Positions 1-52,363 of a stretch of 52,363 nt of DNA are shown here, piece by piece. Within the stretch, counting starts at the first letter, position 1; the number at the start of each line of letters is the position of its first letter. Position numbers and translations under genes: made by a program. This DNA is from Chrysochromulina tobinii. Its lineage: Eukaryota. Where the stretch lies: assembly GCA_001275005.1 (NCBI GenBank), contig JWZX01002639.1, positions 1 to 52,363 of the forward strand, read 5' to 3'. Under the pieces are notes generated by a model. The model saw only the letters and a list, made by a program, of their open reading frames with translations, did no database searches and was not told the origin of the DNA.

Positions 1-40
<40 letters not shown>
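1..40. repeat. (AG)n microsatellite at the window edge
   Basis: Perfect AG dinucleotide run 1-40. Confidence 0.95.
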
Positions 41-43
<3 letters not shown>

Positions 44-127
44 AGAGATTCACACTGCTGCCCTCGTGCTACGCGAACGCGTTCGAGCTGCTGAGGCTGC
101 TGCCGCCACTTTCCCGGACGAGACTCT

Positions 128-2311
128 TCATCCCGGCACGGCGGATGGCATGCTACGAGCTAGCTCAGCTGCCGGTCGGCGACCGCCCGCGACACCGGCG
201 CCGAAGGTGGAGGGTTCCTGGGTAAGGTCGAGGCGACGCCCCAGACGATCGGTGCTCATTAATTGGCTTAATTGGCTGGGCGGGCGTGGGCCGAGAGCTT
301 CAGACGACGGCATCGCCATGCTCTTCGCCGCGCTCGCCGCATTCGCCATGCCCTTCGCTGCACTCCAGTTGGCCTTGGTGCCGATGCTGCCGCCCGCGCT
401 GCCGCCAGTGGCGGTGGAGCCGCCGGCGCTACTGCCTTCTTTCGTCGTGCCGTGCGGCGCTGTGGGCACGTAGCGGAGGCTTTCGTGGTACAAGATCTGG
501 CGGCTCTGTTTCCACGTGGGTGCCTTGAGCGCCTCCTTGAGCACGGTCTGCAGCTCGATGACGCACGTGCGCAGCGCGTCCACCTCGCGCTTCTCGGCGA
601 TCGCGTTCTTCAATCGGAAATTGAGTTCGAGCAGCTCCTGGTCGCGCTCAAGCACGTACCGATTGGCCAGGTTCAGGTCCGTACGCAACTGCTCGGCCAC
701 CTTTTCGAGCGCCTCAAGCTTGTCACACGCGGCCGTCGCGAGCGCGCGCAGATTACCACCCTCCGCCTCAGCCGCCCGCAGCCGCGTGGCCGCGGAGCCT
801 TGGTCGCCGTTCAGGTCGCCGATGACCTGCTTCAACGTGGCCACCTCCGTCACTAACTTATCTCGCTCCGCCCCTAAAATGGAATTCTCTTTCTTGCTGG
901 AGGCCAGCTCGGATTTGAGCTTCTTGACCTGATCCGACCACTTGTCTATCTCCGCCTGCTGCTGGACCTTGAGCTGCCCCACCTCGCGCTTCGCCAGTCG
1001 CTCATTCTCGAGCGCAACTGCGGCCATCGTCGCGGCATCTTTGACTGTGGCTTCGACGTAGCGCAGTCGACTCTCTACCTGCTGGATGTGCTTGCGCATC
1101 GGTGCGAGCTCTTCCTCAGCGTTCCGGATCTCGATCGCCATCGCGCTGGAGAGCATGTCGAATTCGCGTCGGTTCTGCTGGAGCTGCTTCTTCACACTCT
1201 CGCGCATCTTGCCGATCTCAGTCCGCAACTCGCTGTCGCAGCCGCGCACCTCGCCCTGGAGCACGGCAATCACGGTGTCGCGGTCGCTCACACCGCTACT
1301 CGCCGCACGGATGCCACTCCACGCTGCATCCTCGAGTGCCGTGAGCTGCGCCTGCAGCCGCGCGTTGATGTTGTTCGACTTGATGACGAGTGAGCGAGCG
1401 GGCCTTCGAAATGGATGGTCGGCGGGCGAAAAGTCGCGCGCGAAGTCACGACCGATGACCTCCGAGGCTGACGCGCATTCCATTCGAACGCGTGCCGAGT
1501 CCGCGATCGTCTGGATGAGAGCATCCTGGTCCGCATCCTTCGGCGCGAAGAGCGGCTCGGGCATCGTGCTCTCGGGGCGTGTGATGAAGACGCGGGCTGT
1601 GGGGGCCTGCCGTGGCTGCCGCGGCTGTTGCTGCAGCAGCACCCTGTACCCGAGCTGCTGCTGCTCCAGCGGCGGCGGCGGCGGCGCGGGCGGCGGCGGC
1701 TGCTCTTGTGACGGCAGCTCGATGCTTGCACTGTTGCGTCGAATCGGCTCGTGCGCACTGTCGCTAAAGGTGGCGCGTCGACCATCACTGCGTGTGCTCG
1801 CGCTTGGACTCGGCCCAGTGTTCGCGGTCCGCAGGGTGGCCAGCTCGTCAGCAGAGAGTGCCAGGCCGCTCGCAACCTTGTGGAGTGCATTTGTACGCGG
1901 TGTGAGCAACCCCTCCGCGGCGGGCACCGGCTGCGTGACCGCCGCAATTTGCAGCTTCGGCGCAGCACGGCGTTCTGCTGCCATGCGCTCGCTGCTGCTG
2001 AGCAGGTTGTCAGCGGCCTGAAGCCTCTGGGCAGCGGCGCTGGCGAGCCCATCAAACTCAAGGCCCTCGACGTGCTCATGCGCGTCGTAGGGACGCACGC
2101 CGGGCCGTTTTGTTCCTTGCTGGTGCCGCGCGAGCACCACCTCACCGCCGCTGGCCGTCATCCAACCGATCTGCGTCGGCCGGTGTACGCCGCGCATGAC
2201 CGTTCCGGTGGGTGGCTTACGATAGGGTGCTGCCGTGCTCGCAGTGTACACCTCTGTAGGGTGCGAGTCGAGCCGTAGCGTCGGCGTGGAGGCGACACCC
2301 TGGAGCTTCAT
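128..2311 (-). CDS. Coiled-coil hypothetical protein
   Basis: Long ORF; first ATG at 2311 (MKLQGV...). The central and C-terminal parts are heptad-like and E/K/L/A-rich. No family motif recognised. Confidence 0.7.
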   Translation of the reverse strand: MKLQGVASTPTLRLDSHPTEVYTASTAAPYRKPPTGTVMRGVHRPTQIGWMTASGGEVVLARHQQGTKRPGVRPYDAHEHVEGLEFDGLASAAAQRLQAADNLLSSSERMAAERRAAPKLQIAAVTQPVPAAEGLLTPRTNALHKVASGLALSADELATLRTANTGPSPSASTRSDGRRATFSDSAHEPIRRNSASIELPSQEQPPPPAPPPPPLEQQQLGYRVLLQQQPRQPRQAPTARVFITRPESTMPEPLFAPKDADQDALIQTIADSARVRMECASASEVIGRDFARDFSPADHPFRRPARSLVIKSNNINARLQAQLTALEDAAWSGIRAASSGVSDRDTVIAVLQGEVRGCDSELRTEIGKMRESVKKQLQQNRREFDMLSSAMAIEIRNAEEELAPMRKHIQQVESRLRYVEATVKDAATMAAVALENERLAKREVGQLKVQQQAEIDKWSDQVKKLKSELASSKKENSILGAERDKLVTEVATLKQVIGDLNGDQGSAATRLRAAEAEGGNLRALATAACDKLEALEKVAEQLRTDLNLANRYVLERDQELLELNFRLKNAIAEKREVDALRTCVIELQTVLKEALKAPTWKQSRQILYHESLRYVPTAPHGTTKEGSSAGGSTATGGSAGGSIGTKANWSAAKGMANAASAAKSMAMPSSEALGPRPPSQLSQLMSTDRLGRRLDLTQEPSTFGAGVAGGRRPAAELARSMPSAVPG

Positions 2312-2377
2312 CTCGAACCCGTCGATGAAGACCGTTCCCGTAAACACGAGACCGTTCCCGCAAACTAACGGCGTAGG

Positions 2378-2406
2378 AAGTCAAGTCAAGTCAAGTCAAG
2401 TCAAGT
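2378..2406 (-). repeat. (GACTT)n pentanucleotide array upstream of the coiled-coil gene
   Basis: About six tandem AAGTC units on +, roughly 70 bp upstream of the ATG at 2311. Confidence 0.85.
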
Positions 2407-2701
2407 CTGGAGCACGTACGATAGGCTTCCGGGTCGTCTGTTGTTTATTAGCTTCCCCGAAGTCGGGTTTGTCATGGCTCTGCCGTGTGACGCCCTTTCA
2501 CGGGACACGGCTGTGAACTCAACGTGAAGGGCCAGATTACAGGGACGGTAACACGGTAACCAGATAGGGGGAATGCGGGAGAGTCCAATGGTCTTATTTA
2601 CCGGTTACTGATTCGTTACCGGTAAACCTTGAGCTAACATTTGCAAACTCCCCGCACCCCTCTGGGAACGCCGCGCCGCCGTATCACCGCGAGTTGAAAT
2701 C

Positions 2702-3766
2702 ATGGCTGCTGCGCGCCCGAAGCTAATCTTGGATTTGGGAATGCATCACGGCGAAGACACTGTCGCCTACTTGAGGCGAGGCTTCAGAGTGGTGGCCATC
2801 GAGGCCAACCCATCGCACATAGATTTCAAGGTAAGAAAACACGGATGCCCACGGACGCGCCTTCTCGATAGCTACATGCAGTGGCTACACAACTTATCGA
2901 TACCTCATTGGGATCCTGATCGGCGTCTCAATCCGGATCACCAATCGGATCACCAATCGGATCTGACCGTGATCAATGCGGCAGTCACTCCTCATGGCGG
3001 CAGTAACACCACCGTCGTCCTGTGCAAGAATGGCGTAAATGGCGTGAGTAGCCACGTGCTTGGCGCGGAGAAGGAGACGTGCGATCGTCCAATCGAGGTG
3101 CTGAGTTTGACCTGCGGCGAACTCATCCTGAGGTATGGTCGGCCGTGGTTTGTCAAGATTGATGTTGAGGGAATGGAGAATGCCTGCATTGAATCGATCC
3201 TTGCCTTGCCCACATCGTTGCTGCCGGAAACGATAGCGTTTGAGAGCCCGCTGCGTGCGCCGACACCGCAGCGTGGTTGGACATGCTCGGGAGCGTGCAT
3301 AGCGGCCTTTGTGCAGATCGTCGATGCTATGAATGCCCGTGGGTATTCCAGTTGGAAGCGCCAGTGGTGGAGGATGCAGAGCAGACCAGGCATGCTTCCG
3401 GATGAGGTGAAGGACAAGGGCAGTGCAGGGCTTGAGACATGGGTGAAGGCCGATGAGGTCAAGGCGACGGCCTGCGGCTTCTTCAACGTCTCTCAATACA
3501 CTAGTCTCAAGAAAAGATGGATATCGCACATCTCAGAGTCGACGGGTTGCGATTTGCACGCCCGGCTGGGCCCGCGTACCACGAGCGCAGAGTCGTCATC
3601 GGGCGCAAGGGCGCCCGTCACAACCATCGCTTCCCAGCTGCTGCATCCCAGATGCAGCGGAGTTCCACTCGAACGATGCCACACGACTCTGAATTCCACC
3701 TACGCCTCGCAGTATGAGTGGAACCGGCTATGCCATGGCGGCGTAGTGACGGTTGTAACCAAGTAA
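2702..3766 (+). CDS. FkbM-family SAM-dependent methyltransferase
   Basis: Motifs ILDLGMHHGED, VVAIEANP, INAAV and FVKIDVEGME are typical of FkbM/Methyltransf_21. Confidence 0.85.
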   Translation: MAAARPKLILDLGMHHGEDTVAYLRRGFRVVAIEANPSHIDFKVRKHGCPRTRLLDSYMQWLHNLSIPHWDPDRRLNPDHQSDHQSDLTVINAAVTPHGGSNTTVVLCKNGVNGVSSHVLGAEKETCDRPIEVLSLTCGELILRYGRPWFVKIDVEGMENACIESILALPTSLLPETIAFESPLRAPTPQRGWTCSGACIAAFVQIVDAMNARGYSSWKRQWWRMQSRPGMLPDEVKDKGSAGLETWVKADEVKATACGFFNVSQYTSLKKRWISHISESTGCDLHARLGPRTTSAESSSGARAPVTTIASQLLHPRCSGVPLERCHTTLNSTYASQYEWNRLCHGGVVTVVTK

Positions 3767-4595
3767 AGACCCACCGGCGGGTGCCACGGCTGAAAAGTGG
3801 TGGGCTTTGGAATTGTGGTGCAATTGTTGTGGTGGGGGCCGCTCTGAACCTCTGTAGAGAACTGTAGAGTTTCTGTAGAGTTTACGTGAGTGACGCAAGG
3901 TCAAATATCACTGAAGCGAAGACGTGCTCCGCTTTATGATTCCGTTAACTTGATTCTACTTAGGTACTCGTTGGTTGCTTGGTTCTAGTTCTAGATCGAA
4001 ATTTGACGTAGAAGAATCGGCGTCGGAAAGGCAAAGCAATGAGGCAAAGTTCTCGTACGTGAGCTCGTTAAGGGATTGAATGTTTAGAAAGCCGCGGGAG
4101 CTCGCCATGGGGGCTAGGCAAAGGGACCGGCGCCGCCGCCCGGCGCCCGCGCGCGCCGCGGCCTCTTGAATCTAACTTGAAATAATCCTGCAATTTGGAA
4201 TCCTGTGCGGTCGGTTTGATTCCTTCGTGGCGGCGGTCTTTGGCGTTGCTTCAACCGGATGTCAACCCGGGAAATTCAAGTCTACCGTACTTGTAGCGCG
4301 TAGGTATACAGAAACAACAGACAAGGCCACATGAAGCCCACACGCAGAGCCCACACGCAGGGCCCACACGTCGACTTTCTTACTTGACTTTGAGTTGACC
4401 GAGGGGTGCGATGCCGTCCTTTGAGTGGTGAGCGCGGCCACCGCGACGAAACTGACTGTCTTGCTTGACTTGACTTTACTGACATGACTTGACCGCCCCT
4501 GTGTAAGGGGGAGGTCAGAACCCCCTTTGCCCTTATACATGTACCCTGTGAAGGCCTGCTGTCTCCACATTGCGTCCACTGCACCTTGGCCAGCC

Positions 4596-5363
4596 ATGTT
4601 GTTCGCGGACAAAAATGCGCTGCGCACGCAGCTGAAGGTTGACATGCTGCGCATCCGCGAGCGCGAGCTTCAATACTACACCAACAACTGCCTCGCCATC
4701 TCGACGTCCGCCGCGCTGCTCGCCGGCTTTGCGTGGTACGGCCTAACCGAGGTACCATTCGACAGCAACGCTAACCCGTTCACGCAGTGCCTTTACCTCG
4801 TGGTCACCACACTCATCATGGGCCTCGAGCTGCTGACCGTCGTCAACGCGACGCTGTGTGCCATCCTCGGGCCCGGCCTGGCGCTGCGCGGGCCCGACGG
4901 CTCGATGCACAATGCCGTGCAGGGCATGATGACGCACTACCGCTTCACGCTCGCGTGCTTCACGCTGGGCCTGATCTGCTTCATGATATCGGCCCTTCTC
5001 TATTCGTGGATGCAGTTCGACTGGACGCTCTCGTTGCCCATGACACTCCTTGTTATCTACTTCCTCATCCTCCTGTACCGATACTACTGGCGCATCTACC
5101 GACGCTTCCGTCTGCCGCCGGATGCGGCCGTCACGGGCGCCTTCAATGTGGGATCGGGCGACGGCGCGAGCTCCTCTTCAGGCTACGACGCGGCGCAGCG
5201 GGCTCAGCAGGAAGCACAGGAACGCGAGTACCAGCGCGAGATGGAGGAAATGCGCAAGACATACGGCCACCTGCCTGAGTCCGTCCGGGCCTCCATGGGC
5301 ATCGGCGGCGCGAGCGGCAACGGGGGCGCGGCCGGCGCAAGTGGCAACGGGGGCGCGCGCTGA
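4596..5363 (+). CDS. Orai (CRAC channel pore)-like 4-TM membrane protein
   Basis: TM1 TSAALLAGFAWYGLTEV resembles Orai TM1 (TSALLSGFAMVAMVEV); four hydrophobic segments; TM3 ends ...LLYSWMQF (Orai ...LLCWVKF). ATG at 4596. Confidence 0.7.
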   Translation: MLFADKNALRTQLKVDMLRIRERELQYYTNNCLAISTSAALLAGFAWYGLTEVPFDSNANPFTQCLYLVVTTLIMGLELLTVVNATLCAILGPGLALRGPDGSMHNAVQGMMTHYRFTLACFTLGLICFMISALLYSWMQFDWTLSLPMTLLVIYFLILLYRYYWRIYRRFRLPPDAAVTGAFNVGSGDGASSSSGYDAAQRAQQEAQEREYQREMEEMRKTYGHLPESVRASMGIGGASGNGGAAGASGNGGAR

Positions 5364-5932
5364 GGGCGAAGCAGGTCTTATACTGTATTAGACAGGGTTG
5401 CGCCATGTGCGCGCGTTTGTGACGTGACTAGCCCGTGTTGTTCGCGCGTGATCGAGCGGTGTCGTTGTGAGGTTGCAGAAGGTTGCATGTCTTGTGAGAA
5501 CAGTAGATCTGAGTGTCTGCCAGAGGAACACAGGTGGCCCAACGCACCGCATCCACCGCGCTTCACGGCGAGCGAGAGGAGACGCCCGTGTCGTGTCGTG
5601 GTGATCGTATATTTAATATTAAGGGAACTCGGGAATTATACTCGGGAAGGATTCTGAAATGGCAAATGGCCAAGCATGATTGTGGAAATGCCGCCTTGCC
5701 GCGCCGCGAGTGTCGCCGTCGAAGACCATGTCGATGACGGCCGCTTGTGTCTTTTCGTGATGCTTTTCGTTCGGCCACTCCTATCTCCTTCACGTTCTTT
5801 CCCCATGGGGGATCGGCCTGACGCAGGCGCGCGTTGCTCGGTATGAAGATGGGAGCCCAAGTACTTGCGGTTCTTGCACTCCCTTGAAGCCCCATTCACA
5901 GTGAAAGGAGGGTTGGCGGCTTGGCGCTCGCA

Positions 5933-6881
5933 ATGCACGGCACAATACTGCTGGTCGCGGTCGCGGTGCTCGCGACACCTGCAGTCGCCGCCGTGTTTAA
6001 CTTAGACGATGGCAACTTTGACACCGATCTCCGCGGTGCCGGTGGATCGTTTGTCAAATTCTATGTGCGCCGGCCACTGCTGCGTGCCCACACACCACTT
6101 GTTTCCTGACGCGGGAGGAGCCACCACACAGCAGCTCTCAAGCGCCCTCGCTGACTCTCTCAGGCGCCGTGGTGCAGTCACTGCAAGAAGCTCGCACCCG
6201 TCTGGCACGAGCTCTCCGAACGCGATCTCGGCAACGTACGCGTCTGCCACCTCGATTTGACTCGTGTCTCTACTGCGAGCACTATCAAGGAGCGCTTTGC
6301 CATCCGCGCGTTCCCAACGCTGCTCTATTTCCCACCCGCGAGTGAGGCCATCTACAAGTACTCTGGCAAACGCGAGCTCGAGGCGCTCACAACCTACGCC
6401 AAAGGCGGCTGGAAGGAGACAGACGCGTTTGACCCTTCAAAGGAGCCGCCGTTGCCCCCGCGACAAAGCTTTACAGAGCAGCTGTGGTCACTCGTGACTG
6501 GCAAAGGCCGCTGGCTCTTCGGTTTCATGGGCATTTCGATCGCCATCGGGATCGGCGTGCTCCTGTGCGCCAGCCCTCGCCAGCACATTAGCGCCTGCTG
6601 CCCTGCCTCCTCCCTCTCCCTCCTCGTTCCTTTCCCTCTCTTCTCTCTTCTCTTTTTCTGGTTTCGTTGAGTTTGGTGAACACTGTCTTGCGCTGCGCAG
6701 GTGCTCGACTGGCAAAGCGCCGGCCAGGCAAGCGCTGCCTAAACCGCCAGACGCCGCCGCTGCTGCCTCGTCGCCCGACCGCACGTTTGGTAATGTGCCA
6801 CTTTCTCAGCAGCAGCGGGGGACGCCGAGTCGCTCGTTCGACAACGTGCCCCTCTCTCAGCAGAGGGCGAAGGCCGATTGA
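5933..6881 (+). CDS. Thioredoxin/PDI-like (TMX-type) membrane protein, 3 exons (5933-6064, 6164-6564, 6701-6881)
   Basis: Signal peptide, then FVKFY|APWCSHCKKLAPVW across the GT-AG intron 6065-6163, a FPTL cis-Pro motif and a C-terminal TM. The second GT-AG intron 6565-6700 leads to ...KAD*. Confidence 0.85.
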
Positions 6882-7966
6882 AAACAGCAGCGCAGAGTGA
6901 TGATGCTAGAGCCCGTGGACTGCCGCATTCCGGCATTGATTCCGTTATGATTCCGTGACCCGATTCTGGTGTGCCAGCGCGCCGTCGGCTGAATCGGATC
7001 CCGGAATCAACGCTCTACGCTGACGACGCCGGTACGCGCGTGTGTCGTACGCTTGCGTGTTGCGGGCAAGTCAGTCGGGAGGTACTGTAGATTGGACGAT
7101 CAACCATAGTAGGGCGGTAGGCGGTGAATCAATAGCACTGTGCATGCGTATTGGAACCGCGTATTCGCTAGTATTCCGCTGGTACGTCGATCGCGCTTAA
7201 GTATCGCTCCGAGAACCTCCGATACCGTACCGATCATATGGTCGCTCGGCAACGAGCGACCAGCGTGTCCACACGGTGGAACACCGTCGTGCGTCGACCG
7301 TGGGGCACGCCGCAGCGTTCCCCGCCGCCGCCGCGCAACCGCGAGCAGTACGCGACGCCCCACCGCGCCCACGCCGGACCGGACGCGGTGCTGCGCGCGC
7401 GGTGGCGACGCGCGTGGCCGACCCGTTCGATCGCACGGGTCAGCGTTAGGTCAGCCGGGCGGCAGGAGAGAGGGGTGCGAATAAGCGCAGCGAGCAGAGA
7501 GGAAACGACCGGCGCGGGCGCGGCGGCGCGGCGCGGCCGCGGCCGGGCCGGCCGGCGGGGCGGCGTAACCAGGACCGACATAAGACCCACATTGACCCAG
7601 AGGACGCGCACTTTCGTACTGGTCCACGGTGACGCTCGGGCCATGTATGATGTAAGATGTATTCGATAACTACGTCGGACCAACGCGTCGAGCGACCTCG
7701 GTTTTACGTATTACGACTCGTTAGCAACGACAATTCGACATATGATGTCGTTTCCTCCGCGCGGGTAGCTCCACCACATGACCGGACGACTTCACCGTCA
7801 CCTCAGCCCTGTCAACGGTCAGCGCCACGCCAAACCACAAACGCAACAGACACCGTAAATGGCGATCCCTCAAACGCACAATCGCGGCCCAACTAGTGCA
7901 CCGCGCACATTCATGGACCAAGCACATAGAGAAGACTTTTTGTCGTAGTCGCCATTTCGGCAATGC

Positions 7967-8431
7967 TCACTGCACGGGCCAGCCACCTCGAATGCGCTGA
8001 CCAAAGGCTACTCCCGGGGCCGTCATCCCATTCATCGAATACTGGGCGGTATCAAGCATCGGGCCATTGTAGTTGGTTTTCCACCTACCCTGCGGGTCGC
8101 CCGCCTTCTGTGGCGTGGTGTCAATGTTGAGCGGGGACGAGACCAGCACGACCTTGTCAACACCCAGCTGCGTATGAAGCCGGTGGATGCGTGCGTTCTC
8201 GGGCGGTATCTGGATGGCCCCTCCCGGTCCAAGAACTCTGCGCTGTTCCATAATGTAATTGATGTTCTTGCTGCGAAGCTCTAGAAGATCATTAGCCATT
8301 TGCGCTTCCGTGCGCTCCGTGAACATCGAGGCTGCCTTAGATTTGGCTTGGAGGATGGATCCCACAGATAAGCCGTCCCTACGGTCTACCTGTGGCACCG
8401 TGGTATGGTGGAACCTCATGCCAACGGGCAT
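7967..8431 (-). CDS. Hypothetical protein (~154 aa)
   Basis: ORF from ATG 8431 (MPVGMRFHH...) with protein-like composition; no motif recognised. Confidence 0.55.
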   Translation of the reverse strand: MPVGMRFHHTTVPQVDRRDGLSVGSILQAKSKAASMFTERTEAQMANDLLELRSKNINYIMEQRRVLGPGGAIQIPPENARIHRLHTQLGVDKVVLVSSPLNIDTTPQKAGDPQGRWKTNYNGPMLDTAQYSMNGMTAPGVAFGQRIRGGWPVQ

Positions 8432-8624
8432 GGTTGAACGATGTTTTGGCAGGAGCAGACCACGCCCCGCGAAGGGCCGTCCAACCGCGAGAAAAAAGGG
8501 CGAAGTCGCGGCCAAATCTAAAAAAACGAAATCCGGAGCGACAATTAAAACGTCTACCGGTAAAAAGACAAACGTCTACCGGTACCGAAGTCAAATCCTT
8601 CTCAGGGAAGAACCTCGTATCGTC

Positions 8625-11285
8625 TTAAATGACTTGCTTTGTCTCTGCTTGCGGCCCGTCGTCGCCGTCGTTAGCGCTACCACCTCCAGCAGCAGGCTTC
8701 TCGCGTTCCGCAGGATCGAACCCGAACGCTTCGTACAACGCATCGCTCATGAAGGCTGCCTTGTAGTCGGCCTTGTCGCGCACACAGCACACGAAGAGCG
8801 TGTCGAGCACGCACGAAAAGACGATTGCGAAGCACTTGGTGATGACAAAGGCCGTGAGCAGCACGAAGCCCGTCGGGTACATGGGCTGCGCGCTCATGCG
8901 CTCGACAAGGGTCGCGTTCGTGAGAAAGGCGCACAGCGCAGGGATGCCGATCAACTGGAGGAGGGTGAGGATCGTGCGTACGAGCGTGTTCAAGGCAAGC
9001 TGAATGGGCTGCCCCATGATGAGAGTGAAGGTGGCGATGCACGACATGCAGAAGCTGGTGCCCTGGAGCGCCGTGTAGATGTAGCAATAGCTGGTAATGA
9101 ACTTGAGGCACTTTTCCAGGCAGTAAAGCGCGCACTTTGCGCACTTGATGGCGTACACCATCATCTTGTTCGTCTCCTGCAGCTTCTTCGTCTGCCGGTC
9201 GAGCGCCTCCATAGCGATGCGAATAAACTGCACGAGCGCGATGATGAACGAACCCATGGCGATCGAGCCGAGGTGGTAGCGCACGGTACGATAAAACGCC
9301 CAGCAGAGCGGAAATCGCGTGCTTTGCTTGGGATCGCGCCGGAAAAAGTACCAGTGGCTGAACTGGCCCGAGAGGGATGTAAAGCACACGCAGCTAAAGA
9401 ATTCGTTGGTCCAGAGGAAGGCGAACAGGATAATTGCATAGCATATGTTCTTGGGCGTCAAGATCGAGGTGCTTGCTGCGACGAGGTCGTCAACGCCGCC
9501 CGAATTCATCGTGGCATTGTTTGCCATAAGCAGCTGTGCAAAGGTGGCGCCCGAGGTGAGCGGGAAGCCCTGCCCGGTGAGATGGTCCATCGTGATGTCC
9601 GCTGTCCCGAGAAAGAGGATGGTGAGGATGAACCATAGCAGCAGAAGCAAAACGGCTGCAAAGTTGAAAAAGGGCGCAACGATTGAGAAGGGACGATCCT
9701 TGATCACGAGGGAGCTTTCCTTGACGAGCGTCGCCGCGAGCCTGATCTTGGCACGCCACAGGAACATGAGGATGAAGTAGATCAGCGTCAAGGCGAGGCA
9801 CCCCCACGCTGCAAGCCTCCAGAGCACCGAGTCGTCACCCTGGGCGCCGGCAGCCGCGTCCCCTAGACCTCCAGGTAGCATGCCCGTGATCTCGGTGGCC
9901 ATCTCATTGGCGTTCTCAAGGGCGTCATTGAGCACCGCCGAAGCGATGGGGGCCGAAGCGTTGGCCGAAGCGTTGTAAGCGGGCCCACTGCCGGCGTCCC
10001 CGATCAAATCGGCTTGCATCTGCGCCGCAGTCGCGAGCATGGCCATCGTATTATTATTCGCGAGCACTTGAGCGACGATTTCGGCGGCCAGCCCGGTGAT
10101 GATGAATAGGTAGCAAGAGAGGAGAAACAGCCCAACCCCGATGGCGATGAGCGCCCCCCAAATGACTGTCTTGGCGAAAAAGCGCAACACGACGAGCCAC
10201 GCGAAGCCGAGAATGACGGGCAAGATGACGCCGTAGACCCAAATTTCGTGCTGCGCCTGCATGATCCCCTCGACGACCTCCTGGCCAGCGGCCATGTGTG
10301 CGGCGATCTGATCGACCACCGGCGAAGGCTCTTGCGACGCTAACCCCGTCACGGTGCTCTCCTGATACTTGATCTCGCATTTGGAACGCTGCGACATGCC
10401 ACGCGGCAGCCAGAGCTTCGGGAAGGTGGCGTCGCACAGCATCCACGGATTGGTCACATTGTCGCACTGCGGCCAGATGCATCGGTCGGGTGCGGCGTTT
10501 GCGGCAACCCGGGCGATGGGCACGCATCGGTTGATGAGCGAGATGGTCGGCAGGCCCTGGAAGTAGAACGAAGCGCCTCCCGCGGCCCTCCACTGACTGG
10601 GCGTGCCATAATCATAGTACATGCACTTTGAGGGGTCGTTGACGCACACGATCGGATCCGTCACATTCGGACATGACTCGACGCACAGACCGTACAGCAC
10701 GAGCTTCCACGGCGCCGTCGTCACGAGCGGCGCCTGCGCGAGCACATCTCGATTGAGGCGCGGGAAGATGACCTTCGGGCGATTGACAAAGGCGCCACGG
10801 CCGCAGCGGTTACCAAGGTAGTCCTTGCCGTATAGGACGGAGTACGGGTCACCCACCGTCATGGATAGGTACATGACGTACATGGCCCCACACCAGAAGA
10901 AGATGAAGATAATCAGGCAGCAGATGTCGGTGCAGCCTCGAGAGCGGAGCGCCTGCGGACCCTCGAGCCCCTTCTCGCCTTCCTTTGCATCCACATCCTT
11001 GGCGCCTTTGTTTGCATCCGCATCCTGAGTGGGAACTTTCTCACCCTTTCGTTTAGCGCGCACGCGCTGCACAACAATCCCGATGCCAACCAATGCACTG
11101 AGGACGATCATTACAGAGATCATGGTCACTCCGGAGAGCACGAATTCAAGGGGCGGCGGTGGCGGGTTACTCGGCGGCGGGCTTGGCGGGCTAGGAGGGT
11201 ACGGCGGCAGTGGCGGCGGCCGCTGGTGCGAGAGGGTGTGATCGAGACCGCGGCGGCTGGACGGGTGCAAAGAGGACCAGCCCAT
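8625..11285 (-). CDS. Choline transporter-like protein (CTL/SLC44 family)
   Basis: RGCTDICCLIIF, YGKDYLGNRCG, RYHLGSIAMGSFIIA, CLEKCLKFIT, YIYTALQGTSFC and DTLFVC are CTL/SLC44 signatures; multiple TMs. Confidence 0.92.
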   Translation of the reverse strand: MGWSSLHPSSRRGLDHTLSHQRPPPLPPYPPSPPSPPPSNPPPPPLEFVLSGVTMISVMIVLSALVGIGIVVQRVRAKRKGEKVPTQDADANKGAKDVDAKEGEKGLEGPQALRSRGCTDICCLIIFIFFWCGAMYVMYLSMTVGDPYSVLYGKDYLGNRCGRGAFVNRPKVIFPRLNRDVLAQAPLVTTAPWKLVLYGLCVESCPNVTDPIVCVNDPSKCMYYDYGTPSQWRAAGGASFYFQGLPTISLINRCVPIARVAANAAPDRCIWPQCDNVTNPWMLCDATFPKLWLPRGMSQRSKCEIKYQESTVTGLASQEPSPVVDQIAAHMAAGQEVVEGIMQAQHEIWVYGVILPVILGFAWLVVLRFFAKTVIWGALIAIGVGLFLLSCYLFIITGLAAEIVAQVLANNNTMAMLATAAQMQADLIGDAGSGPAYNASANASAPIASAVLNDALENANEMATEITGMLPGGLGDAAAGAQGDDSVLWRLAAWGCLALTLIYFILMFLWRAKIRLAATLVKESSLVIKDRPFSIVAPFFNFAAVLLLLLWFILTILFLGTADITMDHLTGQGFPLTSGATFAQLLMANNATMNSGGVDDLVAASTSILTPKNICYAIILFAFLWTNEFFSCVCFTSLSGQFSHWYFFRRDPKQSTRFPLCWAFYRTVRYHLGSIAMGSFIIALVQFIRIAMEALDRQTKKLQETNKMMVYAIKCAKCALYCLEKCLKFITSYCYIYTALQGTSFCMSCIATFTLIMGQPIQLALNTLVRTILTLLQLIGIPALCAFLTNATLVERMSAQPMYPTGFVLLTAFVITKCFAIVFSCVLDTLFVCCVRDKADYKAAFMSDALYEAFGFDPAEREKPAAGGGSANDGDDGPQAETKQVI

Positions 11286-11581
11286 AGTCTTGGAAAGTTG
11301 GACCCACTCGCGTTGAGGCGGGTTGGGCCTCCCCAGAATCAAAACTACTCACACCCGCGGCGCGGCGCGCACTTACTCAGGTAAAAAGACAGGTACCGGT
11401 GCTGGCCCGAGTGGTCCGGACTCTGACGTCAAGGGTCGTAAATTGCCCCCGAAACATGAAACATGAAACCTGCGAACCAACGCTCACAAACTTCACTTTG
11501 GACAGGCTCGTCTCGACTCACTACAGAGTGGACGCGCGCACGGGAGGAGCGCCAGCGAGTTTGGGTTCGCTGCGCGCGCAA

Positions 11582-13954
11582 ATGGCTCCAAAGGGCACTC
11601 CGGCGCCGAACGTGCCGACCCCAATGCCTCAGACATCTCAGCCAACTCCGCCGCCTCCGCCGGGGCCCCCGCTGCCTCCAGCTGGCTTGGTGATTTCGGC
11701 CGCACGGCCTGTCAAACCTCCAAAGAAGACAAAGAAGTCAGTGATGCCCGGCGCCAAGACGGGGTGGCCGCCGCGCATGATCGACCAGTTTAAGGACTAT
11801 GCCATCATCGGCATCATACTGTTTCTAATCTATTTGTGGGGCCAAGCCCTGGCGGATGCAGCAGCGCACCCGCACAGTACCCTCGGCGGCTTGCACCTCG
11901 ATGCCGCGCCTGCGATCAACCACGGCGAGGCAGAGGCTCAAGAGCCGGCGCACCACGGGTCGTATCACTACGAGCCGGCGGAGGAGACGCACCACGAGGA
12001 GGAGACGCACTACGAGCCGGAGGAGGAGGAGCACGGAGCACGTAGGGTGTTGTCGAAGATTAGTCGGGTGCTGAGCGATCACCACGTAAAGGTGGACCCG
12101 GCGCTGGATATGCAGGTGACGCTCGGGATCTGCGTGCTGCTCATCTCGATCACGATCTTCTTCGAGATGGTCAAGCACCATCTCGAGCACACAGTGCCTC
12201 AGTCGATGGCTGCAATCCTGCAAGCTATGTTCGGCGAGCTGACGGTCCTTGGCTTCATTGCCCTGTGCACGTACTTCATGATCAAGTTTGGTCTGATCGA
12301 GTTCGCAAGTATGGTGATCTACCACGACCCGGAGCACCTGCTGCATCTTTTCGAGGACATCCACTTCATGCTCTTCTTCGTGATGATCATCTTCCTGATC
12401 GAGGCAATCATCCTCATCTTCGCCGCCCTCAATGCCGAGGCGTACTTCATGCGCTTCGAGGCGCTCGTCGCCAACGCGCCTGTGCTCAATGGGGCAGACC
12501 CCGCGGGGTCCGCGGCGGCGCCCGCGGTGGCACAGCTGCTCGCCACGTACAAGGTCGCGCGCCAACACTGCTGGACACGCCTGTGCGTGTGCCCGCGGGT
12601 GCTCTGGAGCTTCCGCGAGGCGGAGGCCAAGGAGGAGCTCACGTATGCGCTGCTGCGCGCGCGCTTCCTCTACCCTCCGATCCCGAAGCCAGGCACGCCG
12701 CCACTGCCGAGCGACTTCGACTTCTCGGCGTACTTGCGCCGACGTATGATGCACGAGGTCGCCCACTCACTCCACATATCGCCGAACACGTGGGCCGCGA
12801 TCATCTTCCTGCTTGGCCTCATTCTATACATCCCGGTACTCGAGCAGCACGAGCTCGGCGCCAACATAGTCAACGTGTACTCGGTGACGTCGCTGTGCTG
12901 GGGTCTCTGGCTATACTCGTTCTGCGTCAAGGCTAAGCTCGGGCACATAATGTACATGCTCACGCCGCCCCATGCGCTGCTTGACGGTGCGCCAAAGGCT
13001 TTCGACGAGGAGGGCCCGACGGTGGCGCTGCTCGCCGCGCACTGCGACGCGCCGCCGTACGAGTCGCTCACGCCGTCGACGGACGCGTCGAAGCACGAAC
13101 GGCTCTTCTGGCGTGGCCGCGATGGGCCCGGCCATCTGCTCTTCCTGCTGCGCTTCCAGATGCTTTGGACAGCGATCTGCCTCGCCGTCTGCTACACGTG
13201 GATGACCTCCCGGCCTGAGGACACCCCCTTCTTGCTCCTTGGCTTCCTGCCCGTGTTTGACGTGCTGCTGGTGGCGCCGAAGCGCATCATGCCGATGCTC
13301 ACCGTGGTCACCTCCATCGAGATGATGAAGAAGGCTGGCGACATCAAGGAGACGGTGGACGAGTTAAAGATTGAGAAGACGCTCAAGATGCTCAAGATGC
13401 TTCAGACCCTGCGTGGACAGGCGAAGCGCGCAGCCAGGCTTGCCGCCGCCGACAAGCAGAAGCGGCCGGGTGCGCCCAAGCCTAAGCCAAAGGAGATCGA
13501 CCCGGTGCAGGAGGAGGAGCTGCGTGAGGCCTTTGACCTCTTCGACAAGGACGGGAGCGGCCGTATGGACACGGCAGAGCTCGGCGACTGCCTCAAGTCG
13601 CTCGGTGTCGAGCTGGACGAGACCGCGCTGAATGCCTTGGCGGCTCAAATGGACACGTCGGGTGACGGTACCATCGACTTCGAAGAGTTCAAGGAGGCCA
13701 TGGCTTCCTCCGTCGACGAGAAGGAGACGAGCGGGCAGATCGCTAGCTCCATCTTCCAGATGCTTGACTCCGACGGCTCTGGCAAGATCACCTCGCAGGA
13801 GCTCAAGGACATGGTGAAGACGGTCAACCCGGACCTGACGGACGATGACGTGGCCGCTGCCATGACGCTCTTCGACACGGATAACTCGGGACAGATAACC
13901 GAAAAGGAGTTCCGGCAGGCCCTCGAGAAGATGAAGACGTTCGACCAGGCCTAA
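11582..13954 (+). CDS. MLO-like 7-TM protein with a C-terminal calmodulin-like 4xEF-hand domain
   Basis: MLO-type motifs ITIFFE..KHHL, GELTVLGFIAL, DIHFMLFF, FDFSAYLRR and LFW. EF loops DKDGSGRMD, DTSGDGTID, DSDGSGKIT and DTDNSGQIT. Confidence 0.8.
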   Translation: MAPKGTPAPNVPTPMPQTSQPTPPPPPGPPLPPAGLVISAARPVKPPKKTKKSVMPGAKTGWPPRMIDQFKDYAIIGIILFLIYLWGQALADAAAHPHSTLGGLHLDAAPAINHGEAEAQEPAHHGSYHYEPAEETHHEEETHYEPEEEEHGARRVLSKISRVLSDHHVKVDPALDMQVTLGICVLLISITIFFEMVKHHLEHTVPQSMAAILQAMFGELTVLGFIALCTYFMIKFGLIEFASMVIYHDPEHLLHLFEDIHFMLFFVMIIFLIEAIILIFAALNAEAYFMRFEALVANAPVLNGADPAGSAAAPAVAQLLATYKVARQHCWTRLCVCPRVLWSFREAEAKEELTYALLRARFLYPPIPKPGTPPLPSDFDFSAYLRRRMMHEVAHSLHISPNTWAAIIFLLGLILYIPVLEQHELGANIVNVYSVTSLCWGLWLYSFCVKAKLGHIMYMLTPPHALLDGAPKAFDEEGPTVALLAAHCDAPPYESLTPSTDASKHERLFWRGRDGPGHLLFLLRFQMLWTAICLAVCYTWMTSRPEDTPFLLLGFLPVFDVLLVAPKRIMPMLTVVTSIEMMKKAGDIKETVDELKIEKTLKMLKMLQTLRGQAKRAARLAAADKQKRPGAPKPKPKEIDPVQEEELREAFDLFDKDGSGRMDTAELGDCLKSLGVELDETALNALAAQMDTSGDGTIDFEEFKEAMASSVDEKETSGQIASSIFQMLDSDGSGKITSQELKDMVKTVNPDLTDDDVAAAMTLFDTDNSGQITEKEFRQALEKMKTFDQA

Positions 13955-14869
13955 TCGGGGTCCTACTTGGGTGGAGAGGGTTCATTGGGTGGCGGCGGCG
14001 CGAGCGCAGCACAATCAGCGACGGCCCGGCAACGGTGGCGGGGCGTGTGTGGCGCTACCTGGCGCACGTGAGTGATCAGATCCAATCGTCGTCTGCAATG
14101 AGCTATGGACATACTGATGGACAACCCTTTTAGCTGTGCGTGTCTCTACTCGCCATGTGTGCGTTCGGTTCTGTTGGAGCGCGGAGAGTGCGGTTCTGTG
14201 ACGTCACAACGGCCGATGCGTGCGGTGTGGTGCGTGCGCGGTCGTCGCTGTGCTGTGGCGTGCACGTGGAGTCGAGTGCATCCCATTGGCGGTCATCCAG
14301 TATGAGCCACGCAACCGCTCGTATAATTCCGTCGTTCGCGGTCGTGTGACGTGTGCCGGTGCGTGCGAGCGTGATTGTGCGCGTGTGTGGAGGCATATGT
14401 ATAAGCCATGACTGTCATGATGACTGATCCGATGACTCATTCGTACCGTACCTGACCGCGCCAAGTACCCCGGGCATCGTGACTATTGACTAAATCGTAA
14501 ATGCGATGCCGGAATCGTGCGATAGAGCGAATCTCAAATCCCCTCATTCGATCGGCACGTCGACGAAAACTACCCGCCCGCGATCTCGCCGGGACCGCGC
14601 GGGATCCGCCCCGCCCCGAGGGCGGCCGGGCCCCGGACTGCCGGGTACCGGCGGGGGGGGTGGCCGGTGTGACACTATTCACGCGCACCTCCACACGCGT
14701 GACGGGGTCGCTCTACTCGATCTACTCGACTCTTAGGAGTTGACTCGTCTGTTCGTCTCTCGCGACTCTCCGCTCATCAAAAGCCTCCACTGTGGGGCCG
14801 TGTCCTGTCGAGTGTGTGGGCGTATCTTGAGTTCTTGACGTCGCCTACCGCCAGAAGAACACCTTAGCC

Positions 14870-15880
14870 TTAGACCGAATTGAGCAAACTCTGGTGTATG
14901 AGGCCTCGCTCCTGCGCAAGGAGCAGGTACTCGGTGTGGGTCGGCGTCGTGTCAGGAACCTGGACCTTGATGCCAGCAGGCGTGATGCGTGTGCCCGCCA
15001 TCTTGGTGTACCGGTAGAAGTAGCCATTACGGAACTCAAAGTCGGTGAGTGCCGTAGGCAGGAACTCCATCTTTTGTGCGTACGCCTCGAGGCGCTCGTC
15101 AATGCCCGAGAAAAGGGAGACCGAGAGCGTGTAGCGCACAAAGGAGGCGAGCTCACGGCACAGCTGCCCGGCCTCGTCGGCATGTTTCTGCGCCACCTCG
15201 CCCATTGTGATGCCGCCGTGCACGGTGCCCACGAGGTGATACGCTGAGAGAAAGACGAGCTTCTCGAGCGTGGAGCGGCGCGCATCCCGGTCCATCTTGA
15301 TCTCGCACGCCAGGTTGCCCGTGCTCATCCGCGAAGCAAACGCACCAGCCCACTTGCCGGTAACCGTTGTAAGCCCCTCGGGGTTATCATGTGTCCTACC
15401 ATCCACTGGCTTGCCGCCCTTGCGCATACAAGCCAGCCATAGCGACGCCTGCGTCGGGCCGTAGATGCCGTTACGTTGGAAAAAAGGCTCGAGCATTCCA
15501 TCTTGCAAGAAGACGAGATCGTCCTTCTTGTCCTCCGGGCATGCTGCGACGACTGCGGCGAGGTCAGCCGTCTGCGTGCACAAGTAAACAGGACCTGGAT
15601 GGCCCGATGGAATAGCGTCGCCGCGTTTGACGACCACATCTTTGTAGCCGTTGCGAGAGCCAAAGTCGAGCAGCATCGAACCGATCCGGCCGTTGCCCAC
15701 GATGATCGATGGACCGTCCTCTGTCACCTCATTCTTCACGCGACCTAGGAGGAAGTCAAAGTACTCCTGCGTCGCGCGCGAATCGGAATTGACTTGCAGT
15801 AGCGCTGAACCGCACCGCAAATGTGAGTTGCACAAAACGCGAGTTGGCAGTATATGGAAGCCCGCCGTGAGGGTCGCCAT
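14870..15880 (-). CDS. Conserved plant/algal protein with a Rossmann-like N-terminus (resembles the At1g16080 family); probable targeting peptide
   Basis: IVGNGRIG, VKRGD, GPVYLCT, DLVFLQDGML, PVDGRTHDNPEGLT, LEKLVF and FEFRNGYFY recall that family from memory. ATG at 15880. Confidence 0.7.
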   Translation of the reverse strand: MATLTAGFHILPTRVLCNSHLRCGSALLQVNSDSRATQEYFDFLLGRVKNEVTEDGPSIIVGNGRIGSMLLDFGSRNGYKDVVVKRGDAIPSGHPGPVYLCTQTADLAAVVAACPEDKKDDLVFLQDGMLEPFFQRNGIYGPTQASLWLACMRKGGKPVDGRTHDNPEGLTTVTGKWAGAFASRMSTGNLACEIKMDRDARRSTLEKLVFLSAYHLVGTVHGGITMGEVAQKHADEAGQLCRELASFVRYTLSVSLFSGIDERLEAYAQKMEFLPTALTDFEFRNGYFYRYTKMAGTRITPAGIKVQVPDTTPTHTEYLLLAQERGLIHQSLLNSV

Positions 15881-16192
15881 TATGTGGATACACACAGTCC
15901 CGAGGAGTTCGGAGATCGAGAGAGATCGATAGACAAGGGTACAGCGGGAATTGTGCGAAACAAGTCGAAAGATAGTCCACGAGTGCCCGCGGTGCGACGC
16001 GACCGCAGCGCCAGTGCGCCAGTCTCTGTTTCGTGCGGTACCGTGTGCCCTTGTGCGCCCGCGTGTCCCGTGTGTGTCCTGTGTGTCCCGGCTCCCCCCG
16101 GTGTCTTTTTACGGTGTAGTGGACGGCGCGCATTCGCGTGCGACTATTCAACGACCTTTTCGCCATAACAGCGCGAGGGAGATGGCCCGAGA

Positions 16193-19100
16193 ATGGGGGT
16201 GTCGGTCCTGCTCGAAAGAGGAAACACACTAGACGTTCTCGACCTCGCCGCCCCCGCTGCTGACGTCCTGCAGGCCGCCGAGGTCGCACTTTTGACTCAG
16301 CGTCTCGCTGCAAAGGGCTTCCCGACGAGCAGCTCTGGTGCTCGCAGCTCTGCTGATTTCGCAAAGAGACACAAATCGCCGTCGTCTGCTGCGAGGGCAT
16401 GGGAACGATGCATCGACGACATCGTTTTTCGTAACGCGCTGATCGCTGAGGCTCAGCTTCTCGTCACGCAGCCAGGCGGAGGATGGACTAACTGGCTTGA
16501 GCCCACCGATTCTCCCCGCTGCGCTCTCGAGGCTCTGGCTCTGGCGGTCATGCGCTTCCACAGCGCTGCTTGCCGTGGAGTCGAGTGGTGGGTGCAAGTT
16601 CGTGACATGGACGAATCGATGCCGCTTCACTGGGACTGCGATGAAGAGCTGCACAGCAGGACGGGCGAGCACGCAGCACCCTATCTAGCTACCGTCACCT
16701 ACCTAACCTCGTCGGGCTCCCCAACGCTTGTGATGCCCGTGTCTACGGATGACTTCGGCTGCGGCGTCGTCGAGCCTCGTAGCAGCGACGGCGACGGCGA
16801 CGGCGACGGCGTGTACGTATCATTCCCCATCGCCGGCAAGCATCTTGCCTTTGACGGCCGATTACTCCACGGTACACAGCACGATGGGCCGCCATGGAGT
16901 CCGCGCAGGAAGGAGCTCCACGCCGACGCCCTCGGCGTTACGCGACCTGGATCGCCTCCGCGGCGTATCACCGTGCTTGTTAACGTGTGGATGGAGCACA
17001 AGCCTGCAGACGTGGGGCCTCTGGCAGCCGCGGCAGCTGCCAAGCTGTGGGCGCCGTCACCAACTTCAGCAGCAGAGATGAAAGCGTTAGCCGCGGGGGC
17101 TTTTGGCTCCGCACGCCCATCACCAGCGGTGCTCGCTGAGGGAGCTGCAGCGTGCTCCGAGAGCGGGCACTCGGTTCGGCGCTGGGAAGCTGTCCGTTGG
17201 ATGAACATCGGTTCGTTCCATGCTCACGCACCGATAGGCTTCGAGCATTTGGGCAACCACCTCAGCCGACCTCCAACACCGAGCGCACATTTTCTGAGGG
17301 TTGCGCATGCAAGGGCATGTCTTGGGCCGCCGTCCTCTTCGCCGCCGTCCTCGCCGCCGCCCTCGCCTCCAGCCTCGCCGCCGTCTTCGCCGCCAACCTC
17401 GCCGCCGTCTTCGCCGCTTTCATTCAGCACCCGCCGAATGTGCCCGTGCATGCGACGTGGGCCAGCGAAAGATGATGATGAGATGGAAGGCCGAGGGGAG
17501 ATACATACGATCTGCCTGAGGAGCGGCCGGTATTCAATCGACCGCTCCGAGCCTCTCGGCTCCGGGGGCTTTGTCCTCGGCGTCTACCGCGGACGAAGCC
17601 AGCGTGATGGCTCGGCGGTGGCGATCAAGGTCACCGATGATGCTATACGACACGAAAGAGAGGTGCGAACGCTTCAGGCGCTGAGCGAAGGCGTCATGCC
17701 GTTGATCGACTACAGCGCCGATGCGAACGGCTCTCCTGCTGCCTGGCCACTCGCGAGCGCAGATTACTATGTGGTGCAGAGCCTTGGGGTCATCAGCCTC
17801 GAGCGCTTCCTGTTGGATCGAGTGGCCCCAAATCAGTGGCCACTTTCCGACGCCGCGGGCATCTGCGCCGATGTCCTTACGGGCCTCGCCCACGTGCATG
17901 CATTGGGCTTTGCGCATATGGATGTCAAGCCGGCGAACCTTGTGCTCTCGCAGGGCGGTGTTGTATGGAAGCTCATTGACACGGACAGCTGCCGGCCTCT
18001 GGGGTCTGCCTTGAGCAAGTACGAGCGCTGGGAACTGACCGACCGATTCTGTCCGCCCGAGCTGGCTCACCGGCTGCTGAATGACGCCACGTCGTTGACG
18101 CGGCTGGCCACTGCTCGTGATGAGGAGGAGCGACTTGCGGTGGCGCAGGCGAGTGCCCCTGATGACCCCTGATAACCCCTGACGATCACAGAGGATCCCT
18201 GATGACCCCTGATGACCCCTGGCGCCCCCTGAGGACCCCTGATGACCCTTGACGTGGCGCAGGCGATCCTGCGCGAGCAGTCCGTGGGCGACTTCCTCGT
18301 CAACTCGGCCTACGATCTGTGGGGCGCGGGTGCGACGCTCGTGGGGGTAGTGGCCCTGACGCCCAACTGCCACCTGCACAGCCCCTACTTCGATCAGATC
18401 TACGAGAGCGCCCACGAGAGCACGCCAGAGGAGGCGCCGGCAGAGGCGGCCCGATCCTCTGGGCCACCTTCACAGTTGGGCCACCTTCACAGCTGGGCCC
18501 GATCCTCTGGGCCACCTTCACAGTTGGGCCACCTTCACAGCTGGGCCCGATCCTCTGGGCCACCTTCACAGTTGGGCCCGTACGATCGCGAGGAGGCAGG
18601 TGGGCCGCGGGACCGATTCTTCGCGTTCTGGCTGGGCGAGCGCCACGGAGCTCTCGATCTGCCGCAGGTCCTGGATGGCGCGGCGCCACTGCTCGAGTCT
18701 CTGCTCGAGCTCGACCCAGACAAACGCGCTGCTACCAGCGCAGCAGAGCGGCTTCGGATCATCCCCTTCCTCTCGGCAGCCAGGCCAACGCTCCCGAGCT
18801 TCGGTGCCGCCAATCGTGTACTTGGCCGTTCTGGCCGCTGGTATGGTGTCACCGGCGCTACCTGCGATGGGTGCGGGCTGCCGTGCTATGACTATCGCCA
18901 CTCTTGCAACGTGTGTGAGTCTTTCGACTACTGCACCGCATGCCTCGAGGCCGAAGTGTCGCGGCCTGTGGGGAAGAAGGAGCACCCGCACTCCGACTTT
19001 GATGCGAGTCGTGATGTGAGCGAGTACAGATGGTTTGAGACGGAGTCGGCGGCGGAGGAGGCGAGGAGGATGGCCTCTGTAACATCCTCCTCCTTGCCCA

Positions 19101-19222
19101 TCAGCGCGTCGTCGTGGTGGTCGATGTGGGCGGGCCGCTGGAAAAGCGCCCAAAGGCTTCGGATATTGCGCCATCGTGGTGCGCGCGTGACGCCCGTGGT
19201 GCGCCGGGAAGTGACATTATGA
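16193..19222 (+). CDS. Multidomain protein: 2OG-Fe(II) oxygenase-like, Pro/Ser linker, Ser/Thr kinase, ZZ zinc finger; intron 18149-18262
   Basis: N-terminal EWWVQ, LHWDCDE, TVTYL, FDGRLLHG, RITVLVNVW. Kinase LGSGGF, VAIK, HMDVKPAN, KLIDTD, PPE and, after a phase-0 GC-AG intron, DLWGAG and LDPDKR. ZZ finger CDGC...CNVCESFDYCTAC...HPH. Confidence 0.75.
18149..18262 (+). other. GC-AG intron flanked by a 13-bp direct repeat, filled with (CCCCTGATGA)n
   Basis: CAG|GCGAGT...CGCAG|GCGATC; GTGGCGCAGGCGA occurs at both junctions; removal joins the two kinase halves in frame. Confidence 0.85.
18448..18580 (+). repeat. 48-bp in-frame tandem repeat (~2.7 copies) inside the kinase C-lobe
   Basis: GGCCCGATCCTCTGGGCCACCTTCACAGTTGGGCCACCTTCACAGCTG repeated. 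Confidence 0.9.
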
Positions 19223-19308
19223 AGAAAAAGGAAATGACACGCATCTTTGAGAACAATCTCCTGAGCCCTAAGCTCATCAAATTCCGCATTACGTAGATTT
19301 TCCATCCG

Positions 19309-21581
19309 TTACAGCTGCCCGCCGTCTTCTTCGTTCCCCGCGTCTTTACCCGCGCGGGCGTCTTGGCCGACGGAGGTAGCATCCATCGCCCCGGCTTCTG
19401 GTCCACCCGCCCCGGCGGCGGCGAGCGGCGCCGCACGCTCGTTGAGCGACAGCTGGTGCCCGAGCTCGCTCGACTGCTTCGTCAGCTCTCGCAGGCACAT
19501 AGTCGCATACGTCGAGGGCGGAAGGGTGAACTCTAGACGGACCGCGGTGCGGGTGCCCTCGGGGTCGCCGAGCGGGTCGGGCTGGCTTCGCATGCGGGTG
19601 AGGTCCGTCGGCGCGAGCGGTGCCGTTGGGTCGCTGTACCGGAGGATGGACCACTCCAAGTGTAACGGTCTCTGCAGTAGCCGGCGATAGCTTCCAGGCA
19701 GTGCAAGCTCCTTGACACGATGGGCGAGCTTCTCGGCGCTCAGACCCCAGTGTGCGAGGACATCTTCATACACCTTGGCCACCGCATGGCGCGGCATAGC
19801 CACCTTGAAGCCGGGGAGTGGCAGCAGCACCTGTGGGGAAGAGGGTGGGGCGCCGTGGTGAGCACCTGCATGCAAGGCCATCGTCACGGATCGTCTCCTG
19901 TGGGGAGTGGCAGCAGCACCTCATGGACCGAGTACATGCCCGCCGCCGCCTCCTCTTCAGTCACCACGTGTACTGCCATCTCGGCGTTCCCCGAGCCCGC
20001 GTCTGCAATCATGTCCTCCATGCCTTCCTCAACGGACTCCTGCACGCTCTCGTCGAGGGCGGCGGCGGCGGCTTCGTCTGCGGCGTGGACGTCGAGGGCG
20101 CTCGCCGCGCCCTCGGTACCGGCACGGTCCTCAGTGGCACCCTCTGCCGTTGCGCCCGCGACGGCGCCATGCTCGCGAGCGGCCACCAAGTCGCCCGCGA
20201 CGGCGCGCGCGCAGCCGTACAAGCGCACCCGCTCGGAGGCGGCGTGATTGAAGACGAGCGACTGGAAGGCATGCAAGTACATGGAGCGCATCTGGCGCGG
20301 CAGATGCGAGAGCGCGCCGAGCGGGTTGGTGGCGCCATGCTTCTCCAGCCCCTCCAGCACCGAACGCTCGATGCGCATACGGTGCGGAAGCGCCTTTAAG
20401 ACGGCGCTCGGGTTTCGGCTCGATGCCCACAGTTGGCGAGCGTGGCGCTCGTCGTCGCGCTCACCAGGGCGCTCGGACATGATCAGATCGCACACCGTGT
20501 GGAAGTCGGAGCGGAGCAGCGCCGCGCCCATCATGTGCGTCCCCGCCTTTGGGTTGGTCCCAAAGCGCTGCAGCCCAAAATAGTTGACGAAACCGAGCGC
20601 CTTGAGCGCCGTGAGCGCGGCCTCGAGTTGTGGCGGCGCGCAGCCCTCCACGTCGCGCAGCACGACCGTGAACTGGTTGCCGCCGTGAGCGCCCAGCCGC
20701 AACGGCGACGGCTCATAGCGCAGGTCACCGACCACAATGGAGTCCCCAAATGGACGCTTCGCCATGAGCTTGGCGAGCTTCCATGGGTGCAGTTTGTGCA
20801 CGTTGACGCGCTGCGTGGTCACGCCACGTTTGTCCTTGGTGCCCGCGAAGAAGAAGTGGTTCTGGCCCACGCCCACGCCGCGCGCGATCCGCCCGATCGC
20901 ATCGCCAGAGTCGCGATTCTCCTTATATAAGGTGAAGCCGAGGTAGTGATTCGTTCCCGCCTCTGCTGGCCATTCGCTGCGTTCGTCGAGCTTACGACGC
21001 TTGCCGCCTCCGCCGCCGCCGCCGCCGCCGCCTCCGCCCTGAGGCTCCGGCTCGCGCGCCGCCTTCTGTGCGCCCTTGCGCGACATCAGGCGCACCGACT
21101 TGCCGCCGCCCTCGGCATCCACCGTGTCGCTCACCAGCGCTGGAAGCAGCTGCTTGATGAGACGGTGGACCAGCGTGCGATGCTCCTTGTCGTCGTCGCG
21201 AGGCAGCACGAGCTCGTCGGGCAGCACGGCCGGTGTGGAGGTAGCAGCAGCCGTCCCACCGGCACAGGCGACGCCGCCGCTGCCACCCCGGCCACCTCCT
21301 CCTCTGCCGTGGGCCGCAACCTCCTCGGCGGCCCTCTGCAACGCATAGGCGGTGCTCGCCGCTTCATCCCCGATGAGCTCAGCGAGCTGCCGATCGTTGG
21401 CATCGGACGAGGCCGTTGCGGCGGGTGGCGGCTCCTCGGGCAGCGAGGTGAGCCGCACTGGATTGCCGCTCATGTCGATTTCGTGAACGATGAAGTCGCT
21501 GAAGCGCTGCTTGGTGGCGGCTAAGAAGCCGTCTCCGGGAGTTGCGAATGCGATGATACCAACGGAAGCTTCGGTAGTCAT
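19309..21581 (-). CDS. PUS7: Pseudouridine synthase TruD/PUS7; intron 19831-19919
   Basis: KQRFSDFIVHEI, FTLYKEN, AGTKDKRGVTTQ, GNQFTVVLR, GFVNYFGLQRFG, YLHAFQSLVFN, VLLPLPG, LPGSYRR and FTLPPSTYATMCLRE. Confidence 0.95.
19831..19919 (-). other. GT-AG intron with a 20-bp junction duplication
   Basis: AG|GTGCTGCTGCCACTCCCC occurs at both donor and acceptor; removal restores HEVLLPLPG in frame. Confidence 0.9.
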
Positions 21582-22388
21582 CCGCCTGCACTGCACCACG
21601 CGCCACGCGCCTATGAGAGGGCGCGCGGCTGCGCGTCTGTATCGCAGCAGCAGCGTCGCAGCGGCACCCGGGTACGGGCCGTCGACCGACGCGTCGGCCA
21701 CGCGTCGCTCTTTCGATCTGTGAACGTTCACACGTATCACGAAAAAAAGACGAAAACGTAATGTTCGGTGTCCTTTAAATCTCAAACTCAACTTAAACTT
21801 AAGGCGCTTTGGGGTTCACACGCGCGCTCAGTGCACGGCACACACCGAGAGCGACCAGACAGAGAGACATGGATTTACACGCGCATGCATACCACCCTAC
21901 ACCACGACGTGCACACAAGCACCACCTACCTTCTACAAACACCACACGTTTCAGTATTACCATCGATGGAAGACCACTCTGGCAGAGGCGCGGCCCCCTC
22001 GCCACGTGAGTCGTTGCCGCAAGGCGTGGTGCTACGTACACTGGCAGAGGCACGGACCTCGGAAGGTTCAGATCGGGGGTCCGGGTGCCAGGAGGAGCTT
22101 TAGCTCGCAGGCACCCGCTGCGCTTATGTCGATGGCACCAACAGCGTCCCATGGCTCTCTTCTCGATTCTCCTCCGGTCGTCGCCCATCAAGAGCCTCCG
22201 CCCGGCTCGCAGCTCCGGGCAGCGAGCTAGATCGAGGCCGAACCCACCTTAGCATGCGGCCTAAGCCCATCTGAGACCGCATGCTAGACTGCAGCCAGGA
22301 CTGCAGCCAGTGCGTCATTCACAGATAGGCAAGGCGGGAGGTTACTCAGTGGGCGATCCGGCGCCGTAGTGGGCGATCCGGCGTCCTC

Positions 22389-23606
22389 CTAGGCCTCCTC
22401 CTCCTCCTCCTCCTCCTCGTCGTCGTCGTCATCCTCTTCCTCCTCGACACCATCGGGTGCCAGCGGCGCAACCTCGGGCATCGGTGGAGCGGCAGCGGCC
22501 ACGTCGACGCCGACCAAGGACGCATCCATGTCGGTGGCCACAGGGGCGTCGACGCCGTTGGTAGTGGCCGGCATGACGCTCGGCATGATGCTCGCTGCCG
22601 AGGCGTCTGTGATGGCACTCTCGAGCTTGACGCGCTTCGCCCCCGCGGAGTCACCCTCCTCGTCCGCCGCCAGCTCCGACTTGGGCTCCGCGCCGTGACG
22701 GGCGCCCGCCTCGTCCTCCTCGCCCTCATCCTCCTCTCCGAGACCGAAGTCCTCAGCGCCCGCCTCGCCCGCCTCCTCGTCCTCGCCCGCAGCACCGACC
22801 CCCGTGGCGCCCGCCGCGCTGGCCGCGCCGGCCGCGCCGGACGGCCCCTTGAACAACTTGGAAGCCGGGTTCTGCTCGGCGTTGCCCCAATTGCGTGCGG
22901 CCTCGCGGAAGGCGTCCTTGTGCGAAAGCTCGGGCTGCACGACCTTGATGCGAGCGACCTCGGTCTTCATAAAGAGGTTGTACGCACTCGGTGCGCGCGG
23001 TGCGCGCATTGGATCGCGCTCCCCACGCCGCTTGCGCCCGCGCCCGCGCCCGCCGCGCCCGCCGCCGCGTGTCGGGTCGGCCCCATACTGCATCCCGCCC
23101 ATGCTGGGGGGCATGCCTGGCGGTCCGGCGCCCATCATGCGCGGATCGTGCCACTTCATCATGCGCGGGTCCACGAACTGCTGCTGCTGCTGTCTGGGCG
23201 GCATCATGTACTGCTGCTGCTGCATCATCTGCATCTGCGCCGGCGCGGGAGCCTGGTTTTGCACTGCGATCGACTGGTTCGGCACCGCGATCTGAAACTG
23301 GCTCCCGGGGCCGGCGCCCTGGGGCACGACGACCATGTACTGCTGGCCGGTCGGCGTCATCACCACCATCTGCTCTCCGACGCGCACGTTGGGCGGCACG
23401 TTCACCAGCATGAGCGTGACGCCGGGCATCTGCTGCTGCTGCTGCATCTGCTGCTGCATCTGGTGGTGCTGCTGCTGCTGAAGCTGCAGCAGCTGCTGCT
23501 GCTGCAGCTGCTGCAGCAGTTGCTGTTGCTGCTGCTGCTGCTCGGCGTACCCCGGCGGCATCTGCCCGGGCATCTGCGGGAAGCCCGGCGGCATGTTCGG
23601 TTGCAT
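22389..23606 (-). CDS. PolyQ protein with a YABBY-like/HMG-box-like domain and an acidic tail
   Basis: RAPSAYNLFMKTEVARIKVVQPELSHKDAFREAARNW closely matches the YABBY C-terminal domain. Q-rich N-terminus, RG-rich basic patch, D/E tail. ATG at 23606. Confidence 0.8.
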   Translation of the reverse strand: MQPNMPPGFPQMPGQMPPGYAEQQQQQQQLLQQLQQQQLLQLQQQQHHQMQQQMQQQQQMPGVTLMLVNVPPNVRVGEQMVVMTPTGQQYMVVVPQGAGPGSQFQIAVPNQSIAVQNQAPAPAQMQMMQQQQYMMPPRQQQQQFVDPRMMKWHDPRMMGAGPPGMPPSMGGMQYGADPTRGGGRGGRGRGRKRRGERDPMRAPRAPSAYNLFMKTEVARIKVVQPELSHKDAFREAARNWGNAEQNPASKLFKGPSGAAGAASAAGATGVGAAGEDEEAGEAGAEDFGLGEEDEGEEDEAGARHGAEPKSELAADEEGDSAGAKRVKLESAITDASAASIMPSVMPATTNGVDAPVATDMDASLVGVDVAAAAPPMPEVAPLAPDGVEEEEDDDDDEEEEEEEEA

Positions 23607-24107
23607 CGTCCTGGGTGACAGGTTGAAGACTGGACAAATAGATGGCCTTTCTTGCGATCTACTGGTACGTGTCCGTTTCTGGATGCTCGCCCATGAGATT
23701 TGTGATAATTGATGAGTGCTACCGGTAACGGTTGTATTGCGTCGACACATGAGAATGCTCGCCAAATGCCCAAATTCTATGTAAGCTTCAATATGCACCA
23801 CGATTACCATGCGATTACACTGCGACCCCTGCAGCAGTCAGAAATTTCGCGGACCAGAAGTACGCTCTCCGCACTGACCACGAACTCCGCGCTTACATGT
23901 ACGGTATTGGGCATCGACCACACTCATGCACTCATTGGTGCCAGCCCAGCTTTACATTATACATTGTACCTTTTTCCGATACACGGCTGTATGTGTAGCA
24001 GGTTGTGGATGCCACCGTGCGCGCGCGCGCGCGCGTGCCCCTTGGCGCGTGCGCATTGTGGGGGGTTGGAGTTGCGCGTGTGTTTCACAGCGCCTGCACA
24101 GCTCACA

Positions 24108-27100
24108 ATGGCGTTGGCGTCGGCGCGAGGGATGGGCGACCCGATCGCTGACCTTGCGCTCTTCACGGACAAGCGCCTTGTCGTGCTTGGCGGCTTCGGC
24201 GCGAGTAGCGGGCCGCACTCGCAGCAGTGGCGCTCCATTTGGGACGCGTGCAAGAATTACGGCGAGGGTGGCGACCCGGCCAAGGAGGAGCTTGAACGTT
24301 CCAAGGGCTGCAACTACTATTGCGGCGACTGTCACGCGTTGACCTTTGGTGCGCCCGCGGCGGCACTCTCCTCGGACGCCACCGCCACCGCGACCGCAGC
24401 CGAACCCGAGTGGGGCCGCATCGACTTTGGGTCTGAGGCGAGCCAGCTGCTCCAGCGCACGGGGCATACACTCACCTCGCTGCAGGCAGGCGGGCGGATG
24501 CTGCTCTTTGGTGGACGCAACTTGCAACGGATGAGCCGCTCGGGCGGTGGCGGCGCCGAGGCTGCGAATGCCGCTGCGAGTGCGGCTGCGAGTGCGGCTG
24601 CGAGTGCGGCTGCGGTGGCTGAAGGCAGCAGCAGCAGCAGCAGCAGGGGCGACCTGAGCGACCGGCCAAGCACGGCAGCATGTGCAGAATCGCGCGCAGC
24701 GTGGTGCAGCGCCATGGGCAGCGGCGGCGGAACGAGCGCGACGACGGGTGCGCCGACGCTCTCGACGCTGTGCACCAACGAGGCGTGGCTGCTCGAGGTA
24801 CGGCCCGATCATCATCCGCCTCGTTTGTGATTGCCACTAATTTCCACTGATTGCCTCCCTCATCAGGTACGGCCCGATCCGCATCCGCCTCAATTACGCG
24901 CGCTCGTCGCCTCCGGACCGGCGCCGAGCGCGCGCGCTCACCACAGCGCGACGCTCCTCGGCGACACGCTGTACGTGCTGGGGGGCACGGGGCCGCACGA
25001 GGCGGAGAGGCGCGACGTGCACGCCCTCCACCTGCCCAACATGCAATGGTACGTGCCTCACACCCTCGGTATGCCGCCGCCAGTGCTCACGCGCCACACG
25101 TCAACGGCCCTCAACGGAGCCCTCTTTGTCTTTGGAGGCTCGGTTCGTGGGCCGAGCGGCGCGGGCGGCCGGCCGGGCAAGCTGCGTTACTCGTCGCAGC
25201 TGCACACGCTCGCGCCCGCGACGTCGGCTGGAACGGCTGCATCGCTCCCCACGACGAGGGGCGCGGGCGAGAAGCACTTGCCGGTGGAGGGTGGAGACGC
25301 GCCACCGCTGCCGCAGCCGATACAGCAGCCGATACAGCAGCCGATGCAGCAGCCGATGCAGCAGCTGGCCGGCCGGCCGGCCACCGTACGCGCACAGTCC
25401 GCAAGGGCCCACAGCATGCACACGACCGTGGGGCACGCCGCCGCTTTGGGTGCGCCGCGCCCGGTCTCGGCACATTCGCATTCAGGGCGTGCGGCCGGTG
25501 CCGGCGGCGCGAACGGGACGAACGATCCCCTGGGCAGATTGCTCGTTTGGAAGGCGGTGGAGACGACGGGGCAACGACCCGCGCCGCGCGCCGAGCACGG
25601 CGCGGCGGCCTCGGCGGGGAAGCTCTTTGTGTTTGGCGGGCAGCGGCTGAGCAGCGCCAGGGGTAGTGCGGCGGGCGCAGGGGGCGCGGCGCGGCGCACT
25701 CCGCTCGCAGCAGCGGCCGGCGCTGCGGCGCCGACGGCGAGGGCGAGCCACGACTTATTTGTGCTGGACCCTGCGACGATGACATGGTCGCAGCTGGCGC
25801 GCACGCCGCCCTTGCGCCGCGAGGCGTGCGCGTTCGTCGCGCTCGGCGACCGTTTCCTCCTCGCCTTCGGCGGCTGGTGTGGGCTCTCGAAGGGCGAAGA
25901 GCCTTCCAAGACGGCGCCATGGTCAGACGCACTCCATGCGCTGCACCTGCCCACGCAGCAATGGTTCCAGATGAATGCGCCCGGGCTGCGCCCGTCGGCG
26001 CGCTATGGGCACGCGGCGGCCGTCGTGGACCCAGCCCCCACTGCGGCGCACTACTGCACACTCGCGGGCGAAGGACTGCAGAGCGCGAGCGCGGGCAATC
26101 TCGCGGGCTTCGAGATCACCGCATGTGACCAGCGGCGCATGCCCAAATGGGCAGGTGATGACCCCTGATGATCTCTGATGATCTCTGATGACCTCTGATG
26201 ACCTCTGATGACCTCTGATGACCTCTGATGGCCTCTGATGACCAATGATGACCTCTTTTGACGACTGATGACCACTGATGCCCCCCGATGACCACTGATC
26301 ACCACGGATGACTCGCCCAAATGGGCAGGAGGCGATAGCTTTAGGGTCACGCTCAAGGGGCTGGGCGGCGCGCTTGACGGCCTCGTGGTCGAGGGCGCCG
26401 TGAGAGATAACCTGGACGGCACCTACTCTGCTTCGTATGTGGCCATCAAGGCGGGGCGCTACCTGCTCAGCGTGTCCCTACTGCAAGAGGATGAGGGTGC
26501 ATGGGACATCTCCGAGGTTGCGGCTGCCGACGGGAGCAACGCCGAGGCTCGCTCGCGGGTGTCGCTGCCGGTCGGCCGGCCGTATACAATCGAGGTGCTC
26601 CCGGGCGCTCTGAGCGCATGCGGATTGCCTCTAATTGCATGCTGATTGCCTCCCTCATCAGGTGCTCCCGGGCGCTCCGTACGCTCTGAGCGCCACACTG
26701 CCCTCGTGCTGGGCCACTGCCAATGAACGCTTCGGGCCCATCGGGCTGCGGATCGTCGATGCACACAACAACCCGCTGCCGGGCCGTACGCTCGCGCCCA
26801 AGGTGGAGCTCCGCGCGATGGCGCCGCTGCGTGCCAATGGGACCGAGGCGCCCACGCCGGCGCCGCCCGTGTGCGAGCTCGACGAGTACACACCCGACGG
26901 GCAGCTGTGGCTCCGGCTGTGTGGGTCGGCGGCGCGCGTGACGCTCGTGCTGAGCGCGGCCTACCAGCCGCCGTACGAGCCTGCCAAGGTCGATCGGCAT
27001 CGCGCAGCGGCCATCGAGCTCGGGCTCGATGGCACCGGGGTGGTGACCGATAGTGCGCATGGCTCGTGTGCGCAGCAAGTGCAGCCTGCCGAGCTGCTGC

Positions 27101-30100
27101 TGCACCTGACGGGCGGCGCGCGCGCGCTCTGCGTCTCGGTTGGCTCTCGCGGCGCCGTGGCGGACCAAATCTATGGCCCACTGCGCGTGACGGCCGTCGA
27201 CGACGAAGGCAACGCCGTCGGGAGCCACGATGATGGCGGCCACTTTGAGCCGCTCGTAACGGTTCGCCGCATCGATGCCGGCGGCAACGCCAGCGGCAGC
27301 GCCGGCAGCAGCGCCGGCAGCAGCAGCAGCAGCAGCGATGGCATCGGAGGCGGGAGCGGTGGGAGCGACGTCCCGTCCGACGACGCACGCGTCGATGTCA
27401 CAGTGCAAAAGGTGGTGTGGCAGCAGGTTGGAGCAAGCCAGTGCCCCATTGCTCTCGTGTGGCTCACGCTTCGTGGACGCTCTGGCGAGGTGCACGTCGA
27501 GATCGCGGACGCCAAGGGGCGAGTCGCAAGGGGCGCGCGCGTGCCACTCTATTTGACTGGGCCACCCTACACGCTGCGTGTGAGCAACGATGTCGCGACC
27601 AGCGCGGCTGGGGATGAGCTCGGACCGATTCTCGTTCGTCTCGTCGACTCACGGGGCAAGCAGGTATGCGGCCTCCCGTTTGCACCCGTGGTGAGCCTCT
27701 CAGAGGAGCCACCGGCAGCCGCGACGACGACCTCCGCCGCTTTGGGCGTGGGCGGCAGCACGTTTTGTGAGTTGACGCGGCTGGAGTGGCAGCGGACGAG
27801 CGGGAACGCAGTCGCGCAAGCGGCGGCGCTGCATGTGCGGTTGCGAGGACGCGCGGGAGATGTCACGCTCTGGATCCACGACACGGCCTCGTACGCATGC
27901 GCGCCGGTGCCGCTTCGGCTGCAGCTGGTGGCTGGCCCGACGGTGCCGCAGTGCTGCCGTGTGCCGCCGCCCGCCGAGTGCACGGCGTCGCTCGTGGCGG
28001 GCGAGTGGCGGTCTGCCATCGTGCAGTGCGCTGACATGTACGGCAACGCGGCGCCGGCGGGGAGCGATCGAATTGAGCTCGCCGTCCATCAGCTTGGCGG
28101 CGATGGCGGCCGAGGAGGCGGTGCGAAGCTTGTAGCCTGTGCGAGCTCAATGGAAGAAGGCACCAAGGCAAGTGGCAGCGTTGGTGGCGCCGTCGCTGGC
28201 CATCGCCCCAGCCCCGACTCCGCTATGGTCCGCTGCGGCTGCATGTCGACGATGCCCGACGCTGGCGAGCCACCCGGTACAGCGCTCCATCTGGACGAGA
28301 CGCCCGGTGCGGTCGCGCCCAAGGTGCGAGTCGAGGTGCTGCCGGGCGGAGCGTATCGACTCGCTTGGCGACTGACGGCCGCCGCCCGCTACGCGCTCAG
28401 CATGCGCTGCAACGGCGTCGCCCTCTTCTCCACGAACAAGGGCGCTGTCACCATCTCAAAGGGCAGTGCAGAGGGGCCCTCACTGCTGCCCACCGCCCCG
28501 CCGTCGCTCGCCATGGCCCAAGCATTGGCGCTGCTGAATGGCCTCGCGCCGGCGGCGGCGGACGTTACGCCCCGTGGCGATGGCTTGCACGCCGTGGCGG
28601 CAATGGCGCCAGCGTCCACGCACCCCGACATGGTGGCGGAGTATTTGGCCATGGTTGTGACGCCTGCAGCGCCGCATGCTCTGCGCGTCTTGCTTCGCGG
28701 GGTCGGGGCGGGGGTCGGGGGGGCGGCTTCGGAGGTGTCCGAGGCGGCACTCCTCCTGAGCGGACTGCCACAGCCGCCTTCACACGCAACCTATGTGCCA
28801 GCCGACGCGACACCAATGGTCGAGGTTGAGGCCGGTCGAAGAGTAACGATTCAAGTGCAGCCCGTGGATGCTTTTGGCAACGCGCACACGGCGCCCTTGG
28901 CGCTATCGACCCCCTTCGAGCTGCGTCTGACGCGTCACGGCGGCCATTCGAGCGAGGGCGACGCCGTCCCCCTTCCCGAGCTGCTCCCTTTGGGTGAATC
29001 GTGGCGCCCGCTCCCCGCCGCCGAGGGCGGCGGCGCGATGCTTCGCCTCGCCATTGGCGGTGGCGCAGGCCCGATCCAACTGGGTGTGAGCGCGTCCATC
29101 CCGCCTTCACAGCCGCCTTCACAGCCGATCAAACAGGGTATGAGCGCCATGGTGAGCGCGTCCATCCCGACGGCGCCGTGCCGGGCGCCGTGCTCCGCAA
29201 GCGCAGGAGGGGCCGCGCTGTGGGATCATTTGATGGGCGCCGCGCCCTCGGCCACAGTTGACGAACCCTCGGCCAAAGTTGACGAACCCTCGGCCAGCTC
29301 CGCGACTGCATCGGCCGCGCCGTCGCTGCCCTTTGTTCCGGCAGACGAACCCAATTCGCTCTTACGGGGCTGCGCGCACCTATTGCTTGTGCCTGGTCGA
29401 CCTCATGCGCCCCTGTGCGAGCTCGAGGGCGACGGGGTGCACGGCGCCGTTGCGGGCGAGCGGGCGCGCCTTCGGCTGCGGCTGCGTGATGAGTGGGGCA
29501 ATCAGATCGGTCGGACGCGCACCGCGGCGCCCGATGCGCCCACCACGGCGCCCCAGCTCCTGATTGAGCTGATGAGCGAGGAGGCCTTGGGTGGCACTAC
29601 TGCTAGTTCAGCCACGGCCGAAGTATCCAAGCCTCGGCTGCAGGCGGACGGCTCCTATAGCATGCATTACACGGTGGTGCGCACTGGCACGTGCCGCGTG
29701 AGCGTGCTGCTCGGCACCAAGCACGTGCGCCACTCGCCGTCCCTCGTGCTCGTGCGCGCGGGCGCGCCGGTGTCCCTGAGACTTCGGGCGCCCTCGCACT
29801 CCCCCATCTGTGGGGAAATGTACGGGCCGATCGCTGTGTGGCCGGTGGATGCGTTTGGCAACGCGGTGCTCGCGACGCCCTTCGAGCCGCTCACCCTCGG
29901 CGCTGCTGACGGCGCCGACAAGGGCGCCGCCGACAAGGGCGCCGACAAGGGCGCCGACAGGGGCACCGAGCCGCCAGTAGCGCCCGCGGAGATCGTGCGT
30001 CTCGAGTGGAACTATGTGAGCACTCGTGGCGAGGTGGGCGCTCACGACGGCGCCCGGGCGGACGCTCACGACGGCGCCCAAGGGGGCGGCGGCGGCGGTT

Positions 30101-33100
30101 GCGGCGGCACGACGCACGCGATGGTAGCGACCTCGGAATACGAGCGCCTCCACGTGGCCGTGCTCACGCTCAAGCTGCGCGCCCGTTGCGGCGCGTGCAC
30201 GCTCTTGGTCCGCGACAACTCGCCTCTCCAGCTGCACCCAGGGCGACTGGCGCTCACGATAGCGCCGGGACGGCTCGCCAGCCTGCATGCGCAGTGTTTC
30301 GTCAGCCAGGCGGTGGTGCTCGAGCCGTTTGGGCCGTTGGCCATCAGCGCGCATGACGCCTACGGCAACGCGCTGCCGGCGGGCGACTTGCCGCTGCGGG
30401 TGTCCGTGCGGCGCGAGGGCGCGCGGGAGCCCGGCACGGCGCGGGAGCCCGGCACGGCGCGGGAGCCCGGCACGGCGCGGGAGCCCGGCACGGCGCGGGA
30501 GCCCGGCACGCACGAGGCGCTCAGCACGGCGCTCCGATGCGAGGTTTGGCATCGAGACGCCAAGGCCACCGCCGCCGGCAGCCGCTTCTCGGCTGTGCTC
30601 TACCTTCGGTTACTCGAGGGCGAGCCAGGTGACCTGCGTGCATGCTGATGGCCTCTGAGTGCATGCTGATTGCCTCCCTCATTACCTTCGGCTGCTCGAG
30701 GGCGAGCCAGGTGACCTGCGTGCATGCTGATGGCCTCTGAGTGCATGCGGATTGCCTCCCTCATTACCTTCGGCTGCTCGAGGGCGAGCCAGGTGACCTT
30801 CACATCTCCTGATGATGGCCCCTGATGATGGGCACTGATTGCGTCGGATTGCTGTCCTCATCAGGTGATTACCCTTAATTGCGTCTTTGATGACGGCCAC
30901 TGATTGCGTCGGATTGCTGTCCTCATCAGGTGACCTTCTCATCTCCATCGGGCTCGACACGAGCGCGGGCGCCGTCGCGGGCGCATCGAGCGCCGTCATG
31001 GGCGTGCCCAGCGCCGTCGCGGGCGCACTGCTGTCGGTGCAGCCCGCCGTCCTGCCGCTCCCCCTTTCAAGCGGGCTCACCTTCTATTCCGAGAACCCGT
31101 TCGTCTCGCATGCGCTGCTCGCGCGTCGGTGGCGCGAGCTCGCGGCGCCCAGCCGTGAATGCTCCCTCATTTGGACTGTGAAGACGACCGATGTGGACTT
31201 CAAGACGCTGAGCCGCGGCCAGCTCTGTAACCACTTTGAGCGCTGCGCTCTCACCACGAAGGTTGGCCTCCTCGAGTGCCTGCACGACGAGACTCGACGC
31301 CCCGCCGCCACGGTCACCGGCAGCGCCACCGGCCACGGCGTGAGCGCCGCCGTGAGCGCCACCGGCAAGGGCGGCAAGGGCGCCAACAGCGACGGCGACG
31401 GCGGCGGCGGCGGCGGCGGCGGTGACGAGCTCGCGGGGCGCGTGCCAGTCGCGAGCTTCTTCCCGCGCTCATACGACCTGAGCGACGAGGCGCAGCTCGC
31501 CGCATTCACCTCTGATTTCCATCTGACCGCCGCCGCCGCGCTCCTCCATCGCTACTACGCCTACGGGCCGTCCGAAGACGATTGTCCACCTTTATCTGCC
31601 CACTACAGCGCGAGCGCCGTTGCGGTGGCAGGAGACGGGGCGGAGATGGAGGCGGGCGGTGTTCTTCCCCCAAAGGGCGATGCAGCAGCTGCGGGCAGTA
31701 GAGCCGTGCCCAAGGCGACGCCGATGCGTTCCAAATCCGTCTCCAAGTCCATCGCGGTCCATCGAGGTCCATCGAGCGTGGCGAGTGCGCCTGCCGCGGC
31801 CTCGGGAGCAGCGGGGGGCGCGGCCGCGGCCCTCGCGGCGGCGGCGGCGGCGGCGCTGCCGAGCGGCGTGCCGCTGTGTCTGGTGGAGTCTGCCCTCGCG
31901 GCTGCCAAGCACGCGCTCGGGTATCCAAGCGGGCCAGACGCGAGCGCCCGCGGCGGCGCGCGCCCCCAGCCGTCGGCGGCTGATCTCGCGGCGATCTCGC
32001 GCTTCGTCGCCTCGCCCGAGCCGCCGGAGCTCGACGGAGATTGCGTGCGAGCCGAGGAGCGACGAAGCGCGAGATCGCCGGAGCTCGACGGAGATTGCGT
32101 GCGAGCCGAGGAGCGCGCCCGACACAGCGGCGAGCATGCGCTCGTCTTGTATGCGCAGGCCAGGCTGGTGCTCGAGCAGCTGCGCTCGAGCACCGCGCAG
32201 ATGTGCTTCGAGGCGCTCGACGGCCGTCGTAACGTGTGGGTCCTCAAGCCGAGTTATGGGTCCAAGGGCGTGGGCGTACGGCTCCTGAATGGCGACGAGG
32301 GGCTGAGCGCCGTGCTGGGCGAGCGCGACAGCCGGCGCGTGGTCCAAAAGTACGTGGAGCGGCCGCTGCTCATCGGCGGCTACAAGTTCGATATCCGGTG
32401 CTGGGTGCTTGTGACCGAGTGGTCCCCGCAGCTCCGCGCCTGGTTCTACGACGACGACGTGCTGCTTCGCTTCTGCTCTGACGCGTTCGATCTTGATGAG
32501 CTTCACAATCGGTTCGGCCACATCACGAACCGCACGGTCCAGCAGGAGCGCTGTGCCGAGCGCTCGCGGCCCGGCACAGCGCTCTCGTCCGCGTCCAGCC
32601 TGGGCGGCGGCCTGGGCGGCGGCCTGGGCGGCGGCGGCGGATGGGGCGGCGGCGGCGGCGGCGGCGGCGGCCTGGGTAGCGCCAGCATGATGGGAGGCGG
32701 CCTTGCGAGCAGCAGCAGCCTCGTGGACCGTTTCGGCAGCAGCAGCGCCCTCGGCCTCGGCAGCCGCCCCGCGCGCGCCCAGTCCGCGCGCCCAGTACGA
32801 CGCTCGCCCGCGCAGCTCGCGGCGGCGGCCGCCGCCGAAAAGGAAGCATGCCCTCTCGCCGGGGCGCTCTGGTCAGCTGCCCAGCTGGATGCGCACCTAT
32901 CCGCCCTGGGCCTCGGTACGGCCTGGTCCGAGTCGGTGCTTCCGCGGATGCGCGCGATCGCGGCGGCGACGCTACAGCGCGGTGCCGAGCGCGCGGAGGC
33001 GCACGGCGGCGCCGGCGCCCACGGCGGCGCCAATGGCTGGAGCTCCTCGTTTGAGATCTTTGGGCTCGACATGGTGCTGGACGAGACGTTACGCCCATGG

Positions 33101-33259
33101 CTCATCGAGGTGAATGAGGCGCCCAATCTATCGGCGCACGGCTCGGCGCTGAAAGAGCTCATCCTCCAGCCGATGCTGAGCGCGGCGGTTGAGCTCGTCG
33201 TCGAGCCCGAGCACCGGCGTGCGCCGCCGGAGCGGGTGGGTGGTTGGCATCGGCTTTGA
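24108..33259 (+). CDS. ~2,846-aa Kelch-repeat, filamin/Ig-like repeat and tubulin-tyrosine-ligase-like (TTLL3/8 glycylase-type) protein; exons 24108-24797, 24867-26154, 26329-26594, 26662-30628, 30930-33259
   Basis: Kelch motifs (RTGHTLT..MLLFGG, PSARAHHSA..LYVLGG, PRAEHGA..LFVFGG). Filamin motifs (GEGL..A.AG...F.IT, GGDSF, DNLDGTYSASY, D.YGN/D.FGN). TTL motifs (NHFE..LTTKVGL, FFPRSYDL, WVLKPS, VVQKYVERPLLI, KFDIRCWVLVT, FEIFGLD, WLIEVN). All four introns give compatible phases. Confidence 0.8.
24798..24866 (+). other. GT-AG intron, 27-bp junction duplication (2 mismatches)
   Basis: AG|GTACGGCCCGATCATCATCCGCCTC versus AG|GTACGGCCCGATCCGCATCCGCCTC; ends CTGATTGCCTCCCTCATCAG. Confidence 0.9.
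26155..26328 (+). other. GT-AG intron with a (CTCTGATGAC)n array and a 15-bp junction duplication
   Basis: GCCCAAATGGGCAG|G at both ends; removal gives PKWAGGDSFRV. Confidence 0.9.
26595..26661 (+). other. GT-AG intron, 18-bp junction duplication
   Basis: AG|GTGCTCCCGGGCGCTC at both junctions; ends CTGATTGCCTCCCTCATCAG. Confidence 0.9.
30421..30510 (+). repeat. 18-bp coding minisatellite x5 (AREPGT)
   Basis: GCGCGGGAGCCCGGCACG repeated five times. Confidence 0.9.
30629..30929 (+). other. Compound GT-AG intron containing 82-bp tandem copies of the exon end/donor and two candidate acceptors
   Basis: Units start at 30601, 30683 and 30765. CCTCATCAG acceptors end at 30863 and 30929. Splicing 30628 to 30930 gives EPG-DLLISIG in phase 1. 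Confidence 0.8.
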
Positions 33260-33562
33260 GCTCCCACGTTTGACCTTCCTCTCATTCAACTAAGATTCTT
33301 CGGCTGCAGACGCAGCCGGGTAATATGACTACCCCTTGGCGCTTGGAAATACACGGGACACAGTCGGCGCCGCGGGCCAAGCCAGCTGTCAAACGTCACG
33401 ACCGCCTTCTCAGGTTCCACACTCTACTAAATAGTTAGGCGGTTAGAATGTGGGGATATTTGGACGCTGATGGTACAATTCACGAACCTGGAACTTGCGC
33501 CTCCATTGTTTCCTTCCAGTGTGAATTAATAGCAAGGGTCGTAGTTTCACACGTCCCTTGTC

Positions 33563-35485
33563 ATGAAGCGACCCATCCACGCGACGACTGCCGCCCCGCC
33601 CACGGGCCTTGGAAAACGGCTAGCCGGTAACTCGAGCAACGCTAATGAGGTCGTGTGGATGCCTGAATCGACGCCGTGGGACGACGATGCCGCGATCCCT
33701 CTGCCGCCACCGGCGGCCGTGGCCATCGTCCTGGAGCTGGCACGGACGAGAGGGCTCGAGCGCCTGCGCAGCCGCTTCAGACGCCTCTGTGCTGCCGCAT
33801 CGCTGCAAGCTCCGCCGCTACACGCCGTTGAACGCTGGCTCTTGCTGAGCAAGTGGGAGGAGACGATCGCTCGCCCCTCTACAAAACCAGCCGCAGACCC
33901 CTTATTTCCTTGCGAAGCGCCAGGCGACGTTGCGACGGCGAAGGAGAAGAAGAAGAAGAAGAAGGAGAAGAAAAAGAATGGGACGCGCGAGCTAGCGTCA
34001 TCATCATCCGAGCCTCCGGGTGAGGAGCGCGCGCCGGTCAGTGGGACGGCGGACGCGGCGCTCGCAGACGACCTTGAGCGTGCGGGTCTGCCTCTCGGGG
34101 CTGCGACTCGTCTGGTGGCGGCGCTCCGGCGTCACTCGGTCGCGCTCGCCGAAGGCCTTTGCCGCCTCGCTGGATGCCTGGACCGACTGCCTGCAGCCCA
34201 GACGGAGCGCCCCCCCCCCATCCACTCTGCGCCGGCCGATGATGCCGGCACAACGCTCAAGCTCTCCCTACGTCCCGCGGAGATGGAGGTTGGCTGGCAG
34301 CACATTACCTTCTCCAAAGATGGCATGTCCAAACGGCGAGTGCTGGAAGCGGCGGCGGCCGCGGTCGATGAGGCGGAGGCCGTGGCGGAGGCTGGAGCGC
34401 AGGGCGAGGACGAGGCCGAGGATGCCCGCGCCGAGATGAGCGCCGAGCTGAGCGCCGAGGTGAGCGTGCTGGTGACGAGCGCCGTCGTGGACAAATTGCG
34501 AGTGCTGTACGCGCGTCATCTCCATCGACGTTCGGACGCCACAAGCGGTGCATCCAGCAGCAGCACAGCCGATGGGCCCGCCGCCGTGGTGGACGCGCGC
34601 CTCACCGCCGCCACCTTCGACGCTCGCCTCTTTTGCTGCTTGCTGCGTTACCAGTCGATCGGTGGCGCGGGGTTCCAAGCTGGACTCGGTGGGGTTGTGT
34701 TTCGGGAGCTGCAGGCGTCGCTGGGCTGCTGCTTCGAGGGGTTCGCCTCTCCCCTCAACACCTACTACGGTGCCCATTGCTCAGCCTATGCAGACGTCGA
34801 TGCCCCTTTCGGTTCGAGGGGCTCCTTCGCCGCCTTCGAGCCTTCGTGCGGTAGCTTGCAGCTCAACCCGCCGTTCGTGCCCGCGATCATCGACGCGATG
34901 GCCGAGCGCGTCATTGCTCTCCTCAGTGCCGCCCAGCGCGCCGGCGCGCCGCTCGCATTTACAATCGTGCTTCCAGGCTGGACGGACTGCGTGGGCTATC
35001 AACGCCTCGGCGGCGACGCTGACGCTGCTGACGCTGCTGACGCTGCTGACGCTGTCGCCGCTGCTGCTGTCGATGCCGCCGTCGCCGATGCTGCCGCGGG
35101 TGCGGACGTCAATGTTCACGCCAACGTTCGCCACCCGTTCCTGCGCGCGTCGTTGCTGCTTGCGGCCGCGGATCACGGGTTCGTCGACGGCGCCGCGCAT
35201 CGCCGACCGCGCACGCACCGCGAGTCGCCCTACGACACGCGCCTCTTTGTGCTTCAGACGGACGCGGCGGCTGCCGAGTGGCCCGCCACGGCGCCTGTCA
35301 TGGCGCGGATCCGCCTTGCCTTTGCGGCGTGCACGCCCTCGGACGAGGAGTTGCGCCACGTGGCGCCGAGCGAGCGCGTGCATCGCGGCGGCGGCGCGCG
35401 TAAGCAGAGGCGTCGCAAGATGAAGAGAGCGGGCCAGAAGACCAAGGAGTGGTCGAAGGAGTGGCGCATGAAGCATGGAGTGTGA
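33563..35485 (+). CDS. PCIF1: PCIF1/CAPAM-like cap-adjacent m6Am methyltransferase
   Basis: CCLLRYQ, GFQAG, FEGFASPLN, DVDAPFGSRGSF, catalytic QLNPPF, FTIVLPGW, HGFVDGAAH and LFVLQT. Confidence 0.85.
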   Translation: MKRPIHATTAAPPTGLGKRLAGNSSNANEVVWMPESTPWDDDAAIPLPPPAAVAIVLELARTRGLERLRSRFRRLCAAASLQAPPLHAVERWLLLSKWEETIARPSTKPAADPLFPCEAPGDVATAKEKKKKKKEKKKNGTRELASSSSEPPGEERAPVSGTADAALADDLERAGLPLGAATRLVAALRRHSVALAEGLCRLAGCLDRLPAAQTERPPPIHSAPADDAGTTLKLSLRPAEMEVGWQHITFSKDGMSKRRVLEAAAAAVDEAEAVAEAGAQGEDEAEDARAEMSAELSAEVSVLVTSAVVDKLRVLYARHLHRRSDATSGASSSSTADGPAAVVDARLTAATFDARLFCCLLRYQSIGGAGFQAGLGGVVFRELQASLGCCFEGFASPLNTYYGAHCSAYADVDAPFGSRGSFAAFEPSCGSLQLNPPFVPAIIDAMAERVIALLSAAQRAGAPLAFTIVLPGWTDCVGYQRLGGDADAADAADAADAVAAAAVDAAVADAAAGADVNVHANVRHPFLRASLLLAAADHGFVDGAAHRRPRTHRESPYDTRLFVLQTDAAAAEWPATAPVMARIRLAFAACTPSDEELRHVAPSERVHRGGGARKQRRRKMKRAGQKTKEWSKEWRMKHGV

Positions 35486-36310
35486 AGAGAGCTCACTGCA
35501 CTGACCTCTACCGGTCCGCGACTCTGAGAGGTCGACGTACTACCCCGCGTGGGTCGGTAGACTATCGGTAGACCGGCGCCCAAGACGCGGCCCGGGGTCA
35601 GTCCGTATAATTTATGACGCTAGTGTGCGGGACGGTCCGCAGCCTCGAATCTCATATACATCTCTGGAGGTCGCGAGCGAGCCGCTGCGCGCGCGACCCC
35701 GCGCGGCCGGGCCGGAGCGCCGTGTATGATACTATCGGAGCGCGCGCGCGCGGCGTGTTTTCGTTGTCGGAGAAACACATAGAAGTTGGAACGAGATACC
35801 GCCGTCACATATGCACTCAAGCACACGCGCCTCAGATCCAGAACACACCCCGCCTCAAGAGAAGGAGGGTGAGGTGGCCTCACACACAGCGCGCCGCCCA
35901 CAATACACGTCGCGGTTGCGTCGGCTCCATCGACAGGGCTCCGCCGCAGCGCCCTTCTGCGCGCGCGCCTTTCCCCGCCGCACGGTCCACACGCCGCGCT
36001 CGCTCGAACCCTCGCAGCGTCACAAGTCACGCCCTCTCTTTGGCCCTACGGCCGTTCGGACACTCACCCTCCGCTGGGACGCTGGATGTCCGAATCGCTC
36101 ATATCGCACACGCACCGTCGTCCTCCCATCTGTGCCCACTCCTGCGCCCTCTAGCCCATGCTTGCGTGCCTGCCATGATCGCGTGTGCGGCGCGCCTACC
36201 GTTGACGCGGACCGCTCCCCGTTTGCCCCGTTGTGCCTCGCCCTTGCCCGGGGACAGGAAACCCACGCCAGCACAGGCGCATCCCCAGAGCACCGGCCGC
36301 ACAGGTGCTC

Positions 36311-39300
36311 TTAGTAGCCGCCGTAGCCGCCGCCGCCATAGCCGGGGGCCATGCCCCCCCCCATACCCGCGCCCGGCATCGGCGCGCCGTACATCACCAT
36401 GGCGTTCGGGTCAGCGTAGCCGCCGCCCATGGACGGATCGCTGTAGCCGGACGCGAGCGCCTCCTGCGCCGCCTTCTTGGCATCGGCCTCCGCCTTCTCC
36501 TTGTCTTCCTGGATCTTCACGAGCTTGTCGAGCTTGAGCTGCATCTCACGCATCGTCTGGATCATGAAGGGCATCGCAAAGTCCTGCAGATTGTTGCGCC
36601 ACGCGAGCTCAAGCACCACGTCCGAGCGGAGCAGCGGGTAGCACGTGAACAATGTGGCCGCGAAGCAAGCGTTGAGCTTCTCAGCCACGAAAAAGTTGAG
36701 CAGGTCCTCCGCAGTCGCGGAGTCGGACGATTCGGCGGCCGTTGAGATCGCCTCGTCCCAGACCTTGTCCTGCTTCGACAGCGCAATGGACTTCTGCCAC
36801 TTTTGCGCGCGTTTGTAGAGCATGGCGCCGATGCGCCTGAACTGCAGCAGACCGTGCTTCTCGCACAGGTTGGCCATCTCGATCGCGTCGAAGTTGGTGA
36901 ACTGGACGACCGCCTCAGCGAGGGCCTCGTGGTCCTCTTCCTGAACGTAGAGCTCATAGAGGACGTCGTTGACCTCCTTGACGTTGGCCGTCTGCGTGCT
37001 GAGCAGGTACGGCTTGGCCAGCGCGATGTGGCCCGCCTTTTTCAGCAGCGAGATGACGCGCACGTGGTCGACATGGCTGGCGAGGACGCCCAGCAGGTCG
37101 TTGAGCATCAGCGGCTGCTGCTTCAAGTAGAAGTCGATCGACTTGTAGTAGATCTCGGTGTTGGTCACCTTGGCGATCGTGTCCTTGAACTTGACGTGCT
37201 CGAAGGCCTCGACGGGGTGTGCGATCATCGAGAGCACGGCGTTGTCGAACTCGTCGTAGTGCACGTAGAGGAAGGTAAGGCACTCCCACTGCGCAGCCTC
37301 CTCGCACGCCTTGATCATCTTGCGCACGTTCAGCCTTGACCAGAAGAGCTTGATGTGCTCCATGAGCTTGTTCTCCTTGTACTTGCAGTAGAGGATGCCG
37401 AGCTCGGTGAAAATGCCCATGTGCGCGCGCTCGAGCCCGAGGCCGGCTTCCATGACGGCGATGACCTCGTCAAAGTAGCCGTGCCTCTCGTACGTGCTCA
37501 CGAGCTCCTCCAGCTCGTCGGGGTTGACGATGATGTGCAGCGCGCAGATCTGGGCCAGCCGGAACTCTTTCTCGGCGATGCAGCTCGCGGCGACCTCCTT
37601 CCAGGTGCGCGTCGAGTTGGCCTTGCGAGCGGCATCGACGGCTGGCTGGTGCTGGCCCATGTACGTGAGGCACGTCGCGAGGCGCGCAAAGTTGGGGATT
37701 GAGCTGAAGAGGATCTTGGCGGCCTCATACATCTGCTCCGAGAAGCAGCGCTCGGCAATGTCCTGGATGCGGGCCACGTTGGGCGCCGAGATGAACTCCT
37801 CCATCTGCGCGAACTGCTCGCCCTTGGCGTAGGCGAAGATGAGGGACGTGTCCAGGTGGCTCTCCTTGACCTTCTTGCGGCACATGACGAGGAAGGTGGT
37901 GAGCTCGACCCAGCAGCCGAGCGCCTCGGCGGCCGAGATCACCTCCGTGTAGGAGGAGGCGTCGTTGGCCTTGATGAAGGACTTCATCGACTCCTGGACC
38001 ATGCCGTGCGTCAGCTGGGCCTTGCCGAGCATGATCCACACCTCCTCCTGGTCCACGCGCGCGGCGAACTCGGTCGCCCGCTCCATGTTTGCGATGTAGT
38101 CAATGAGCACCTTGGCCGCCTCGCGCTGCATGTTGGCCTTCTTGAAGATGACGAGCGCCTCCTCGTACAGCTCGGAGCCCACGGCGATGTTGGCAATGTC
38201 CGGCATGTCGTAGTTGCTGAGGCGGTTGATGTAGTCCATCACCTTGGTCTTGTCTGCCTTGATAGCGGTCAGGATGAGCAGGTTCTGCAAGTTGCGGTTG
38301 TCCGAGAACTCGGACTGCTGCAGCACGATCTTCTCAAGCAGCTCGATGAGCTCGTTGGGCAGGTCGGCCGTCATGAAGGCCTTGACCGTGGTCGAGACGA
38401 CGTCGGGATTCTTGGTCTCGGGCAGCGCGGAGCCCACGACGGCGTCGATGAGCGGCCGCTTGTGCTCGTTGTCCTCGGTCAGCACGGTTGCCCACAGGTC
38501 GAGGTCCTGGCGCTCCACGAGGTAGCGAGCCTCCTGCTTGAAGAGGCCGTGGCGGTTGCACACGTCGATGAGCTCCTTGTCGCACATGCCACGCTTGTAC
38601 GCGATGAAGGCGAGGTGGGGGTCGCGCTTCTCGCAGTACTCGCCCACGACTCGCGAGTCGTAGTACATGTTCTGGACGAGGTTCTCCTCGGGCCGATTGT
38701 TCATGTCGATGTAGATCTTCATGAGGGCGTTGTGCACGGCCGGCTCCTGCACGCCCTCGTTTTGGCGCTGCTCGAGCCACGGCTGGATGATCTTGAGGCG
38801 GTTGCGCTTCTCGCACTCCTCGACGAGCTGCTCGGCCGGCGCCATCGCGCGCACCGAGAGGATGAGCGCGCGCACGAAGTCCTCCGAGCAGTCATCGTCG
38901 AGCAGCTGGCCAGCGACCTGCGGGCACTTCATCGGGTTCACCTTCTGCACGTAGAGCTCAATGTACTTGGACATGTTGTTCGTGTACAGGAAGTGCGTCA
39001 GGTCGGCGACCATGTCGAAGCGATCGCACACGTTGATGAGGGGGCGCTGGTCGGGCAGGCGCGCCTCCTTGAGGAAGGCCGCCACTTCCTTGGGGTCGAA
39101 GAAGGTGTCCTCGCGCGTGACGCGCTCGACCTCCTGCAGGTTGTTGATCTTGGCGGCTGCCTGGATGTACTTGAAGTGAACCTCCTTGTCCTCGGACTTG
39201 AGCAGGATCGCGCCCAAGTAGTAAAAGAGGCCCTCCCACGAGTTGTACGTCTCGAACATCTTAATGAGGTTCGCCGGGGTGAGCTGCTCCGAGTACTCGC

Positions 39301-41520
39301 GCGCCACCTGCACCACGATCTGTAGGTTCTGGCGCATGTTTGTGCGGAGCATGTGGTTGAGGCACTCGATCGAGTTGTCGACGGACTGCGTGCCGAAGAA
39401 CTTGACGATGAAGTCAGGCTGCATCAGCTCGGTGCGCATGAGCGCACGCTTGATGTCATCGATGTTCTCGTAGTGCTGCAGGGCGCGCGCGGGCAGGCCC
39501 GCCTTCTCGCACAGCATGCCGATGCGAGCCTTGTCGTAGTGCGTGAACATCTCGTTGGCCATGATGGCGTCGGCCACCTGCGGCATCGCCATCAGGTTCA
39601 TCTCAAGCAGGCGCGTCTGGAGCGCCCCCTCCTCGGGCTTGTTGCCCTTGAGCACGTCGAGCAGGAACGAGGTGGCCTGCTGCAGGCAGTTGTGCGACAT
39701 GAAGACGTCGGTGACCACAGCATAGTCGAGCGTGATGCCACCGGCAGCGGCCTTCTGCGCAAACTCGAGCGCGCTGCCCGGATTCAAGCGCACCATGTGC
39801 GTGAGCAGGATGCCCCAGTCGGGCGTGTAGTTCACCTTCTGGCAGTAGACCAAGATCTTGTCGAACTGGCCCTTCGACATGAACATCTGGATGACCTTGG
39901 GCGAGCACTGGCCGCGCAGGTAGACGGAGAGGGCGAGGTTTTGGTCGACCATCGAGACGGCGTCGCCGAGCTGCTCAGTGCACTCAAGCTTGTCCTCGCT
40001 GATCCACTTCTGGAGCAGCTGCTGCTTGCCCTGCTGGATGACGGGCTTAGCTGAGCTCGAGCGACTCCATCGCGTTGAGCTTGCCCTTCTCGAGCAGCAT
40101 ACCGAAGTAGGTGAGGATGGGTGGCGAGCCACCTGGCGGCGGGGGCGCGGCCTGGAAGCGCGCGATCGTGTCGGACGTGCGCAGAATCTGCTTCGGCGAG
40201 TCGGCCGCCAGCTTGGCTGCATCCTTGTAGTTGCCCTGCTGCATCAGAGCGGCGAACTGCTGGATGAAGAGCTGCTCAACCCCCGGCAAGTTGCAGCGCG
40301 AGGCGATGCGGAGCGCGAGCTGGAAGTCGGAGAGCTGCTCACAGATGTAGGGCACAAGGTTGGCCTCATCGACGGTCACGCAGAGCACCTGACCCTTGCG
40401 GTTCACGCCCATGATGCCGCCGGTCGCGTCGTGCGGGGTCGTCACGAAGATCGTCTCGCTCGAGATGCGGTTCATGTAGATGAGCTTGCACGCCTCGACG
40501 TCGTACAGGTGCAGGTAGCCGAACTTGGTGACCATGTACACGACGTTGTACTTGTTCGAGATCTGCATCGACGCCGGGAAGTCCTGCGCCGCCTCCGGCG
40601 GGAAGTAGATGTCGCAATTCTTCTTGCCGAAGGGCGGTGTGCCCTCGGGACGGGCGCCAGGGCTCACCTCGATGACGTGCAGCTTGGCGCCTGTAGCCGT
40701 CTTGGCGGCGAAAACGAATAAGGTGGAGGGCGTGGTGGCGCCCTCGACGGTGAACTGTGCGAAGGTGGCCGCGTGGCCCTCGATGGGCTGCGACACGTTC
40801 TTCTCCTTCGAGAACAGCTGCATGGCGCCGATGATGCGGTTGGTGCCCGGCTCGACCTTGATGCCAATGAGAACCATCCACTTCTCGTCTGGCGACGTAT
40901 TGTAGTTGGTGATCAGGGTGTCGCCGAGCGTCGGGTGGCGGTCGAAGACTTTGGCTGGCTCCGACTGCCCCTCCATCGACCAGTGGAAGACGGCCCCGCC
41001 CGTGACCATCGCCACATTGGATGGCGAGGTCCAGCGCCAGAAGATGGTCGGTTCGGTGAGCTGGTGCGACTTCATTTTGCTCTTCATCTCCATGTTGAAG
41101 ATCTGATGGTAGTTGCCCGCTTTGAGCGCGATGATCTTGGAGACGGGATTCATGATCGCCGACTCAGTTGTGATCGGCCCCCGCTGCACATCCGTCGGGT
41201 TGGTCATGTCGATGATGGCGACCTGCACCGGCACCGTGTCATTCACCCACGGCACCTCGCGGATGCAGATGAACTTCTCGGACTCCATCGTCAGCGTGGC
41301 GAAGCTGATGAATTGCGGTTGGATGCCCAGATTGGTGAGCTGGACCAGCTGCGGGCCATGAGGCGTGGGGAAGGGGATAAGCACTAAGCGTTATGAGGAA
41401 CAGGGAGGCAGCAGATGAGCGACGTGAGCACGTTGAAGCGCGCTTCCGGGTGTGCTTGCCGCAGTGCCACGGCGAGCGGCGACACACCTCTTGAAATTTG
41501 ATGGGGAGGCCAGCCCCGCG
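36311..41520 (-). CDS. CHC: Clathrin heavy chain: first exon fragment ~41488-41520, intron 41349-41487, +1 frameshift at ~40052, no own ATG
   Basis: LPIKFQE|LVQLTNLGI...TLTMESEKFICIRE, IEGHAA, TKFGYLHLYD, then after the frameshift KWISEDKLEC, LERAHMGIFTELG, LELAWRNN, FAMPFMIQ. An extra A in GAG CTC A GCT AAG CCC creates a TAA. Confidence 0.95.
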
Positions 41521-44500
41521 TGACGTTCCAACGTGCGCTGGGACTGGCTGCGACTGTCCAGGCGCTCTTGAAGTGCTTGCTACTGTGGGCGATCTTGGGG
41601 AGCCTGCCGCTGCCGTCGCCACATCCAGCTTGCCAAGAGTCGAAACCGCTGCCGCACGCCTTTTGAGATTGCGCACGAAGCCCGTTCGCACATTCTGCTG
41701 CGTGCATTGGCTCAGGTCCACACGGTACGCCTGTCCGCGGATTTCGATTCGGAAGCGCAGGACACCCCCCGCCTCATGGTTTCGGAACGTCTCCTCCGAG
41801 GCGGTGTCGAAGAGCTGCCACGCCCCGCTGCCAACAGCACCATCCTCCCACATCCACACGTGCGCTGGGACTGGTTGCGACTGTCCAGGTGCTCTCAAAG
41901 TGCTAGTTACTGTGGGCGATCTTGGCGAACCCATCGGCGGATCCACGGCCCAGCCCATCGGCGGCTGATCCACGGGCCAACCCATTGGCGGCTGGTCCAC
42001 GGGCCAGGAGCCCATTGGTGGCTGATCCACGGGCCAGCCCATTGGCGGCTGGTCCACGGGCCAGGAGCCCATTGGTGGCTGATCCACGGGCCAGCCCATT
42101 GGCGGCTGATCCATGGGCCAGGAGCCCATTGGTGGCTGATCCACGGGCCAACCCATTGGGACCGGAGGAGGCGCCGCGGAGGTGGAGATGTCATAACCTG
42201 CAGCTGCCGGCATGCTGACCACTGCCAGCGTGCTTACCGCTGCCGGCGTGCTTACCACGTCAGGAGATGGAGGGGCGGGCTGAGTAGGCGTTGGCGTCAC
42301 ATTGCCGAAGAGCGGGTCAGTCCAATCAGACCGGTCAGACCAGGCAACCGAGCCAGTCCCGTTGGAAGGCTGAGGAGGTGTTGGCGTCAAGTTGCCGCAC
42401 TGAGCTTGTAGCATCTCCGCCTTCTTGGCATCCTCGCCGTCCGTCAGATGCCACAACGATTTGGCTGCAGTCGCCTTGCCTTTAGCGTCACCGTCGCGAA
42501 CGAGCGTCACGAGCGCATCAATGCCTCCCGCGGCCCAGATTGCGGCCTTGTTGGCAACGTCGTCTGCCGCCAGACTACACAACGCGCCGGCTGCGTTCGC
42601 CTTGCCACTAGTGTCGCCATTGCGCACGAGCATCACGAGCGCCTCGATGCCGCCCGCGGCCCGGATCGCCGCCTTGTTGCTATCGTCATCTGCCGCCAGA
42701 ATCCGCAACGCGGCGGCTGCATTCACCTTGCCTACAGCGTCGCCGTCGCGCACGAGCGTCACTAGCGCCTCCAAGCCGCCCGCCGCTTGGATCGCCGCCG
42801 TGATGCGATTGTCGACGTACGCCAGAGTCCGCAACGCAGCGGCTGCGTTCGCCTTGCCATCAGCGTCGCCGTCGCGCACGAGCGTCACGAGCGCATCAAC
42901 GCCGCCCGCGACCCGGATCGCCGCCGTGATCCAATCGTCTCCTGCCGCAAGATCCCACAACGCACCGGCTGCGTTCGCCTTGCCTGCAGCGTCGCCGTCG
43001 CGTACGAGTGTCACGAGCGCCTCGATGCCGCCCGCGGCCCGGATCGCCGCCTTGGTGGCATCGTCAGCTGCCGCCAGAATCCGCAACGCGGCGGCTGCAT
43101 TCACCTTGCCTGCAGCGTCGCCGTCGCGCACGAGCATCACGAGCGCATCGATGCCGCCCGCGGCCCGCATTGAGGCCTTATTGGCATCGTCCGCTGCCGC
43201 CAGAATCCACAACGCGCCGGCTGCATTCATCTTGCCATCAGCGTCGCCGACGCGCACGAGCGTCACGAGAGCCTCGATGCCGCCCACCGCTCTGATCGCC
43301 GCCGTGATGCCATCGCCTCCTGACGCCAGACCCCACAACGCGCCGGCTGCGTTCACCTTGCCATCAACGTCGCCGTTGCGCACGAGCGCCACGAGCGCAT
43401 CGATGCCGCCCGCGTCCCGGATCGCCGCCGTGATGCCATCGTCTCCTGCCGCAAGATCCCACAACGCACCGGCTGCGTTCGCCTTGCCATCAGCGTCGCC
43501 ATTGCGCACGAGAACCACGAGCGCCTCGATACCGCCCGCCGCTCGGATCGCCGCCTTGTTGGCATCATCAGCTGCCGCCATAATTCGCAATGCGCCGGCT
43601 GCGTTCGCCTTGCCTGCAGCGTCGCCGTCGCGCACGAGCGTCACGAGCGCATCGATACCGCCCGCTGCCCGGATCGCCGCCTTGTTGGCATCATCAGCTG
43701 CCGCCAGATTCTGCAACGCTACGGCTGCGTTCGCCTTGCCTGCAGCGTCGCCGTCGCGCACGAGCGCCACGAGCGCCTCGATACCGCCCGCCGCTCGGAT
43801 CGCCGCCGTGATGCCACCTTCACCTGCCGACAGACCCCACAACGCGCCGGCTGCGTTCGCCTTGCCTGCAGCGTCGCCGTCGCGTACGAGCGTCACGAGC
43901 GCCTCGATGCCGCCCGCCGCCCGTATGGCCGCCTTGTTGGCATCATCAGCTGCCGCCAGATTCTGCAACGCGGCGGCTGCGTACGCCTTGCTTGCAGCGT
44001 CGCCGTCGCGTACGAGCGTCACGACCGCCAACGCGAGCGTCGCCGTATCCAGCTTGCCAAGAGTCGAGACCGCCACCCGACGCACATTTTCATCGGAGTC
44101 CGCGAGCCTTGCGACGAGCGCGGGCGCATGCTGATCGAGCGTCGCCGCATCCAGCTGGCCAAGAGTCGAGACCGCCTTCCAACGCACATCTGAATCGGAG
44201 TCCTCGAGCCTTGCGACGAGCGCGGGCGCGTGCTGAGCGAGCGTCGCCGTATCCAGCTGGCCAAGAGTCGAGACCGCCGCCGCACGCACACTCCAATCGG
44301 AGTCTTGGAGCCGTGCGACAAGCGCGGGCGCGTGCTGAGCGAGCGTCGCCGCATCCAGTTGGCCAAGGGTCGACACAGCCGCCCAACGCACATCTGAATC
44401 GGAGTGGCTGAGCCTTGCGATGATTATCGCAGGCGCGTGCTGAGCAATCGCCACCGCATCCAGCTTGCAAAGAGTCGAGACCGCCACCCGACGCACATTT

Positions 44501-46152
44501 TCATCGGAGTCCGCGAACCTTGCGACGAGCGCGGGCGCATGCTGAGCGAGCGTCGCCGCATCCAGCTGGCCAAGAGTCGAGACCGCCGCCAAACGCACAT
44601 GCGAATCGGGGTGGTCGAGCATGGCGACGATCTTGACAACGTCATCTGCCGCCAGAATACACAACGCGCCGGCTGCATTCGACCTGCCTGCAGCGTCGCC
44701 GTCGCGCACAAGCGTCACGAGCGCCTCGATGCCGCCCGCGTCCCGGATCGCCGCCGTGATGCCATCGTCTCCTGCCGCAAGATCCCACAACGCACCGGCT
44801 GCGTTCGCCTTGCCATCAGCGTCGCCATTGCGCACGAGAACCACGAGCGCCTCGATACCGCCCGCCGCTCGGATCGCTGCCTTGTTGGCATCGTCGGCTG
44901 CCGCCATAATTCGCAATGCGCCGGCTGCGTTCGCCTTGCCTGCAGCGTCGCCGTCGCGCACGAGCGTCACGAGCGCATCGATACCGCCCGCCGCTCGGAT
45001 CGCTGCCTTGATGCCATCGTTGCCGCGTGCCAGACTATCCAACGCGCCGGCTGCGTCCGCCTTGCCTGCAGCGTCGCCGTCGCGCACGAGCGCCACGAGC
45101 GCCTCGATACCGCCTGCCGCCGTTATCCCCGCCTTGTTGGCAGCGTCGCTGAACGCCAGACTCCACAACGCGCCGGCTGCGTTCGCCTTGCCTGCAGCGT
45201 CGCCGTCGCGCACGAGCGTCACGAGCGGTGCGATACCGCCCGCTGCTCGGATCGCCGCACTGATAGCATCGTCGCCGCGTGCCAGAATCCGCAACGCGCC
45301 GGCTGCGTTCGCCTTGCCTTCAGCGTCGCCGTCGCGCACGAGCGCCACGAGCGGTGCGATACCGCCAGCTGCCGTTATCCTCGCCTTATTGGCAGCGTCG
45401 CTGCACGCCACATTCCACAACGCTATGGCTCCCTTTGACTTGCCTGCAGCGTCGCCCTTGCGAGTGAGCTTTACGAGCGCCTCGATGCCGCCTGCCGCCG
45501 CGATTGTCTTCCGGTTGGCCGTGTTGCGCGCTAACTTCCACAACGCCTCCGCGGCTGCAGCCTGCTCCTCAGCGGTGCCATCTCTCAGCATCGCCACCAG
45601 CGGCGGGACGGCGCCGGCCGCGGCGAGAGACTCGCGCATTGGGTTTGTCGCTTCCCCTGGTGGTGCGTTGGCGAGAATTGCAATACCAGTCGCCGCGGGC
45701 GTCCGCACACCGATGGCGCATGCTTGCAATAATGCCACCAGCGCCACCGCATCCGCGTCGGCCACTGCGCGCACCACAGCGGCGGCGCTCTGCACCCCCC
45801 CAAACCCGACCGTAGGCTGCCCCCCCCCTTCAAGACCGGGGTTTCCCACGCTCAGAAGAGGAGCAGTCGGCGGCCATGACGCGGCTGGCGGTGCGCGTAG
45901 GATCGGCCACCAGCTCTTCCTGGCGGTGACGGCGGTGGCGGCGCCCTTGGCGCCGCCCGTTGCACCCGATGTCGATGGGGATGACCGGGCCTGCAGTGGA
46001 TTTGGCGGCGGCGGCGGTGGGCTGGCGACGGTGAACCGTGGTTCCGGCTTTGGCGGCGGAGGTGGATTGTCGACTGTGTTCTTTGGTGGCCCGTGCTGGG
46101 CCTGTGATGATGGCGGCGGTGGTGGCGGTGTGTAAACCAGCGAGCCGCGCAT
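41488..46152 (-). CDS. ARM-repeat/HEAT-repeat/WWE protein running in frame into clathrin exon 1
   Basis: About 8 ARM repeats (44640-45640), about 6 HEAT-like 37-aa repeats (44030-44630), about 13 ARM repeats (42430-44030), PMG(S)WPVDQP repeats, then WWE (VWMWEDG..GAWQLFD...YRVDLSQCTQQNVRTGFVRNLKRR). First ATG at 46152. Confidence 0.85.
41930..42160 (-). repeat. 27/30-bp coding minisatellite (PMG[S]WPVDQP)n
   Basis: About eight alternating units visible in both DNA and translation. Confidence 0.9.
42430..45640 (-). repeat. 126-bp ARM tandem array interrupted by a 111-bp HEAT-like array
   Basis: Near-identical DNA units such as GCGTTCGCCTTGCCTGCAGCGTCGCCGTCGCGCACGAGCG recur with 126-bp period. 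Confidence 0.92.
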
Positions 46153-46477
46153 CTGTGCGTCCACCTCCGCGGCAGCTTGCTGAGCCCGCGGCCGCGGCAA
46201 ACGAAGCCGGCGCCACCCTTTCACTCGTTTCCCCGTCCGAACGGAGCCTCCGACCTTTATTACGGGTACCCGGTACAGTACGGACCCAAAGCAACTCCCG
46301 GAAAAGCAAAACTATGCCCCTGCTCGGAAATGATTTTCCTCTTGACGAGCGACTTACGAGATGAACTACTGTACCGGTACTTCACAGGTCTCGAAGTTTG
46401 GGGAAAAAAGGGTCATCACACACAGGGTCCCGATGTTGGGCACAGAACAGTACCTGTACCACCACAAGACTCCTCCA

Positions 46478-47794
46478 ATGGCCCGGTTGTCGATGATGGG
46501 GGGCTTCCTCGCCATGATGGTGGGCTTCACCAGTGCAGACGCCACCTGCACAAACACGTGCAATTACGCCTTCGATCGCGTGTGTGACGATGGCGGCCCG
46601 GGCTCCAGGTATAGCGATTGCAAACTCGGCACCGATTGCTTCGACTGCGGCATATCACCCCACAAACCACCTTCCGCTCCATTGCTCCGCCGACCCCCGC
46701 CATTGGCCCGTAGCCCGTCCTGGCCCGTCCTGGCCCGACCCCCGCCGCTGCCCCGAGCCCCGCCGCTCCCGCCGCTCCCGCCACTGGTCTGCCCGGCGAT
46801 AATCGCCACCGCGCAAACTCAGCATTGGATCTACAGCATCCCATTGATCGTCCTCGTCCTCGTCCCCTTTGGGTCCTATTCACTTTGCCCGAATCCACTC
46901 TACGAACGTGGTTGTGGCGGCCGAAGACAGCACGGCATCCTCGCCCTTATATTTGCCGTGATCCTGCCTGTTTGCTACGTTCTCATCCTGGTTACTTTTC
47001 CTTACTGCGACGGACGTGGACACTCTCCAGATTTTTGTACCGCATGCCTTGGCTGGTGGTACGCGCCGATCGGAACCAGCTGGCCACTAAGCAGCATATC
47101 CCCGATCATGTTCGTCTTCACTAGCTTGTTGCTTGGCGAAATGATGGCCTCGATCTACATTGCCACAGTCTGTCTCTGCGGCTCTGAGCCAGTGCAACGC
47201 GCCATTTGGGCCAAACAGGTTCTGCTTTGGCCCTTTCTGCTTTTTCTCTTGCTCGGCTTCTTTGCTTTGTGCATTCTCACGGCTAAGGACGGTGGTTGCC
47301 AGGGTAGTCAATTGCCTTGTCCTTCCACAGGGAGCAACGGTGGATCTCGCTCCGCCTCGCGCGCGAGCGCCTCCTCCTCAACGCCGCCTCCGAGAACTGC
47401 CCGTCGCCCTCCGCGCCCTCGCCTTTCAAAGAGGCCGTGGAACATCTTCTTCTCGTCGCTCGTCCGCCGCCGCACGGCCGTGAGAAGCAGCGCCAAGTTT
47501 CTTTTCCCACCTCGCCGGGCTCCTGCCCAAGCTCCATCTCACTTGTTATCGTTTGGTAGCCTATCAGAGACGGCGACTAGCTCACTAATGTCCAACCAGG
47601 CGACTCCAGATGTGCACGTTGTGCCAAATACCCCCGTTCACGTCCTAAACCCCAAGGCTTCTATGGATACACCTCACGGTGACACGTCAGTCGGGGTTTG
47701 TACACAACCTACTTGTACGCGAGCGCGCAGGCCAGACACGCCGGTCTGCACTCCTCTCTCGAGCCCCTCTCTGCCTCCCATGCTGCCTCCCTGA
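46478..47794 (+). CDS. Membrane protein with signal peptide, Cys-rich extracellular module (CDDGGPG...C..GTDC.DCG), Pro-rich stalk and several TMs; 3' end uncertain
   Basis: Hydrophobic N-terminus from ATG 46478, 6-Cys module, hydrophobic helices. The C-terminal third is low-complexity and may be off-frame or intronic. Confidence 0.55.
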   Translation: MARLSMMGGFLAMMVGFTSADATCTNTCNYAFDRVCDDGGPGSRYSDCKLGTDCFDCGISPHKPPSAPLLRRPPPLARSPSWPVLARPPPLPRAPPLPPLPPLVCPAIIATAQTQHWIYSIPLIVLVLVPFGSYSLCPNPLYERGCGGRRQHGILALIFAVILPVCYVLILVTFPYCDGRGHSPDFCTACLGWWYAPIGTSWPLSSISPIMFVFTSLLLGEMMASIYIATVCLCGSEPVQRAIWAKQVLLWPFLLFLLLGFFALCILTAKDGGCQGSQLPCPSTGSNGGSRSASRASASSSTPPPRTARRPPRPRLSKRPWNIFFSSLVRRRTAVRSSAKFLFPPRRAPAQAPSHLLSFGSLSETATSSLMSNQATPDVHVVPNTPVHVLNPKASMDTPHGDTSVGVCTQPTCTRARRPDTPVCTPLSSPSLPPMLPP

Positions 47795-48894
47795 CACGCA
47801 CAACAGCACGGCATCCCTGACTCACGGTGGTGGGTTGGCACGCTCCTCGGCCGTCCCCCGTCCCTTGCTTGCGCTGGCTGCCACGGACTAGACGCGTTTC
47901 GAGCTGATTTCGCGCAAAGGCGGCCATCTAATCGAGACCCCATGCGTCAACAGACGAAGCCTTCTGAGCCGGCCGGCCCTCTGGGGGGGATTGCAGGGGA
48001 GACACTACACACTTTGGAATGGTTGAAAACGCATCGGTGGGCAACGAACTGCCATCAGCGATAGAGGCCCTCGTGCTTCCGGGTCCGTACCCGGCGTACC
48101 GGAGTTTTGCGCGTTGTGTTGAGCAGCAGCAGCAGCAGTACCGGTACCCGTACGGTATCTACCCAGTCTCTCGTCGTGTATAGCTTACAGGCTTACACGG
48201 TCATTAATTCGTACTCGCGGTCGCAAATCATACATGAACGATTAAGCCGCAGCGCGGCTCGTGTCCGGGATACTAATGTCGTATGTGTATCTACGCTCTT
48301 AACCACCCCGCTTTCCGCTAGCAGAGCGGCTTGATAATCTATCATACAATCAATCTCGGGGTGCTGATCACGATACTCGATACATGTAGGCCGTGGCCCG
48401 GTTTTCATAGTACATAGAAAGTCCTCGCGCCGGTCCGGTTTTCATTTAATGATTAATCTGTGGTCTGAGACTGAGTGCACTCTGCACACTATGTGAACTT
48501 TGCACAATCTGTGCACACTTTAGACGACGCTTTAGAGTACTTTTAGAATCGGAGATCTGTGCACATAAATACCGATCTGTGCACACACCGCGCTCAGCGC
48601 GGTTTAAGAATAAAATCGCCGATGAAATCAGTTGAGCGTGATTCTCTACCGGGACCCCGGCGGTAAAGACACCGGGGAGCCGGGACACACAGGACACACA
48701 AACAAGGGGACCGGTAAAAAGACAAGGGGACCGGTACGAACATGAGGCGCGGTTGTACCCCCGGGTCCCCCCACCCAGCCAGACTAGCCAGTGTGAATTC
48801 TAAACATTGGCTGTGAATAGATGAGACGGTTTGGCCTGCAACCTCGACACAAAGGTCCGCAAACGTGCCTGCGCACACACCCGCGAGCGGCGGG

Positions 48895-50031
48895 ATGGCG
48901 AGCACATCCTGCACGGCCGATCCCGCAGAGTTGGCCGCCGTGTCGCGGCTGACGGACTTTGCAGAGGTTAACGCCGCAGCGCACGCGGTAGGTACCGCCT
49001 TCCTCGAGAGCGCCGTCGCTGGACGAGCAGACCGCGCAGCGCTCGGTGCGAGAGCGCTGGCATACCTTCGCAGGCAACGAATGCTGCGACCCGCAACGGG
49101 CGAGGACGCCATCGCCGAGGTGCGAAACCTCTTGACAATTTCAGCCATGTGCGGATGGAGGCGCACCGCGCTGCAATATGCGCGTCAACTAGAAAGGCTT
49201 CCTGCATGTGCTGCCGACGATGGTTGCTTTTGCACAGCCGCAGGCCAGACGATCAACCTGCTCCGCAGCGAAATCAACTCGAGCGCCGCCGAGTCGCACT
49301 TTGCAGAAGTCGCGAAGACGCGATGTCCATATGCCACGTCGTGGCAGATGCCAACGCCGCTGCATGGCTACCAGACGGGGCTTCGAGCGCTGCCCTTTTG
49401 GAATCCAGACTCGTTTGCGGCTGGCCGGCTGCTCCGACAGAAGGGTCCGTCGTTGCTGCGCGAGCTACGCCCGTTTGTCCGACGACGTGGTGGGGGATCA
49501 GAAGACGGGTCCTCAGAACTGCAGCCGCCGCCATCGAGTCTCTGGTCCAGGGACACGGATAGCGTTGCCTACGAGCTGATCGAAGCAGGCCTGTGGAGGC
49601 AGATCACGCTCTTTGACGCGCAGCATGGCTGGAATGCATCGATCTGCACTGACCTCCTACAGAGAACGTGCGCGACGCTGAAAGCATTTGCCGCAACGGC
49701 CGACGGCAAGCGCGAGTTTGGCGGTAAGGTCAAGCTCTTTGAGCTTGGACCAGGTGCCTCGCTCTTGCCCCATTTTGGACAGAGCAACCGCCGGCTGTTC
49801 CTCCACATGGCGGTGCTGCTGCCCGCTGCAAATGCATCGGCGTCGCTACTGCGCGTCGCTGAGGAGACGCGGCGGTGGGGTTCACCCGGGGAGCTTCAGG
49901 TCTTTGACGATTCGTTCGAGCACAGCGTAAAGAATCAGGCAGGCAACGGGATTCGGGTTGTGCTGGGCGTGGAGCTGAACCACCCCGACATTGTGAGATT
50001 ACGTAGTTCAGTAAAGGCTCTTCGGTGTTGA
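48895..50031 (+). CDS. Aspartyl/asparaginyl beta-hydroxylase-like 2OG-Fe(II) oxygenase
   Basis: GLRALPFW, LGPGASLLPHFGQSNRRLFLHM, RRW..G...VFDDSFEHSV and RVVL...HPD. Confidence 0.88.
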   Translation: MASTSCTADPAELAAVSRLTDFAEVNAAAHAVGTAFLESAVAGRADRAALGARALAYLRRQRMLRPATGEDAIAEVRNLLTISAMCGWRRTALQYARQLERLPACAADDGCFCTAAGQTINLLRSEINSSAAESHFAEVAKTRCPYATSWQMPTPLHGYQTGLRALPFWNPDSFAAGRLLRQKGPSLLRELRPFVRRRGGGSEDGSSELQPPPSSLWSRDTDSVAYELIEAGLWRQITLFDAQHGWNASICTDLLQRTCATLKAFAATADGKREFGGKVKLFELGPGASLLPHFGQSNRRLFLHMAVLLPAANASASLLRVAEETRRWGSPGELQVFDDSFEHSVKNQAGNGIRVVLGVELNHPDIVRLRSSVKALRC

Positions 50032-50330
50032 CGGGGGGGAGAGTCGCGGCACTTTGCGATTTGAATAATTGAATTCGGTTGTTGAAATGTTGAATATGCT
50101 TGTGCTTGAATCCGACCGACGCGAGCATGCTCCGACGGTATTTCCTGATTTCCTGTGAACCCTGGGACGTGCTCGGGACGGCGGCCGCATGCACGTAGCC
50201 CGCGGCTCGCTCGTCTCATCTCTTGACTTGTAGAGGAATGTGCTCGGGACGACGGCTGTGTTTGCGAAACTCTCTCGCGTTCGTCTCGCACATGAAGATG
50301 ACCAACCACACGACCGACGCCTCGTGTGAA

Positions 50331-50895
50331 GATGCGCTTCGCCAAAGGATGGCCCTCTATGGTTGCCCGAAACTATGACCACCTCAACAGCACTCGCCCT
50401 CTGCTCATCAAGGGCGCAACGTCCGGCGCTTTACTCGGTGCGGGCGACATCACCTGTCAACTTCTTGAGAAGCACGAGTCCGTGGACCGTGCACGTGTCG
50501 TCCGGATGCTTGGCTGGGGCGCTCTGTTCAACGGGCCGCTTGGGCATCTGTGGTACCAAGGTCTGGATTGGGCCGTGCGATTAAAAGGCGCCCGTGGCGT
50601 TGCTGCCAAGGTGCTGCTTGACCAGCTCGTCTACACACCGCCGCTCACGTTTGGATATTTCGTGTGGCAACACGCGCTCAGCAGCGGTTCAAGTCTATCT
50701 GAGGCATGCATATCGGCATCCGAACGACTTTGGCCCACCTTGCAAGTCAATTGGCTATATTGGAGCGTGGTGCACGTGGCCACCTTTACTTTGGTGCCGC
50801 TCAACTATCGCGTAGCATTCATATCGACCAAGAACTTCTTCTGGGCCAACTATCTCTCCTGGGTAGGGAACGTCCGTAAAAATGAGTTGCATTGA
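50331..50895 (+). CDS. Mpv17/PMP22 family membrane protein
   Basis: RPLLIK..TSG...GDITCQ, GPLGHLWY..LD, KVLLDQLV, NWLYW and VPLNYRV. Confidence 0.92.
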
Positions 50896-51079
50896 ATTCC
50901 TAGTGAAGAAAGCACGGAGAGTGTAACGCACGCGTGAACATCGCGGAATTGCTAGCCGGAGCACTGCGGCAAAATACACTTTGTGATTGTGTGAGGTACG
51001 TCTGTTGAGCGAGCGCGCGCTCAGTCCTCGTCCACATCCTGATACTGCTTGAGTACTGTGTGACTGTTCGTCCAGAGCA

Positions 51080-52150
51080 TCAGTCCTCCTCCGGCCCGCG
51101 AGGCTCGTGGACGTACCGCGTGCCCGAGGCTGCACTCACAAACTCGGCGTGCACCAAGGGCGCCCTTGCAAGGAGCTCGCCAGTGGCCGCGCGTGCATTG
51201 ATACCCCAGCTGCCACGCAGCATCTCGTTTTGGAGCTGCGTGTGGCTCCAGCGCGCGTGCCCAAGACAGAGGAGAACAACAGGCAATTGCTGAGGCTGCT
51301 GCTGCTGCTGCTGCTCGCCGCCCGCTGCTGCTGCACGTTGGGCTCGCTCCGTCGCTGCCTCGAGAACCTCGAGCACGTTGACTCCATGGCGCACTCGCCC
51401 ATCCGAAGTCGCCGCGCTGCTGCCCGCATGCGACCCTTCGGTCTCTTCGTGAACGACCACAATGTCGTTTCGGGCACAAGGGCCGCCGATGAAAAACCGA
51501 ACCGTCACACCGGCCGCACGCGCCGCCGCGACAGCCGCGAGCAGGAGGTCTTTTGTGTTGAGGCGCTCCAGCATCTCTTGGATCACGTCGGACGATAGCA
51601 CCTCGCTGGGGCTGACGCCCGTGATGGCGCCATTGTCATGGACCATGATCTCCCGGCTCAGGTTGACGCCGCAGATACAATCTGAGCCGTCCGTGCCCGC
51701 GCCCGCCTCGCGCGCGTAGAGCAGGAAGACGCACGAGATCCAATGCCCTCCCCGAATGCGCAGCATCATGTTCAGCGCGGGCGGCAGCTCGCCCACGTCG
51801 CCTAACGACGTGCGAGTGGCGACAAGCAGCACGGGCGACTGAAGCGCAGCCACGATCGAGGCACCCGAGTCGGGCCGCACGAGATCGAGCAGCGCCTCGC
51901 TCGAAAGCCGAGCGGTTCGCAATCGAGCATGGCAGACCTCGCACTTCAGAAAGCGCTCGGGGTCGTAGTTGTGGCGCTCCCTCGAAGCGGCTTCAAGCAG
52001 CCGATGCGCCTGCCACTTTTGCTGACAGCTCAGATGGACCCATTTTTGAAAGCCGGAGCAGTCGCACGGCGCGATGAGCTCTTCCGAATCGTCACCTTCA
52101 AAGCAGAAGCGGCACCGAGGCGCGTCGGCAGCCGAGTCGCCCTCTGCCAT
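51080..52150 (-). CDS. RING-CH (RINGv) E3-ligase domain plus DUF179/AlgH-like C-terminal domain
   Basis: CRFC...LIAPCDCSGFQKWVHLSC..KW...CEVC, then GVNLSR, FIGGP and LGHARWSHTQLQNEMLRGSW. ATG at 52150. Confidence 0.8.
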   Translation of the reverse strand: MAEGDSAADAPRCRFCFEGDDSEELIAPCDCSGFQKWVHLSCQQKWQAHRLLEAASRERHNYDPERFLKCEVCHARLRTARLSSEALLDLVRPDSGASIVAALQSPVLLVATRTSLGDVGELPPALNMMLRIRGGHWISCVFLLYAREAGAGTDGSDCICGVNLSREIMVHDNGAITGVSPSEVLSSDVIQEMLERLNTKDLLLAAVAAARAAGVTVRFFIGGPCARNDIVVVHEETEGSHAGSSAATSDGRVRHGVNVLEVLEAATERAQRAAAAGGEQQQQQQPQQLPVVLLCLGHARWSHTQLQNEMLRGSWGINARAATGELLARAPLVHAEFVSAASGTRYVHEPRGPEED

Positions 52151-52363
52151 CCTCGAGAGAGGGAGCGCCCGGCCACAACTGTGAACATGTAGGTGTGAAT
52201 GTGGATTGAAATATTTTGCCGCTTGACCCCAACAGTTAAGCGGCCGTGAACTCAACGTGTGATGAGACAGTTGGCAGAGCTACCACAGAGGCCCAACCAG
52301 GGGGAAGGGGTATTGGGCATATGGGGTACCGTGCGGACGCATACCGGGAGATATGCTGCTCAT

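What the first reader, a model, noticed from the sequence alone, without database searches (positions are those of the whole stretch)
40047..46152. In-frame chimera: ARM/HEAT repeat array-WWE-clathrin heavy chain (integrated-domain/decoy-like architecture)
Seen: the N-terminus of clathrin (GAGLPIKFQE) is the direct in-frame continuation of the ARM/HEAT/WWE ORF (...PVPAHV-GTSR-GAGLPIKFQE|GT), with no ATG or stop between them. The phase-0 intron 41349-41487 then joins the rest of clathrin. As written this gives ~1,555 aa of repeat/WWE plus ~433 aa of clathrin terminal propeller and linker (~3,200 aa if the frameshift is an error). Known: clathrin heavy chains normally begin within a few residues of LPI(R/K)FQE; the terminal domain binds adaptors and clathrin is used in entry by many viruses; WWE domains often bind poly(ADP-ribose); plant NLRs carry integrated decoy domains. 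Inference: a variable repeat scaffold has captured host domains, possibly as an algal immune sensor or trafficking adaptor.
Basis: partly seen in the sequence, partly recalled or inferred. Interest (0 to 1): 0.9.

Follow-up and report, generated by a model that had tools for sequence, protein, structure and literature searches.

The report
Clathrin fragment captured by shuffled scaffold
Besides its normal clathrin gene, a freshwater alga carries a second, spliced gene in which the front half of clathrin is fused behind a WWE domain and probably a long repeat array, from a gene family that swaps in pieces of housekeeping proteins, likely as bait in an ADP-ribosylation-based defence.

Summary
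The fusion is real, but the window misdraws it. A 374-nt contig matches WWE end, junction and intron exactly in 3 of 4 DNA runs laid; the fourth spans it with differences. One lake RNA contig is spliced across it. A separate ATG-started clathrin also exists. The window is a collapsed mosaic: 46152-39119 is a diverged partial duplicate (clathrin residues 2-749) that then runs in frame into an unidentified module; 39118-36311 is the normal gene. The frameshift is an artefact: the two copies' alleles are written side by side, and 0 of 7 runs carry it. Relatives shuffle modules: 15 of 20 close WWE copies are followed by a PARP10/14-like domain, and partners include ubiquitin/SUMO-like, Nup98 GLEBS, ArfGAP and U-box-dynamin domains. 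The captured propeller carries Q152L, I154T, V262A and R64G at adaptor-binding sites. An immune bait role is my best reading but untested; neutral shuffling debris is the main rival. The ARM-to-WWE link of this copy rests on the assembly alone.

The parts
41488..46152 (-). Exon 1 of the chimeric gene, 1,555 codons from ATG 46152: Pro-rich start, N-cap, ARM, HEAT, ARM, linkers, WWE, clathrin codons 2-10
   Evidence: start codon inferred; ARM-to-WWE link rests on the assembly
45538..45786 (-). Family N-cap before the ARM array, 60-81% identical in 31 stored relatives (many are near-copies from different assemblies)
44646..45498 (-). ARM array 1, 6.8 x 126 nt
44033..44630 (-). HEAT array, 5.8 x 102 nt
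42413..44029 (-). ARM array 2, 12.8 x 126 nt
41935..42159 (-). MGWPVDQPP tandem repeat (27/57 nt), also in relative L003 (88%)
41858..41931 (-). Family linker copy 1 (GSPRSPT...QSQPVPAH), precedes WWE as in WWE-PARP relatives
41658..41862 (-). WWE domain, multi-copy; identical at protein level in P0379, where PARP follows
41614..41659 (-). HEAT-unit fragment, standing where relatives continue into PARP
   Evidence: D17; loose ends at 41660
41531..41604 (-). Family linker copy 2, 89% identical to copy 1
   Evidence: D19
41515..41530 (-). 16-nt joint between linker and clathrin codon 2; its last codon stands where canonical clathrin has Met
41349..41487 (-). Clathrin intron 1, 139 nt, GT..AG, spliced in RNA
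39119..41348 (-). Exon 2 of the duplicate: clathrin residues 11-749 (propeller, linker, start of leg) with about 24 substitutions and two 2-residue insertions; in the window collapsed with the canonical copy
40051..40052 (-). Assembly artefact: the Thr allele (duplicate) and the Ala allele (canonical) both written, giving a false frameshift and stop
36311..39118 (-). 3' part of the canonical clathrin heavy chain gene, not part of the chimera

Best explanation
This is a spliced chimeric gene in which a partial DNA-level copy of the clathrin heavy chain gene (residues 2-749, intron included) sits in frame behind the WWE domain of a module-shuffling gene family, probably with the ARM/HEAT array in front, and it likely acts as a bait-carrying sensor in an ADP-ribosylation-based defence. 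Shown: the junction in DNA and spliced RNA; a separate canonical clathrin; the end of the copy at residue 749 and its in-frame exit; siblings ending in WWE-PARP or carrying other host-type domains; substitutions at W-box and clathrin-box residues. Inferred: lacking clathrin's C-terminal half, the protein would not build cages (trimerisation by the C-terminus is recalled knowledge). The propeller would catch pathogen proteins that carry clathrin-binding motifs, while damaged W-box and clathrin-box residues would limit poisoning of the cell's own endocytosis. The WWE domain would read ADP-ribose laid down by sibling PARPs, and the repeats would scaffold the complex.
For: Junction in 4 of 4 DNA runs, exact in 3; spliced exact RNA contig in a lake run. 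The frame survives 2,298 codons, two 6-nt insertions and an exit at a codon boundary; AlphaFold keeps the propeller, pLDDT 92, with the insertions in one loop. 15 of 20 close WWE copies are followed by PARP, closest to PARP14/10/15 among solved structures (E 6e-20). Related modules carry SUMO-like, ubiquitin, Nup98 GLEBS, ankyrin, ArfGAP and U-box-dynamin domains. One locus differs in its upstream modules between two samples (L001/L003). All amino-acid changes are departures from the canonical alleles; 19 of 24 fall in the first 433 residues (P 0.03); 3 of 6 listed W-box residues are changed (P 0.002 before correction). Q152L is a published W-box mutation and viral peptides bind the same sites (PMC5182127, abstract and passages). 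A free terminal domain inhibits endocytosis (PMC7480105, abstract).
Against: No infection, binding or knock-out data. RNA support is one 192-nt contig at depth 3 against 49 for canonical clathrin, in 1 of 3 RNA runs laid; it reaches only 99 nt past the junction, not to WWE or ARM. Substitutions are not depleted at conserved sites (mean conservation 0.72 against 0.68), and a neutral rate on the duplicate's branch is not rejected (P 0.09-0.16 if half the silent changes are on it). Binding-site enrichment depends on the list: 2 of 26, P 0.36, with the review's list alone; 4 of 29, P 0.04, with three residues added after I had seen the changes. Mutated sites weaken a bait as well as detoxify it. 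This copy has no PARP after WWE and its C-terminal module is unknown. A protein-identical WWE precedes PARP in P0379, so the ARM link could be a misjoin in an assembly already collapsed nearby.
Confidence: 0.45

Rival explanations
1. A young, functionless by-product of a recombination-prone repeat family: the clathrin piece was copied in by chance, is transcribed from the family promoter, and is decaying or being neutralised.
For: Changes hit invariant residues at least as often as chance; branch rate is compatible with neutrality; RNA depth is low; truncated or out-of-frame family members exist (P0153, P0159, P0367, P0369).
Against: No stop in about 2,300 codons after roughly 4-5% silent divergence; both insertions and the 3' exit are in frame; overall dN/dS 0.29-0.32 (though this includes the canonical branch); present in culture runs, a 2022 metagenome and lake RNA.
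Confidence: 0.3
2. A trafficking regulator: the propeller targets the ARM/HEAT/WWE scaffold to coated pits or dampens clathrin-mediated uptake in a phagotrophic alga, with no role in defence.
For: Q89, F91, K96, K98 and the arrestin-box residues are unchanged; other partner modules are also trafficking-related (ArfGAP, dynamin-like, weakly FAM21-like); free terminal domains inhibit endocytosis (PMC7480105, abstract).
Against: Other partners (Nup98 GLEBS, SUMO-like, ubiquitin, PARP) are not trafficking-specific; rapid allelic reshuffling is unusual for a housekeeping adaptor; W-box residues are damaged.
Confidence: 0.13
3. The WWE-linker-clathrin fusion is real but the long ARM/HEAT array belongs to a sibling WWE-PARP gene (misjoin in the shared WWE), or transcription starts in the linker and yields clathrin 32-749 only.
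For: The unique contig ends at 41713 inside a multi-copy WWE; P0379 has the same WWE protein sequence followed by PARP; the RNA contig has no ATG on its exon-1 side, so a short message would start at Met32; the same assembly is collapsed at 39119-41350.
Against: The shared WWE block is only about 280 nt against 2.2 kb for the collapsed clathrin repeat; the order ARM, MGWPVDQPP, linker also occurs in L003; a fragment of the window's own HEAT unit follows WWE (D17), and none of the stored relatives has that HEAT array, which ties the 3' joint to this array.
Confidence: 0.1
4. The whole fusion is an assembly artefact.
For: The assembly is demonstrably collapsed in the clathrin part.
Against: Exact junction contigs in 3 DNA runs, a spanning contig in a fourth, and a spliced RNA contig with duplicate-type letters.
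Confidence: 0.02

Closest known systems
Plant NLRs with integrated domains (NLR-IDs; PMC4759884, abstract read)
   Same: A repeat-containing scaffold is fused in frame to copies of host domains that pathogens could target; partners vary between family members.
   Different: No NB-ARC/NACHT or LRR here (Pfam); the scaffold is ARM/HEAT; the family's enzymes are PARP or dynamin-like GTPase; no pathogen effector is known.
Animal WWE-PARP mono-ADP-ribosyltransferases (PARP10/12/14/15, ZAP; PMC4038475, abstract read)
   Same: Siblings carry WWE followed by a PARP domain closest to PARP14/10/15, with gene birth and turnover.
   Different: The window's copy has no PARP after WWE; N-terminal modules are freely swapped and include host-type fragments; no macrodomain or CCCH finger was found.
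Brown-algal ROCO and NB-ARC-TPR candidate immune receptors (PMC3341825, abstract read)
   Same: Algal, fast-shuffling repeat proteins coupled to a signalling enzyme; function inferred from evolution.
   Different: There each repeat is an exon; here repeats lie in one long exon and whole foreign domains are taken in.
Clathrin heavy chain
   Same: Residues 2-749, 95-96% identical to the canonical protein over the first 433 residues, same intron, same predicted propeller.
   Different: No own Met, no C-terminal half, changed W-box and clathrin-box residues; the canonical gene is intact elsewhere.
Gene-fragment capture by Pack-MULE or Helitron elements (recalled, no call)
   Same: DNA-level capture of a gene piece with its intron into a chimeric transcript.
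   Different: No inverted repeat of 25 nt or more in 41000-46500, no transposase among the 28 ORFs scanned, no shared upstream end with L003.

Membership tests
NLR with integrated domain | NB-ARC or NACHT (STAND) ATPase | tested here: not met
   No such Pfam hit in the known 2,298 aa; the unknown C-terminal module is untested
NLR with integrated domain | In-frame, transcribed fusion to a copy of a host domain whose parent gene persists | tested here: met
NLR with integrated domain | Integrated domain binds a pathogen effector and triggers defence | not testable with these tools
   needs binding and infection assays
Functional clathrin heavy chain | N-terminal seven-blade propeller and linker | tested here: met
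   Pfam; model pLDDT 92
Functional clathrin heavy chain | Full leg and C-terminal trimerisation region | tested here: not met
   copy leaves clathrin at residue 749 in 4 of 4 DNA runs
Functional clathrin heavy chain | Intact adaptor-binding sites | tested here: not met
   Q152L, I154T, V262A, R64G, L88H at positions 97-100% conserved in 29-30 homologues; core clathrin-box and arrestin-box residues unchanged
Chrysochromulina-type linker-WWE-PARP mosaic family (defined here) | Shared N-cap, linker and WWE modules at 72-100% identity | tested here: met
Chrysochromulina-type linker-WWE-PARP mosaic family (defined here) | PARP domain directly after WWE | tested here: not met
   replaced by HEAT fragment, linker and clathrin; 15 of 20 relatives have it
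Mono-ADP-ribosyltransferases (siblings) | NAD-binding His and Tyr, and catalytic activity | tested here: inconclusive
   WHGT and G-SYF motifs in 9 of 9 checked align with PARP14; activity untested
ADP-ribose-binding WWE | Binding of ADP-ribose | tested here: inconclusive
   Pfam WWE above cut-off; only weak alignment to TRIP12 and DTX1 WWE (E 0.12, 0.55); binding untested
Transposon-borne gene capture | Terminal repeats or element ends around the chimera | tested here: inconclusive
   none found at the 5' side; the true 3' end is not in the window

The most novel reading that the evidence does not exclude
Chrysochromulina-type haptophytes run an NLR-free integrated-decoy immune system: ARM/HEAT scaffolds, WWE readers and PARP or dynamin-like effectors are recombined within species with copies of host hubs that pathogens attack (clathrin propeller, Nup98 GLEBS, SUMO, ubiquitin, ArfGAP), so the captured pieces list the targets of algal viruses, and the clathrin bait has been retuned at the same W-box residues that biochemists mutate to disable it.
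Probability: 0.3. Interest if true: 0.9.

Novelty: new variant of a known kind. Interest (0 to 1): 0.72.

Why it matters
How single-celled algae sense viruses is largely open. A family that recombines repeat scaffolds, ADP-ribosylation modules and copies of essential host domains gives named candidate receptors and effectors in a cultured alga with a cultured virus (PMC12085832, search listing), so the idea can be tested. A natural, expressed N-terminal fusion to clathrin with W-box changes is unusual whatever its function. The result also shows that this contig's clathrin model is an assembly mosaic.

Tried and rejected
No whole genome was held, so a genome-wide count of copies was not possible. 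Stop at 40047 as a real truncation: rejected. Full-length 3,200-aa chimera: rejected (loose end at 39119). Upstream micro-exon giving this copy its own Met: not supported, since the spliced RNA contig runs 99 nt past the Met position unbroken. Exact look-up of 8 window translations found only the 1,213-aa C-terminal clathrin ORF. Viral origin: no WWE relative in viral contigs, no match for the downstream module. The downstream module was not found among 428 stored proteins or 3 loci. No fused clathrin was among the best 120 of 1,594 hits of 759-2,165 aa; the chimera would exceed that range and 90% clustering could hide it. RNA runs X14 and X16 showed no junction contig, which contigs cannot turn into absence. 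The canonical intron and 5' end were not seen in the laid contigs; their existence rests on proteins P0129-P0132. FAM21-like identity of the LFGDDDD repeats is only a lead (Atlas 0.77, CAP-ZIP_m in 39% of members). No complex prediction was run. Earlier-finding searches by sequence and words returned nothing.
Full report
1. Sequence. On the minus strand one frame runs from ATG 46152 to 41488 (1,555 codons): Pro-rich start, ARM repeats (6.8 and 12.8 units of 126 nt), HEAT repeats (5.8 units of 102 nt), a MGWPVDQPP repeat, a linker, WWE, a HEAT fragment, a second linker copy, then GTSRG-AGLPIKFQE and a GT donor. The intron is 139 nt, GT..AG. Named cluster-mates of the family are Chrysochromulina tobinii and C. 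parva proteins, so the organism is inferred to be a freshwater haptophyte of that kind. No whole genome was held.

2. A canonical clathrin exists. Cluster members P0129, P0131 and P0132 begin MAGLPIKFQE and are 1,684 aa long; P0129 is seen on 39 contigs; P0130, called from inside the intron, lies on 23 contigs of up to 113 kb. Against P0129/P0130 the window has 19 differences and two 2-residue insertions in the first 433 residues of exon 2, 4 in the next 90, and none after that. The front of the window's clathrin is therefore a diverged copy and the back is canonical.

3. The junction is real. I laid 7 of the 21 listed runs (X13 twice). A 374-nt contig covering 41340-41713 has 0 differences in DNA runs X1, X2 and X8; these 2018 culture runs may be one campaign and the window's own strain. 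X11, a 2022 metagenome, spans 41163-41733 with 12 other letters and 12 gaps. Lake RNA run X13 has a 192-nt contig joined 41348/41488, skipping exactly the intron, with 0 differences, including three letters at which canonical RNA of X16 differs (two of them also in X14). It extends to 41613, 99 nt past clathrin codon 2, with no ATG on that side. Its depth is 3 against 49 for canonical clathrin. X14 and X16 showed no such contig.

4. The window is a mosaic. In X1, contig depth is 45.8 over 35800-39148 and 71.8 over 39225-40898, with two-branch bubbles (44 and 41.5) further up; X2 and X8 show the same bubbles. Depth is not a copy number, but the bubble pattern means two copies. All 4 DNA runs have a loose end at 39119, the third base of the codon for residue 749; its 30 letters, translated by hand, continue in frame as SVGGDMGGDM. 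Canonical RNA contigs cross 39119 unbroken. The duplicate thus covers residues 2-749 and then enters another module, and the assembly crossed from it into the canonical gene. Whether the two lie in tandem is unknown.

5. The frameshift is an artefact. X1 and X2 lack base 40051, giving Thr; X8, X11, X13, X14 and X16 lack base 40052, giving the canonical Ala. X1 and X2 carry window-type letters at the flanking sites 39977 and 40175. The window writes both alleles one after the other; 0 of 7 runs do. The chimera is therefore at least 2,298 aa.

6. The family. Of 20 stored proteins with a WWE at least 60% identical, many of them near-copies, 15 continue into PARP; 3 end at WWE, 1 breaks off, 1 continues into the HEAT fragment. 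Loose ends at 41660 in X1, X2, X8, X13 and X16 read into that PARP-ward sequence. The PARP is closest to PARP14, 10 and 15. Upstream modules vary: SUMO-like (L002); ARM, ubiquitin-like and acidic LFG repeats in a 2,240-aa open frame (L003); AEKAA repeats with an unnamed domain (P0149, P0150, P0154); EF-hands (P0382, which ends at WWE). The ARM N-cap, 72-81% identical, also occurs with U-box plus dynamin-like GTPase (P0247, P0284, P0288, P0352) and with ankyrin plus Nup98 GLEBS (P0350, above the Pfam cut-off). Two C. tobinii ArfGAP models end in the linker read in another frame. L001 and L003 share WWE-PARP and 2.5 kb of flank at 96% but differ directly upstream of WWE, so shuffling is recent. 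Most other ARM hits (best 120 of 240) are more distant and carry only repeats or kinases.

7. The captured propeller. In mammalian numbering the duplicate has R64G, A68T, L88H, Q152L, I154T, V262A and A360V at positions 97-100% conserved among 29-30 homologues. Q152 and I154 are W-box residues and Q152L is a published disabling mutation (PMC5182127, abstract and passages; PMC8805674, passages); V262 and R64 are named as W-box and clathrin-box contacts (PMC11543927, passages). Three of 6 W-box residues are hit (P 0.002 uncorrected, chosen after seeing the data); over all sites the result is 4 of 29 (P 0.04) or 2 of 26 (P 0.36), depending on the list. From 42 sites read off truncated tables, 20 are silent and 22 lie in changed codons, dN/dS about 0.3 over both branches; on the duplicate branch alone neutrality is not rejected. 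The model keeps the fold, with both insertions in one low-confidence loop; AlphaFold is a weak test of point changes.

8. Mechanism. Shown: intron-retaining partial duplication, in-frame fusion, splicing, intact parent gene, shuffling family with PARP. Inferred: a non-polymerising propeller that serves as bait, detuned for the cell's own adaptors because free terminal domains block endocytosis (PMC7480105, abstract), linked by WWE to sibling ADP-ribosyltransferases. I put this at 0.45, neutral debris at 0.30, trafficking regulator at 0.13, wrong N-terminus or short message at 0.10, artefact at 0.02. The reality of the WWE-linker-clathrin fusion itself I put above 0.95.

9. Relation to known systems. 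It works like an NLR-ID in layout (PMC4759884, abstract) but fails membership, with no STAND ATPase in the known part. [quoted passage not shown] Searches listed no paper on this fusion or family (listings only); the C. tobin genome paper has no occurrence of armadillo, PARP or gene fusion in its main text (PMC4580454, term search; supplements not read), and the C. parva virus paper none of clathrin or ADP-ribos (PMC12085832, term search). The library lacks most subscription papers.

10. Limits. Only contigs, no raw or long reads; one RNA contig; the ARM-to-WWE link and the C-terminal module are open; no functional data.

Noticed in passing
window 37709 (run X11): A second loose end at a codon boundary (clathrin residue 1219) reads in frame as GDMEKELREI, sharing GDM with the 39119 exit; it may be a longer variant of the duplicate in another population. 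One contig in a low-depth run.
   Followed up: partly
L003:4247-10969: 2,240-aa open frame: ARM, acidic LFG repeats, ubiquitin-like, ARM, MGWPVDQPP, ARM, WWE, PARP.
   Followed up: partly
P0247, P0259, P0284, P0288, P0352: U-box plus dynamin-like GTPase plus the same ARM cassette, with varying tails; P0259 shares a Cys-rich module with WWE-PARP protein P0149. Whether the GTPase is Mx-like was not tested.
   Followed up: partly
P0350 (and P0339): Ankyrin, Nup98 GLEBS motif (P0350), FG-like repeats and the ARM cassette in one protein.
   Followed up: partly
P0367, P0369: Two C. tobinii ArfGAP gene models end in the family linker read in another frame and cluster with WWE-PARP; probably mis-modelled fusions.
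   Followed up: partly
L002:6192-6776: RST (RCD1-SRO-TAF4) domain just upstream of SUMO-like-WWE-PARP, possibly the same gene across an intron; plant RCD1 combines WWE, PARP and RST (recalled).
   Followed up: no
window 41519-41535: The joint between linker and clathrin contains a short inverted repeat, as templated repair could leave.
   Followed up: no
window 11288-13954 (+): ORF with a weak MLO match (E 2.6e-4) and four EF-hands.
   Followed up: no
window 46346-47794 (+): Head-to-head neighbour without a Pfam match: Cys-rich start, Pro-rich stalk, hydrophobic segments.
   Followed up: no
window 4488-5363 (+) and 22389-23837 (-): Orai-type calcium channel; YABBY/HMG-box protein.
   Followed up: no
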